Positions 1 through 64,000 of a stretch of 64,000 nt of DNA are shown here, one piece after another. A program made the translations under genes and the position numbers. The DNA lies in assembly GCA_951406725.2 (NCBI GenBank), contig OX597818.1:9362001-9426000 (forward strand). Reading direction: 5' to 3'. Positions within the stretch are counted from its first letter, which is position 1, and every line of letters starts with the position of its first letter. The DNA comes from Octopus vulgaris. Its lineage: Eukaryota. The notes beneath the pieces were generated by a model. It was not told the origin of the DNA. It searched no databases and was given only the letters and a program-made list of their open reading frames with translations.

Positions 1-469
1 CCTTGACTGATCATGGACGACTAACTGAACGACTAACTGGATCTGTCCTATCAAACGCCACAAGATAGTGAAGTTATATCATCCTACGTGAACAGGTTCT
101 ACAGGCACTCGATCACTGCTCTGGCAATGGACGAGTAGCTACAGAACAGTTTCGCCGTTCAAATGTATCTCAGACAAACAAAGTTGACGACAATTCAATG
201 CCTGTACAGTTTATACCTTGTACTGGCAATACTATTCCGGACTAATTTTGGTTCCTATAACATATTATTTCCCTACAGTGGGACATTATTACGGTAACTC
301 ATTCACATATACCGATTCAAATCTTTTACATCCGTATTCATGTGGGGTGCTCCTCAATGTCTGTAGTTTCCGCTGCATTGATTCTGTAGCCAGTATATGT
401 ACAGGGTACGACAGATACAAAATTGATAATCTGATAGGCGCCTATTTAGTCTGACGATCGAGCAGATGA

Positions 470-850
470 CGCAGTCCAATGCAGCGAAACAACCCCTGAA
501 AATGAGGGAAAAGATCGGACGTTCCGATGATCTCTAGTCGCAGACATAAACCTGTGTCTCCTGGGCCATAAACCCAAATGCATGGTCTTTGCTGCTTGTC
601 ACACCTTCAGAAATAGTTTGCTTTCTGAATACAGGAAGATGGATTATATTGCAGGAGCCATACCTTGCACCCACCCGCCAAAAATAAATAAAAAAAAAAG
701 CAGAAAATGTTTCCGGCAGACGTGTATATACGTACAACTCGCAGATCCCAAAATTGGACGTGAAGATACTTGCCTGACGAAATTCTTGCCTCACTGATAG
801 CCTCCATATCTATGTCGATCGGCGTGAGATAAAAATTCCCTTCCATCATC
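470..850 (+). pseudogene. possible decayed tyrosine-recombinase (DIRS-like) fragment
   Basis: Translation INLCLLGHKPKCMVFAACHTFRNSL and SCLTDSLHIYVDRR loosely resembles DIRS YR motifs (LKLLTLKTVFLLALASARRVSEL; LCPVRALxxYxDRT). Heavily degraded, judged by eye. Confidence 0.25.
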
Positions 851-1149
851 CACTATTGTAGCCCTATTTCTTAGTAGACTTCAGGCTACATGTATTTGCA
901 TTACCCATTTTGTGTAGGGTCATGTGAAATAAGTGAAACGAATCACTTACCTTATTCGTGCAGAAGGATAAACGTACCCTCCTTTCGGCTAATTGTGAAC
1001 GCTTTCTCGAGGATGTGTTTTATAGTGATTTGTTAATATTTCTTCAGAAACCTTGTATTCCAGCAACGCTGTTGTTTTTGAAACGTTTCTACATATTATG
1101 GGTTTTTCTATGCTATTTGTCCTTACGGTATATTTATCGTGTATAATGA

Positions 1150-2900
1150 TTGTACATTGATATATTTAATTCGCTCCTTTTTCATTGTTTGTGCCCGTGG
1201 TCATGTTGATAAATTGTTTTTTTCTTTTTATGTTGAGGATGGTGTTCTTGCTGTTAGTGTGGGTTGATAGTGATTGTGATGCTGTTGTAGTTAGCCTTGG
1301 TACATCGACGCTCAAATTCATCTCCCAGGCTCATTCAAATTGTAAAATAAGTTTATTCTTCCATTTCTACTGTGCACGTTTTACCATTTATAGTATGCTT
1401 TGTCACCTTCATCACAGGACATTTGTTCGTGTTTCCGGATTACGAGATGCTTGTTTTTGGTGGGATTGTTGATTGTTGTTCTTTTTATTGATGTTTGTAC
1501 GGGTTGGGCTTTCGTGGTTATTGTCTCTGTTACTGTCAATAAGGTGGCAGTTGATTGCAGTATTTTTGTTGTGTTTGTTGTCGATGCTGTTATTGCTGTT
1601 GTAGGTGTTGCATCTGTTCTTGCAGCTAGTGTTGCAGTTACTTTTGCTGGTGTTGCAATTACTGCTGCTGGTGCAATTGTTACAGTTGAGGTCGCTGTTG
1701 ATTTTGTAATATTAACAGTAATAGAACCTTTCATCCAGCTGTCACGTTCTATTGTTGACTCAGAAAACCTTGAGAAAATCAGTATTTCTAGATTTGAGGC
1801 ATCTCTGACTTCTCGATTCTTCTAAAACTGCAGTTGCTACCATCCTGAGATTTCTGTTAGAACATTGATACTGTCCTTTCCGACCTTATATTTCTCTCGG
1901 AACCCTTTCATTTTTGGCAATGTGCTAAAGTTCTTCAACAAAACACATTTCGCACACCACACCTGGTGGTATTTCTATAAGTTTCAATGTCCTCATTCTC
2001 CGTCGCAGGTAAATTGGTATCTGTATAAAATCCTTTTAGCGTGAGTTGGTGAACTGCTTCAGCATGAGGGTCCCCGAGTTAAAGTTCCTTTCTTTAAAAC
2101 CATACAAGCTGACACCTGTAACTAACTTCATATCTCCCCACATGCTTTCGAAGCATAGTTCAGTTTGTTCTGGAGAGTTTCGCGCTATTCTATGTCTCAT
2201 TAACATTCATTTGACCACCGTCGTTCTTCCCTCTGTTCGCTGCAGGGTCTACTGTGGTATCATGAGTGTAACTTTCCATCTTAGTCTGTTGAGGCTTAAC
2301 AGTAAATTAAACTTTTGAAATGCCGTTTTTCTGTCCTTCCACTGTTAGCGTTTTTACCTTTGTGAATGTAGCTACTACGGTTAACGATAATTTCTAGTGT
2401 ATTAGTAGAAGCTATGTTGGCATAACTATGGTTTGTTGTTACAGTGATAGTAGCGGTAGCACTGACTTTCTCTCTCCTGCGATTAATGTTTCACTATCAC
2501 ACGCATTACTGCTGCCACAACTGTTGGGATTTAGCGGGGGGCTGCTGTTGTTGCTGCTGTTGTTTTTGCTGTTGCTCTTGCTGTTGCTCTTGCTGCTGTT
2601 GTTTTCAATGTTGCTGTTGTTGCCACTGATCGTATTGTTGCTGCTGTTGTTGTTGCTGTAGATTCTAACTGATAATGCTATTGATCATTACTACGCATGT
2701 GATGTTGTATGGTGTTAGAGGTGTTGACTGCGAAGGAAAATTCCATAGTCAAAATTCCTTTCCATCTTCCACTCTTGCTAACTCGCCAGGAAGACGAAAG
2801 TATGGAAGTCACTTTGAAAATGCTGCCAAAAAGTTTTTCTTTCAAAATTTTGCCCTTGGGACGAGTAACAAATTTGATCGGTTAGTCTCTTATATCGGCT
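1150..2900 (-). mobile_element. decayed LINE ORF1/gag-like relic with Thr/Ala-rich low-complexity tracts
   Basis: Broken reading frames (GDMKLVTGVSLYGFKERNFNSGT; YRNTTRCGAKC, knuckle-like) flanked by ACA/GCA-rich tracts. Similar organisation to 21640-23280. Confidence 0.3.
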
Positions 2901-3369
2901 TCTAAACAAGAGAAAACACTAAAATTATTACATACAACTATACTTAAAGTATATAGTCTCATATTTACCTGAAAGACTGTTATTTGGGTGGCGGAGAATA
3001 CTCACTCAAAGCGCCGGGTGTTAAAACACTGCTTCTATTTCATATTTGAATTTATTCTTACGTAGACATTGCCCGGGAATGTCCGCACATAGTTTGCCCG
3101 CTATATGCATGTAAGTCGGGACAGTCGATATGATTTATCTCTGAAACTGTTCGACTACATGGTATTGATAAGCCATAAAAATGGTGAAACGTTGATGTGC
3201 ATCACTTCTGAATGGGATTAGTGATAAGTTATCTCGCCTGTCCGAGACTTTCAGGTGAGTGAATACCCGACACTTTGATAGAGTATTCTTCATAAAACCA
3301 AACATCAGCCTTACCGGCAGATATACGCTATGTGGCGCTTAAGAATATACCGTTGATAATGTTTATATA

Positions 3370-3487
3370 TATACGACTGTTTCCGTCCACCAAATCCAAC
3401 TACAAGACATTGGTTGGTCCGAGACTATAGTAGAAGCCTGCCCAAGGTGTCAGGTACTGGCCTGGGAAGGAAATATCATACCACATA
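3370..3487 (-). mobile_element. degenerate fragment of tRNA-derived SINE family A
   Basis: Reverse complement matches the CCTTGGGCA..CTTCTACTATAG..GGATTTGGTxGACGGAAAC core of the copy at 39372-39780. Confidence 0.65.
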
Positions 3488-5353
3488 TTCATGCGTATTA
3501 TTGTAATGAATCGTACTTAACTTCAGGAAATATATTGAAATATGTAAAAGATTAAGAACTTTCCATGAATTCATAAAAAGAATTAGGCAAATTAGATAAA
3601 TCTACTGGAAGAAGGAAATTAACTAAAACTGAAAGTATTAAGCTCGATCGGGAAATTAGTCCAGAACGACTCATGCAAATACATGGAAACAGAAGAACCT
3701 ACTCTAACAGAACATATAGAAAAGAAGGAAAAATTAGGAAAGACTACTTCAGAGAATTCACATTAATATTTATAACTCAATTCAACATTAGAAAATAGAA
3801 AATAGGCAAAAATACAATAGCATCCACAATTATAAACTACAGCTTGAGTAAAAAATGAAATGGAATTTAAATAAATTGAAGCGTAGGGACAGAAGAACCA
3901 GAAAAATATTAAAAGCGTCCTGAAACCACCGATCAGAAGCTATCGAAAGTTCATGCATGCACACAACAAAGATATTGTAAAGTACAAATAGAAAATAAAA
4001 TTTAAAAAGCAACCGTAAGATTAAGAAAGCTGTTTGGAACAAGCGAAAAGAAAAACACTCTTTTGCTTAAAAGTAACTTCTAAATTACAAACTAGGATAT
4101 GAATACATTACAATATATTTAGATTAAAGAATACAGCTAAAACTTTCTTATAAACATCAACTAAAAACAGCAATCCTAACTAAACCAAATTTAAAGCGAA
4201 AAACGTTTCTGTGTTCAATATACTGTAAGACGAAACAAAGATATCAATCCAAAGTTAAAACTAGTAATCATTGGTGTTTGGGCAAAAATAACAGAACTTT
4301 ATGCCCAGATTTTGCAGAATAGGACAAACGTGAAGCCACGAACTACGTATATAAAACAGTGCATGCGTTTCAAAGTGAAAACAAACATGTTGATTCATCA
4401 GCACTGAACTCGCTCACAACCAGTTGAAATCGGTCAAAATCTCAAGATCAACTCAACAAATCTGTCTACGCCAATCAACACCTGGAATTAAAAAAAATAT
4501 GCTCCCTGAAGAATGTTTAGATTCTTTTAAATTAAATTTTTTCCATAGTGGAAATGGAGAATTTTTGAAAATGGAAATAAAGAGGGGGTTGATATGCAAT
4601 TAAAACAATATCAATAATAACTGTGACACTCTGTATGAAACAAATTGTGAATAAAAATTACGCACTTTTGAAAAGTTGACTTGTGAGGCTTAGCTCACAT
4701 ACTTTCACTTTTAGTTGAAAAGCACTACTCGTACTGCACATAGTACACACCCGATATAATAACCACCAAATCAAAAAACACAGCACATGTTCTGAGAATC
4801 ATCTTTAAACCACATAATATAGCACAAACTAAAAAAGAAATAAACCCTCATGCAAATTATAAAAGACATGGAATCGAAATAAGGGGCAAGTGTGATATCC
4901 ACCCCGATTAAAAATTATAGGTGAAAATTACCTACCATCTTGAAAAAACATGCACGATTACATGTGACACTTATTGCGCCAGTTTGCAATATGAGAAGTT
5001 TGGGAGGAGCAGAGTCGTATGATGCACGCACCTAGTCTAGATGCCGTCATTTCATCTATGGTGGATGGCTGGCCATATTTGTGTCATGTATTTTTCATTT
5101 CAATCTTATTGATTATATTATGTTTATATATCTATATTCTTATTCTTCTCTCATGTTTATATATTCAATCAACTATTTTGTAGAAGTGAAAAAATTATTT
5201 CTTCTCAATATATCGTATTATGTATGTCCTTCCCTCACTTTTATATAATTTACTCTGTATATCCCTACAGTTTTGGCAACAGGCTTGGTATTTTTCGCAT
5301 AAATGAATGGACTAAGGTGGCAATAAAATAAATTATCGTTGATGTTGTTGTTG

Positions 5354-5364
5354 TTATTATTATA

Positions 5365-5418
<54 letters not shown>

Positions 5419-5438
5419 GTTATTATTATTATTATTAT
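5354..5438. repeat. (ATT)n microsatellite
   Basis: Direct inspection. Confidence 0.95.
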
Positions 5439-7879
5439 AGCAGCTTCACGATACAAAAGAAAAGAGATTATTATGAGTTCCCTTTGCAAGCCTGCTATAC
5501 ATTACTCAGAGATAAATATCTCTAAATGGCAATTGAACATTCTTTTGGTACAGTATGTTTAATACTCTAGTATAGAGAATTATAGTGAATAATATTCATT
5601 GGTACATTTACTCCAAGTCAGAAATAGAAGTTATCACACTGCTTAAGTTCAAATGCCAACAAAGGTTTGTAAATATTCCAGAAGAAATATTTAATCTTCA
5701 TTAACAAAAGATTTTTAAATATAGCAAAGATGGCAGCCATTTTAACTTCCATCAATAACTAAACAAAACAGTTATTTCTATATAGCTCTTTGCTTTTCCA
5801 TAAATGCCTTTGAGATATAAATTTTGAATGGAGAAATGGTGTTTGTTTGGAATCATTTAATTCATGAATATTCATTCTGACATTTACAGCTTTCAAATTT
5901 AAATATTTCTTACTTTTCATTTAGATATTGATAGATTTATACAAAGTTAACTGCACTGAAATTTATATATAACTGACTGGAGTTATAAACATTATATGAA
6001 ACATACAACAACAACGTAGTTCTACTACTACTGCTGCTACTACTATTACCATCACCACTACTATCACTACTGTTAATAATAATGACAACAACAATAGTAA
6101 TAATATTCATAATAATAATAACAACAACAACAAAATCTACAAGACCATTAATAACAATGACAACGACGTCACATATCATTGGCAACAATAATATAATTAT
6201 CAAAATCATCGTCGTTGTCGTCGTCGTCGTCGTCCTCCTCCTCCTCCTCCTCATCATCATCATCATCATCGTTATCATCATCATCGCCATCTTCATTTTG
6301 TTCCACTATTAACAAAAGCAGGAGTATTACTGATATCAATAACAAAAACATTTGCGAATACATGATTGCTATATTAGAATTTGTTATGATTTAGAGTGAA
6401 ACATAAATAAGGTTAGAAATATTCAGCCGTTTATGACGATGAAAGAATTCATAGTATTGAATTATTAATTTATACTTATTTTCATAGAGGAACGTACACA
6501 CACGCAGAAATACTCACACCCACTCGCAATAACCTGTATACCGGTGAGTGATTGCGTGTTGGGTAGAAAATTATAGCAGGTAGTTGTTTACGTGTGTTTA
6601 TACTAGTGCAAATTCAAATAACCGTGGATCTGTGTATATTTTTCAATCTTTAGATATCTGTCTCATGAGAAGCTCTAAGTTATGACAGTTAAATGGAAAC
6701 ATCAAATAGTTGTGATTGATTGTGTGCATATGAGTGCGCGTGTAAGAGAGATGAGAGACAGAGAGCGTGTGTGTCTATGTACGTGTGCGCGCGATGCATG
6801 TGCGTGTCTGCATGTGTGTGTGTGTGTGTGTGTGTGTTGTAATCAATAATTAGGATTTTAAAGAAATATATCAGCGTCATTGTACTTGAGAAAGAACGAT
6901 GGCAGAATATATTTCCACGTTCAAGTGTTCTGGTTTAACATTTAAGTAAGATCATCATTATATAGATTTTTGCACCAAGGATATAAGAGGATGAGTCAGA
7001 AAGTAATGCATTTTTTTAAAATTTTCATTACAATTTGACTCACAATAGTATGTACAAGGATAAGTCAAAAGCAAATGCAAAAACAAAAAAATTGCATTAA
7101 TATCTTATTCATAGTTTAGCATCAAACTGAATGTAGCTATTGCATCGATATCATTCTTATAATGGTTATACAGAAAATATTTTGTAACCCGAGTTTGAAG
7201 GGCTTAGGTAGTCATATTGACCCAACTAATTTGATTCGGTATTTATTTTGCTGACCAGGTTTCTGAATCGCTGCATGATATTTAAAAAGGAAACACAGGA
7301 TACACGAGATAAACATCACTTTTTGGGGTTTATTATATACATGCGTAAAAATAAACACATGCATATGTACATACACATACAGATAAATGGATAGATACAT
7401 AGATAAATGTATAAATTAATGAGTAGATAATAGCTTTCTGCACATATTCCACCTCCTAAATTTCTGTCCCAAACTAGATTTTTTTTTCTTTTTGAAGATT
7501 AAGTATCAATTTAGATTTTTCTACACAACTGTTTTGTCGGCAAGTATTACCAGTTAATTAGATAAGGTTTTAGTTTCGGAAAGTACCATCACTCAGCGAA
7601 TTTTAAAGATAACAATGAAGTGTTTAATTTTATGTACGTTGTCGAGTGTTAATGAATTGGGGTTAGTCAATGTGCATATGATTCCCCAAGGTGATGTGTA
7701 GAAACAAATGGTGGAAGCTAACAAAAACCTCAACGATCTTTTTAATGGTTTACGCTTTTACTGCATTTATTACATAGGTTATTGGCTCTAGCTATCGCTA
7801 TCTTGTTCCAAAATTTGTCAGTTTCAGGCTCTCATTGTTTACTTTCAAATGCTAAAGAGTGATACTGTTTGGAAGTCAC

Positions 7880-8560
7880 CATTGCTAGAGTCATGGGTCA
7901 AACGTAAACCAGTTGCCCGACAGTTTAGAACATCTAAATAGTATCTTTCAGAGGACCTTCGGTTCGAAGATCATGGTCAATTTCCAAAAGTCTTTGGCTG
8001 GGGAGTGTTACGGAGGGGCATTGCCCGTTCGAATCAGGCTTGGAAGTGCCAAAAGCCGAACCTGCTTGAGATGCTTGCTGGGGGACGAAACTGTCGTGCA
8101 TGCAATAATTCTGTGTCCATAAATTAGGAAGTTGGGAGATTGTGTAGAGCAGCTGTTGTCGCGTGTAAAACTAATTCAGCTGTCTGCCGAGTGCATATTG
8201 AAGATTGACGCACCACCTTTCCTTAGCAGAGAAAGAAGGCAGACCTTTCTCTGGTTAGTGGCTGTGGCAAAAGAGGCTGTGTGGTGGACCCGTCTGAAAG
8301 GTTTGAAGACAGACCTATTCTTATCTGGTCAAGTCCTTATCAATTTCTTCAAGTTTCATTTGAAGAGGAAGGTGAGGGTAGAGAGAGCCTTGTAGTGTGT
8401 TTATCAATAGGTGGTCGACAGTTGCAAGACTCTTGAGACTGAATGGATCTAGTCTGAATATGTTTTTCAAAGCAGAAGGAAACAAACTGAAAGAGGGCAC
8501 TTTCCCATGTAATGCGAAATTTTTGTTTGGGGTTTACTGCGAATTACACTGAGTAGACTG
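7880..8560 (+). mobile_element. 3' fragment of L1/Tx1-type LINE (zf-RVT region of ORF2)
   Basis: ORFs 7913-8122 and 8132-8395 encode FQKSLAGECYGGALPVRIRL...CLRCLLGDETVVHAIILCP, the CxxC-x-ET-xxH-xxxxC zinc-binding motif downstream of RT, followed by the typical helical C-terminus. One stop interrupts it. Confidence 0.75.
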
Positions 8561-8686
8561 CTCCGCTATTGGGGATTCTATCTATCAATTTATCTATTAT
8601 TTATTTCTCTACTTTCTATTATATATCCTCTGTTATATCATTTAATGCCGTAGTATCTCCCTCTCATACGATTGCTAGCTTGCAAG

Positions 8687-10200
8687 TAGTGAATAAAAAA
8701 GGTGAAGGAAAAGTTCCGGGGATCGTTTTAGAGCATTATTATATGAAACAAACCACTGATAAAAATGGAGTACCAATAAAAGGATACAGGAAAAAGGACA
8801 ACCGAAACTCAGAGCAAAGGATATACGTCCAGGACAAAAGGATAAGCGAAAAGAGTTGGTTAACTGATATAAAACTGGAAATAATTCAGAACATAGCATC
8901 GTAAGAGAGCGTCAATGCAGAAGACAATTGCAGTGGTAATAAAGAAGAGGTGACCGAGGTCAGTACAGCACCTCAGATTGCAGAAGATGCAAATCAGTCT
9001 GCTCGACTAGCCATCGGTAACGGACAAAGCTGTCACAGATTAAGAGAAAAGTCGTAGAGTTATTGAAGACGGACAGCTTTGGTGTGGTACTTGATTTTGA
9101 GAAAGTATACCAATAGAAAGTGATGTAGGAACAGGAAAAGTAAGCAAGAACTTAAAGTATATACACACAAACAATATCATGGAAAGTAATAGATTTATAA
9201 AGTCAAACATTATATACAGTGTTAACAGAAAATATGTGTATGGCTTGAGGTGTCCACTAACAAACAGAAATAGACAAAAAAGAAGGATGAACAATGCAAC
9301 ATGGTGGAATTGAAGGAGCCTTAGAGACTTTAAAAGTGTGCACAGTGTTCTGTTAGTACTAGATGGAAGAAGGAAAGAAGTATGCCGTGTCGAAAGACAT
9401 GCATGCCACTGATTTCAAAGGGTTGTCTGCTGTAATCAAGGAACTAATTTTGTGTAAACCAAGGCAGCGAAAAATCACTTTACATGATAAAATAATCAAA
9501 TAGTATCACCAAAATAGTCTTTCAAGGCAGAGAAAAATATATATTCTTAGGAAAGAAAGAAGCAGACATGATATATGCATTCCAAATGCAGGGGAAACTA
9601 AACGATTTTGCAACAAGATATTTGGGAAGGAGGAATAAAACACTAACGCAGGATGGCTATGCAACAGGAAAAAAATTAAAACCATATAAATCCTCTGGAA
9701 GAAGATATTAAAATAAACAAAGGAAGTGTTCAACGCATAAGTAGAAACACAAGTAACTGAAAATTGCCAACCCAGATACATTTCAGGGCTATTGGATGAA
9801 GAAATTTACTGTATCTCGTGAAATGATAATCGAAAATCCCGGGTTGGTTGACCAGAAGCGGAAAGATGCAAGAAAGAATTATCAAGAGGAAACACTGTTG
9901 CTAACCTCAGGCTAACATCCTATCTGCCGAACCAGTGTACTAGTAGGTGCAATGTAAGAGTTCATGGACTGCATGCTAATGGAAGAGCAAAAAGGGTACA
10001 AGTGATGATGCAAGGGAATTAAACACGCAAAACGAATGCAAAACGTGTAAATCGAACTTAGAGACTACAAGATTTGAAATAATACGTTGACTCCTCATTC
10101 GTAGATAGGGGATTGTTTGGAAATGTTTGGAATCCTGCTGAATATGATATTGAGCAGATCTCCAAGTTAAGTATAGATAGATGATTAGTGAACTCACATG
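8687..10200 (+). mobile_element. decayed R4/Dong-like (RLE-type) non-LTR retrotransposon, N-terminal to RT region
   Basis: Fragments IVLEHYYM..GYRK, SEQRIYVQDKRISEKSWLTDIKLEIIQ and PNAGETKRFCNKIFGKEExNTNAGWL resemble R4-clade motifs (VMECYY..GYRKR; TEQRLCDQxRxIxKNGWLTxLELE; PxAEESxxFWxxIW..HNxNAEWL). Many stops. Confidence 0.6.
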
Positions 10201-10418
10201 TGAAAGGCTTATTTTTAATTCAAAGATGGCATCTTCCGAGAAGATATACTGTCACCAGTGAATTAGTCTTGTGAAAGATGTTTTTCCGATTTATTCAAAA
10301 GAAGCATTACATTCAGCTTCAAGTTCTTAAATTTTGATATTCTGATTGAATACATAGACATAGGCATACACAAGCACAAACATACACACACATACTCTCT
10401 CACACACATACACACACA

Positions 10419-10437
10419 AATATATATATGCCTATAG

Positions 10438-10476
<39 letters not shown>

Positions 10477-10491
10477 TGCATATATGTATGC

Positions 10492-10562
<71 letters not shown>

Positions 10563-10596
10563 CATACATATGTATCTATATATCTATCAATCTATC

Positions 10597-10679
<83 letters not shown>

Positions 10680-10740
10680 TATACATAGATATATATATGT
10701 GTATGTATGTGTGTATGTATATATATACGTATGTGTGAGT
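10419..10740. repeat. compound (TA)n/(TG)n microsatellite
   Basis: Direct inspection. Source of the spurious YIYIYI ORFs. Confidence 0.95.
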
Positions 10741-11895
10741 GTATTAATATATGGTCATGTTACTGTAAAATAGGAAACAGCAGTTATTCACATTATCAGC
10801 ACACTTCATTTATCTCCTTATCTCTTTTTAAAAAGCTCTCTTTCACTTGAATCAATTCAGTGTGTCTTTTCACTTCATTTCCAGTTGAAAGATTTCCTCT
10901 AAATCCATGAATTGAAATAAAACAAAATTAGGATGTAGCCGTCTGTATATCATAGTTAATGTGAATACACAGCAAAAACTCAAATTTACTATGGTACAAC
11001 GGTACATATCCAGGGATAATACTCTTATGAATACACTGTGCCTATAAAACACTCTAGCAAACGAAACTATTACAACAACGGCGTTGAAAATGGTGGATGT
11101 ACATTTCTGCCTCTTTGGGCTTTCTTAGTAGCATTTACTCACTCACAAACGGATTCTAAGAGAAAATCAGTCACCAGTAGTGTAGGAAAATCGTGATTCA
11201 AATATCGCTGCAGCTGGGATTAACTGACGCGTTGAATAAGAATCTGCTATATGCAATTTAAGGAGTATTAAATACAAATAGCTATCCCCGTCTAATAGTT
11301 AATGCTGCTACATCGCGAAATGGAAATTTACCTCACTATAGGTTCAGCTATAATGTCCTTAATACCACTATGTTTATAAACGCAAAAATAGCAACTATAT
11401 ATCAATAACAGACGGAAATTATCTTTTAGCTGCGGTGAGGAAGTTAGAATTCCATTACATTTAGAATACCGCAGCAAATTTGCTGCTTAGAGATGTATCT
11501 ACGTTGAGTGTGGTGCACTGATGGCTTTTGTAATCCGATACTGCTTATGCTGCCTATAAAGCATTTTTCTTCAGCTGGGCAACTAATTCCAACATCAGTG
11601 ATATTTTAATCGCTATTTTCAGCAGTGACGGAATATATATAAGCATGCAATTAGCAGTGATTAAAATCTACCAGTAAAGTCCAATGAGGGAGAAGTGTAA
11701 CAGTAGATTCACTTCATAACTGGTTATTTTAAACAAATGCTGCTTTTGCTCTTTGTAACAGATTTTAGTTCGGGATGTGAATGCGAATATTTATATTTAG
11801 CCTCACTAATGTGAGAGTGTCTCTTAAAAATATTGCTTTCTAATTACTTACCTACATATAATTTTAGGATTTCCAATAGCGACTTTTAACTAATT

Positions 11896-11941
<46 letters not shown>

Positions 11942-12345
11942 ACACGCGTGCACACATACACACGTACACATATGCATCCATGTACGTATATACATATATA
12001 TGTGTGTGTGTGTGTACATATATATATACGTGTGTGTGGGTGAGTGTGTGTGTATATATATATATATATACGCACCCACCCACACACACGTATATATATG
12101 TATACACACACGCATACACATCCATATACACACACATATACATCCATGTCTGTGCATGTGAATGTGCATGTATGTGTTCGTATGTATGTACGAGTGAAAT
12201 ACGTTTTCGCCATTTTTATCGAAGGAATGTCTAACCCAATATTCTACTCGATATAATTTATAGTTCTTTCGACTCCTAGATCCTCCATTAAAAAGTGATT
12301 CACTTTATATCTCGGAGACCATTTTAAACGGAAGCAAGTAAACAC

Positions 12346-12388
<43 letters not shown>

Positions 12389-12479
12389 ATGTGTGTGTGT
12401 GCGTGTGTGAGTGTGTGTGAACATGTGTTCGTGTGTGTGTGAGTATCTATCTATTTATACATTAATAATAAATATATAT

Positions 12480-12634
12480 AGTGTGTGTAGTAATATGCTT
12501 GCTTCTCAACCAAATTCTTCCGGGTTCAGTCCTACTGCGTAGCACCTTGGGTACCCGTCTTCTATTATAGCCTCGGGTGCTCAAAGCCCTCTCAGTTGAT
12601 TTGATAGGCGGAAATCTAAAGAAGCTTGTCGTAT

Positions 12635-12694
<60 letters not shown>

Positions 12695-12910
12695 GTGCAC
12701 GTGTGTGTGTCAACGTTTGTCCCCTGCCATCGCTTGACAATTGCTGTTGAAGTATTTACGTCGCTGTAACTTAGCATTTCGGCAAAAGAGATTGATAAAA
12801 TAAGAACTAAGCTTGCAAAGAATAAATCTTGGGGTCGATTTCTTCGGTTAGAAATCCTTTAAGACGGTACTCCAGCATGGCCGCAGTCAAATGACTGAAA
12901 GAACCAAAAG
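12480..12910 (+). mobile_element. tRNA-derived SINE family A
   Basis: B-box-like GGGTTCAGTCC, CACCTTGGG core, internal (TA)n, and 3' CTCCAGCATGGCCGCAGTCAAATGACTGAAA as in 39372-39780. Confidence 0.85.
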
Positions 12911-12949
12911 AACTGATATACAATATGAAGCAATACAGCATTCCTTTTT

Positions 12950-14200
12950 CTTCTTGGGAAAGCAATGCATCAAAACGCAGGACCTGGCGCCAGTTCTGTT
13001 TCTCCTGATTTCAAATTGAGCAAAGTCGACTCCAACAGCTGGAGTAACTTCGTGCAGGCTTTGAAGGCACGCTAGCAAAACTCTGTTCTTCTAAATTGAA
13101 ACCTTAACAGTCATTGTGATTTTGAGGTACGAAACAAAGCAAGCCCTACCGTCCACTCAAGAAAACACTCAGTAAATGATCCACAAGTACTCGAGCAAAC
13201 TGAGTACCGCCAAAAGGTTTGCAAGGCACCGGCATGCCTCAAGAGATACATTTTTATCCATAGAACATGATTACCGCTTTAATTTTCTGAACCCGCATTT
13301 ATCGTTCACTACAAAGACACTGACTCACACTCATACCATAACGTTTCTTCTTCTCACCTTACCCAAACCATGCTCTCCACCCCCTACTCCCAATTCTTCC
13401 GTCTACGCAGGCTCTACAGTGAAGACCGCAATTTCGAGACACAGTCTCAATTCATGGCTTTCCGCTTCATCTTATGTGGATATCCAGTCACATCTGCTCT
13501 TCCTCCTTGTACCCGTCTCCCGTTTCCACTCGCCTACCATCCCTCCACCCTACCCCTCCAATGCACCAGACTCCGAGCCCTCCCGTAACTCCAGTCGATC
13601 TCCTCCACCTCTCACATCTTCCCTAACCTCTCCTTCCCCTCCTTGAATTGAGCCCATAAACTGCGTGATCTGGTCTACAGTTTCTTCGTTTCTCCTGCCT
13701 CCCAATCTGGCTCCTTCCCTTGATCCCGCCCACGTTGTAGCACCTTCTCGTACCTCTCCTGCTCCACCGTCCTCACAGGCACCCATCACTCTCACTGTCC
13801 TTCCCTGTACATTGGTTAAACGGGACGCAATGATATCAAACTCAGCAATGACACCCTGGTCTCGCGCCATTTCCGTTCTACAGGTCATTCGCCAGAACAT
13901 TTGTCTGTTTTCGGTCTTTCTCTGCACAGGGGCCATCTGGACTACCGCCTTCGCCGTGGACAGAATTTAATGCTCTCTCTTCGATCCTTTGCGTTACATG
14001 GGCTCAACCCCCTCTCTTCATCTAACACAAACCTCACCTCCTCTCTTCATTTGACACCAATCTCAGACAGATTCCCATTCCCATCCCACACCCTCCACCC
14101 ACAAGTCTGCATACCACCCACCTCTATACCCTTTTTCTGGTTACTACACCTGTCTTCGTATTTGTTTTTCTCTAAATTTGAACTATATAATACATACACA
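12950..14200 (-). mobile_element. GC-richer decayed retroelement ORF1-like relic
   Basis: Purine-rich minus-strand ORF 13550-13936 (..VQGRTVRVMG..) and adjacent broken frames; composition differs from the flanks. Family unassigned. Confidence 0.3.
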
Positions 14201-14206
14201 CGCATC

Positions 14207-14242
<36 letters not shown>

Positions 14243-14243
14243 T

Positions 14244-14320
<77 letters not shown>
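14207..14320. repeat. (GATA)n microsatellite
   Basis: Direct inspection. Confidence 0.95.
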
Positions 14321-15091
14321 AATCCTTATTAGTGCTATACTCCTATAGATGATGTCACGTTGAGACGAGTATCATAGATTTTTATCTTTCTAATGTATAT
14401 CCACGTTGAGATATGCAGAATAATATATATTTATGTGTGCGTGTGTGTGAATGTGTGTGTGAGTCTGTCTGTCTGTATGTATGTATCTTTCTCCAAATGT
14501 ACGTATGTATATGGAGATATACTCACACATGTGGACACAAAGGCGCAAACATAAACACTCTGCGTTCCTAATGAGTTTTTAAAATAATGTTCCCAGTTAC
14601 AGTTTTTATATTTATGGAACGTCTTTTAAATACAAAAAAAACATTGAATATGAAAATGCTCTGCCATTCCTTGTTTTTCTAAAGATGAGGAGAATCTATA
14701 TGTCCAAGAGCCAACAAAAGAAACTTTAAAGAATTTCAAATATAAGACAGGTGTCAAATACAAATTTAATTTCAACAGAGATGCACTTTCTTCTATTTTT
14801 CGCTGCCTGAATGGAAGATTGCCAGTTCTAAAGAAGTTGCAAACAATTCCATGTCCAAAATTTCTGTCTGACATAGAAATCGTGTTTCAAGTTTTTCTAT
14901 TGCCATTTTATCATTCTCTCCCCTCTCTCTCCTTCTCTCTCTCTCCCTCTCTCCATCTTACTCACTGATTCATCCGTTCATTCTAAATCCCTCAATCTAT
15001 AGCAACAATGTAAATGCATGATGCTTTCAACAGTTACGAGGAATGATAGATAAGTTAATAACAATATCTATATGGAGGAGAATATGCTCAT

Positions 15092-15128
15092 TACTACCAC
15101 CACCACCACCACCACCACCACCACCACC

Positions 15129-15201
<73 letters not shown>

Positions 15202-15230
15202 TCTTTCTTTCTTTCTTTCTTTCTTTCTGT
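15092..15230. repeat. compound (CCA)n(CTA)n(CTTT)n microsatellite
   Basis: Direct inspection. Confidence 0.95.
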
Positions 15231-15269
15231 CTGTCGTAATAATAATCCTTTGTACCCTATGCACAAGGT

Positions 15270-15650
15270 CTCAGACTCTGGGGAAGGGGGTCTTGTTGGT
15301 CACATCATCCCCAGTACGCCACAAGTACTTATTTCAACGATCTCGAAAGAATGGAACGCACATCCGACCTCGGCGAAATTTGAACACGGAACGTAAAGAT
15401 GAATGAAATGCCACTAAGCATTCTATTCTACCAGCACACCGCATATTTTACATTTGTTTTTTGCACTAGTCTGACAAATTAGGGCGAAAGGTTTGCTCGA
15501 TTTCATTCACTGCACTACACAACTGCTATTTGTTTTATTGACCCTGGGATAATGAAGGCAAAGTTGATTTGGGTAGTATTTTAACTGAGAGCGTAAATAG
15601 TTAGAAGAAATACCGCTAGGCATTTTATCCGACATGTTAAAGACTTTGTC
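15270..15650 (-). mobile_element. two degenerate copies of SINE family B
   Basis: CGACCTCGGCGAAATTTGAAC and AATGAAGGCAAAGTTGA..GAAATACCGCTA match the reverse complement of 51566-51743. Confidence 0.65.
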
Positions 15651-16357
15651 CGCTTCATTTCCATATATTGCTGTGAAATATTGATTAAAAATTTTTGCAG
15701 AAGGCTAGCAATTGCGAGGGAGAGTGTAAAGCGAAGAAAACTGGATCCCTGTTCTAGTCGGACAATCCTGAGTTGTATAGAAGAATGAAGTGCAAAAGTA
15801 ACGAGATCTTCACGAAGAATCTCTGCATTAATGAGGGTCAACTGAACAGTTCTTCTTAAGGAAATCCTACACATGAACTAAGGACAACATCCAGAAATCC
15901 CTGTTGTGACAGCACTAATGGGAAAGAGTGTATTCCCTACTTTTGATAGATTCACCATCAACCCATTATATTCGCATTCGTTCAATTTCCAAGCGTTGCT
16001 GACATGTACATTTGTGTCGAACAGCTACTCGCTGGTGTATATCTCTTTATATAAACGGATCGTCTTACCTCTTTTCTTTGGCGTGGGCACCTTAAACGAA
16101 GAACATGATTTAAAAGACCGAGATAATTTCTTCTTTGGCTGAAACCTCATAAACTTAGGTTCTTGCTTTCATTTCTGTTGAAGCGTCCAATGTCTATGCG
16201 AATGTCTGTGTCTTATCTTATTCATATCTTTTTATTCTTGTGGTTAATCGTGTTTTGTCAAGAATTGATATGAAATTAGTGTAAGAAGCATACACTTAAC
16301 AACCTTGAAGAGAGGAAAATTAATTAACACTAATGTCAAGTTAGATAAGAGAAAAAG

Positions 16358-16490
16358 TGTGAATTACAGGAATTATATACTTACTAAAACTAAGAAACTA
16401 ATAATCTCGATAGAGTATTAAGCACACAAATGGAAGAAAATGTTAGGATAGAATATTTTAGATGCATTAGATTAATAATTAAACAGAGCT
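16358..16490 (+). repeat. 133-bp direct repeat, copy 1 (copy 2 at 18478-18610)
   Basis: TGTGAATTACAGGAATTATATAC...AAACAGAGCT occurs twice, with one mismatch seen. Confidence 0.9.
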
Positions 16491-17068
16491 GAATGCAAAT
16501 AAAAAGAACAAAATTAATAGGCATCATTATAACCAGTTGTCTCAATAATAAGATAGTTATAATATTCTTAATTGGACGTTAAGTAACTTAGCAAGTGTTG
16601 AAAGTAATATAATGACTACATGTAAAATACACACAAAATATCTGACAAATTATATTTGCAATTACTGGGAGGCAAGAAATCAAGTTAGATATATCCAAAC
16701 AATTAGGTCTTCCATATATATTGTATGTATTGCTAAATTCTGCACCCATATTACATGAAATACTTTTAATACAAAGGAAAAACACGAAGCAAAATAAATA
16801 CAGCATGAAACCTAGTTACATAGAGTAGGTTCGGTTGGGCTGTGCAAGGAATATATGCAATAAAAATTAGACCACTGAAATATATATGATAAATCTTCCC
16901 CAATTAATTGCCTTATTACAGTTTTAGAATAATATCGTTTACTTTTGCAACAATTTATCTGAAGTAGTAGTAGTAGTGTAGTAGTAGTAGTAGTGGTGGT
17001 GGTGGTGGTGGTGGTGGTGGTGGTGGTGGTGGTGGTGGTGTTGGTGGTGGCGGCGGTGTTGGTGGTAA

Positions 17069-17460
17069 TCTTTATATATAAAAGTGAAGTGTGTATGTCT
17101 CCTACGATTTAGATTCCTAACTACTCCCACATTTGGCGGTGCAGTTTAACCCAAACCGGGTACCTTATAGTCGTGATTCACATCGAGCGCTTCTGGGTAT
17201 TAGCGCGCGTCTACGATGAGTCTACGATTTTTAAAATAATTTACCATCATTTTTTCCATTTTAATGCATTTTTTCGCTATTATATAAGGGAAGTAACTCT
17301 CTAAAAATGTCTACGATGAATCAACGATTTAAAAAAAATGACCAACATTTTTTTTCCATTTTTAATGCATTTTTTTGCTATTTTTTGGCTATAACTCTCT
17401 AAAAATGCTTATATAATTATTTCCCTTACAAACCCGAGCAATGCCGGGCGATACTGCTAG
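17069..17460 (+). mobile_element. non-autonomous Helitron
   Basis: 5' TC, 3' hairpin CCCGAGCAATGCCGGG followed by CTAG, inserted between A and T, no TSD. Homologous to 41941-42334. Confidence 0.85.
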
Positions 17461-18477
17461 TCAATACTAATGCCTTCAGTGTGCAGTAATTTGTTAAGAG
17501 TTGTTAGTATTGTTGTAATTACATAAATGGCTTCTTATTATCTCTGTTAATTTATTGTGAATTCTGTAGAATATTGTAGTATACTCTTCTGGTATATTTT
17601 TTATCAGTGAGTACAGTTAACTTTGTCCATCCTACAAACACTCATTTAGATGTCGTTATACCTGATTAATATAGCTACTATTTACTTTTTATTCGCTAAC
17701 GTTCAGCTGCATCCTTTCTTGGTTAAATCATTGCAGATGGCCATCGATTTATAGATGTTGAAACCGAACATAAACCTTATTGATTTGGCTGCGATAGTGT
17801 TGGGTTCCGTCACTTCTCATGTTTATACCACGCACAATAGTTTAGCAACCTTTCTCAACCAGTTCTCCCAAGAATCGTATTGACTAACATGATGTGGGAA
17901 TTTATCAATAGCTTGTGTCAAACTGTCTAATTAAGAGTTATATCAATAGTTACAAAAGATTGGGATGTTAGACTTTTAACAGTAGGTTGCTAGGCAATGA
18001 TGTAAACTGAGTTCACCCGTTACAAGGATGTTTATTTTCATATCAGATGTTCAATATGTCGTTTCTATGTTACCATCTACATTTTCAATTAAGTTTGGAA
18101 TTTAAACGATACGGCTTCAGCTTCAATCAATCAATTAAAGTCCAATGAATAACGTAACCAGGTGCATGTGATTTTATCTTTTAATCAGGAGAGAATGCAC
18201 CCCTAAACATTTCACCATTTTCCAGAACGCCAAGACTAGCTGCAAGGAAGGAAAATGGTATCAAAGATGCGGAGGTTTGCTATGCTTCTTTGCAAAAACA
18301 ATGATTTCCTTATACGCTCTCAAGAACCGAGTGACGGATATGTGTGGACATGTATGAATGCATGTATGTATATATGTATGTATATATGTATGTATATATG
18401 TATGTATGTATGAATACATACATACGTACATATACATATTTATACATACATAAATTGGTGCTATTATATTTAAATAA

Positions 18478-18610
18478 TGTGAATTACAGGAATTATATAC
18501 TTACTAAAACTAAGAAACTAATAATCTCGATAGAGTATTAAGCACACAAATGGAAGAAAATGTTAGGATAGAATATTTAAGATGCATTAGATTAATAATT
18601 AAACAGAGCT
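18478..18610 (+). repeat. 133-bp direct repeat, copy 2
   Basis: Near-identical to 16358-16490. Confidence 0.9.
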
Positions 18611-20099
18611 TTAACATTAAATGAAGGATCACTTTTTAATAACGTATATATATATATTTGTATAATGAAAAGATAGACAGTGACTTGAAGCCTATATGTC
18701 GTCGTCATATATGCATAAATGTATGCATGCGCGCGTGTGCTTGTGCGTATATTTATGGTTCGTAATATTTCATCATGCGTGACAAAGAAATATACTGACT
18801 CAGCTGTCAACAACAGCCAAGAATGTATGTTAATTTTATGTTTCGCTTTCAGCTATATGTACTCATATCGTTTAAAAGGCAAAATTGTAATTTATTTGGT
18901 ACTCTACTGTGTCATGAAAAATGCTACAGATTTATTCGTCAGATATATTCGTAAACTTTTGAACCAAATGACTATCCTTATTAGCCGACTGATGTGTCAG
19001 CCTTCTATTTCATTCTCTTAATTTTACGGTGACGAAATATTTTCGATTACTTTGCTCTAAGAAGAAAATTTTCTGATCTTTCACACAGTTTTTTCCCATT
19101 ATTTCACAACTGACCAAATTGTATATACACAACACTGAATTTATAAATTTGGTATCGTCGTAAAATTATGTGTATGTTCTTTTCCTTTCTCTTTAAACAA
19201 TGTAATAGAAAGAAACTATGATTAAACCATCAATTGATTAAACTGATGGTAGTGATGACAATGAACCTGTAATAAGATGGATGTTCATGTGATGGACTCT
19301 CATGATATCGATATAGTGTGTGATGGATATACAATGGATATTTTATAACAAATATATGATATTATAGATATGTGATATACTAGGTCTATATAGACATAGA
19401 TCTGTCATGTCATATACCGATTATATGATAGATCTGTTACGTGGTCGTTTTAAGATATGATATACCTTTGAGGTAGTGAAAAGCACGCGAAAATGTCTTT
19501 ACATGTAGTTTTAATGCAAATCAATGCATCATAATGAACAAAGAGTTGGTGAAAATTGATGTTAGATGAGACAGATCTAAGAGATAGATGACATTATATA
19601 ACATCAAAGCACACAGAAAAATATCGTACATAAGCATTAAATACATGGAGGTGTAGAAGTAAAAGAAGTGCTATGAAACAAGTAAAATGGTGTTAGCTAT
19701 GGTTTTCTAAGCACTCCCGCCTTAACAAAATGTACTAGACAATGACTCCAGCAGAACAATCCATTAACAAGCTAATCCACGAGCAGATGTGCATTCTTTC
19801 AGCCAGTTTTGAAGAAATGAGGTAATATAAATGAAGCATAACAAAGTCCTATTATATTTAGTAAATTTAAATGAGTAAAGTCTAGAGCTAGCTAAAATGT
19901 AATCAAATATAAGTTGTCACCTATGAATAGCTAGGCTCATGAATGAGAAGAGAATACAATCAAATATGGACTATATATATGAATATATATATGAATTATT
20001 TTAATTTATATATATATATATATCCATACATATACGTAAATGTGTGGTTGTTCGTGAGTGTGTGTGTGTCTGTGTGTGTGTGTGTGTATACATACACGT

Positions 20100-20164
<65 letters not shown>

Positions 20165-20174
20165 AAATATATGC

Positions 20175-20244
<70 letters not shown>

Positions 20245-20342
20245 ACATATATAGAAATGCATATATTTACTTATATATCAGCAATATAGCTAGTTGTAAA
20301 ATCTCAAAAACAAATCGATTAGTAACTGTACTAAAAAGTAAA

Positions 20343-20628
20343 GTTACTCGCCACATGAAAATGAATATTTCGTGTTAATGCTAGTTTAACCCCAGGCAGA
20401 TTCTCCACCAGCTAGTTATCAGTGCAACTTTGTACCCTTCATATACAATATATTGTTAATTGGGGGAGCGAATCTCCGCCAACCTCTAGAGGGTGGGGGT
20501 CGCTACCTCTGCTATCATTATATTGTATATAAAGTGTGCAGAGTCGCACTGATGACCAGCTGGCGGAGAACCTGACTGGAGTTACAATGATAGTAGCATG
20601 AAACAGCCATTTTGATGTAGTGACTGAC
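20343..20628. mobile_element. diverged fold-back element with hammerhead-like motif (CTGATGA 20549-20555 ... GAAAC 20600-20604)
   Basis: 20343-20457 is an imperfect reverse complement of 20513-20628. The right arm reads AGTCGCA-CTGATGA-CCAG..CTGG...GAAACA..TGTA-GTGACT. Followed by (TA)n. Confidence 0.55.
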
Positions 20629-20632
20629 ATTA

Positions 20633-20697
<65 letters not shown>

Positions 20698-20700
20698 TAT

Positions 20701-21155
20701 AGACACAGTATTGGCTGGGTGGTAAGAAGCTTGCTTCCCAACCACATGGATTTGGATGCTCTCTTAATGCGTGGCACCTTGGGTAAGTGTCTTCAACTAT
20801 AGCCTCGGGCGGACCAGAGCTTCATTAGTGGATTTGGTAGACGGAAACTGAAAGAAGCCCGTTGTAACTATCTATCTATCTGTATCTATATATGTGTGCG
20901 TGCAATAGTGTGTGTGTGTGTGTGTGTGTTTATGGTTGTATGTGTGTGTGTTTATGTGTGTCTGTGTATTTCTCCCCGCTATCGTTTAACAAATCGACGC
21001 TGTTGTGTTTATGTCACCGTAACTTAGAGGTTCGGCAAAAGAGACCGATAGAATACGTGCTAGGCTCCCGAGGGATAAGTCTTAAGGTCGATTTCTTCGA
21101 CTAAAACCCTTAAGGCGGTGCTCCAGTCAAATGACTGAGACAAGTAAAAGAATAA
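20701..21155 (+). mobile_element. tRNA-derived SINE family A
   Basis: TGGCTGGGTGGTAAGAAGCTTGC head, conserved core, internal (TG)n, 3' AAATGACTGAGACAAGTAAAAG. Confidence 0.9.
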
Positions 21156-21639
21156 ATGAATAAAACAATAAAACAATATATATCAAAGAAAGTGAGAAAA
21201 TGCTTTAAGAAAGTTATCATGAAGGCAAGGAAGACAATGTTTTATTTCAATTGCTACCGGTTGCAATTAATGAAGACTATCTTATCATGCAATAAGAAAT
21301 TAGAGAAATACGGTAAAATTAATTCAATTAATTATTCTTGAAAGCAGTGTGAATGTTGATATGGTTTTCTCCAAAATTCACACAGTAACGATCGTTGGTT
21401 CTCTATCATAGCTGCGAGGTCATTACAGTTTGAAGTGGCAGAGATCGATTTGTATATTTTTGTTGTTATAGCAGTAGTGGTTTTTTCGTTGTTTTTTTTT
21501 TTGTTTTTGTTTTTTCGTTACTGGCAATGTTGATATCAAGGAATGATTGATTAATAAAGATAGGACAAGGCGTGTGGTCGTGGTGGCAGTCAAAAACTGT
21601 GCTAAATGAAGAAATCCCCGATAAACTCAGATTGTAGCT

Positions 21640-22754
21640 TTCACTGTAATGAATCTTTGCACAAACATCCCTCATAACTGAATTCAAGCCATTAAAATCT
21701 GGGGAGATAACTGGACAGTTAATCTGTCACAAGGCCTAGAAAATGGATTAATCATTTCAGAGGGTAACTATTATGTGTTTAATGAGAACTTTATCAAATA
21801 TGTGGGACCGTGATGGGGAAGAAAACAACCACTTCCTTTGCAAATTTACTTTTTAGCTATCTAAAGACTACGATTTACTAAAACTTATTCAAGAGTATAG
21901 GAACACTTCTTTTAAATATATAGAAGAAACTGGAAAACATACGCCCATGATTGCCAAATGTCTGGGAACAAAAGCTGAATGGAACCAAATGAATTCTAAA
22001 CTGTAGTCAATGGAATTAACAAAAATATGAATTTCACATTGGAATATAGACTAACTCCCAAATTTAGACATCCTAATAAAGAAGTCAACAACCGAATAGA
22101 AAGCGATATTCCTTATAAACTTACAGACTCAAAGTAATATATATATATTTTCAGCTCCTATCATCCCAGATATCAAAATAAATCTCTTTCATAATCTATC
22201 CCAAATGATTGGTACAATAGTATCCGGAGAAAATTTTTGTATAATGAATTTTCGAGGGTATAAGGATACACTCATTGAAAAGAATATTAACAATATTTAA
22301 TAGATGACGAAGCACAACGAGCCAAAACTATTAATGTCTGGGTACCAACACAAAGCAAGCAAAGGAAGATACTGACATTGAAAGTGTTACCATAAATTTC
22401 TACCAACAATCCTAAAATCGATAACGCCTACCTAATTTTTCAAAATGTACAGACACAGAAAAGGGCCTCCAGGATGAGCCAACGTCTTCTAACTCAAACC
22501 AACATAAAAACCTAAACAGGACGTATAAATTTATGCAATAAAATTCGGATAACCGAATATTCGAGCCAAATAAGAATCAGGAATGTGTGTCAGACATAAA
22601 GTAACCTAATTTTACGATCTTCCTCTCATATCAATTTGCCGATGGCAAATCGCAACCACGACCTGTCAACAAAGAAACTACATTCATAACGAAATATCGA
22701 CCACTTCTTAACCACTGATGGAAATAAATGACTACTAAAACAACAACAACAACA

Positions 22755-22807
<53 letters not shown>

Positions 22808-23280
22808 CACTACAACTGCTGCTGTTGTTGATGCTACTGCTGCTGCTACTACTGCTGCCACTGGTTCTTCGGATGTTACTACTGTCACTAAAGTTACTTC
22901 TCCCATTCCTGCTATTGAAGGAGAGTAATCAAATACTCCCGCAACACCTACATCTTTTGCCATATCCACCGCTACTACTACTACAAAAACTACTTAAAGG
23001 ACTACTGCTGCTACTACTTTTGATAATAAGGGAGACAGAGTTTCTGATGCTGCAAATAATGGCATTCTTACTACCACAACTGACGTCTGGACCATATTTA
23101 CGAACCAGCGGTTAATATCAAATTCCCAGTAAGGAACAGTAGACCACTACCACAGCATCAACAAAAAGGAACAATTGATCAGTGCCACAGCTAAAAGTGT
23201 TATTACCACTATAGTAACCAAGCAGCTTCACGGGGGAAAGAAACAACCACCAGCATGTGCATTTTGTAAGAATACCATGT
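21640..23280 (+). mobile_element. decayed LINE ORF1/gag-like relic with Thr-rich tail and (CTA)n tract
   Basis: A-rich, broken coding-like frames (MIGTIVSGENF..FRGYKDTLIEK) followed by Thr/Ala-rich repeats at 22730-23000. Parallels 1150-2900. Confidence 0.3.
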
Positions 23281-24006
23281 GAAATTTCAAAGCAGCTCCC
23301 ATGAAAATTTCCTTGAATTAAATTTTAAGTTTTCTCCTTTTCGTTTTGCATTATTAAATAATTATTAACAACTGAAACCGGTAACATATTATGACAAGTT
23401 TGCAAATATTATCTTCCTTTTACTCGTGACAATGCATCATCTCGTGCGAAACAGATGCACTTAGAGAGGGAGAGAGAATAAGAAAGGGAAAGAGAAAGGA
23501 AAGGGAGAGTGGGAAAGAGAAGGAAAAGGAGAGAAAAGCCAAAACATAATCTGGGAGTTAACAGATATCAAATCAGTATATAAAAGAAAAGCAAATATGC
23601 ATAAAGGAATATTCATAGTACGAAGACAGGAGGAGTCCGGAATATAAAAACTTTTGAAAGATGGGGTGTAAATCATTGCAGTCCAGTATAAGATACAAAA
23701 GATGTTCTCAGTATTGATATAAGACGTATATTTGTAGGTCGATCGATGGTGTTACAGGCAAAATATCTTGGAAATTATAGAAAACGGTGGGAGCTAATTT
23801 CATGAAGAAAGACCTTATCTCATTTAACATATTATAAATCGCAACTCATACATACGCAATTATACACACACACTCGCACTCAGATATAAATACGTGTGTC
23901 TGTATATGTGTATGTATGTGTATGTACATGTATGTATATGTACATATACATGCATATATATTTACACACACACACACACACACACATACATATACATATA
24001 TATATA

Positions 24007-24392
24007 TCTCTATATATAAGCGGCAGTTTGTCTGTGTGTGTTTCTGTGTGTTTGTTTGGTTGTACCCTCACTCTGACCACGGCTTTCAACCGATTCTGAT
24101 GAAACTTGACACACACATAGCCCAATGTCATAATTCAAAACTAACGCAGCGAAAATTTTGAAAAGTTCCCCCAGTTCTGAAAAAGATCGATAAATTCGAC
24201 ATGGGGTCGACAATCAGAAACACAAACCACAGATGGTCTAGGGGACGCAACTCGACCTTTTTAACTATCAAAAAAAAAATTTACCATCATTTTTTTTCCC
24301 ATTTTTTTGGCTATTTTTTGGCTATAACTCTCTAAAAATGCTTTATAGTTATTTCCCTTACAAACCCGAGCAACGCCGGGCGATACTGCTAG
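24007..24392 (+). mobile_element. non-autonomous Helitron
   Basis: 5' TC, 3' CCCGAGCAACGCCGGG hairpin + GATACTGCTAG, A|T insertion site. The last ~120 bp are shared with the Helitrons at 17069 and 41163, but the 5' part differs. Confidence 0.85.
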
Positions 24393-24441
24393 TATATATA
24401 TATAATTAATTCTTTTTAATATATATATATAATACATATCC

Positions 24442-24792
24442 CTTTTACTCTTTTATTCTTTTACTGGTTTAATTGTTTCAGTCATTTGACTGCGGCCATG
24501 TTGGAGTACCGCCTTTAGTCGAGCAAATCGAGGCCAGGACTTATTCTTTGTAAGTCTAGTATTTATTCTATCGTTTTCTTTTGCCGAACCGCTAACTTAC
24601 GGGGAAGTAAACACACCAGCATCGGTTGTCAAGCGATATTGGCGGGATAAACACAGGCACACGAACACACACATATATATACATATACATATATACGACG
24701 GGCTTCTACCAAATCTACTCACAAGGCTTGGGTCGGCCCGAGGGACAGAACCCGGAAACCATGTGTTTGGTAGGCAAGCTACTTACCACACA
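24442..24792 (-). mobile_element. tRNA-derived SINE family A (internally deleted)
   Basis: Reverse complement of the family A head, core and tail. Confidence 0.85.
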
Positions 24793-25001
24793 TTTGTGTA
24801 TATGTATATTTATATATATAATATATATGTATATATATAAAATATACGTATATATATATGTATATATGCATGTATCTATATTTGCATATACACGCTTGCG
24901 TTTACACACACACGCACACATACTCAAACATATATATATATACATATATATGCTCGCATAATTCTGTGTATAGACATATATGTATAACCCGCAGATGCAT
25001 T

Positions 25002-25136
<135 letters not shown>

Positions 25137-25341
25137 CACACTTTCATTAAATTTTATATCATGGAGTCAGAAAGATTTCGCCTATTATATTTACATAATG
25201 AACAGTATGTGCTTTTCTGTCATATCTATTGCCGGTGGAGATTGACTATTTCTAGATATGCATATATTTATGGACAAATATTCATGAATTTTTATGTGTG
25301 TGTATATATAGAGACATACACACACATATACGCGCACGCGA

Positions 25342-25374
<33 letters not shown>

Positions 25375-25376
25375 AA

Positions 25377-28300
25377 TGGTGGTTGTCTACACCTTATGCA
25401 GAATCTGACCACCTCCTATACCTACACATTAGATCCATCATGGCGTCTGATGTTGCTTTTAAAGTAGACAATATTTTGAAGACACCCACATAGTTTGCAT
25501 ATCCGATCTTCCCCACTAAGATCTGCTGTTAAATTCTGATCTTTGTGGATCAGGATATGACTTTTGAGGTCTCCGTTAGATTTACAGACCTTATGGCATG
25601 CATGGCATTGAAATGCGTGCACAGACAATTAAGCAGAATAGTTGGTGGAGGTTTGTTTTTCATGGGTCCGTAAATTATATTTGAACCTAGAAAAAGAAAG
25701 GCATGGTCTGTCACAATCTGCACACAAACATGTCATTGTGATTTACTTTCTGGATGGTAACATTCTTCTTTAAATCTCTTCTGAGTAATGTATGTTTTAT
25801 CCTCGCCTCTTCAAACGCTATCACTTCACACGTTTTTCACTCCAACTCGATCCAAAGCAAAGGATCCATTCTAAGGGATTGCATGGTAGTCTATATGCCG
25901 TCCTTAAAACTCTTTTTAGGTTTACACTGATAGTGTTTCCCCTCTGCAAGCTCACCATATAACAGCTTTTTGGATGTGCGTTCATCCGCCATTCGAGCAA
26001 TATGGCCACACCAACTCATTTGGTTTTTTAGAATCATTGTTTTAATTGAAGTGATGCCTGCTGACGCAAGGTCATCGGAATAAAAGAACTCCATTTAACG
26101 TTTAAAATGCGATGAAGGCATTTCTGGTGGAATTGTTCTAACAATTTGAAATGTCTTTCATAACATGTCCATCATTCAACAGAATACAACAGATATGGTA
26201 AGACAAATGATTCGTAAAGAGCCAATTCTGTGTTACTATTTATATGTTGTTGGCGCCAAACGCGTGACTGCAAACCACCAAAAGCTTGTGCTGCCCTTTG
26301 AACTTGCAGATGCATCTTTGTGTTCAGATATTCATCATTTTGTACAGAGCTTCCGAAGTAGGTGAATCAACAACCTCAAGTAACGTACCATTAACAAAAA
26401 TGTCAGTGGGGTTACAAACAGCCCCACATGCAGGTTGATACATTACAACTGTTTTTGTTTTGTTTTTTTCAGGTTGATGGTAATGCCAATTATCACAAGC
26501 TGAGTCAAATGTAGATAAAAGAGATTGCAGACCTGTTTCAGAATGCCTGACAAGATCGCAATCGTCAGCATACAAAGTTCCCTAATGAGTGAAGTAAAAA
26601 GCTTAGTTTTGAGTTTCAGTCTGGTCAGATTAAAAACATCCCCTATTGTTCGATATCTTATGTTAATTCCCTCTTCGGAGTTTTCAAAATTGTGTGACCG
26701 CACAACAGCAAAATATATTGCAAAAAGGGTGGGTGCATCAAGTTTTCCTTGCCTTACTCCATTTTCCACGGCAAAATAATCAGAGTCCCTACCACCAAAA
26801 TTAAATCTAGATTTCATATATTGATGCAAAGCCCTGATCATGTTTACAAATTTTTCTGTGCAACCTATTTTCCTTAGAATTTAACAGTAGAGCATTTCGA
26901 TTAACAGTAGAGAATGCTTTTCTCAAATCAACAAAGCAATGGTATAGGGCAAGATTCTGTTCAAGGCACGTTTCCTGAAATTGCCTGATAGTTAAGATAC
27001 AATCAACTGTGTCCCTGGAGGAGCGAAAACCACATTGAGACACAAACACCATATTTGGAACTATGAAGGTATTTAAATGTTCTAACACAATGCGGGCAAG
27101 TACTTTTCCAACCATAGACAAAAACGAAATTCCACGAAAAATACCGCACAGATCCTTTGTCCACGATTTATACAAGGAGACTAAAATGGCATCAATCTAC
27201 TCTTGAGGCACTTTCTCAGTTCTCTAACAAGGACAATTTAATATATTTAGAGTTCAAACATTTTTTCACCCCATATTTCAAGACCTCTGCCCAGATTCCA
27301 TCTCACCCTGGAGACTTGACATTCAGCTTATTCACAGCTAAATAAATGTCATTTAGAGTTGGTTCAAATGCCATCTCCTCTATAATTGGAAGGAGTTCGA
27401 TTTTTTCATATCATCCTCATGTCAGCGGATGATGGTCTATTCAAAACTGTAGATAAATGTTCTACTCAGCGCTTATAATTTAGAAGTGGTATCAGTCAGA
27501 ATCGAACGTCCATCTGATGTTCTCACTGGAACTATTGAAGAGGATTTGGAGCTATATATCTCCTTAACATAAGAGTACAAACCCTTGGTATCATTTCTAT
27601 CAGCTGCTTCTTGTGCCCCATTTACTCTATCATTCCACTATTCCTGTTTAATTTTCCTTAATAGTCTGCACTTTCCCTTGCAGCTTTCTGTAAACGTCGT
27701 TTGAGTTGGGGTTCAAGGAATGAGAAAGAAGCGTATTGATTGCCTAAGTTTTGATTTTCTTAAAATAGATCATGAATGTCTGCTGATTTGCCTGAGAACT
27801 AAACTTACGCGATTTAAATCCCGCTGACGAACTTGCAGTCTGAAATACTTCTGTTTTGAAATATTCCCATAGACTATTTGGATACATTCTATAGCATCGT
27901 GGAATCTTTGCAAGTTGCTTGGTAATTGGAAGTTTGCAACATTTAACTTTTTGGGTACCTTAGGACCAGACTGTCGACTTTTAGGCATTACCGAACATTT
28001 TATTTCTCCATGCAGTAGATGCTCTCTGCTCCCCTCATGACTTGAACACTAAAAACATCTGTCATATCACGTTTTCTGATCAAAATATAATCTATGAGAT
28101 GCCAATCCTTAGATCTTGGTTGCATCCAGGTAATTTTATATTTATTTTTTCTGTTTCAATAGAGTGTTGGTAACAAACAGATTATTCCCAGTACAAATCG
28201 TCAAAAGAGCTACTCCATTTTTATTACATTTTCCTGTCCCATTCCGGCCTAAAACAGGCTATGAAACGTAGTCCAATTCTTGCGTTGAGATCTCCCAATA

Positions 28301-28646
28301 TGACCAGTTTGTCAGAAAATGTCACTTACTTCAATAATCGTGCTAGATCGTCATAAAATTATCCTAAATTTTATCAGAATGAGACATTGTTGGTGCATAA
28401 ATACTGACAACAGAAAGCTAGCCTTTGTCAGTTTTATACAGAATGACATGGTTCGTTCAGATATACCAAATTTTGCAATGGAGGATACTAATGAATTCTT
28501 GAGAGTAAATCCAACACAAGATTCTCAGCTACATCAAGGGAATATTTTTAAAGCCCACATGCAATAAGGGCAGTACACCTTTCTGGCCTCTTGCACAATT
28601 TGTCATCAATAAGGGTGCGCACATTCCAACAGCCAAAATCTAGAGG
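25377..28646 (-). mobile_element. near full-length, frameshifted RTE-clade LINE (APE endonuclease + RT + C-terminal C2H2 fingers)
   Basis: Motifs in order: FGCWNVRTL; WMQPRSKDWHLIDYILIRKRD; RGISFLSMVGKVLARIV; SQCGFRSSRDTVD; FVDLRKAFSTVNR; GVRQG..APTLFAIYF; YADDC; WCGHIARMADERTSKKLLYGEL; CHACHKVCKSNGDLKSH. Confidence 0.93.
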
Positions 28647-30216
28647 GTGTTTATCTTTTTAAGTATATATATATATATACATACACATGGACACACATAC
28701 AACATATATATGCATATACCTACAGTTATGAAATGTGTGTGCGCTTATATGTATGCCTGTGTGTTCTTTTCTTGTGAATTTACTTATAGTTTTGATATAG
28801 TGCTGAATTGTTTTGTCTGCCATATATCTTTTTTATACTTATCTGTCTAATCTGGGTATTCACTAATCACACAAACCTGATATATGGTTGATTTGTTTGC
28901 TTGCTAAACAAGATAAAAATGAAAGCAAATATAAAAACGAAACTATATAAACATCCAAATGAACAGCTAAATGAAAGAGAGAGAAGAGGTGTTCTCTCTG
29001 ATGAAAAGTGCATACATTACACGCGTAAAACTACACTTAAAATATTCTCTCAAAGCAAATTGTATTATCATATGAATGCCACTTGAAATAAAGGATTTTT
29101 CTATACAAATCAAAACACTATAGAATTGGTACTTAACTGCAATGTTAAAACATTATTATAGTTTATTCTTGTGTCTATTTCCAATTGTTAGTTTGTATAA
29201 ATTTTCTGATGCTTTATTACATTTTATCCTGTTATATTCATGTATTTCATTCATTATCACATTATTTTATATATTTATTGTTTTTTGACACACCTGCGTG
29301 CACTTTGGACTGATATTATTTTATTTTATTCTATATTCTTTTTTGTGAGGTGCGGATTTTTTTTTTCAATTACTCCATTATATTAAGTGAAATGATGTCC
29401 AATTTCTCGTTGTTTGAGGATCGGGAAATTGAAAGTGATGTCTGAAATTTATACGCACACAAACGAACACACACACACACACGCACGCACGCATGCACAC
29501 AAGCACACACATACACACTCACACACACACACACACACACATACATGCACATACCAATTTAACTTCGCAATATCGCCAACGCTAAAACGATCATTCGCAC
29601 TAAGTAGTCGCTTTTATACTGTCTAATTGATGTTATAGATTCGGATTTGAGAATATTTTAAAGTTGCAATTATACGGGTAATACTGTCCAGAATTAAATG
29701 AAATAGCTTTGAGCATTTTTTAAAAATAATCAGCGTTCTTCTTTTTGATGCCGTAATTCGAATCGAGATGTTATAAAAAGAAACCGGTATTTCAAATGTA
29801 AATTCAGAATCGGTTGTGTGCAGGACAAATCTGTCAGAAGTGCTGATATATGTTGTTTGAGAATTCTTAATCGTTCTATTTTCATTATTGATTTCATCTA
29901 TCTGTATCCTCTTTCACCCTCACTGCTACAAACAGGAATAAGTTGTGATCATCTCATTAATGTGCGTAGATCCACTGAACCTAAACTAATACATGAAGTA
30001 ATTTATTTTAGAGGAATTTAAAAGGTTAATTCACTATCAGAGAGATGCTATTACAGATTTTCTTTTATTTGGTAGTATTTCAGGAGGTAGTGGTTTCTAA
30101 TCAACAATATATATGTCATTTAGCATGGAACCATACACCAGCAGAAAACCACCCAGAGGGTGGTATTCTTGCAAGTAATGATGATGATGATGATGATGAT
30201 AATAATAATAATAATA

Positions 30217-30279
<63 letters not shown>

Positions 30280-30610
30280 GAGACCCACTTCAGTCATGAA
30301 TGACCATGGTATTGCACCTAGAAAGTTATCATTCGAGGTACAAGTCTGGGCAAGGTTATTTATGGAAGGCCAGCAGTCGCCCATGCATATCAGTCTCCCC
30401 TCTCCACACCACCGATATTATCCAAGGGAAAGGCAAAGGCCGATACAGCTTGGTACCAGTGACGTCGCTACTCCTTTCTACAGCTGAGTTAACTGGAGCA
30501 ACGTGAAATAAAGTGTCTTGCTCAAAAACACAACACGCAGCCCGGTCCGGGAATCGAACTCACAACCTCAAGATCGTAAGCTCAACGCTTTAAACACTGA
30601 GCCATGCGCC
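30280..30610 (-). mobile_element. tRNA-derived SINE family C
   Basis: Minus strand begins GGCGCATGGCTCAGTG (A box) ... GAGTTCGATTCCC (B box) ... TTGAGCAAGACACTTTA and ends in a (TAT)n tail. Confidence 0.88.
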
Positions 30611-31138
30611 AGTGTTATCATGTACGTTGTTTTGTCTTGGTATAAAAGATGAGCTACAGCAAATATTCTGCTCAATACCACAGATTTGCTTGTCAGTTTC
30701 TTGACCTTAACCAGTTGAGTAGGTCCCTTAGCAGCTGACGATATGTATATCTCTGATCACGAGCATAAGTAATGGGGGAGCATCATAGCCATGTGTTGAG
30801 AAGGATTCTTTGGGGTTTGAATAGTTCACCTCTGGAAACATGGGTGTTTCGGTCAACATCCTTAAACAACTCTTATTCAGTGACCTTTTGATCGGGATGG
30901 GCTACTCGACCAGAAGAAAATTCTAACTGGGCCCCACCTGCAAGGTCACGAGCTGTTATTCTTGATATGAGATCATCATGTCACGCACATTTAGTTGTGA
31001 TGCATGTGCCTAGTGTACCCTTATCAGACGTGTAGTCATGATGGGTATACTGAGCTCCGTATATTTTATCCCAGTGCCACATTGATGACATGCACTGCTC
31101 TCTCACTCAACAACAACAACAATAATAACAACAACAAC

Positions 31139-31204
<66 letters not shown>
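30611..31204 (+). mobile_element. ~500-bp retroposon (family D) with (AAC/AAT)n tail, copy 1
   Basis: GTGTTATCATGTA...GCACTGCTCTCTCACTCAA then a trinucleotide tail. Closely repeated at 31213-31778. Confidence 0.8.
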
Positions 31205-31205
<1 letters not shown>

Positions 31206-31212
31206 GATTGGA

Positions 31213-31715
31213 AGTGTTATCATGTAAATTTTTTTTGTCTCGGTATAAAAGATGGGCTACAGCAAATATTCTGCTCAATACCACAGATTTGCTTGTCAGT
31301 TGTTTGACCTTAACCATTTGAGCATGTCCCTTAGTGGCTGACGATATGTGCATCTCTGATCACGAGCAGAAGTAGTGGGGGAGGGAGCATCATAGCCATG
31401 TGTTGACAGGGGTTCTTTGGGGTTTGAATAATTCACCTCTGGAAACATGGGTGGTTCTTTCAACATCCTTAAACAACCCTTATTCAGGGACCTTTTGAGC
31501 AGGATGGGCTACTCAACCTGAAGAAAATTCTAACTGGGCCCCACCTGCAAGGTCATGTGCTGTTTATCTTGATATGAGATCACCATGTCGCGCACATATG
31601 GTTGTGATGCATGTGCCTGGTGTACCCTTATCAGACGGGTAGTCATGATGGGTATATTGGGCTTCGTATATTTTACCCTAGTGTCACTTTGATGGCATGC
31701 ACTGCTCTCTCACTC

Positions 31716-31778
<63 letters not shown>
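31213..31778 (+). mobile_element. ~500-bp retroposon (family D) with (AAT)n tail, copy 2
   Basis: Direct repeat of 30611-31110 with scattered substitutions. Confidence 0.8.
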
Positions 31779-31789
31779 TTCTAATATAG

Positions 31790-32528
31790 GCACAAAACCG
31801 GTATTTTATTCATTACATCTCTTCCATGTACTAAACTGGTACTATTTTCTCTGTCACGAATGCGTGAAACGTAAAGTCTATTCAACGAGATATAAATCCA
31901 CAACGTAAACGAGACGTAAGTAATACCGCTAAGGATTTTCTCCGGCTTACTAACGACTCTGCCTGCTCGCCACCTTAATGATGGTTTTAAATTTTGGCAA
32001 AAGGTTAGCAATTGTTGGGGAGGCGGTAAGTCGATTGCATTGGCCCCAGTCTTCAACTGTTACTTATTTTATCGACTCCGGAAGAATGAAAGGCAAAGTC
32101 AACAACTCAGACCGTAAAGAATTACGACATACCGCTAATGATTCTGCTAGCTCGCCGCCTTAATACTAATACATAATTTTAGTGATAACTGTTTAGCAGA
32201 TCGTAACACACGGTTTATCTTACTAATGGAGTAACAAGCAGAATTATATGATTTTCAACCTTATCACTTATGTATTTTAAAATATAGGGTATGCAAAAAG
32301 TCATTAAATATATTTCTTTAGTGCCCACAAGGGGCTAGACACAGAGGGGACAAACAAGGACAGACAAAGGGATTAAGTCGATTACATCGACCCCAGTGCG
32401 AAACTGGTGCTTTATTTATCGAAAGGATGAAAGGCAAAGTCGACCTCGGCGAAATTTGAACTCAGAACGTAACGACAGACGAAATACCGCTAAGCATTTC
32501 GCCCGGCGCGCTAACGTTTCTGCCAACT
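31790..32528 (-). mobile_element. cluster of SINE family B copies
   Basis: Three reverse-complement copies or fragments, ending at ..CTGCTCGCCACCTT (~31975), ..CTAGCTCGCCGCCTT (~32160) and a well-preserved copy at 32317-32528. Confidence 0.8.
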
Positions 32529-32587
32529 AGAAGGAAACAATAGATGAATGACGGATACTATTTTGTTTTAGCCTATTAATGTAATAC

Positions 32588-32888
32588 TTTTACTTGATTT
32601 AGTGATTTGACTGCGGCCATGCTGGAGCACCGCCTTTAGTCGAGCAAATCGACCCCAGTACCTATATTTTGTAAGCTTAGTACTTATTCTATCGGTTTCT
32701 TTTGCCGAAGCCCTAAGTTACGGAGACGTAAACACACCAACATCGGCGGGCAAGCGATGTTAGGTGGACAAACACAAACATACAAACAGGTCGGCTCTAG
32801 GCTATATTAGAAGACACCTGCCCAAGGTGCCACGCAGTGGGACTGAACCCGGAACCATGTGGTTGGTAAGCAAGCTAGTTACAACACG
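32588..32888 (-). mobile_element. tRNA-derived SINE family A
   Basis: Reverse complement of the family A head (GGGACTGAACCCGGAACCATGTGG) and tail. Confidence 0.88.
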
Positions 32889-33640
32889 TCTTTTCGATTC
32901 TAAAGTTTTGTACGAGCTTGAGCATCGCGTATGTGCAGAGATCTTAAAATCAACGGATAATTTCCTCTGCAAAAATCGTGTATTAGTGTGTTTCTATAAA
33001 TACTCAGACATATCTGTGAAATATTAGGATAAAGTCAATTAAAATTGATCTAAAACATGTTTCAACAGATTGTCTTTAAGTTTTTCTCTCACACAAGTTT
33101 TTTTTTCTTTTCTTTTTTTTTTCTTTGTTATCCTTTGTCGCTTTATCGCAATGAAGACACAGTTCTTCCTATTTTTTCCACTCCACCTACACTTCAAAAT
33201 GCGCTAACTATCGCCACTGGTATCCGGAACAGAGCCCAATCTACTACTTTGTTCAGCTAATCGTGAGGTATATTCAGAAAATATCTTTTAAATTGACCCA
33301 CTGTAAACAAAGATCCAATTTTGTATAAGTGTTTGAAAAAGTTTAACTTCATGAACTTCTCTCCCAGAAATTATGACAGAGTAAATTTATTACAACAGAC
33401 TACTTCTGATCCTTCAAAATTGATTCAACGCCATATTTGTCAGCAAATATTATGCTCGCACTGATACTAATAAATATGACATTCTCTTGATTCATGAGAC
33501 AGTTCACTTGAAGCTTATCAAAATCTGCAACTCTCATCAGCTGATGAAATTAGATTTTGAAATATATGTGAATCACCTTGCTTGTGAATTTTATATTTCA
33601 AATGCTCTATTTAGATTGTCTTAATGTTCATCTTTTTGAC

Positions 33641-33776
33641 ATTAAGCTTAGTCAATGGCACAGGAGTAGTTTAATGTAAAGAGGAAAATTTTGGCAGAAT
33701 ACTGAGCAAAGAGAGGCAAACTTTTCTTCGTCTGATACACCATTCTCGATATTCTGTACCATTGACTAAACTTAAT
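33641..33776. mobile_element. small MITE with ~25-bp terminal inverted repeats
   Basis: ATTAAGCTTAGTCAATGGCACAGGA ... TTCTGTACCATTGACTAAACTTAAT, with TTAA at both ends. Confidence 0.6.
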
Positions 33777-34039
33777 TCGTATAGAAATTCGAAAGTACTT
33801 CAGCGTCTTAGGGACAATGTCTCAGGATTAAAAAATAGAGTCATTTGAAAGTGTGTAGTTAACCTCCAAAATATAGGGTAAACGAGGGTTTTCCGGAAAG
33901 CACAAAGAACTGTCATTCGAAATATATTTGAAATATAGGAAGTGCTAAAAGTGCTAAATTATTCTCGTATCTATAAAATAATTACCCAAAATATATAACC
34001 AGGGGGCTCTCTCGCACACACAAACGCACATACACACAC

Positions 34040-34082
<43 letters not shown>

Positions 34083-34139
34083 TATATATATATATACACA
34101 CACATATATATATATGTATACATATACATGTATATATAC

Positions 34140-34238
<99 letters not shown>

Positions 34239-34244
34239 GCATAT

Positions 34245-34546
34245 CTTCCGTCTCAGAACGAGACTTTGCGCCTGAAATATCAAGGTTTTTGTAAAAATTT
34301 CTGAATTGCAACAAACTTTCTTCTTTTGCATTTTCTTTTCCTTCTTCAGTATCACAACGCTTCAAGCGAACTACAACGCACCAGAATTATTTTTTATTCT
34401 CTCTCTGTTTATTTTATCTTATTCCTTTCTGTTCAAGAGCGTAGGTTCTAAACGAAAAACACTTTCCCACTTTCCCAAGTGTCAGTCTAATACACCCGCT
34501 TGTTGTTCATACACCTGTCTTCAACTTTTGTTTTTCTGTAAATTTA
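34245..34546 (+). mobile_element. short repeat next to a (TA)n tract with a decayed hammerhead-like motif; related to 55388-55498 (minus)
   Basis: CTTT-CTGTTCAA-GAGC-GTAG-GTTC-TAAACGAAAAAC. Downstream sequence (..ATACACCTGTCTTC..TTTTGTTTTT) matches the reverse complement of 55388-55498, which keeps GAAACGTAAAAG. Confidence 0.4.
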
Positions 34547-34630
34547 TAGAATATAGATAGATACATTGTAGATAGATACACACACATACGTATGTACATA
34601 CACATACATCTCAAACCTAAATACACACTA

Positions 34631-34674
<44 letters not shown>

Positions 34675-34726
34675 CGTGTGTATGTGAGTGTGTGTGTGTG
34701 TATGTGAGTGTGTGTGTGTGTGTGTA

Positions 34727-35925
34727 TCAAGTCATTAAGAATGAAATGCCCAATTTTCTCATGCATAAAATTTGATAGTCGTTCAATCTAAAGATTTATC
34801 CTCACAATTCTTTGTTTTACAACATTGAAGATTTACATCATCACTTTTCGAAATGAAATTCAAGGTGTCTGATTATATTGTGCGTTTTCTTTTGTGGACA
34901 CAGAGATAAAAATATCGTGTTGTTTATGACTATGAGTTCCGACGTGGAACGCATCCCAGACATCTCGAAACATCAATGAGGTGTTTGGTGAACATGTGAC
35001 GAATGAGCGCTGTACGTCGTTGGTTTGAGAAGTTCCGGTCAGATGACTTTACTCTTGAAAATCAGCCTCGAGGAAGACCTGGGAACAAGGTGAATAAGGA
35101 GCTGGAAACTGTAGTAGAAGCAGATATATTCATGCTACGCATGAGTTAGCAGCATCTATCTGTATCAGACCATCTGAAACAAATCAGCAAGGTAAAGAAG
35201 CTGGACAAGTGGGCGCTACACGAACTGAACGAGCATCAGTTGTCTTGAAACTTGCTGTTCTCTGCTGTCACAGCATAACAGTGAACCATTTTTGTATCGT
35301 ATTTTCAACAATAGCAGGCGTTCTGCACGGTTATTGGTTAGAGAGGAAGTGCTAAAACACAATCCAAAATAGAATATTCACCAAAAGAAGCTAATGGCAT
35401 CTTTTTGGTGGTCCAGCGCTGGCATCATCCACTACAGCTTCATGAGACCTAGTAACTCCATTAGAGCGGTTGTATGCATCAACCAAGTGGAGGAAATGAT
35501 GAATGAACTTAAACAACCAAGATTGATCAACAGAGACAGGGCTATTTTCTTGCAAGACAATGCTCGATCACATGTTTCACAAAAATACAATGCTCAAGTT
35601 ACAGGAACTGAACTCGGAAGTACTCTATTATCCACGATATTCACCATTCTTTGCACCAACTGACTATCGCATTTTCCAGGCATTAGACACCATTTTGCAA
35701 GAAAAAACTTCAAATCTAAAGAAGTTTCAAAGACAGATATTCATGATTTCATCACCTTTTGCTCTCCAGAATTCTTCGCTGCCAGCATAAATAAGCTACC
35801 GATAAAATGGCAAAACTGTGTTGATAATTTTGGTGCATATTTTGATTAACTGCATTGCTTTTTGTTGAGATAAAGTAAAATAAACTATCAGTTCAAAATT
35901 GGACACTTCATTCTTAATGACCTGA
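34727..35925 (+). mobile_element. decayed mariner DNA transposon
   Basis: ~31-bp TIRs TCA(A/G)GTCATTAAGAATGAA.TG.CCAATTTT, TA duplication. Transposase remnants WFEKFRSDDFTLENQPRGRP, WALHELNE, LQDNARSH, YSPFFAPTDY. Confidence 0.92.
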
Positions 35926-36601
35926 TATTTATATATATATATATATAATTCCCGGGAAAGTGAGGCTTATCCCTTGCTTCCTTTCTCATAATTGTTTCGC
36001 TGATCCAATAACAACACAAAGTATATAGCCCTTAAAACGGATTTTGTTCATTTACAGAGAATACCGAACTGCCATACACAGTATCTCATTTTTAAGTATT
36101 CCTCCAATAAGTTATGAATACTCAAATTGTGAAATTAGTCATGTAACAGCATGAAATTAGTTACCCGATAGTAAGAATTCAAAAGAAGTGGCCCCGAAAA
36201 GGGATTTAGTGCGTTCCCAGAGTACATAGAACATAGGAGGAAATACTAATAGGATATGTATACTAAAATCGTGAAGCATTTTACGTAATAACAGGCTAAT
36301 CAAATATGAGATAATAACAATTCATAGTATGCAGAGACAATTTCCCACATATGTAGTAAAACTATATATATATTTGTGTGTGGATGTGTGTAAATGTGCA
36401 TCTGTGAGTGTGTATCCGTGTCTAGGAGTCATTGTGTGCGTGCCTATGTATATAACTATCTAAATATTTAGTCTTATATATCCATATATATAATAATGCA
36501 GTTATATGTATATACATGATAGATATTAGTAAAAGTAAACGCATTCACACACACACACGCAAATATATATATATACATTCTCATACTCACCAGATAAAAT
36601 G

Positions 36602-36656
<55 letters not shown>

Positions 36657-36727
36657 TTAATAGATAGATATACATATACATATATGCACACATATACATA
36701 TAATTATCCCATCAATATGTTTCTTTG

Positions 36728-36775
<48 letters not shown>

Positions 36776-37371
36776 ATACGCTCACACTCACTGGTAAATT
36801 AAATTAGGTATATATATATTATATATATACAATCATCCCATCAACATTTTCTTTCTCTTTTTGATATGCAAAGATTACTTAGTATAAAACGAATATTTTC
36901 ATATTGACTTGTTTGGATGGCTGGTGTTATAGAACCAGAAAACAAAATAGCAAGTTTTAGTTTCTTCTTATTTATAAATGGAACCGTAGCTCTGAGTTGC
37001 TTCTTTACTCCTCTATCTTTTCTTTTCTAATACATCTTTGATCCATTCTATTTTGCTATTATGAAAAGAATTAAAATATAGAAATGTTGCAAAAAATGGA
37101 ATTAAAACGTTTTTCAAAATGCCTCCGCGAAGGGACATCGATAAGATGTCCGTTTTTCAAAAATATATTTAGGTTTCGCTGTAGAGATGTCAAAAATTTG
37201 ATACCTTTCTAAGTACAGGTATAAGCTTTTGAATAGCACTATAAAAGTATATTTATTTTTGATTCTATGAGCGTATTACGTGAGTAAAATATATATGTAT
37301 AGCATACATGCATGTGAGAAAATCACAATGTATGTATATATATATACATGCGTCTATAAACACATATACAC

Positions 37372-37412
<41 letters not shown>

Positions 37413-37418
37413 GCATAT

Positions 37419-37579
37419 AAACGGCAGTGTGCAGGGGCCCTGGTGAAACTGTACCAACAATGACAACAGGATGCTTATCTAACGGTAAGCAGTCGAAGCA
37501 TTTGAAACGCACGTAGGTCCAGAAAAGAATAATGTAAATAACTGTTTGATTAAATTATGTTCTCCTTATCATTATTAAT
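37419..37579 (+). mobile_element. hammerhead-bearing short repeat (degenerate HHR 37435-37520)
   Basis: GGGCC-CTGGTGA-AACTGT..TGCTTATC/GGTAAGCA..GCATTT-GAAAC-GCAC-GTA-GGTCC. Inverted homolog of 39788-39965. Confidence 0.65.
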
Positions 37580-37618
37580 ATATATGTATACACACACACG
37601 CACACACGCGCATATATA

Positions 37619-38910
37619 CGAGGGGCGTTCAATAAGTAATGCCCCTGACCCACTTCCCATAGCAGTAGAGCAACGAAACTTGGCACAGTCTTTTTCTACA
37701 TAGGAACCACCCAGAGTTACGCATTTCTCCCATCGTTTGATGCAGCTCTGGAGATCGTTTTAGTAGAAGACCCCAGCTTGGTCCTCCAACTACGACGTGA
37801 CTTCAGAAATCAAGGCTGCATCATCTGGGAAACGCTTACTTTCAAAAACAACTTCATGGCTGGGAAGAGGTGAAAATCAGAGGGTGCAAGGTCAGGAAAG
37901 TAGGGGAATGGGGGAGGAGTTCATAGCCGCACGCCTATGCTTCTGATCTGGCGACACGCGAGTTGTGGACCGGAGCGTTGTCCTGCAGGAGGAGGATGCC
38001 TTTACCGATCCTGCGCCGTCTCTTGATTTTGATAGCTTCTCTTAATTTCCTCAGAAGTGAAGCATAATAGGCTCCTGTAATTGTGGTACCCTTTGCCAGG
38101 AAATCTGTCATCACTACTCCGTCCTGGTCCCAGAAGACTGTGAGCATGACCTTGCCAGCGGAGGGCTGCATCCTTGCCTTCTTTGGAGGAGGTGAGTCAC
38201 GGTGCTTCCACTGCATTGACTGGGCTTTGGTCTCTGGATCATAGTGATGGACCCAGGTTTCATCCTGAGTAATCAGTCTTTTGAAAAATTTTGATTCATC
38301 TTCTTGGCACATCTCCAAATTCACCCTCGAGCACTCGACGCGTTCTTGCTTCTGGAAAGGTGTGAGCAACCTGGGAATCCATCTGGCAGACACCTTTTGC
38401 ATATGCAAATGGTCATGAATGATAGTTTCCACAGACCCGGTACTAATCTTGACCTCATGGGCTATTTGGTGAATAGTTATGCGTCGATCTTCCAAAATGG
38501 CAGCCTCAACTTGACGGACAGATGCCTCATCAATGGCAGAAGGGGAGCGACCAGATCTGGGAGCTGTTTCCACAGAGTTCCGACCATGTTTGAATTCACG
38601 ATGCCAGCGTTTTACAAGGTCATATGATGGGGCATCATTAGCATAAGTTACTTTCATTTCATCAAAAGTCTCCCGTGGTGTGCGTCCTTTCAAATACAAA
38701 AACCGGATCACTGCTCGACACTCAGCAGGTTCCATTTCACACTTGACTCAGTTCAAACACCTGTAAATCGGAAACCACAATTAGTTCAGAGCTGTAATTT
38801 GTCACTTCATCTATAGAGATATAAAGGATTGCACATGCAAAATTTCAGCTAGATCAAACAATTTCAGCTAGATCAGTGGGTCAGAAGCATTAATTATTGA
38901 ACGTCCCTCG
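37619..38910 (-). mobile_element. mariner DNA transposon, full length (~1.29 kb)
   Basis: TIRs CGAGGGGCGTTCAATAAGTAATGC / GCATTAATTATTGAACGTCCCTCG, flanked by TA. Confidence 0.96.
37935..38735 (-). pseudogene. mariner (DD34D) transposase, 266 aa open then premature stop and frameshift
   Basis: HTH region, WIPRLL, ITQDETWVHHYDPE, LLQDNAPVH. The PDLAPSDFHLFP motif lies downstream of the stop in a shifted frame. Confidence 0.93.
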
Positions 38911-38959
<49 letters not shown>

Positions 38960-39036
38960 ATATTACCATCCACAACGGGTCACTTTCAGGGCACTTCACC
39001 ATTTAACATACTACAATCATGGCACTCATGCATTAT

Positions 39037-39125
39037 TCTTCTTCTTCTTCTTCTTCTTCTTCTTCTTCTTCTTCTTCTTCTTCTTCTTCTTCTTCTTCTT
39101 CTTCTCATATCCCTTCTTCTTCTTC
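39037..39125. repeat. (CTT)n microsatellite
   Basis: Direct inspection. Confidence 0.95.
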
Positions 39126-39371
39126 CCTACCAAGAATTCACAACGACCTCGAACCCACAAAATTAAACAAGGGAGAATGAGACGGACAGAAACAAGTAAA
39201 ATGCCGCTTTGAATGCTATACAAATATTCTTTTTATAAACTTTTCTTTTAATTTCTCCAAAATTTAATTGTTTTCCATACTTACAGATGAAAAAGTCTCA
39301 ATGAAACTGGTACTGAAATGTTGTCTATAAAATAATTTAGCATTTTCTACCTTGACATCTTCCATATATAT

Positions 39372-39780
39372 AGGAGTGGCTGTGTGGTAAGTAGCTTGCT
39401 AACCAACCACATGGTTCCGGGTTCAGTCCCACTGCGTGGTATCTTGGGCAAGTGTCTTCTGCTATAGCCCCGGGCTGACCAATGCCTTGTGAGTGGATTT
39501 GGTAGACGGAAACTGAAAGAAGCCTGTCGTATATATGTATATATATATATGTATGCGTGTGTGTGTTTGTGTGTCTGTGTTTGTCCCCCTAGTATTGCTT
39601 GACAACCGATGCTGGTGTGTTTATGTCCCCGTCACTTAGCGGTTCGGCAAAAGAGACCGATAGAATAAGTACTGGGCCTACAAAGAATAAGTCCCGGGGT
39701 CGAGTTGCTCGATCAAAGGCGGTGCTCCAGCATGGCCGCAGTCAAAATGACTGAAACAAGTAAAAAGAAAAAGAAAAAAA
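39372..39780 (+). mobile_element. tRNA-derived SINE family A, well-preserved copy
   Basis: A box TGGCTGTGTGG, B box GGTTCAGTCC, internal TA/TG repeat, A-rich tail. At least eight related copies or fragments in the window. Confidence 0.93.
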
Positions 39781-39863
39781 GAAAGACATTAATAATGATA
39801 AGAAGAGCGGAGATTATTCACTCCTATAATTTTATCAAACAGTTATTTACAGCATTCTTTTCT

Positions 39864-39949
39864 GGACCTACGCGGGTTTCAACTGCTTCGACTGCTCACT
39901 GTTAGATAAGCATCCTTGTGTCATTGTTTGTACGGTTTCATCAGGGCCC
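39864..39949 (-). ncRNA. type I hammerhead ribozyme with extended (57-nt) stem II
   Basis: Minus strand: GGGCC-CTGATGA-AAC..(TGCTTAT/GTGAGCA hairpin)..GTT-GAAA-C-CCGC-GTA-GGTCC. Canonical core, stem I GGGCC/GGTCC. Confidence 0.78.
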
Positions 39950-41162
39950 CTGTTTACTGCCGTTTCGACGTGAATCTGAAGGAGTCAGGATGCTAAATGA
40001 AGAAATTATTTTTTGGAAGTATTGGTATTATTATAAATAGTTGTAGGAATCTTGAACTAGTTTTCACATCCTCTATGTGGTAGATGAAGCGAAATATAGT
40101 CCTAAAAATAAGTCAAGATTCGATTAAAAATTGTGTTCCTTCATTAGTACAATAAGAAGTTTACCATTCCACTCATTTCAAAAAGAATATTCTTAGTTTT
40201 AGAGGTCCTCAATTAATTTTGACTCATATTTTTTTTTCTTACTTTCACAATTCTTATTCTCATAATTGATCATTTTTCTTATTATATAAAGTGTAATGCT
40301 TTTATTTGAAATGTTTAAAAGCAAACTTTCTTACATAAATACACCTTAAACCGCGTTTGTGTCTATTGTTTGTCAGTTGAAATTTTGAAGTGAGTATTTG
40401 GTACATTTCTTCTACGCATGAGTCATATATTTTACCCCCTATACTATACCATTGAGCTATACCAATAATATTCCCGCTAACTGAATATATTTTATTTCTA
40501 TCCTTCAGCGACGAAATTAATTTACTGAGGCTCGTACAATTTTTCTTACTTCTATCACATGGTTAGCTATTCTTTGTTTAATAGAACATGAGCTGACATC
40601 TATATAGAAGTATTCTTTGTTTTCTGATGTAACTTTGCTCCTGTAATTATTTGGATGTCTAGTACTATGCCGATCTGAGCACTTTCACTATTTACGCTAC
40701 CTGATGTCATCCACAGTTACGATATGTTTGTCACTGAATCTATAATGAATGACGGAAGGGTAAAATGGATTTAGTAAGAATTTTTATTTAAAATAGCGAT
40801 TGTTTTGACCCATCATACATCTGTCCCTTACGGTTAGGATATTGTACATCTAGTTGTGTTGCATCCATCAGTGAACTATAGCCAGACCGATCTACTGATT
40901 ATAACCCCGAAACTATTCCATTCAGTCTAGCCAACATACTCAGTGTATGCAATAACTTATCTTATTTACATCAGACACCTGACGCTGCACTCCGTGCGTT
41001 GAGACTGAGGCAACACAACTAGATGTAAAATATCCTACCCGGAAAAAGAGAGATGCAGGATTGGTCGAAACGACCGTTGCGCTGAATAAAATTTTTGCTA
41101 AATCCAATTTCTGTTTGTCATTCATATATATATATATATGAATGTACTTACGTATGTATATA

Positions 41163-42334
41163 TCTCTTATTATAAAAGGCAGATTTTATCTGCCTCCCTT
41201 TGTCAGTTATAGAAATCTACAATATAGGATTTCTTCAATTACAATTTACCTAGCATTTTTAAGAGTAGAATGCATCGGGTTTTGCCAGGTCCAGTTTTTA
41301 AATTTTAAACTCCAATTAAGCAAAATTTACAGAAAACTCACATTCTGGTGTGTATGTCAAATGCTTTTCTTAGTCTGGTTTACAGCACACGCAAACGCAC
41401 ACACACAGTGTGCAACGAATAAAGTGAAACTAGTTGTAATATTTGTTTCTGTCTATCACGCTGATAGATACATGAGTAAAATGTATGGCAAGCTAACAGA
41501 TAAGAGTGAGTGAAAATGTTCTTGGAAGAGAGTAAATAGCGACAGAGTGATTTAAGGAAGACTAAACTGAAAGTATGAAACAGTATTTATGTATAAACAG
41601 ACGACACTTATATAAACCCTTTCGTTACCAAACCGCCCGAATTTACCTATTCATATTTAAATGAGAATATCAGAGTAAATCTCTTTAGTACATTCGTGAA
41701 AACACGTATTATACTTCGTAAACACTTCAACTACAGTTTTGTACAAAAATCGAAGTGTAATTTTAATTCCGTGAATTATGGGAGATTTTTTTCCGAAATT
41801 TGTTCCTATTGTGTTTTCAAAATTTGTAATTCTGACAAAAAATGGATACGAATTTCATTATATCAAGCAGCGAGTCAGAATTCGAAGGATTTTCTACTGA
41901 AGACCTTCATAAATCTAACTCTATGACTGAAAAAAAAAGCATTATATAAGAGTGAAGTTGTATGTCTGTCTCCTACGATTTAGATTCCTAACTACTCCCA
42001 CATTTTGCGGTGCAGTTTAACCAAAAGCGGGTATCTTATAGTCGTGATTCATATCGAGCCCTTCTGGGTATTAGCGCGCGTCTACGATGAGTCTACGATT
42101 TTAAAAAAATTTACCATCATATTTTTCCATTTTAATGCATTTTTTTCGCTTTTATATAAGGGAAGTAACTCTCTAAAAATATCTACGATGTGTCAACGAT
42201 TTAAAAAAAAAATTTACCTTGATTTTTTTTCAATTTTTAATGCATTTTTTTGCTATTTTTTGGCTATAACTCTCTAAAAATGCTTATATAGTTATTTCCC
42301 TTACAACCCGAGCAACGCCGGGCGATACTGCTAG
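41163..42334 (+). mobile_element. non-autonomous Helitron, composite
   Basis: 5' TC, 3' CCCGAGCAACGCCGGG + CTAG, A|T site. The last ~390 bp correspond to the Helitron at 17069-17460. Confidence 0.85.
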
Positions 42335-43475
42335 TATATATATATATATATATGAATGCACAACTTAAAGAGTTACTAATAGTTTCATGCTTTTATGATA
42401 TTTTAACTAGGTATATTTATGAAATACGTCATGTATCTCCAAGCAATTTTCGAGGCTCAGTTTATGCGTTATATATGTTTTAGAAACAAGGACGTTGGAG
42501 AGTGAGAAAGTACAAAAAAATAAACTAGAAAAATAACGTGAAGAAGTTTGATACAAAATGTGGAACAAGAAAAAAGGAAAAAAAAAAGCAAGAAAACTAA
42601 GATCCCCATCTTACTGAATTCCAGAAACCACAATTAATGCAGCTGGTATAGAACAATATAAAAGAAAATATGTATGTACTTATATGTCTGTACTTATATT
42701 TATACGTATGTACACATACGTGAATATACACATAAGTATTCATAATTATGTCAATATATCTTACGTAAATACACATAGAGACACATATGTGAGTGGATGT
42801 GTGGGGAGAGAAGATTAGGAGCTACAGCGATAGAGAATGGGGGCTGTTTGGGTGAGTGTGATATATTCAGCGGTTGTTATTGCTGCGATAGCGGAAATAT
42901 AATCAACCAAAATCCGGACAGTTATGAAATATAGTCATTCATAATTGATTCAAATTCATTTGGGTTTTCTAGCATTCAGGAGGAGCTGCGGGTTATTGGA
43001 ACTGATTTCAGACTAGTAGCTTAAAATCACTTAGAAACAATACTGCCAGAAATATGGCTACATCCTCAATCATATATTCTGTCGTAGGTTTAACGAATGT
43101 CAGTCAAACATACCAACTGATCTGGTAAGGAAAATAAAATGATCTACTTGATTAATAGTGGGTTATTAGTAATGAAGTCAAAGAATTGTATAGTGCCAGT
43201 CATTACGCCTTATTACAAATAACGGGAGATGATAGCATCGTTTGTCCATACGGGAGTAGCAGTCTTGGATTCAGCGACTACTTATGAAAAAAATGAATAG
43301 AAATGTATTTTTTGTATAGTGGAAATATCATTAGAACATTTACTTCTATTCAATAGTTTTCGAGTATTTAATACTTTACAAAGTATTTTATTTTCCAAAT
43401 TATATTATATACATGCATATGATTGATTGATTCTAGTTTCAGCTCATGAGCTGTGGCCATGAGCTGAAACATATA

Positions 43476-43572
43476 TAGACAGACAGACAGGCAGACAGGC
43501 AGACAGGCAGATAGACAGACAGAAAGCCAGAAAGGGAGAGACAGATTGACAGACAGACAGACAGATAGATAA

Positions 43573-43644
<72 letters not shown>

Positions 43645-43690
43645 ATAGATATATACATAGATAGATAGACAGATATATATATATATATAT
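43476..43690. repeat. (GACA)n/(GATA)n/(TA)n microsatellite
   Basis: Direct inspection. Confidence 0.9.
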
Positions 43691-43968
43691 ACAAAATTAG
43701 AGAATGGAGAAACATACTTAAATCAGTAAAACATCAACTATCCGATGATACTCAATCCATACTTTAATACACCATTACATATGAGTAAAGGCAATATATA
43801 AAATGAAATGAGATATACAGTAATAGTAAAAGTAAAAAGATAAAGAGATATAAGTAAAAAATTTCAAATATAATATGCAAATAAATCAAAACTGACAGCT
43901 GTTTCGGCAGTGAGGACAGTCATACCTCATTTAACCTATAAGCCATAAAGGCAGGTATAAATGAGGCA
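43690..43968 (-). repeat. 279-bp inverted copy of the element's 3' pseudo-LTR (partner 48393-48671)
   Basis: TACAAAATTAGAGAATGG...ATAAATGAGGCA versus TGCCTCATTTAT...CCATTCTCTAATTTTGTA; no mismatch seen by eye. Confidence 0.95.
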
Positions 43969-43970
43969 CC

Positions 43971-44950
43971 CCATCCAGACCGAGAATTACACTAAAGGAT
44001 CATAAAGAGAATTTTCTTGGAAACACACAGGTCAGATTAATTTGCCCCACTAAATCTGACTTAGGCAGACTAAGTAAACTCATTCTAGATAAATATCTAC
44101 CCACCATCCGCAATAAAATCAAACTAAACCTTTGGAAGAATACTCAGGGTGCTTTGGATTGGTTTTCTACCATTAAGGTCTGTGACAGTAACAACTTTAG
44201 CTATAATAGAAATAAATTTATACAATTCGATATACAGAATTATTACACTTCAATTAACCCTATTATATTAAATAAGTCCTTAATTTTTGCTAGAAAACAC
44301 ACTAAACTAAGTATGGGGGAGATTAAGGTTATACTAACAGCCAGGAAAACTTTAATAGAGTTTGATAATAAACTTTGGGCTAGAAAGGACACACCCAACT
44401 TGTTCGATATCACAATGGGATCGCCGGACTCAGCGGAGGTGACTGATCTAGTTGGGATGTATCTATTAGATAACTTTAGTAGGGAATTCCCTGAATTAAA
44501 AGGTGGATTATACAGGGATGACGCCTTATTTTGTGTTAGGAATACATCAAATAGGAGATTAGATCTTCTGAAAAAAAGAATAAATAAATTTTTTAAAAGC
44601 TTCGGCCTATCCATTATCATTGAAAGTGAAAATTATTCTGCTAATTATTTAGATGTTAATTGTAACATTACTAATGGTTTACATGAACCCTATATTAAAC
44701 CTAATTCTAACCTAATATACATTAACCGTTCTAGTAATCACCCCCCCAAATTAAAAATGCACTAGTGCGTAGCATTAGTCAGAGAATTTCTAGTTTATCC
44801 TCAAACGAGGAAATTTTTAACAAACACTGTGATAGATACAATACAGCATTACTTAAGGCAGGATATAAAAGTAAGATTTGGTTTATACCTAAGGGGAACC
44901 CCCTAATGGAGGTAGAACTATCAGGAACAACACAAATAGATTTAGGATAA
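43971..44950 (+). CDS. Penelope-like (Naiad-type) reverse transcriptase, 5'-truncated, one -1 frameshift near 44755
   Basis: Frame open upstream of the listed ORF: RITLKDHKENF..VRLICPTKSDLGRLSKLILD..LWKNT..WF. Also FIQFDIQNYYTSI, FDITMGSPDSAEVTDLVG, GLYRDDAL, YLDV, SNHPP, then RSISQRISSLSSNEEIF. Confidence 0.92.
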
Positions 44951-46227
44951 TCAACAATATACATAAGAATAGTAAAAATAGAATATATGATAACACCTAT
45001 AATAAATGTGGAAGTGACGTTAACCTTGGAAAGGTGAACGGTAGCTCAAATAGATCTAAGCATACGGGTAATAGTAGTAATATTAATAATAATATACGAA
45101 TTAAAACTTATGGTAGACATGATAATGGTAAAGTTTACTTGCGCAATAACCATGGTAATATTGATATAGATAGATATAATAATAACAGTGGTAAGAATAG
45201 TAATCCTATGAGTTGGTCTACGAATAGGATTTTCACAAATAACATTAATTCTATAGGCAATCCTAATTCTGATAAGGATACTCTTTGGTTGATTATCCCG
45301 TATGCAATGCAGATTAAAACAAACATAGTGAGAGCTTTGCATAATGTTATTTTTAGGCATTTTGGTAAGGATAGGAATAAATTTAGTCCTTTAATTAACA
45401 ACGGTACTGTTAGAGTGGGATATAGCATTACTCATAATCTAGCCACCATTATCTCCTCTTTTAATAACAAGAAACTGGATCACTTCTATAAGGATAGAAA
45501 ATTGAATTTAGACCAGGATAACTTGCCCCTCTTCATTAATAATAGGAATAGAAATTTTCTTGGAACAAATGGGAACAACCTCCTTACTAATAATGAGTGC
45601 ACCATACCTGTCAGAGATAATATAAATGTAATAGATCATACTACTACTACCAATACTAGTACTAGTGATAGAAATATAGCCGATAATGTGAAATTAACTC
45701 ATTCGTTGATTTTGGGTTTGGATGATGATAACAATTGTGACACTTATAATATGAATAGTAGTATAGGGGTGGTGTCCAATCTTAGATTTCCTCATTCTGT
45801 TAATCTTTGTAATTGCAGAAATAAAAATAAATGTGTATTTGGTAATCAATGCCTCAGGAAGGAGGTAGTTTACCAATGCACTGTAGATACACAATTGAGT
45901 AGTAGGGTGTATATCGGTGCAACTATGAATAGCATAAAACAAAGATGGAATTATCACAGATATACTTTTAGGAATAAAAATAGAATGTACTCTACAGGGC
46001 TAAGTGCATACATTTGGGAACTTAAAAGTAAGAACTTAGATTTTAGATTAAACTGGAAAATACTAACTTCAGCACCTGTGTATAATGGAAAAAATAAAAA
46101 ATGCTCTCTATGTATTAATGAAATTTTCTTCATTATTAAAGCGGGTCGGCAAATTATTAACAACATTAATGAGAAAAACTTCTTTTGTATTCATAGGCTA
46201 CCGTTCAACTTTTCTAGATTCAAATAG
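44893..46227 (+). CDS. linker and GIY-YIG endonuclease of the same polyprotein
   Basis: Frame open from 44893. LWLIIPY..IKTNI..TVRVGYS linker; CNCRNKNKCVFGNQC; VVYQC..VYIGAT..KQRWNYH; STGLSAYIWELK; CSLCINE; CIHR. Confidence 0.92.
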   Translation, partial: GEPPNGGRTIRNNTNRFRIINNIHKNSKNRIYDNTYNKCGSDVNLGKVNGSSNRSKHTGNSSNINNNIRIKTYGRHDNGKVYLRNNHGNIDIDRYNNNSGKNSNPMSWSTNRIFTNNINSIGNPNSDKDTLWLIIPYAMQIKTNIVRALHNVIFRHFGKDRNKFSPLINNGTVRVGYSITHNLATIISSFNNKKLDHFYKDRKLNLDQDNLPLFINNRNRNFLGTNGNNLLTNNECTIPVRDNINVIDHTTTTNTSTSDRNIADNVKLTHSLILGLDDDNNCDTYNMNSSIGVVSNLRFPHSVNLCNCRNKNKCVFGNQCLRKEVVYQCTVDTQLSSRVYIGATMNSIKQRWNYHRYTFRNKNRMYSTGLSAYIWELKSKNLDFRLNWKILTSAPVYNGKNKKCSLCINEIFFIIKAGRQIINNINEKNFFCIHRLPFNFSRFK

Positions 46228-47975
46228 AACTTAGCACTTCCACTATTATTAATTTTTTAATTCCCTTCTTTAACTAAATATACCTGTGGTCCTCTATAAT
46301 TCTAAAGTATACAATTTATAAATTTCATAATTTTATAAGTTTTATAGCTACATTTGTATAATAATTAATGGATGTGTCTAGTATTATTGGTTCCTTGATT
46401 TTTGTATGTGGGTTTTTGTTTTTTTTTTTTAAGTGAAATGCAATATGACATAAAATAGCATATTCATTTTGGTATTTGCCTTGTAATGTGTGATTTTTGA
46501 AGTTTTCCAATATTGCATAGTATATTGCATAGTATATATGTATATCTTGATTAGATACCTAGCTCTAGATAATGTAATGATATTGTATAATATGTAATAT
46601 ATGAGAGCCTTTTATGAGTTTGGTGGGTTTAGGTTGAGATTATAGGTTTTTTGTATGTGTTTATTTGGAAGGTTTTTATTATATATTTGGTCTTTTTGTA
46701 CTCACCTTAATTTGTATCTTATGCTATTCACTGATAAACCTTTTTCATTTTTCTTTTTTTCATTTTCTCATTTACATGCATTTTGCTTTATAATTATTAC
46801 CAGCCTCATATATTTAGTTTATATCTATAGTCCTCTGGATCTGTACTTTAAACTATCCTTCCATACATTTTTACTTTCAACAATATAAAATATATATAAA
46901 AAATATATATTCACTTTATTTATTTTTATTTATTTCCCATTTTATTGTAATATTATCAATCTTTGCATCTAGTCTTCTATTCATTTATTTATTTGCCTAT
47001 TTAAGTGTAGATGTTTACATACATATCAAGTCATCTAATTTGTTACCTATTTATTTTTTACTTGTTTACTTATACTGGTGTAGTTTTATACATACATATC
47101 TATCATTTATTTGTATTTAATTTTAATAATATATGAATACATATATACTAGTTTGTGCTTATAATTATGTGTACAACCGTATTTATTCCTTCGTATTTAT
47201 TCCTTCTTATTTATTTTATCTCTTTTCATCTTAAGTCTTTATAATATAAAATTTATTTAAAATCTCTGTGATGTTCTCATAAGCGTTTACATTAATACTT
47301 CCCCTTCTATTCTTTAATGCCTAAACTGGTATATTATGGCACTATATTTATTAAGTTAATAAGTGACTTATTTATAATATTTAAATTAATATATATTTTA
47401 TATTTTATATTTTATAATTTAGCGTACTTAAAATCATAACAAACTTACGATAAACCTAACAACCGTATGTTTACTCTGTAACAAACCGGTGTTATAAATT
47501 TTAAGTTACCCATGAAATAATTATCTGAATTAGTAACATACTGATATTTAAAAATATATTTATATCTAAATTAAATATTTTATAGAATGCATGGATGGTT
47601 CTTTTTTTGTTATTGAGGCTCAGTTATAATTTTGAAGGACTAAATGTTAGCATAGTTGCTTCCCTTTTTTGTTTATCTAAGTGCTAGTTGTTGCTTGTTA
47701 ATATGTATGTGTATAAGTGTATGTATATACATATAACTATGTGTGTATGTGCGATTGATCTGTAGATGCGTGTGTGAATATTGGCGTTCCTTGACTAACC
47801 AACCGTATAATTTTCTTTTGTGATTTAAATTTCAAACCAATAGCCAATCGAATTAATCTAAATTTTCTTTACCTAGTGGTCAGCATTTCTTAACTCATAG
47901 TTATTTCGATCTTGAAAGGATGGACTTGGTGCTAACTTAACTGTATCTATTTTTAGTATTTTTTTATTATTATTA

Positions 47976-48022
<47 letters not shown>

Positions 48023-48361
48023 AGTAATTTTTATTAACTTTTATAGCTTTAGAATTTTATGAACTGTACCACGGATTTAATTATTATTTTTCATCTCCAT
48101 ATGTGTTAGCCCTTTTTTTATAAAAAAAACTATTAGCCAAATATGTACAATATCGGTACTTATTAATATTAATATATACACTGTTATATATTTTGTTTTA
48201 TATTGTTCTGTTTACCTTCCTTTTTGTACAAATGTGTATTATATTATATAAGTGTAGCATTATGATGTATAAGTTTTTATATTTTACATTTTTATATTTT
48301 TATATTTATATGTATATGATTATATAATATTTTTCACTATTATAACAAATTTAATTTAATT

Positions 48362-48469
48362 CTCTGAAGAGGCCGTGGGGCATCCTTGTTAATGCCTCAT
48401 TTATACCTGCCTTTATGGCTTATAGGTTAAATGAGGTATGACTGTCCTCACTGCCGAAACAGCTGTCAG
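48362..48469 (+). ncRNA. type I hammerhead ribozyme of the Penelope-like element, 85-nt stem II
   Basis: CTGAAGA (48364-70), GGC..GCC-closed long hairpin (48371-48455), GAAA, palindromic ACAGCTGT stem III, GTC cleavage triplet (48465-67). Stem I is weak. Confidence 0.8.
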
Positions 48470-48836
48470 TTTTGATTTATTTGCATATTATATTTGAAAT
48501 TTTTTACTTATATCTCTTTATCTTTTTACTTTTACTATTACTGTATATCTCATTTCATTTTATATATTGCCTTTACTCATATGTAATGGTGTATTAAAGT
48601 ATGGATTGAGTATCATCGGATAGTTGATGTTTTACTGATTTAAGTATGTTTCTCCATTCTCTAATTTTGTAGTATTAATTTACGGTAATATTATTACCTT
48701 TACCCATTTAATACAATAGATGAACTGATTGCTTGACAATTTTTAACATCTATGTATTATTTTTGTTGGGTACCTATCTAGCAGTATATTGGATATATAT
48801 TATCCCATGGTGGGTTGAATTTTCAACCCCTATCTC

Positions 48837-48953
<117 letters not shown>

Positions 48954-49288
48954 CCTAAACCCTCATGTGCATGTATGCAAGTGTGCTGTTTGCCTGTGTC
49001 TGTATGTTCATTCATGCAATATTTTCTAAATTGCTCACATGCAGGGCCCCAGTATATCTTTAGCCTTACAGCTGAAACATATGAGAGAATAAAAGAATAT
49101 ATATATATATATATATAGAATGGTTGTATACTGTCAATCTAACACGAACGTGACAGTAGGGGGGTACACCACCGCTGTATAGCCCTAGGAAGCATCGACG
49201 CCTCCTGATGGCTTTGACACATTTTTTCCCTGTGTCCTTATATACATTTACGAAGGGGAGACAAACACCCCCGGCCGCCGGAGCTGCA

Positions 49289-49333
49289 TCTAGGGACACG
49301 TGTTTCAGGATCATTGTCCTTCATCGGCCTAGA
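49289..49333 (-). ncRNA. minimal type I hammerhead ribozyme, variant core CCGAUGA
   Basis: TCTAGG-CCGATGA-AGGA-CAATGA-TCCT-GAAA-C-ACGT-GTC-CCTAGA. Perfect 6-bp stem I, 4-bp stem II, palindromic stem III ACACGTGT. Confidence 0.85.
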
Positions 49334-49793
49334 GTAGCAGACACCGGTCAGCTGGCGATATTTGTCTCGACTTCGTATTGTATATATCTATAATGCAGTG
49401 AAGTCTATTCACTGATTATCAAAATAAGAAATACTAAATTTCTAAATCTCTCGTAGAGACATGTACGGTGGTGGGGCGATAGAATGGTTGTATACTGTCA
49501 ATCTAACACGAACGTGACAGTAGGGGGTACACCACCGCTGTATAGCCCTAGGAAGCATCGACGCCTCCTGATGGCTTTGACACATTTTTCCCTGTGTCTT
49601 TATATACATTCACGTCCGTGTTAGATTTATAGTATACAACCATTCTATCGCCCCACCACCGTACATGTCTCTACGAGAGATTTAGAAATTTAGTATTTCT
49701 TATTTTGATAATCAGTGAATAGACTTCACTGAATTATAGATATATACAATACGAAGTCGAGACAAATATCGCCAGCTGACCGGTGTCTGCTAC

Positions 49794-49838
49794 TCTAGGC
49801 CGATGAAGGACAATGATCCTGAAACACGTGTCCATAGA
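49794..49838 (+). ncRNA. minimal type I hammerhead ribozyme, variant core CCGAUGA (second copy)
   Basis: Same as 49289-49333 with one stem I mismatch (CATAGA). Confidence 0.8.
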
Positions 49839-51014
49839 TGCAGCTCCGGCGGCCGGGGGTGTTTGTCTCCCCTTCGTAAATGTACATAAGGACACAGGGA
49901 AAATTGTGTCAAAGCCATCAGGAGGCGTCGATGCTTCCTAGGGCTATACAGCGGTGATGTACCTCCCTACTGTCACGTTCGTGTTAGATTGACAGTATAC
50001 AACCATTCTATCGCCCCACCACCGTACATGTCTCTACGAGAGATTTAGAAATTTAGTATTTCTCATATATATATACACACGTATAGTAACTCCAATGATA
50101 TATTTATATGATGCTCCATTTATAGTGACTAAACCTAAACAATTGACAACTGACCGAAAAATGATCGGCCGAACCACTGGGAATTGAACACAACATCAAT
50201 GCTTACATAGCTCCGTACGCACCCAATTCGGCAACATTTTATGTATAGATTATTTAGCCTAGTTTATGCATTTAAAGATTTGTAAACAAACCCGAAGGCT
50301 GAAAATTACGGATAAGAGACACACATATAGGTTCTTTTTAATAATAGCTGTAATTATATATAATTTATATCACAATATATATTTAATTCAGAGCGACTAC
50401 TCCTAAACAATTGTTTAGTTCAGAGTTGCCTCTGATGTATCAGATCTATCGCATACATTTTTTTTCCTGAAATACAGTGAATCTTGGTCCTTTTGATGAA
50501 AGCGTGTGATTGAAAATATATTTGGTTGCTATTTGTAGAACCTCAAGTTACCACCTTGTGTGTGTGTTTTGTTGAGGTGAATAAAATATTGTTCTCTGAA
50601 TATTTGGCACAATAATTTTTAAAGAAATCTGGACATCTTTCTTACTGCTAACCATTTAACTTCAAATTGCAATTGTTTATTTTTGGCAGTCAAATAGACT
50701 TAAATATACACATAGTGTTGTCGTATAGGGTGGAAGTTCAATACAATGTTTTGAAGTCATTATCTTGTGTCTAGTAATACATTACCTTAAATTTTAAGCC
50801 ATTAAGTCTTTAAACATTATTTTATTAGGTTTAGTCTTTTGACTGTCGCCATGATGGGGTTCCACCTTCCAAAATTTAATTTAATATACTATCCTCAGCA
50901 CGGATTTCAAAGTGGCATTTATTTTATAGATTCCTGCTTGATGAACTTTGAGACATAGTAGGACACAATACTCGATTTAACAAAAATGTAAACATACACA
51001 GATATTTTAGGTTC

Positions 51015-51165
51015 AAGAATGACTGCGTAGTTGAGAAGTTTGCTTCCCAACCATATTGTTCCACGTTCAGTCCCTCCGCATTGTATCGTGAACAAGTGTT
51101 TTCTACTATAGCCCTAGGCCAACCACAGACTTGTGACTGAATTTCTTATACGGAAACTGTAGGGT
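51015..51165 (+). mobile_element. degenerate SINE family A fragment
   Basis: TTGCTTCCCAACCA..GTTCAGTCCC..CTACTATAGCC..ACGGAAACTG. Confidence 0.7.
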
Positions 51166-51565
51166 TGCTGATCCGTAAATGCCCATAAAAAGGTAACAAA
51201 TAATACAATTTGGTGTGGATCTTAACAGCAGGGCAACGGTGTAGTGTATTGCTAGTATAATAATAATATATACTCTATTTCGCGTGACTAGTCCCAAACA
51301 AAAGAGAGAAAAAAGATCAATTGTTTAAGTTTAGTCGCTCTAAATGGAGTATATATTATTATATAAATAATATATAATTACAGTTTTTATTAAAAAGGAC
51401 ATAAGTGTGTCTCTATTCTCCGTAATTTACAGCCTTCGACTTTGCCTTTCATCCTTTCAGAATCTGTAAAGTTGAATACTGGGGGTGGATGTAATCGACT
51501 TACCCTTACCTCCGAACTGGTTAGTCTTTTGCCAAAACTTGAAATTAATATTTCTTTATACATAA

Positions 51566-51743
51566 GGCGGCGAGCTGGCAGAAACGTTAGCACGCCGGGC
51601 GAAATGCGTAGCGGTATTTCTTCTGCCGCTACGTTCTGAGTTCAAATTCCGCCGAGGTCGTCTTTGCCTTTCATCGTTTCGGGGTCGATTAAATAAGTAC
51701 CAGTTACGCACTGGGCTCGATGTAATCGACTTAATCCGTTTGT
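51566..51743 (+). mobile_element. tRNA-derived SINE family B, well-preserved copy
   Basis: GGCGGCGAGCTGGCAGAAACGTTAGC...GAGTTCAAATTCCGCC (B box)...TTTGCCTTTCATC. A further partial copy lies at 51420-51550. Confidence 0.9.
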
Positions 51744-53737
51744 GCTTACCAACCGTGTGGTTGGTAAGCAAGCTACTTACCACACAACCACTACTGTGCT
51801 CCTTAGCACACAGCCACTCTTGCGTATATACATGTTTGTGTGTGCATGTGTGTGTGTGTGTATGTGTGTGTGTGTATGTATGTGTGTGTGTGTGTTTGTG
51901 TAAAAGAAGCATTAAAGTGAAGAATTATCTAATGCATGAGAAGCAGTAAAACTTGTTCTGAAGCAACGCAGGTGACAGATGTCATGAAACAAAATTTTAT
52001 TGGCAGCAGTTATTACACCACTTGTAAACAGTGGAAAGATATTTTTACAGGGCAAGTTTTGCATCATAACTCCGTTTGAATTCACTATTTATTTTAGAAC
52101 TTTAAAGTGCTCTCTATGGACATAGGAATGACAGAGAGCGGTATCAACAAACTACTTGCAGGAGCAAGTAAGAATTAATAAAGTCGTTTTGATTCTTGCC
52201 TACTGCAAACGTTGTTGTGTGAAAATTTTGACCAAACTTTCATTACACCAGTAACAACTATTCTTGAAACTAATAATCAATATAAAACGGCTCTGAAAAT
52301 ATCTATAGCATATGATATTACTTCAATAAATGTGACGAATTTTTCAAAGTTGAACCGTTGATGATCGCAGGTAAACAATTTTGAGGTATGTTGTGAATCA
52401 AAGGTTGTTTACACAAAAGAAGTTGTTATCAACATACTGATAATTCTAAGCTAGTTGACAAGGGGATAAAATGTATGGATAAGCTATTTCCAGATTTTAC
52501 GTTCAATCCAATCAAATACATGCTGAAGCTTAACAAACAAGAAAACTTTACTTCTGCTTACAGAGATACTCGCGAAGCATTTAATGTAGAAAGAAAATAA
52601 CAGTAATTATTCTCAGGAAACAACTGCATTTTACCAACTATTTACGGATTCTGAATGACAGAATCAAAGTGGAATATTATTCAACAGTATTCCGCAAAAT
52701 CACAAATGTCTGTTCCCTGACACGCTTGCTTGTTCAATACACAGTAGAATTTATTAAACCATAGCTTCTTGATCTCATAGCTAATCTAGGATTCAACGAA
52801 TAATGCATATCTGATATCTTTTAAAATGTATTAGCTCAAGCACAAGTGATTTATATCACAGTATACAAGATATCAGTGAATTTCCCAACACATCCTGTCA
52901 TGATTGTACTGCTTAGTTGAAATGCATGCGCAGCGGTGGCTCTTTGGCAACCAGCCTATGAACACTGTCTACATAGATTTTATGCTACCTACTAGTTCTT
53001 TAGAATTCTACGAGATTTTATGACGTTGTTTTAGAACGTTTGGTCGATTTTTAAGATGTGTGATAAATTTGATAAAAGTGCCTGTATCAAATGTTGGAAA
53101 ACGGTCTGTGAATTTGCTACCGACACTCAGGAAATAATGAGTTAGGCTTTTGTCAAATGCTGCTGTATTATACCTGTTTAAGAAAAATATAAATAAATAG
53201 TTAAACTTAGCTCTGACTGATACAGTATTAACACATGACTGATGTTGAAATAAAAGACAAAATCGCAGCCGCAGTTCAATGGCTATAACCAGTAAGAGAG
53301 TAAAATATGGAATACATATGAGCAAGTTTATATTTAAAGATGAAGTTACGGCCGAAGATTGAGAGATTTGCGTGGTATAAGGCACAGTTTATTCTTTTTG
53401 CAATAGTTTCGCATTGACAGAAGTTTATATGTAAAAGACGATAGATAGAAAAGGATGGACTTCAAACATAATTCAAATGTCTTGCGATATGACTGTGTTA
53501 CTTTAGAGTGTTGTCAAGAGTACATGTGGCTGAATTACTTACCCAACTACATATTAATCCAATGACTACATATTTAAGTTGACCGAACAACTGGACACTC
53601 ATATGTTGTTTACGATAGGGTTCCCCAACATGCTACATACCCGAAACACTGAGCTGTCAACATCTTCAACGTTAAAGTGATATATACATACATACGAACG
53701 TGCATGAAGCATAGTCTGACTGATAATAAGATTGCAA

Positions 53738-53770
<33 letters not shown>

Positions 53771-53927
53771 TGGCAGGGCTTACTGCTAGGGAGTCGGCCG
53801 TATGCTAGAAATAGACCATCAACGATCAAACTATAAGGAAATTCTCTAGGGGAAAAATACAGCGAACACCAGAACCAAATTTGGCGGGCAGGACAGATGA
53901 AAATTTATATTAAAAAAAACAGAATTA

Positions 53928-54003
53928 AATGCATACCTCGGTTTCGGCCTTTAACAAAAGAATTACGTACGTAATTCAAATGTCCGTGCTTCTTCAGTGC
54001 ATT
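53928..54003 (-). ncRNA. type I hammerhead ribozyme with 45-nt stem II
   Basis: Reverse complement of 54345-54420, with apical palindrome GAATTACGTACGTAATTC. Confidence 0.78.
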
Positions 54004-54344
54004 CGTTCATTGTAATGTAAACTGAAAACTAACCCCAGCTTTCCGTGCCAGTACAGACACGAGTATAGTTTTACCGATTACACTAGTGATAAAATTTCAA
54101 ATGTCTTGGTTCTGGCGCGCTAATAAATTCCTGAGGCGAAGGGCTGCAGTAAATAATTCACTGCGGTGGTGCTTACTACTAGAGAACGTATTTATTTCAA
54201 TATTTAAATAATGAGGGAGATAAATTAATATTAATTTTAATATCAATTTAAAACCAGTAGTCCAGCATACCGGTAAAACTATACACGTGTCTGTACTGGC
54301 ACGGAAAGCTGGGGTTAGTTTTTCAGTTTACATTTCAATGAACG

Positions 54345-54420
54345 AATGCACTGAAGAAGCACGGACATTTGAATTACATAAGTAATTCTTTTGTTAAAGG
54401 CCGAAACCGAGGTATGCATT
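54345..54420 (+). ncRNA. type I hammerhead ribozyme with 45-nt stem II
   Basis: AATGCA-CTGAAGA-AGC..GACA..GAATTAC/GTAATTC..TGTT..GCC-GAAA-CCGAG-GTA-TGCATT. Perfect 6-bp stem I. Confidence 0.8.
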
Positions 54421-54679
54421 TAATTCTGTTTTTTTAATATAAATTTTCATCTGTCCTGCCCGCCAAATTTGGTTCTGGTGTTCGCTATATTTTTCCCCTA
54501 GAGAATTTCCTTGTAGTTTGATCGTTGATGGTCTATTTCTAGCATACGGCCGACTCCCTAGCAGTAAGCCCTGCCAATATACACATATATTAGAATTTTC
54601 TCTGACTTCTCAGATTTTTTGTATGCTGGACTACTGGTTTTAAATTGATATTAAAATTAATATTAATTTATCTCCCTCA

Positions 54680-54716
<37 letters not shown>

Positions 54717-54733
54717 ATATATATATTATTAAT

Positions 54734-55342
54734 AAGCAGCAAAAATATCACAAAAACTGTTACTCAGAGTTCCACGTCCCCGTTCGTCCGACAGTTTTGT
54801 TCAGAATGGAACAAAAAGAAGGTTATAAGTAAACATATACTGTTAGTTTAATGGATACACATTTGAAAATGGTTTTGTTTAATTGGTCCTTTCAACAAAC
54901 GGTCTTTCCAATGACCAGTTACATGCAATGAACAAAATTCGGTAAAAAATCATCTTATTTTAAAATCGAAGAAAATCTTTAATCAAAAATGTCCTTCTTT
55001 ATAAGCTATTTTTGATTTAAGGTTGTCTTAGATTTTAAAATAAGATGATTTCTACCGAATTTTGTTCATTGCATGTAACTGGTCATTGCAAAGACCGTTT
55101 GTTGAAAGGACCAATGAAACAAAACCATTTTCAAATATGTATCCATTAAACTAATCGTATACATTTGCTTATCACCTTATTTTTGTTCCGTTCTGAACAA
55201 AACTGTTCGACAAACGGGGACGTGAAGCTCTGAGTAACAGTTTTTGTGATATTTATGCTGCTTTTTAATAAAGCATATTACTCTACCTCTGGTATTCTAG
55301 TACTATTTTTTCCAACTTCTTTCGCATTTATGAGCTTACTCC

Positions 55343-55345
<3 letters not shown>
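54734..55345. mobile_element. fold-back element with decayed hammerheads in both arms
   Basis: 54734-54990 is inverted to 55008-55263, with a tail to 55345. Motifs AAAACTGT-CGGACGA-ACG-GGGA-CGT-GGAA-CTCTGAG-TA-ACAGTTTT (minus, 54753-54798) and AAAACTGT-TCGACAA-ACG-GGGA-CGT-GAAG-CTCTGAG-TA-ACAGTTTT (plus, 55199-55244). Confidence 0.82.
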
Positions 55346-55390
<45 letters not shown>

Positions 55391-55494
55391 AGAGTTCACG
55401 AAAAAAACAAAAGACGAAGACAGGTGGTGTATAAAACAAACAGATGTATTATTATAACGCTCAGGAATAGAAAAAAGCCTTTTACGTTTCAAGC

Positions 55495-55554
<60 letters not shown>

Positions 55555-55675
55555 CATACATATACGTATCTAATGTAATTTTCTGAACTTTCAGATTTTG
55601 ATATGCTAGACCACTGGCTTTAAATTGATATTAATCAAATTAATATTCAATTTTTTACCATTATTATTTTAAATA

Positions 55676-55792
55676 TATATTATATTATATTATATTATAT
55701 CATATTATATTATATTATATTATATCATATTATATTATATTATATTATATTATATTATATTACATTACATTATACCATATCATATATATTAT
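55676..55792. repeat. (ATATT)n pentanucleotide repeat
   Basis: Direct inspection. Confidence 0.9.
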
Positions 55793-56757
55793 ATGTATAC
55801 TCCACATCAAATTACATTCTCGAGTCTTGTTGATGCGAGGTATACTGCAATGGGTTCAAATCGCAAAAGACAGTTCTGAGAATAGAATTTTAACAACACT
55901 GCTATGTTTTCCCCCATTGTTTACACTTTAAACAACTTGCTATGGATTGACAGGATCGCTTGAGTTAGGAACAAAATGTTAAAGATAATTTGTTGCTTCC
56001 CTCAATGTTCAAACTTAAAAATCTGAACTGGATCGATAAAATAAATACCAACTGAGGAACGAAGTCGATTTAATCCTCAATATTATGACAGCATGCCCAT
56101 GTTAGAAAACAATATAAAATACAACACTTTAATCTTTAATTTGTTATAACGTCATAATTAACAGCGAAATAACTAAATAGGCTCTGCATTACTGAATGTT
56201 AGCTAGGCTCCTTATCTCGCTCATTCATTCTTTCCTTCTTTACTCTTTCTCCTCCTCCGCTCTTTCCCTCTCCCTCTTCCATGCTGTTTTCTTTTTCCTA
56301 AAATCAACAAAACTAATTTTCATTTCCAATGAAGGCAACTGTTTATTAGTCTTAAACTATTGAGACTGTCTTTGTCAGATGTACAGCCGTATGTAATTTA
56401 TCTTATAAGCGCAATCAACAATTTAATCTGTAACTTTTGTGGGTGACAGTTCAGAGCAGCAGATTCTGTTTCAACCTTCTGCCCTCGCACGGCTGTTCTT
56501 AACTCGCTTCAATAATGTTTATGACAGCACAGCTTTTCCTGCCTATCTTGTTGAATGTTCAACTTTCTGTTCCAAAGTATAGAATATCTACCATATGCAA
56601 AATTGTAAAGTTGTTTTAGTCGTTAAATCTACGCGGAATCAACTTAAAATCTCTCTTTCTTCTTTAATCTCTTTCAATTTCTATTCTCACTACAAACTCA
56701 CTCGGTAAGCGCACGCAGACATAAACATTAAGACAGACACTTTTCCTATACATATGC

Positions 56758-56817
<60 letters not shown>

Positions 56818-56824
56818 GTGTATA

Positions 56825-57987
56825 CGAGGGTGAGTAAAAAAGTAATGCCGTTTTCTTTTGTACAGGTATAATTGTCAACAGAGGAACATGCATCATACAT
56901 CAAAATGAAGCTGGTCCTCAATGGATTACATCCCTACTTCTCAACATAGTCACCGTTTCTCTCAATAGTAATGTTCCACCTTCGAATGAGAGCATGTATC
57001 CCTGCCCCGTAAAATTCTGTTAGCTGTTCTTTGACCCAATACAGTTTTCACTTCATCGTCACTGGAATAATGTTTACCCCTCAAACCCTCTTACATGGGG
57101 CCGAAAAGATAATAGTTTGAAGGCGCTAAATCTGGTGAGTATGGAGGATGCGATAAAGTTGTCCACCTGAATGAAGCGATTGTCTTTCTTGTCCTGACGC
57201 ATGTGTGTGGTCCAGCATTGTCATGCAGAAGGACATGGCAAGTTTGGCAAGTTGGGTCTCACACGTCGGAATCTTGCTCTGAGCCTTGTCAATGTAGGCC
57301 TCAGAGTTTATTGTTTTCCTTTTGGCAAGAAATCGGCCAGAATGACACCTTCAGCATCCCAAAAGACGGATGCCATGATTTTTCCAGCAGACTTTTGCGT
57401 CTTGAACTTTTTCGGTGATGGTGATTTAAAATGGCACCATTCCATTGATTACCTCTTTCATTCCAATTCATAATGATGAACCCATGTTTCATCACCTGTT
57501 ACGAGCCTTCGAAAGAAGGTGTTATCTCTTTGATTTGTTCGAGAAGTTCAGTGCAGACATTGACCGTGTCAGTCTTGCGTTCGGTAGTCAGCTCTCTCGG
57601 TATCCAACGGGTACACACTTTTGGAAAGCCAAGTGATTCGACAATGTTGTAAGCACTTTTAATAGATCACTTCAAGGTTTTCTGTCAACTCATCATGAGC
57701 TATGCGCTTGTCTTCTCTTATCAGAGCGGACGGGCGGCCAGAACGGGATTTATCGGCTACACTCACAGTTCCCACCTTTTCATCTTTCAAACGACGGACC
57801 CACCTGCATACATTGCTATAATCTAAAGTATTCATTTTGTAATCGTTGGTGAATGTTCACGGGGGTGAACAAAATATTTCAGAACGTAAATGATATAATC
57901 ATTTATAACTGGGGAAATTTTCAGTTATTTTTATCAAAAACTTCACATGAAATAAAGAAACTGGCATTACTTTTTGACTCACCCTCG
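56825..57987 (-). mobile_element. decayed mariner DNA transposon
   Basis: TIRs CGAGGGTGAGT(A/C)AAAAAGTAATGCC, TA duplication. Remnant motifs RWIPRELT, TGDETWVHHYE, LHDNAGPH, HPPYSPDLAPSNYYLFGP. Confidence 0.93.
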
Positions 57988-58020
57988 TATATATGTATAA
58001 ATACGTAAATATAGATATAT

Positions 58021-58160
58021 AGGCGCAAGTGTGACTGTACGGTAAGGAGTTTTCCTCCCAACCACATAGTTCCTGTTTCAGTCCCGAGACGTTGGCTAGT
58101 ATCTTCTTTTATAGCCGTTGCTCAACTAAAGCCTAGTGTGTAGATTCCTTAATGAAATGT

Positions 58161-58191
<31 letters not shown>

Positions 58192-58388
58192 CGTGCGTGT
58201 TCTCTCCACTGCTTAACAACTGGTGTTGGTTTGCTTACCTTTCGTAACTTAGCTGTTCGGCGATAAGAGAGATAAAATAAGTTAACAGATATAATTTTAA
58301 AAAAAACGTGTTAATTTGTTCAGCTAAATCTTCAAGCACGAGCTTCAGTATGGCCGCAATATTTTTGAATGAAACAAGCAAAAGATAA
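58021..58388 (+). mobile_element. degenerate SINE family A
   Basis: GGCGCAAGTGTGACTGTACGGTAAG head, GTTTCAGTCCC, 3' CAGTATGGCCGCA..TGAAACAAG. Confidence 0.78.
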
Positions 58389-58453
58389 AGGAATTATTGT
58401 ACATACACACGCGCCTGCGTATATGTGTATACGCACGTACACACACCAACATG

Positions 58454-58532
<79 letters not shown>

Positions 58533-58597
58533 GCATACATGCATTCATGCACACACGCAGATATATATATATAGTTATATATATATATATATATATT

Positions 58598-58629
<32 letters not shown>

Positions 58630-59128
58630 CATCGTTCATATCTCACCCTCACTGCATATGATAGGCTTCTGGGTGCTTCCAATCTATTAAGCTATCAAAA
58701 TACCTTCAAAATTATTGGTCAAATGAAGAATATAGAAGATAAAACTTTCTCCCAGTACATATAATTCATGTTTTTTTTCTATTCATTTTCGCCATCCTCT
58801 CTGCTGGTTTTGATTATCCTCTTTAGGATGACTGACTGGAATCCGGAATAGGCAAAAGTAACGATGCAGTTGCTAGGCTGTCGCCTTTAGGAAATACAAT
58901 GGAAACCTATCCTTAAATCAAAATTTCTAGAGAATTTGAAGGAATCTTGTATATTTATGCTAATGTAGACTTATTCACATTCTACCCTAAACACATATCA
59001 GGATGGTCATGGCTGGTATAGCTTTGGTCATAAGTCTGCTCCATCGTGTTGCAGCTCTGGTTACAATAAAAACCTTGATGACGATTATGGTGATGATGTT
59101 AAAAATAATGAACTTTTCATAATTATGT

Positions 59129-59160
<32 letters not shown>

Positions 59161-60330
59161 GTGATGGGGATAATTTCGAGGTTAATGACTACCACTCTAC
59201 TCCTACTCTATTGTTCATCTAGTATGACATATTATAGTCATATACAAATATTTCCAAAAATATTCTTCTCTCTCTCTCTTTCTCTCTCTCTTACTCTCTG
59301 TTTCTATCTGTCTATCTGTCTCTATGTGTCTTTCTGTTTGCTTGTCTGCCTCTCTCTTCCACCCTCTCCCCCTCTCTCTCTAGTCAGCAAATATGTAGCC
59401 TTCTAAAGAAAATTAACCTTCGCAGTTGCAAACTAATCTATTTCTTCCTCGTATTCAATACCGTAACCCAGGGGTTCTCAGCCACTTTTTATTTGATTAC
59501 TATTTTACTCTGAGCGCCCCCCATAGCTATTTGATGTTTAGACACTAGTTTTATAGAAACTGCTTTCAAAGTACCATTTTTTTTTTACACATTGTGTAGA
59601 TTGAACAATGTAAAGTGTTTGAAAAAGAAACCTTGTTGTTTCTTGCAATAGGTACGAATACATATATCTAAAACAAAATTTTACTCTTGTGAATCCCCAG
59701 TTTACTATTTCGATGCAGACTCTCAGAGGCCACATGAGAGACACTACTGTAACCAATTTCTCCCTTCATGCAAACACCTCTTTCTCTATCACATCATATT
59801 TCAGCTTTCTTTCCTGTACACTCAGCTGATCATGCTACCTGCTACTTAGAACGACTGGTGACAACATTGAGTAGTAAAGGCCATTATATCGGGAACGTAA
59901 CAATTTCTCTCGTACTGATGCTAAGATAAAATACAACCGGTTTCTATTTTGTGAAAAGACGTTATGTGATTAGTGTTAAGAAGGGTATCTAACTGGCCGT
60001 AGAAATAAAAACAAAATGAAATGTGCGAACATAGCAGCTTCACACGATTTGAAAAAAAGACAGCGAGCGGCAACACCAAATCAAAACTAGCATTTGATTC
60101 ATGACCACCTGCCAATCCAATGTAGCATGGCAAGTGATTCAGAGATGAGGATGATGATGATGATGATGAATGTAATGACACTAACAAAAGCACATATCAC
60201 CAAACACATAAATATATACATACAAATATAGGTAGGTGTATCTATTTTATTTATATATACATACATACATATATATATATTTTTTTTAAGTTTCAGCTCA
60301 GAGCTGCGGCAATGCTGATGCACCACCGTT

Positions 60331-61399
60331 TGATATTAAAGCTGAAAATGTGTGCGTGTGTGTGTGTGTGTGTGTATCGGTATGTCCTCGTTTTGCGCCA
60401 AAACGGCTCGACCGATTTTTCTTAAACTTTACACGCACATTACTTATGTATCTGGGGAGGTTTTAAGTATAAATTGATTTCGAAAAAATGTTCGGTTAAA
60501 CGGCGGAGGAATAAGATTTGGGCGCGATTGTACGGCGGACGTAATTATTTTTAAGCTTCCAAGGGAAATAACCCCCTACATCATTCGTAAATTATCAGGT
60601 CATCCAATTAGCTCTGACCGATTTTACCTCTTTTTAAAAATTGAATGAAATTAAATAGTATTTCAGAATGTCTAATGGAATTAAAAAATTACTTTTAGGA
60701 ATTTGTGTACATTTAAACTAATTAAATATTATTTTACAGAATAATATAATTAAAATAACTTTGATTAAAACCCTTTCTAACATGGAAGTATCCAAAGAGC
60801 ATTTAAGGCACGTAATACTCTGCAACCGAAGCGACTCTGAACATACATTCAGTTTATGGTAAAGAATACTTGAATGAAAGAACTTGCAGAAAATGGTTTG
60901 CAAAATTCAGAAGTGGAGATTTCAGCCTTTAAGATGAAGAGTTTCATGATAAGTTCCTTGAGGCATTACTTGAAAAAAATCCTGTATTATCAGCTGAAGA
61001 ATTGGCGATAAAGCTCAGTTCAACCCACACAACTGTTCATCGTCATCTTCAACAACTTGGAAAGGTTCCTAAACTTGGAAAATGGATGCCTCATGAATTG
61101 TCCGAAAGCAACTGCAACTCCGAAGTTGACATCTGCTCTTCTCTCCATTCTCATGAACTCATTTCCCCCTTTTTGGATAAACTTGTGACTGATGACGAAA
61201 AATGGATAGCCTATCGAAATGTTGTAAACAGTGGCTTGGTAACAGAGAAAAGCTCAACCACAACCGAGAAAAGAACTTCATGGGAAAAAGGCTCTTCTCC
61301 CTATCTGGTGGGATTGCAAAGGAGTAATTCACTTTGAATTGTTACCAACTAATGCAACAATCAACTAACGCACCCGGGTAACGCCCGGTAGGCCTGCTA

Positions 61400-61400
<1 letters not shown>
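60331..61400 (+). mobile_element. Helitron-like element containing the 5' half of a mariner
   Basis: 5' part resembles Helitron 24007 (TG repeat, ACGGCT..ACCGATT..AAACTT.ACAC.CACAT). 3' CCGGGTAACGCCCGG hairpin + CTAG|T. The 5' TC terminus was not identified. Confidence 0.7.
60595..61362 (+). pseudogene. truncated mariner (left TIR + N-terminal transposase)
   Basis: TA-TCAGGTCATCCAATTAG..GATTTT resembles the TIR at 34727/35925. Motifs MEVSKEHLRHVIL, RKWFAKFRSGDFSL, GKWMPHELSE, LVTDDEKWIAY. Confidence 0.85.
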
Positions 61401-61453
<53 letters not shown>

Positions 61454-61715
61454 GTATATATATATATATATGTATGTATAAATATATATATATATAGATA
61501 TAGATATATATATATATATACATATATACATATATATATATGTGTTCCTACATACATACATAAATATATACACACACATAAACACACAAGCATACATTGC
61601 ATAACCACACACATACTGAATTTTGTCTACAGAGAAAAGGTATTTCTCACGTGTCTCGAAATTTGCTAGTATATATATATATATATGTATGTATATATAT
61701 ATATATGTATGTATG

Positions 61716-61761
<46 letters not shown>

Positions 61762-61951
61762 CATATATATATATTAAATATATATATATATTTATATATA
61801 TATACATGCATATATATATATATATGTTCCAACATACATACATACATACATATATACACACACATAAACACACAAGCATACTTTGCATAACCACACACAT
61901 ACTGAATTTTGTCTACAGAGAAAAGGTATTCCTCACGTGTCTCGTAATTTG
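61395..61951 (+). repeat. two-copy tandem duplication (~270-290 bp, microsatellite-rich)
   Basis: ACACACATAAACACACAAGCATAC...GAATTTTGTCTACAGAGAAAAGGTATT..CACGTGTCTCG.AATTTG occurs twice; each unit starts TGCTAGT. Confidence 0.85.
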
Positions 61952-63401
61952 AAATGACAATACCGAAAGGATTTTCCTTTTGCATGAGACACAATAAACA
62001 TCTGACTAGGAGTGGTGATGTTGAATAATGTATCGTGTATAGGAGGAAATGGGTAAGAGAGTGAGAAACTTTTGCAAATGAGACAAAATAAAACAAGGAT
62101 CTTGTTACGTTGCATGTCACTGTGCTCTGGGGACGAAGAGCAGCGCGAAGTAGTAGATGTGTTAGCCTTTCAGTGATTGCAGAATAATATATAAGATAAC
62201 GGCTTAAAAAAAAAATAAAATTAGGCAATGAGTAACAAATTATCTTAAAATTGATATAAATGCGTCTACATATCTGTTTGTGTGCACGTGTATGTGTATT
62301 AGTGTGTGGTTGTGTATATTGTGCTTTTGTGTACATTATAAACATTATGACAGCACACGTTAAATCCACTGAGTTGTCAAAAGTTGTTTTGTTTACATTT
62401 TGAAAATGTTTGCACCCCTGCGGAAATAATTGTCATGATGGTTTGAGTACGGGATACGCTCTGTCTCCTTTCCAAAGCTTCTCTTTTGTATTATTTTGTT
62501 TAATTTTCCAATGCGGCTAAATTAGTTTTACCTAGAGGTGTTGTCTTATGATATGGACACCCAAAGAATTGCTCTGACACCTCAGGGGTCCAGGGGCCCA
62601 ATTTTGATCTGTGTGTGCCCTGATTTCCTATCAATACATAAATTATTTCAGGGCACTGTGTCAAGAGTTATCATGGATCTAGGGACCCTACTTGGTCTAT
62701 GTATGCTGTAGTTTTCTATCAATGAATGTATACTATAGGTCTTAGAGCACTGATTTCACCAGGGCCTATACCGCTGCTAAGAAAGCTCTGGAACTAGTGG
62801 ATACAGGAAACGTACCTGTACGCCCACCACCTTCATCGTTTATTAAATCAGCTACCACTTCCGTTAAAGAGGAATATTACTTGACTGCCATTGAAAACAA
62901 GCCCAAAGACACATCCTACTATGTCGTACAAAGTATAAATATGTACTGCAACAATATTAACAACAAAACCAATTTTTATGACAACAACAAGAACGAAAAC
63001 AACAACAGCAGGAAGAACAACGGTAGGAACCACTACAGTAACAGCACCAAGGGATTTATTACCACGAACTCAAAGTCAAGTTCATCGTTTATTAGTGCAA
63101 TGCTAACTTGGATTGTCTAATAGTGGAAGACGACATGCAGTTCAATCTGAAATTGTGATATTTCTTAACCAGGAGAAACTTAATCCTGCTTTTCCCGGGA
63201 AGAGAAAGGAAAAAAATAAGAACTGTTAATTCTCAATGCATGAGCAGAAAGAAACGGAAGAGTTGACGACCCGACACTAGCAAAACAGAGAAGTGCTTAA
63301 AGGATCCGTGGGAATCAGTATATCACTTCAAAAGCGAAAGGCAGAATAGGGCCGTAGAAGCACTCTACCATGACGTAGAAAAGACAATAAGATATTCATT
63401 A

Positions 63402-63683
63402 TAGAGTAAAATCTATTTGCCAACGTAAAATGTCAGTCCTGATTAGAAAGGTATTACTACATTTTTAGCACTACGAAAACATATTTTACAGCTGGCTATC
63501 GAAGAACAACTGCGTCTTTATACCTCGAACAAAGGAGCTAAAGTCCGCACTTCTGCGAGATATAAGGACGCAGTTGTACGTCGATAGCCAGCTGGAAAAG
63601 ATGTTTTCCTGGGGCTAAAAAAGGTAGTAACATCGTCCTAAATATGACTGCCACTTTGCGTTGCAAAATCATACTTTGCCCTG
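63402..63683. mobile_element. palindromic MITE (~282 bp)
   Basis: Imperfect inverted arms over nearly the whole length (CAGCTGGCTATCGA..ACAACTGCGTC / GACGCAGTTGT..TCGATAGCCAGCTG). Right terminus ..GCCCTG, TA on both sides. Confidence 0.75.
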
Positions 63684-64000
63684 TAGTACTCTTACTACTT
63701 ATTTCTCGCTCAGAGATTTAAAACTAATTGCTTTTTTCCTTATATTCTTTAAAATTTCTCACATTTTCGTTTATCTCTAAGGGTTATGTTTGACGCCTGT
63801 AAACCTCATCTAATTTTGCTTTCAAGGCTTTGATAAATTAATCTTAAAACTCCTTCTTGTAATCATTTTTATTGTACCATTTTAGATAACCCTTTAAAAT
63901 GAAACCAGATTTCAGGTCTTCTACTTATCTACATCTGACTTTTAAATTTCGGATGATATTTATGTAATCACTATGCAGTTAAAACAGAAAGATATTGTGA

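Follow-up and report, generated by a model that had tools for sequence, protein, structure and literature searches.

A 364-nt hammerhead repeat family of Octopus vulgaris with two fixed 3′ ends and a C4 ribozyme core, probably mobilized by a Penelope-like enzyme

The octopus locus studied here is probably a dispersed copy of a non-coding 364-nt hammerhead family, that is, a non-LTR retrozyme, which would have been inserted in trans by the reverse transcriptase-endonuclease of a Penelope-like element (PLE), and we hold this reading with good confidence. The assignment to a PLE enzyme follows from the manner in which such copies begin and end: two fixed 3′ ends with variable 5′ ends, (TA)n targets, short target duplications, insertions that pair one 3′ end of each kind, and arms that share alleles. 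The locus lies in a 64,000-nt window (the whole stretch of contig OX597818.1 that was analysed, positions 9,362,001 to 9,426,000) and consists of two arms of the unit set head to head, with a 5-nt overlap at the inversion and (TA)n on both flanks. Throughout, phase denotes position counted from the predicted hammerhead cleavage site. The features, in window coordinates, are:

49097..49117, no strand: (TA)n target, left side
49115..49614, minus strand: left arm, 500 nt with a period of 364 (1.37–1.38 monomers); its 3′ end is site A (phase 180), abutting (TA)n
49235..49397, minus strand: predicted long rod, phases 262–324 paired with 7–60, which closes around the hammerhead and draws both monomer ends together
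49289..49333, minus strand: type I hammerhead, left copy, with a 6-bp stem I, CCGAUGA core, short stem II and palindromic stem III; C4 at 49326, predicted cleavage between 49295 and 49294
49610..49614, no strand: inversion junction, a 5-nt microhomology linking the two 5′-truncated arm ends
49610..50066, plus strand: right arm, 457 nt with a period of 363 (1.26 monomers); its 3′ end is site B (phase 235), abutting (TA)n
49794..49838, plus strand: type I hammerhead, right copy; C4 at 49801, predicted cleavage after 49832, stem I broken at 49834
50012..50066, plus strand: 55-nt “tail” between sites A and B, present at the end of one arm only
50065..50076, no strand: (TA)n target, right side

An earlier reading made from the sequence only had described a 364-bp tandem monomer arranged as an inverted double array, and this layout stands (arms of 1.38 and 1.26 units, identical at 393 of 403 positions in their aligned part), with the right boundary corrected from 50063 to 50066. 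We likewise confirm that both arms at the locus exceed one monomer and differ in their start and end phases, that the unit falls in the size range of known non-LTR retrozymes (364 bp, within 150–450 bp), and that both hammerhead copies carry a non-canonical CCGAUGA core, neither having the U4 of canonical CUGANGA. GAAA, the GUC cut site and a self-complementary stem III are present in both copies. The three well-formed stems ascribed to each are found in the left copy, whereas stem I of the right copy is interrupted by a C-to-A change at 49834 that is private to it (1 of 136 aligned arms). A scan of the whole window against Rfam gave zero matches at the gathering score; the hammerhead call rests on motif, stems and covariation; the 364-bp repeat is also absent from the output of Tandem Repeats Finder for the window. 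The longest ATG frame of the repeated monomer is 78 aa in sense and 61 aa in antisense, and no RT-GIY-YIG reading frame lies within the monomer or joined to the arms.

The repeat has at least 122 matches in the 2.8-Gb genome (from 40 scored of 2174 candidates), far above chance. The map of copies covers 98 distinct loci: 27 remained of the 30 top BLAST hits once 3 duplicates were taken out, and 71 were selected by hammerhead pattern; many matches to GGTCGATGA belonged to another abundant repeat and were set aside. Having been picked by best BLAST score or intact hammerhead, these loci are a non-random sample, 39 of the 98 being single-arm. Among the 157 arms of at least 40 nt, 72 have their 3′ end at site A (phases 174–182, 50 of them at exactly 180) and 68 at site B (phases 229–240, 55 at exactly 235), leaving 17 elsewhere; the two sites are 55 nt apart, and their windows together occupy 5.8% of the unit. 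(TA)n follows 102 of the 140 ends at A or B, and non-simple flanking direct repeats, which we take as target duplications, are found at 16 loci whose target is other than a microsatellite (7–28 nt, the clear cases about 8–14 nt). Variation is confined to the 5′ ends, as expected of ordinary 5′ truncation, and these are spread across the unit apart from a pile-up at phases 325–330 (6 of 42 5′ ends in the BLAST-chosen set, p = 6e-5). This pile-up lies at the 5′ edge of stem I, in 0.6-unit and 1.6-unit arms alike, and may reflect a reverse transcriptase stall, a transcription start or TA microhomology; a 3′ splice site was dropped as its cause, the AG being missing in most copies of family 2 and in family 3 (two related families, described below). 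At several single arms, L002, L003, L014 and L091 among them, the 5′ end abuts pieces of abundant SINE-like repeats, perhaps through insertion into these or a template switch onto their RNA.

The distribution of 3′ ends bears directly on a proposal that builds on the sequence-only reading, namely that copying begins anywhere on a circular RNA and yields permuted copies, with the adjacent element as the probable driver. Such a process would give arms of more than one unit whose start and end phases differ, and the locus has them, but the survey of permutation among genomic copies, which that reading had itself named as able to overturn it, found fixed ends (140 of 157 3′ ends on two sites), and the adjacent element has no sequence in common with the monomer and possesses a hammerhead and two ends of its own, ~175 nt apart. 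Free circular permutation is refuted, and we accord the proposal almost no probability.

The two fixed ends are moreover paired. Of 57 inverted insertions, 13 have one outer end off-site and 2 have both; in the remaining 42, where both outer ends lie on A or B, every one is A+B, with no A+A and no B+B (p = 2e-13). Scored by eye, family 2 has 11 A+B insertions; in 5 others an end lies off-site, and one of these five (L140) is possibly an eroded B+B. Family 3, also by eye, has 4 A+B, and 2 of its 6 two-arm insertions (L233, L235) are possibly A+A. These possible same-site pairs in family 3 count against our explanation, as does the failure to find an autonomous partner enzyme in the PLE loci searched (see below).

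Both arms appear to derive from one template. Between the two arms of one insertion, 16 of 324 comparisons at polymorphic sites show a difference, while permuted pairs differ at 37.5% (lowest 26%), and 17 of 202 rare variants are common to both arms, against 0.4% in permuted pairs (40 pairs). Sharing of this kind would also be expected if the inverted arm were a fold-back copy made by a single self-priming cDNA, with no second priming on RNA (the self-priming model, PMC3846280), and the junction microhomologies, which are short (mostly 0–5 nt), are in keeping with that route. In 23 of the 42 A+B insertions, the studied locus included, neither arm is contained in the other, an outcome that one folded-back cDNA cannot give, and the 5′ phases of the two arms lie within 20 nt of each other in 4 of 42, against 4.7 expected by chance. 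Fold-back is thus refuted as a general mechanism and is highly improbable as the explanation of the family; some of the other 19 insertions may have arisen by it. The simplest reading, we infer, is one RNA on a dimeric PLE protein, with each DNA end priming at its own site. In L1 twin priming, two DNA ends likewise prime on one RNA and leave an inverted 5′ part; the octopus insertions are unlike it in that both priming sites are fixed, the cDNAs overlap in the template, and the retrozyme has no poly(A) end.

We then consider the form of that template, which the sequence-only reading had rightly suggested to be circular or multimeric. The predicted cleavage site is crossed by 115 of 140 arms and 5′ ends show no excess there (3 of 140 within phases 361–5, a span of 9 of the 364 phases), so the template was either uncut or re-closed. 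Arms longer than one unit make up 62 of the 157, and one further locus reaches 3.4 units; tandem hammerheads 363–365 bp apart occur at many loci, with 13 of the 157 arms holding two. Divergence is 2.4% between tandem units in an arm (204/8588), 2.8% between arm and arm (216/7754) and 2.8% between an arm and the neighbouring unit (100/3629). Tandem units mismatch at 11 of 318 subfamily-site comparisons and share rare variants in 16 of 196, and tandem arms have no consistent unit-specific alleles, no such difference recurring more than 4 times. This homogeneity speaks for a circle, with one monomer copied again and again; counted against the circle, the pile-up at 325–330, at the base of the rod, fits a linear precursor better. 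Within the retrozyme/PLE reading we lean towards a circular template, while regarding an uncut linear multimer as a distinct possibility. A retrozyme copy has been termed “active” when it has at least two consecutive hammerhead units (10.64898/2026.07.22.740005); the studied locus, with one hammerhead per arm and hence fewer than two consecutive units, is probably a dead-end product from which no monomer is released.

The substitution at core position 4 (U4C) is a family trait and not decay, as the sequence-only reading had supposed. In the family of the studied locus (family 1), C4 is present in 397 of 408 exact genome matches to a 31-nt pattern that allows A, C or T at this position, and a narrower 33-nt pattern gives 65 matches with C4 and 1 with T4. 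As a CpG control, 11 matches have a non-C at position 4 and 4 have the mirror change, a non-G at position 5, 3 of the latter being CCA; the 11 exceptions are partly CpG decay, which may not account for every canonical-looking copy, and some are perhaps tolerated reversions. A sister family (family 2; 356 nt, 74% identical to family 1, 123 matches to its marker) has U4 in 16 of 16 distinct hammerheads among the matches listed, five of these loci having been pre-picked from a list showing T, whereas C is again the majority letter in the more distant family 3 (353 nt, 52% identical; C4 in 82 of 90 matches, with 2 sister-type matches left out). In contigs from four sequencing runs under three organism labels, the free N7 is the one place in the core for which variation of 3% or more is listed, contigs being prone to drop rare variants; in the same survey the loops, one stem I wobble and the stem III loop also vary. 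Many variant contigs of the family come from runs X1, X2, X4, X14 and X5 (guessed to be RNA); the kind of contig is uncertain, and they have no bearing on expression, circles or cleavage.

U4C is on record as a natural viroid variant, slow in vitro yet viable in vivo (as cited in PMC3088659), and search descriptors of the CYGANGA form admit C at position 4 (PMC13481778). Here C4 is no rare variant but the majority state of two multi-copy genomic families. Our search of the literature for CCGAUGA-type spellings together with “hammerhead” found no genomic family fixed for U4C, and supplements may hold such variants or families. Searches confined to CUGANGA would miss C4 families, and with the natural C4/U4 sister pair one can ask directly whether a retroelement benefits from a slower hammerhead. 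Further hammerhead-like repeat families are present at L217:858 (+), L221:6091 (+), L109 and L110, that at L217 with another CCGAUGA core.

The circular monomer (GC 45.9%) is predicted to fold at −130.6 kcal/mol (z = −6.4, 60 shuffles), and the antisense strand nearly as well (z = −5.3); the rod that pairs phases 262–324 with 7–60 around the hammerhead is predicted in all three families. In 14 aligned sequences of families 1 and 2, both-sided changes occur in 15 of 54 pairs (9.3 in shuffles, 2–5 in slid controls), and between the two families in 3 of 6 pairs of stem I and 3 of 4 of stem II; these counts mostly reflect a single split between two families and are not probabilities. Several mid-rod pairs are broken between families through an indel. 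Covarying stems around a fixed core would point to selection at the RNA level, and we count them in favour of the retrozyme reading. In each of the three families stem III is a palindrome or close to one, with a predicted duplex of −9 to −13 kcal/mol and no hairpin alone; a palindromic stem III of this type is described as a mark of dimer-acting hammerheads (PMC4209133). The minimal dimer-type hammerheads of PLEs treated in the same source have the short palindromic stem III in common with ours and, in the case of the sister families, also an extra nucleotide before stem II.

Fold and core together allow us to weigh a further possibility, namely that family 1 does use a PLE enzyme and its hammerhead is a near-silent relic, only uncut linear multimers being copied and no circle being formed. 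U4C considerably lowers activity in vitro and is described as deleterious there (PMC3088659), unprocessed RNA was the main substrate of a PLE protein in vitro (PMC11167929), and 8 of 9 Xenopus dimers showed no cleavage (10.64898/2026.07.22.740005); the 5′ ends, too, cluster not at the cut site but at the 5′ edge of stem I, at the rod base. A relic would not readily account for a core that stays fixed while the stems covary, nor would linear propagation with 5′ truncation keep the subfamily alleles and rare variants that tandem units share. We consider a relic hammerhead possible but on balance unlikely, and retain the retrozyme reading, in which the ribozyme would cut slowly.

Two described groups come closest to the family. 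Metazoan non-LTR retrozymes (PMC7229834; 10.64898/2026.07.22.740005) are likewise non-coding units of 150–450 bp with one type I hammerhead, GC below 50% and strong self-pairing, and they too form short tandem and dispersed copies with target duplications of more than 4 bp (mussel units measure 350–390 bp). The octopus family is unlike them in its CCGAUGA core, in its arrangement (mostly 0.5–2 units in inverted pairs) and in its two fixed 3′ ends; circles and cleavage, demonstrated for the metazoan retrozymes, are putative here. By unit size, hammerhead, non-coding character, GC, fold and duplications, it is a predicted member of that class. With EN+ PLEs (PMC3846280, PMC8557442, PMC11167929) it shares 5′ truncation, partial tandems, a head-to-head copy, a tail on one end only, 8–14 bp duplications, a preference for (TA)n, a hammerhead upstream of two start sites and cargo in trans; it is unlike them in having no RT-endonuclease ORF, in that the unit itself repeats, and in a tail of 55 nt versus 30–40. 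The inverted double array is not peculiar to this element but the standard PLE layout (PMC8557442, PMC3846280), in which only one of the two inverted repeats bears the tail (PMC3846280, PMC8557442). In vitro, a PLE protein cuts and extends both DNA strands, two internal start sites bounding the tail (PMC11167929).

So close a likeness raises the question of whether a separate short element exists at all, or whether the arms are merely the 5′-truncated tail ends (pseudo-LTRs, pLTRs) of an autonomous PLE in its usual tandem-plus-inverted form. The layout, the tail, the (TA)n target and the target duplications are all known from PLEs and speak for this. Against it, the 62 of 157 arms that run beyond one unit keep the 364-bp period, with up to 3.4 units in an arm, two Hydra proteins compared by tblastn with the retrozyme loci gave scattered flank hits only, and the rod that pairs both monomer ends covaries across families. 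The sole 5′ extension common among single arms is moreover a passenger coding for an ORF1-like protein only. The pseudo-LTR explanation is largely refuted, and we leave it a very slim chance.

This passenger appears at three single-arm loci as a 1.69-kb insert with a 459-aa frame and an AATAAA near its end, flanked by a 17-nt duplication of phases 297–313, just upstream of the hammerhead. Its protein has CCHC-knuckle and ZCCHC3-like clusters as neighbours in the ESM Atlas (0.90–0.92) and a sub-threshold Pfam hit to zf-CCHC, and a comparison with the PDB gave no useful hit. Among its 148 genome matches, the best 16 are without exception next to family 1 monomer DNA, several of them in A+B insertions or tandem long units, and the next 14 lie in other targets (relatives L162–L175, in other repeats). 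An insert 73% identical to this one occurs in family 2, at a site close by. Our reading is that an ORF1-only LINE derivative, comparable to HAL1 (PMC5753468) in coding for an ORF1-like protein only, entered the retrozyme and now travels along with it; carriage of cargo between pLTRs is known (PMC3846280). The passenger loci (L137:2235-5683, L139:2457-4144, L146–L161 and L103:4376-6056) include tandem copies and long insert-plus-monomer tandems, in two retrozyme families.

In the mechanism that we propose, a copy with two or more hammerheads would be transcribed, the U4C dimer-type hammerhead would cut slowly, and the unit-length RNA would be closed to a circle, or the RNA would persist uncut as a multimer. 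One such RNA would be bound by a PLE protein, probably dimeric, which would make a staggered cut in AT-rich DNA; both DNA 3′ ends would prime, one at site A and one at site B, and the two cDNAs would be joined through microhomology into a head-to-head array. Two findings with a PLE protein in vitro weigh against this scheme: its start site did not differ between the two DNA strands, and the hammerhead was dispensable for insertion (PMC11167929). More tentatively, the separate strands of evidence might be joined as follows: a circular ribozyme RNA parasite fixed the slow U4C so as to persist intact as template, one PLE dimer docks on it asymmetrically with each subunit priming one side of the break at its own fixed site, and the circle is itself parasitised by the ORF1-only LINE derivative, riding as a 2-kb coding unit. 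We place this combined account somewhat short of an even chance. If it is true, the presence of the PLE tail at a single end would follow from a strict rule of one RNA and two sites, which could be read from a 364-nt substrate.

We regard the family as real and young, with a fixed U4C core and an unusually clean footprint of PLE insertion. Published work already covers the retrozyme class, the link to PLEs, the tail and U4C. Strict A+B pairing from one template and a C4/U4 sister pair were not found in the literature searched, and the passages that link retrozymes to PLEs base the connection on co-occurrence and on similarity to pLTRs, with no mention of fixed ends or A+B pairing (PMC7229834; 10.64898/2026.07.22.740005). 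Where animal retrozyme mobility was argued on those grounds, a PLE footprint in the insertions supplies a mechanistic trace, and with pairing in 42 of 42 from one template, the PLE tail and the inverted arrangement, so far unexplained, become a model that can be tested on a 364-nt RNA.

We finally examined the neighbouring element (43692–48959) and other PLEs as possible partners. Its reverse transcriptase domain precedes a GIY-YIG domain, and RWR, DKT, CxCX5C, CxxC and CxH motifs can be read in the window frames and in a 99% identical copy (L206). The Hydra clade is described by a C-terminal endonuclease, an RWK-like motif, DKT, a CxCX5C linker, CxxC, CxH, (TA)n insertion and a hammerhead (PMC8557442), and by motifs matched to this description the neighbour is a (TA)n-inserting Hydra-clade PLE. 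The name Naiad given to it in the sequence-only reading has to be withdrawn: Naiad has an N-terminal endonuclease, DKA and no canonical hammerhead, whereas here the endonuclease comes last, the motif is DKT, and there is a CUGAAGA hammerhead with a long stem II (about 48372–48468). The gap to the retrozyme, put by that reading at ~270 bp, is ~155 bp, as the last bases of the neighbour recur after a microsatellite at about 48953–48959. The adjacency of the two elements is explained by the preference of both for (TA)n. The neighbour is young, many copies being 98–100% identical in the reverse transcriptase; the window copy is frameshifted and has an asparagine-rich linker and an inverted 5′ arm. 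The two ends of this PLE, at 48675 and about 48850, are separated by ~175 nt, far above the described tails of 30–40 nt, and lie one on each arm, both in the window and in L210.

A search for a pLTR partner of the retrozyme gave no match in the window PLE and 20 further Hydra-type loci (reverse transcriptase search), nor, among the matches listed by a PF01541 search, in 30 GIY-YIG loci with 1.5-kb flanks, nearly all Neptune-like; these samples cover part of the PLE families of the genome, in which Neptune-like PLEs are abundant. Pfam named neither Hydra ORF. A second Hydra family (L216 minus strand, L220:1901-5173; 57% identity in the reverse transcriptase) has an intact frame of 1090 aa; its CUGACGA hammerhead is predicted to cut after GUA, and one end lies just ~35 nt downstream. 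An abundant Neptune-like PLE (L247, L252) has 781-aa frames and, at its 3′ end ~1 kb downstream of the GIY-YIG domain, an apparent hammerhead, with U3-A8 covariation in the core and a palindromic stem III. Elsewhere in the window, MITE-like inverted repeats (50287–50413 and 51318–51444, 83%, with related ends of 28–36 nt) lie directly to the right of the retrozyme, within 50111–51444, and a mariner-type transposase frame (Transposase_1, HTH_48) lies on the minus strand at 37935–38747.
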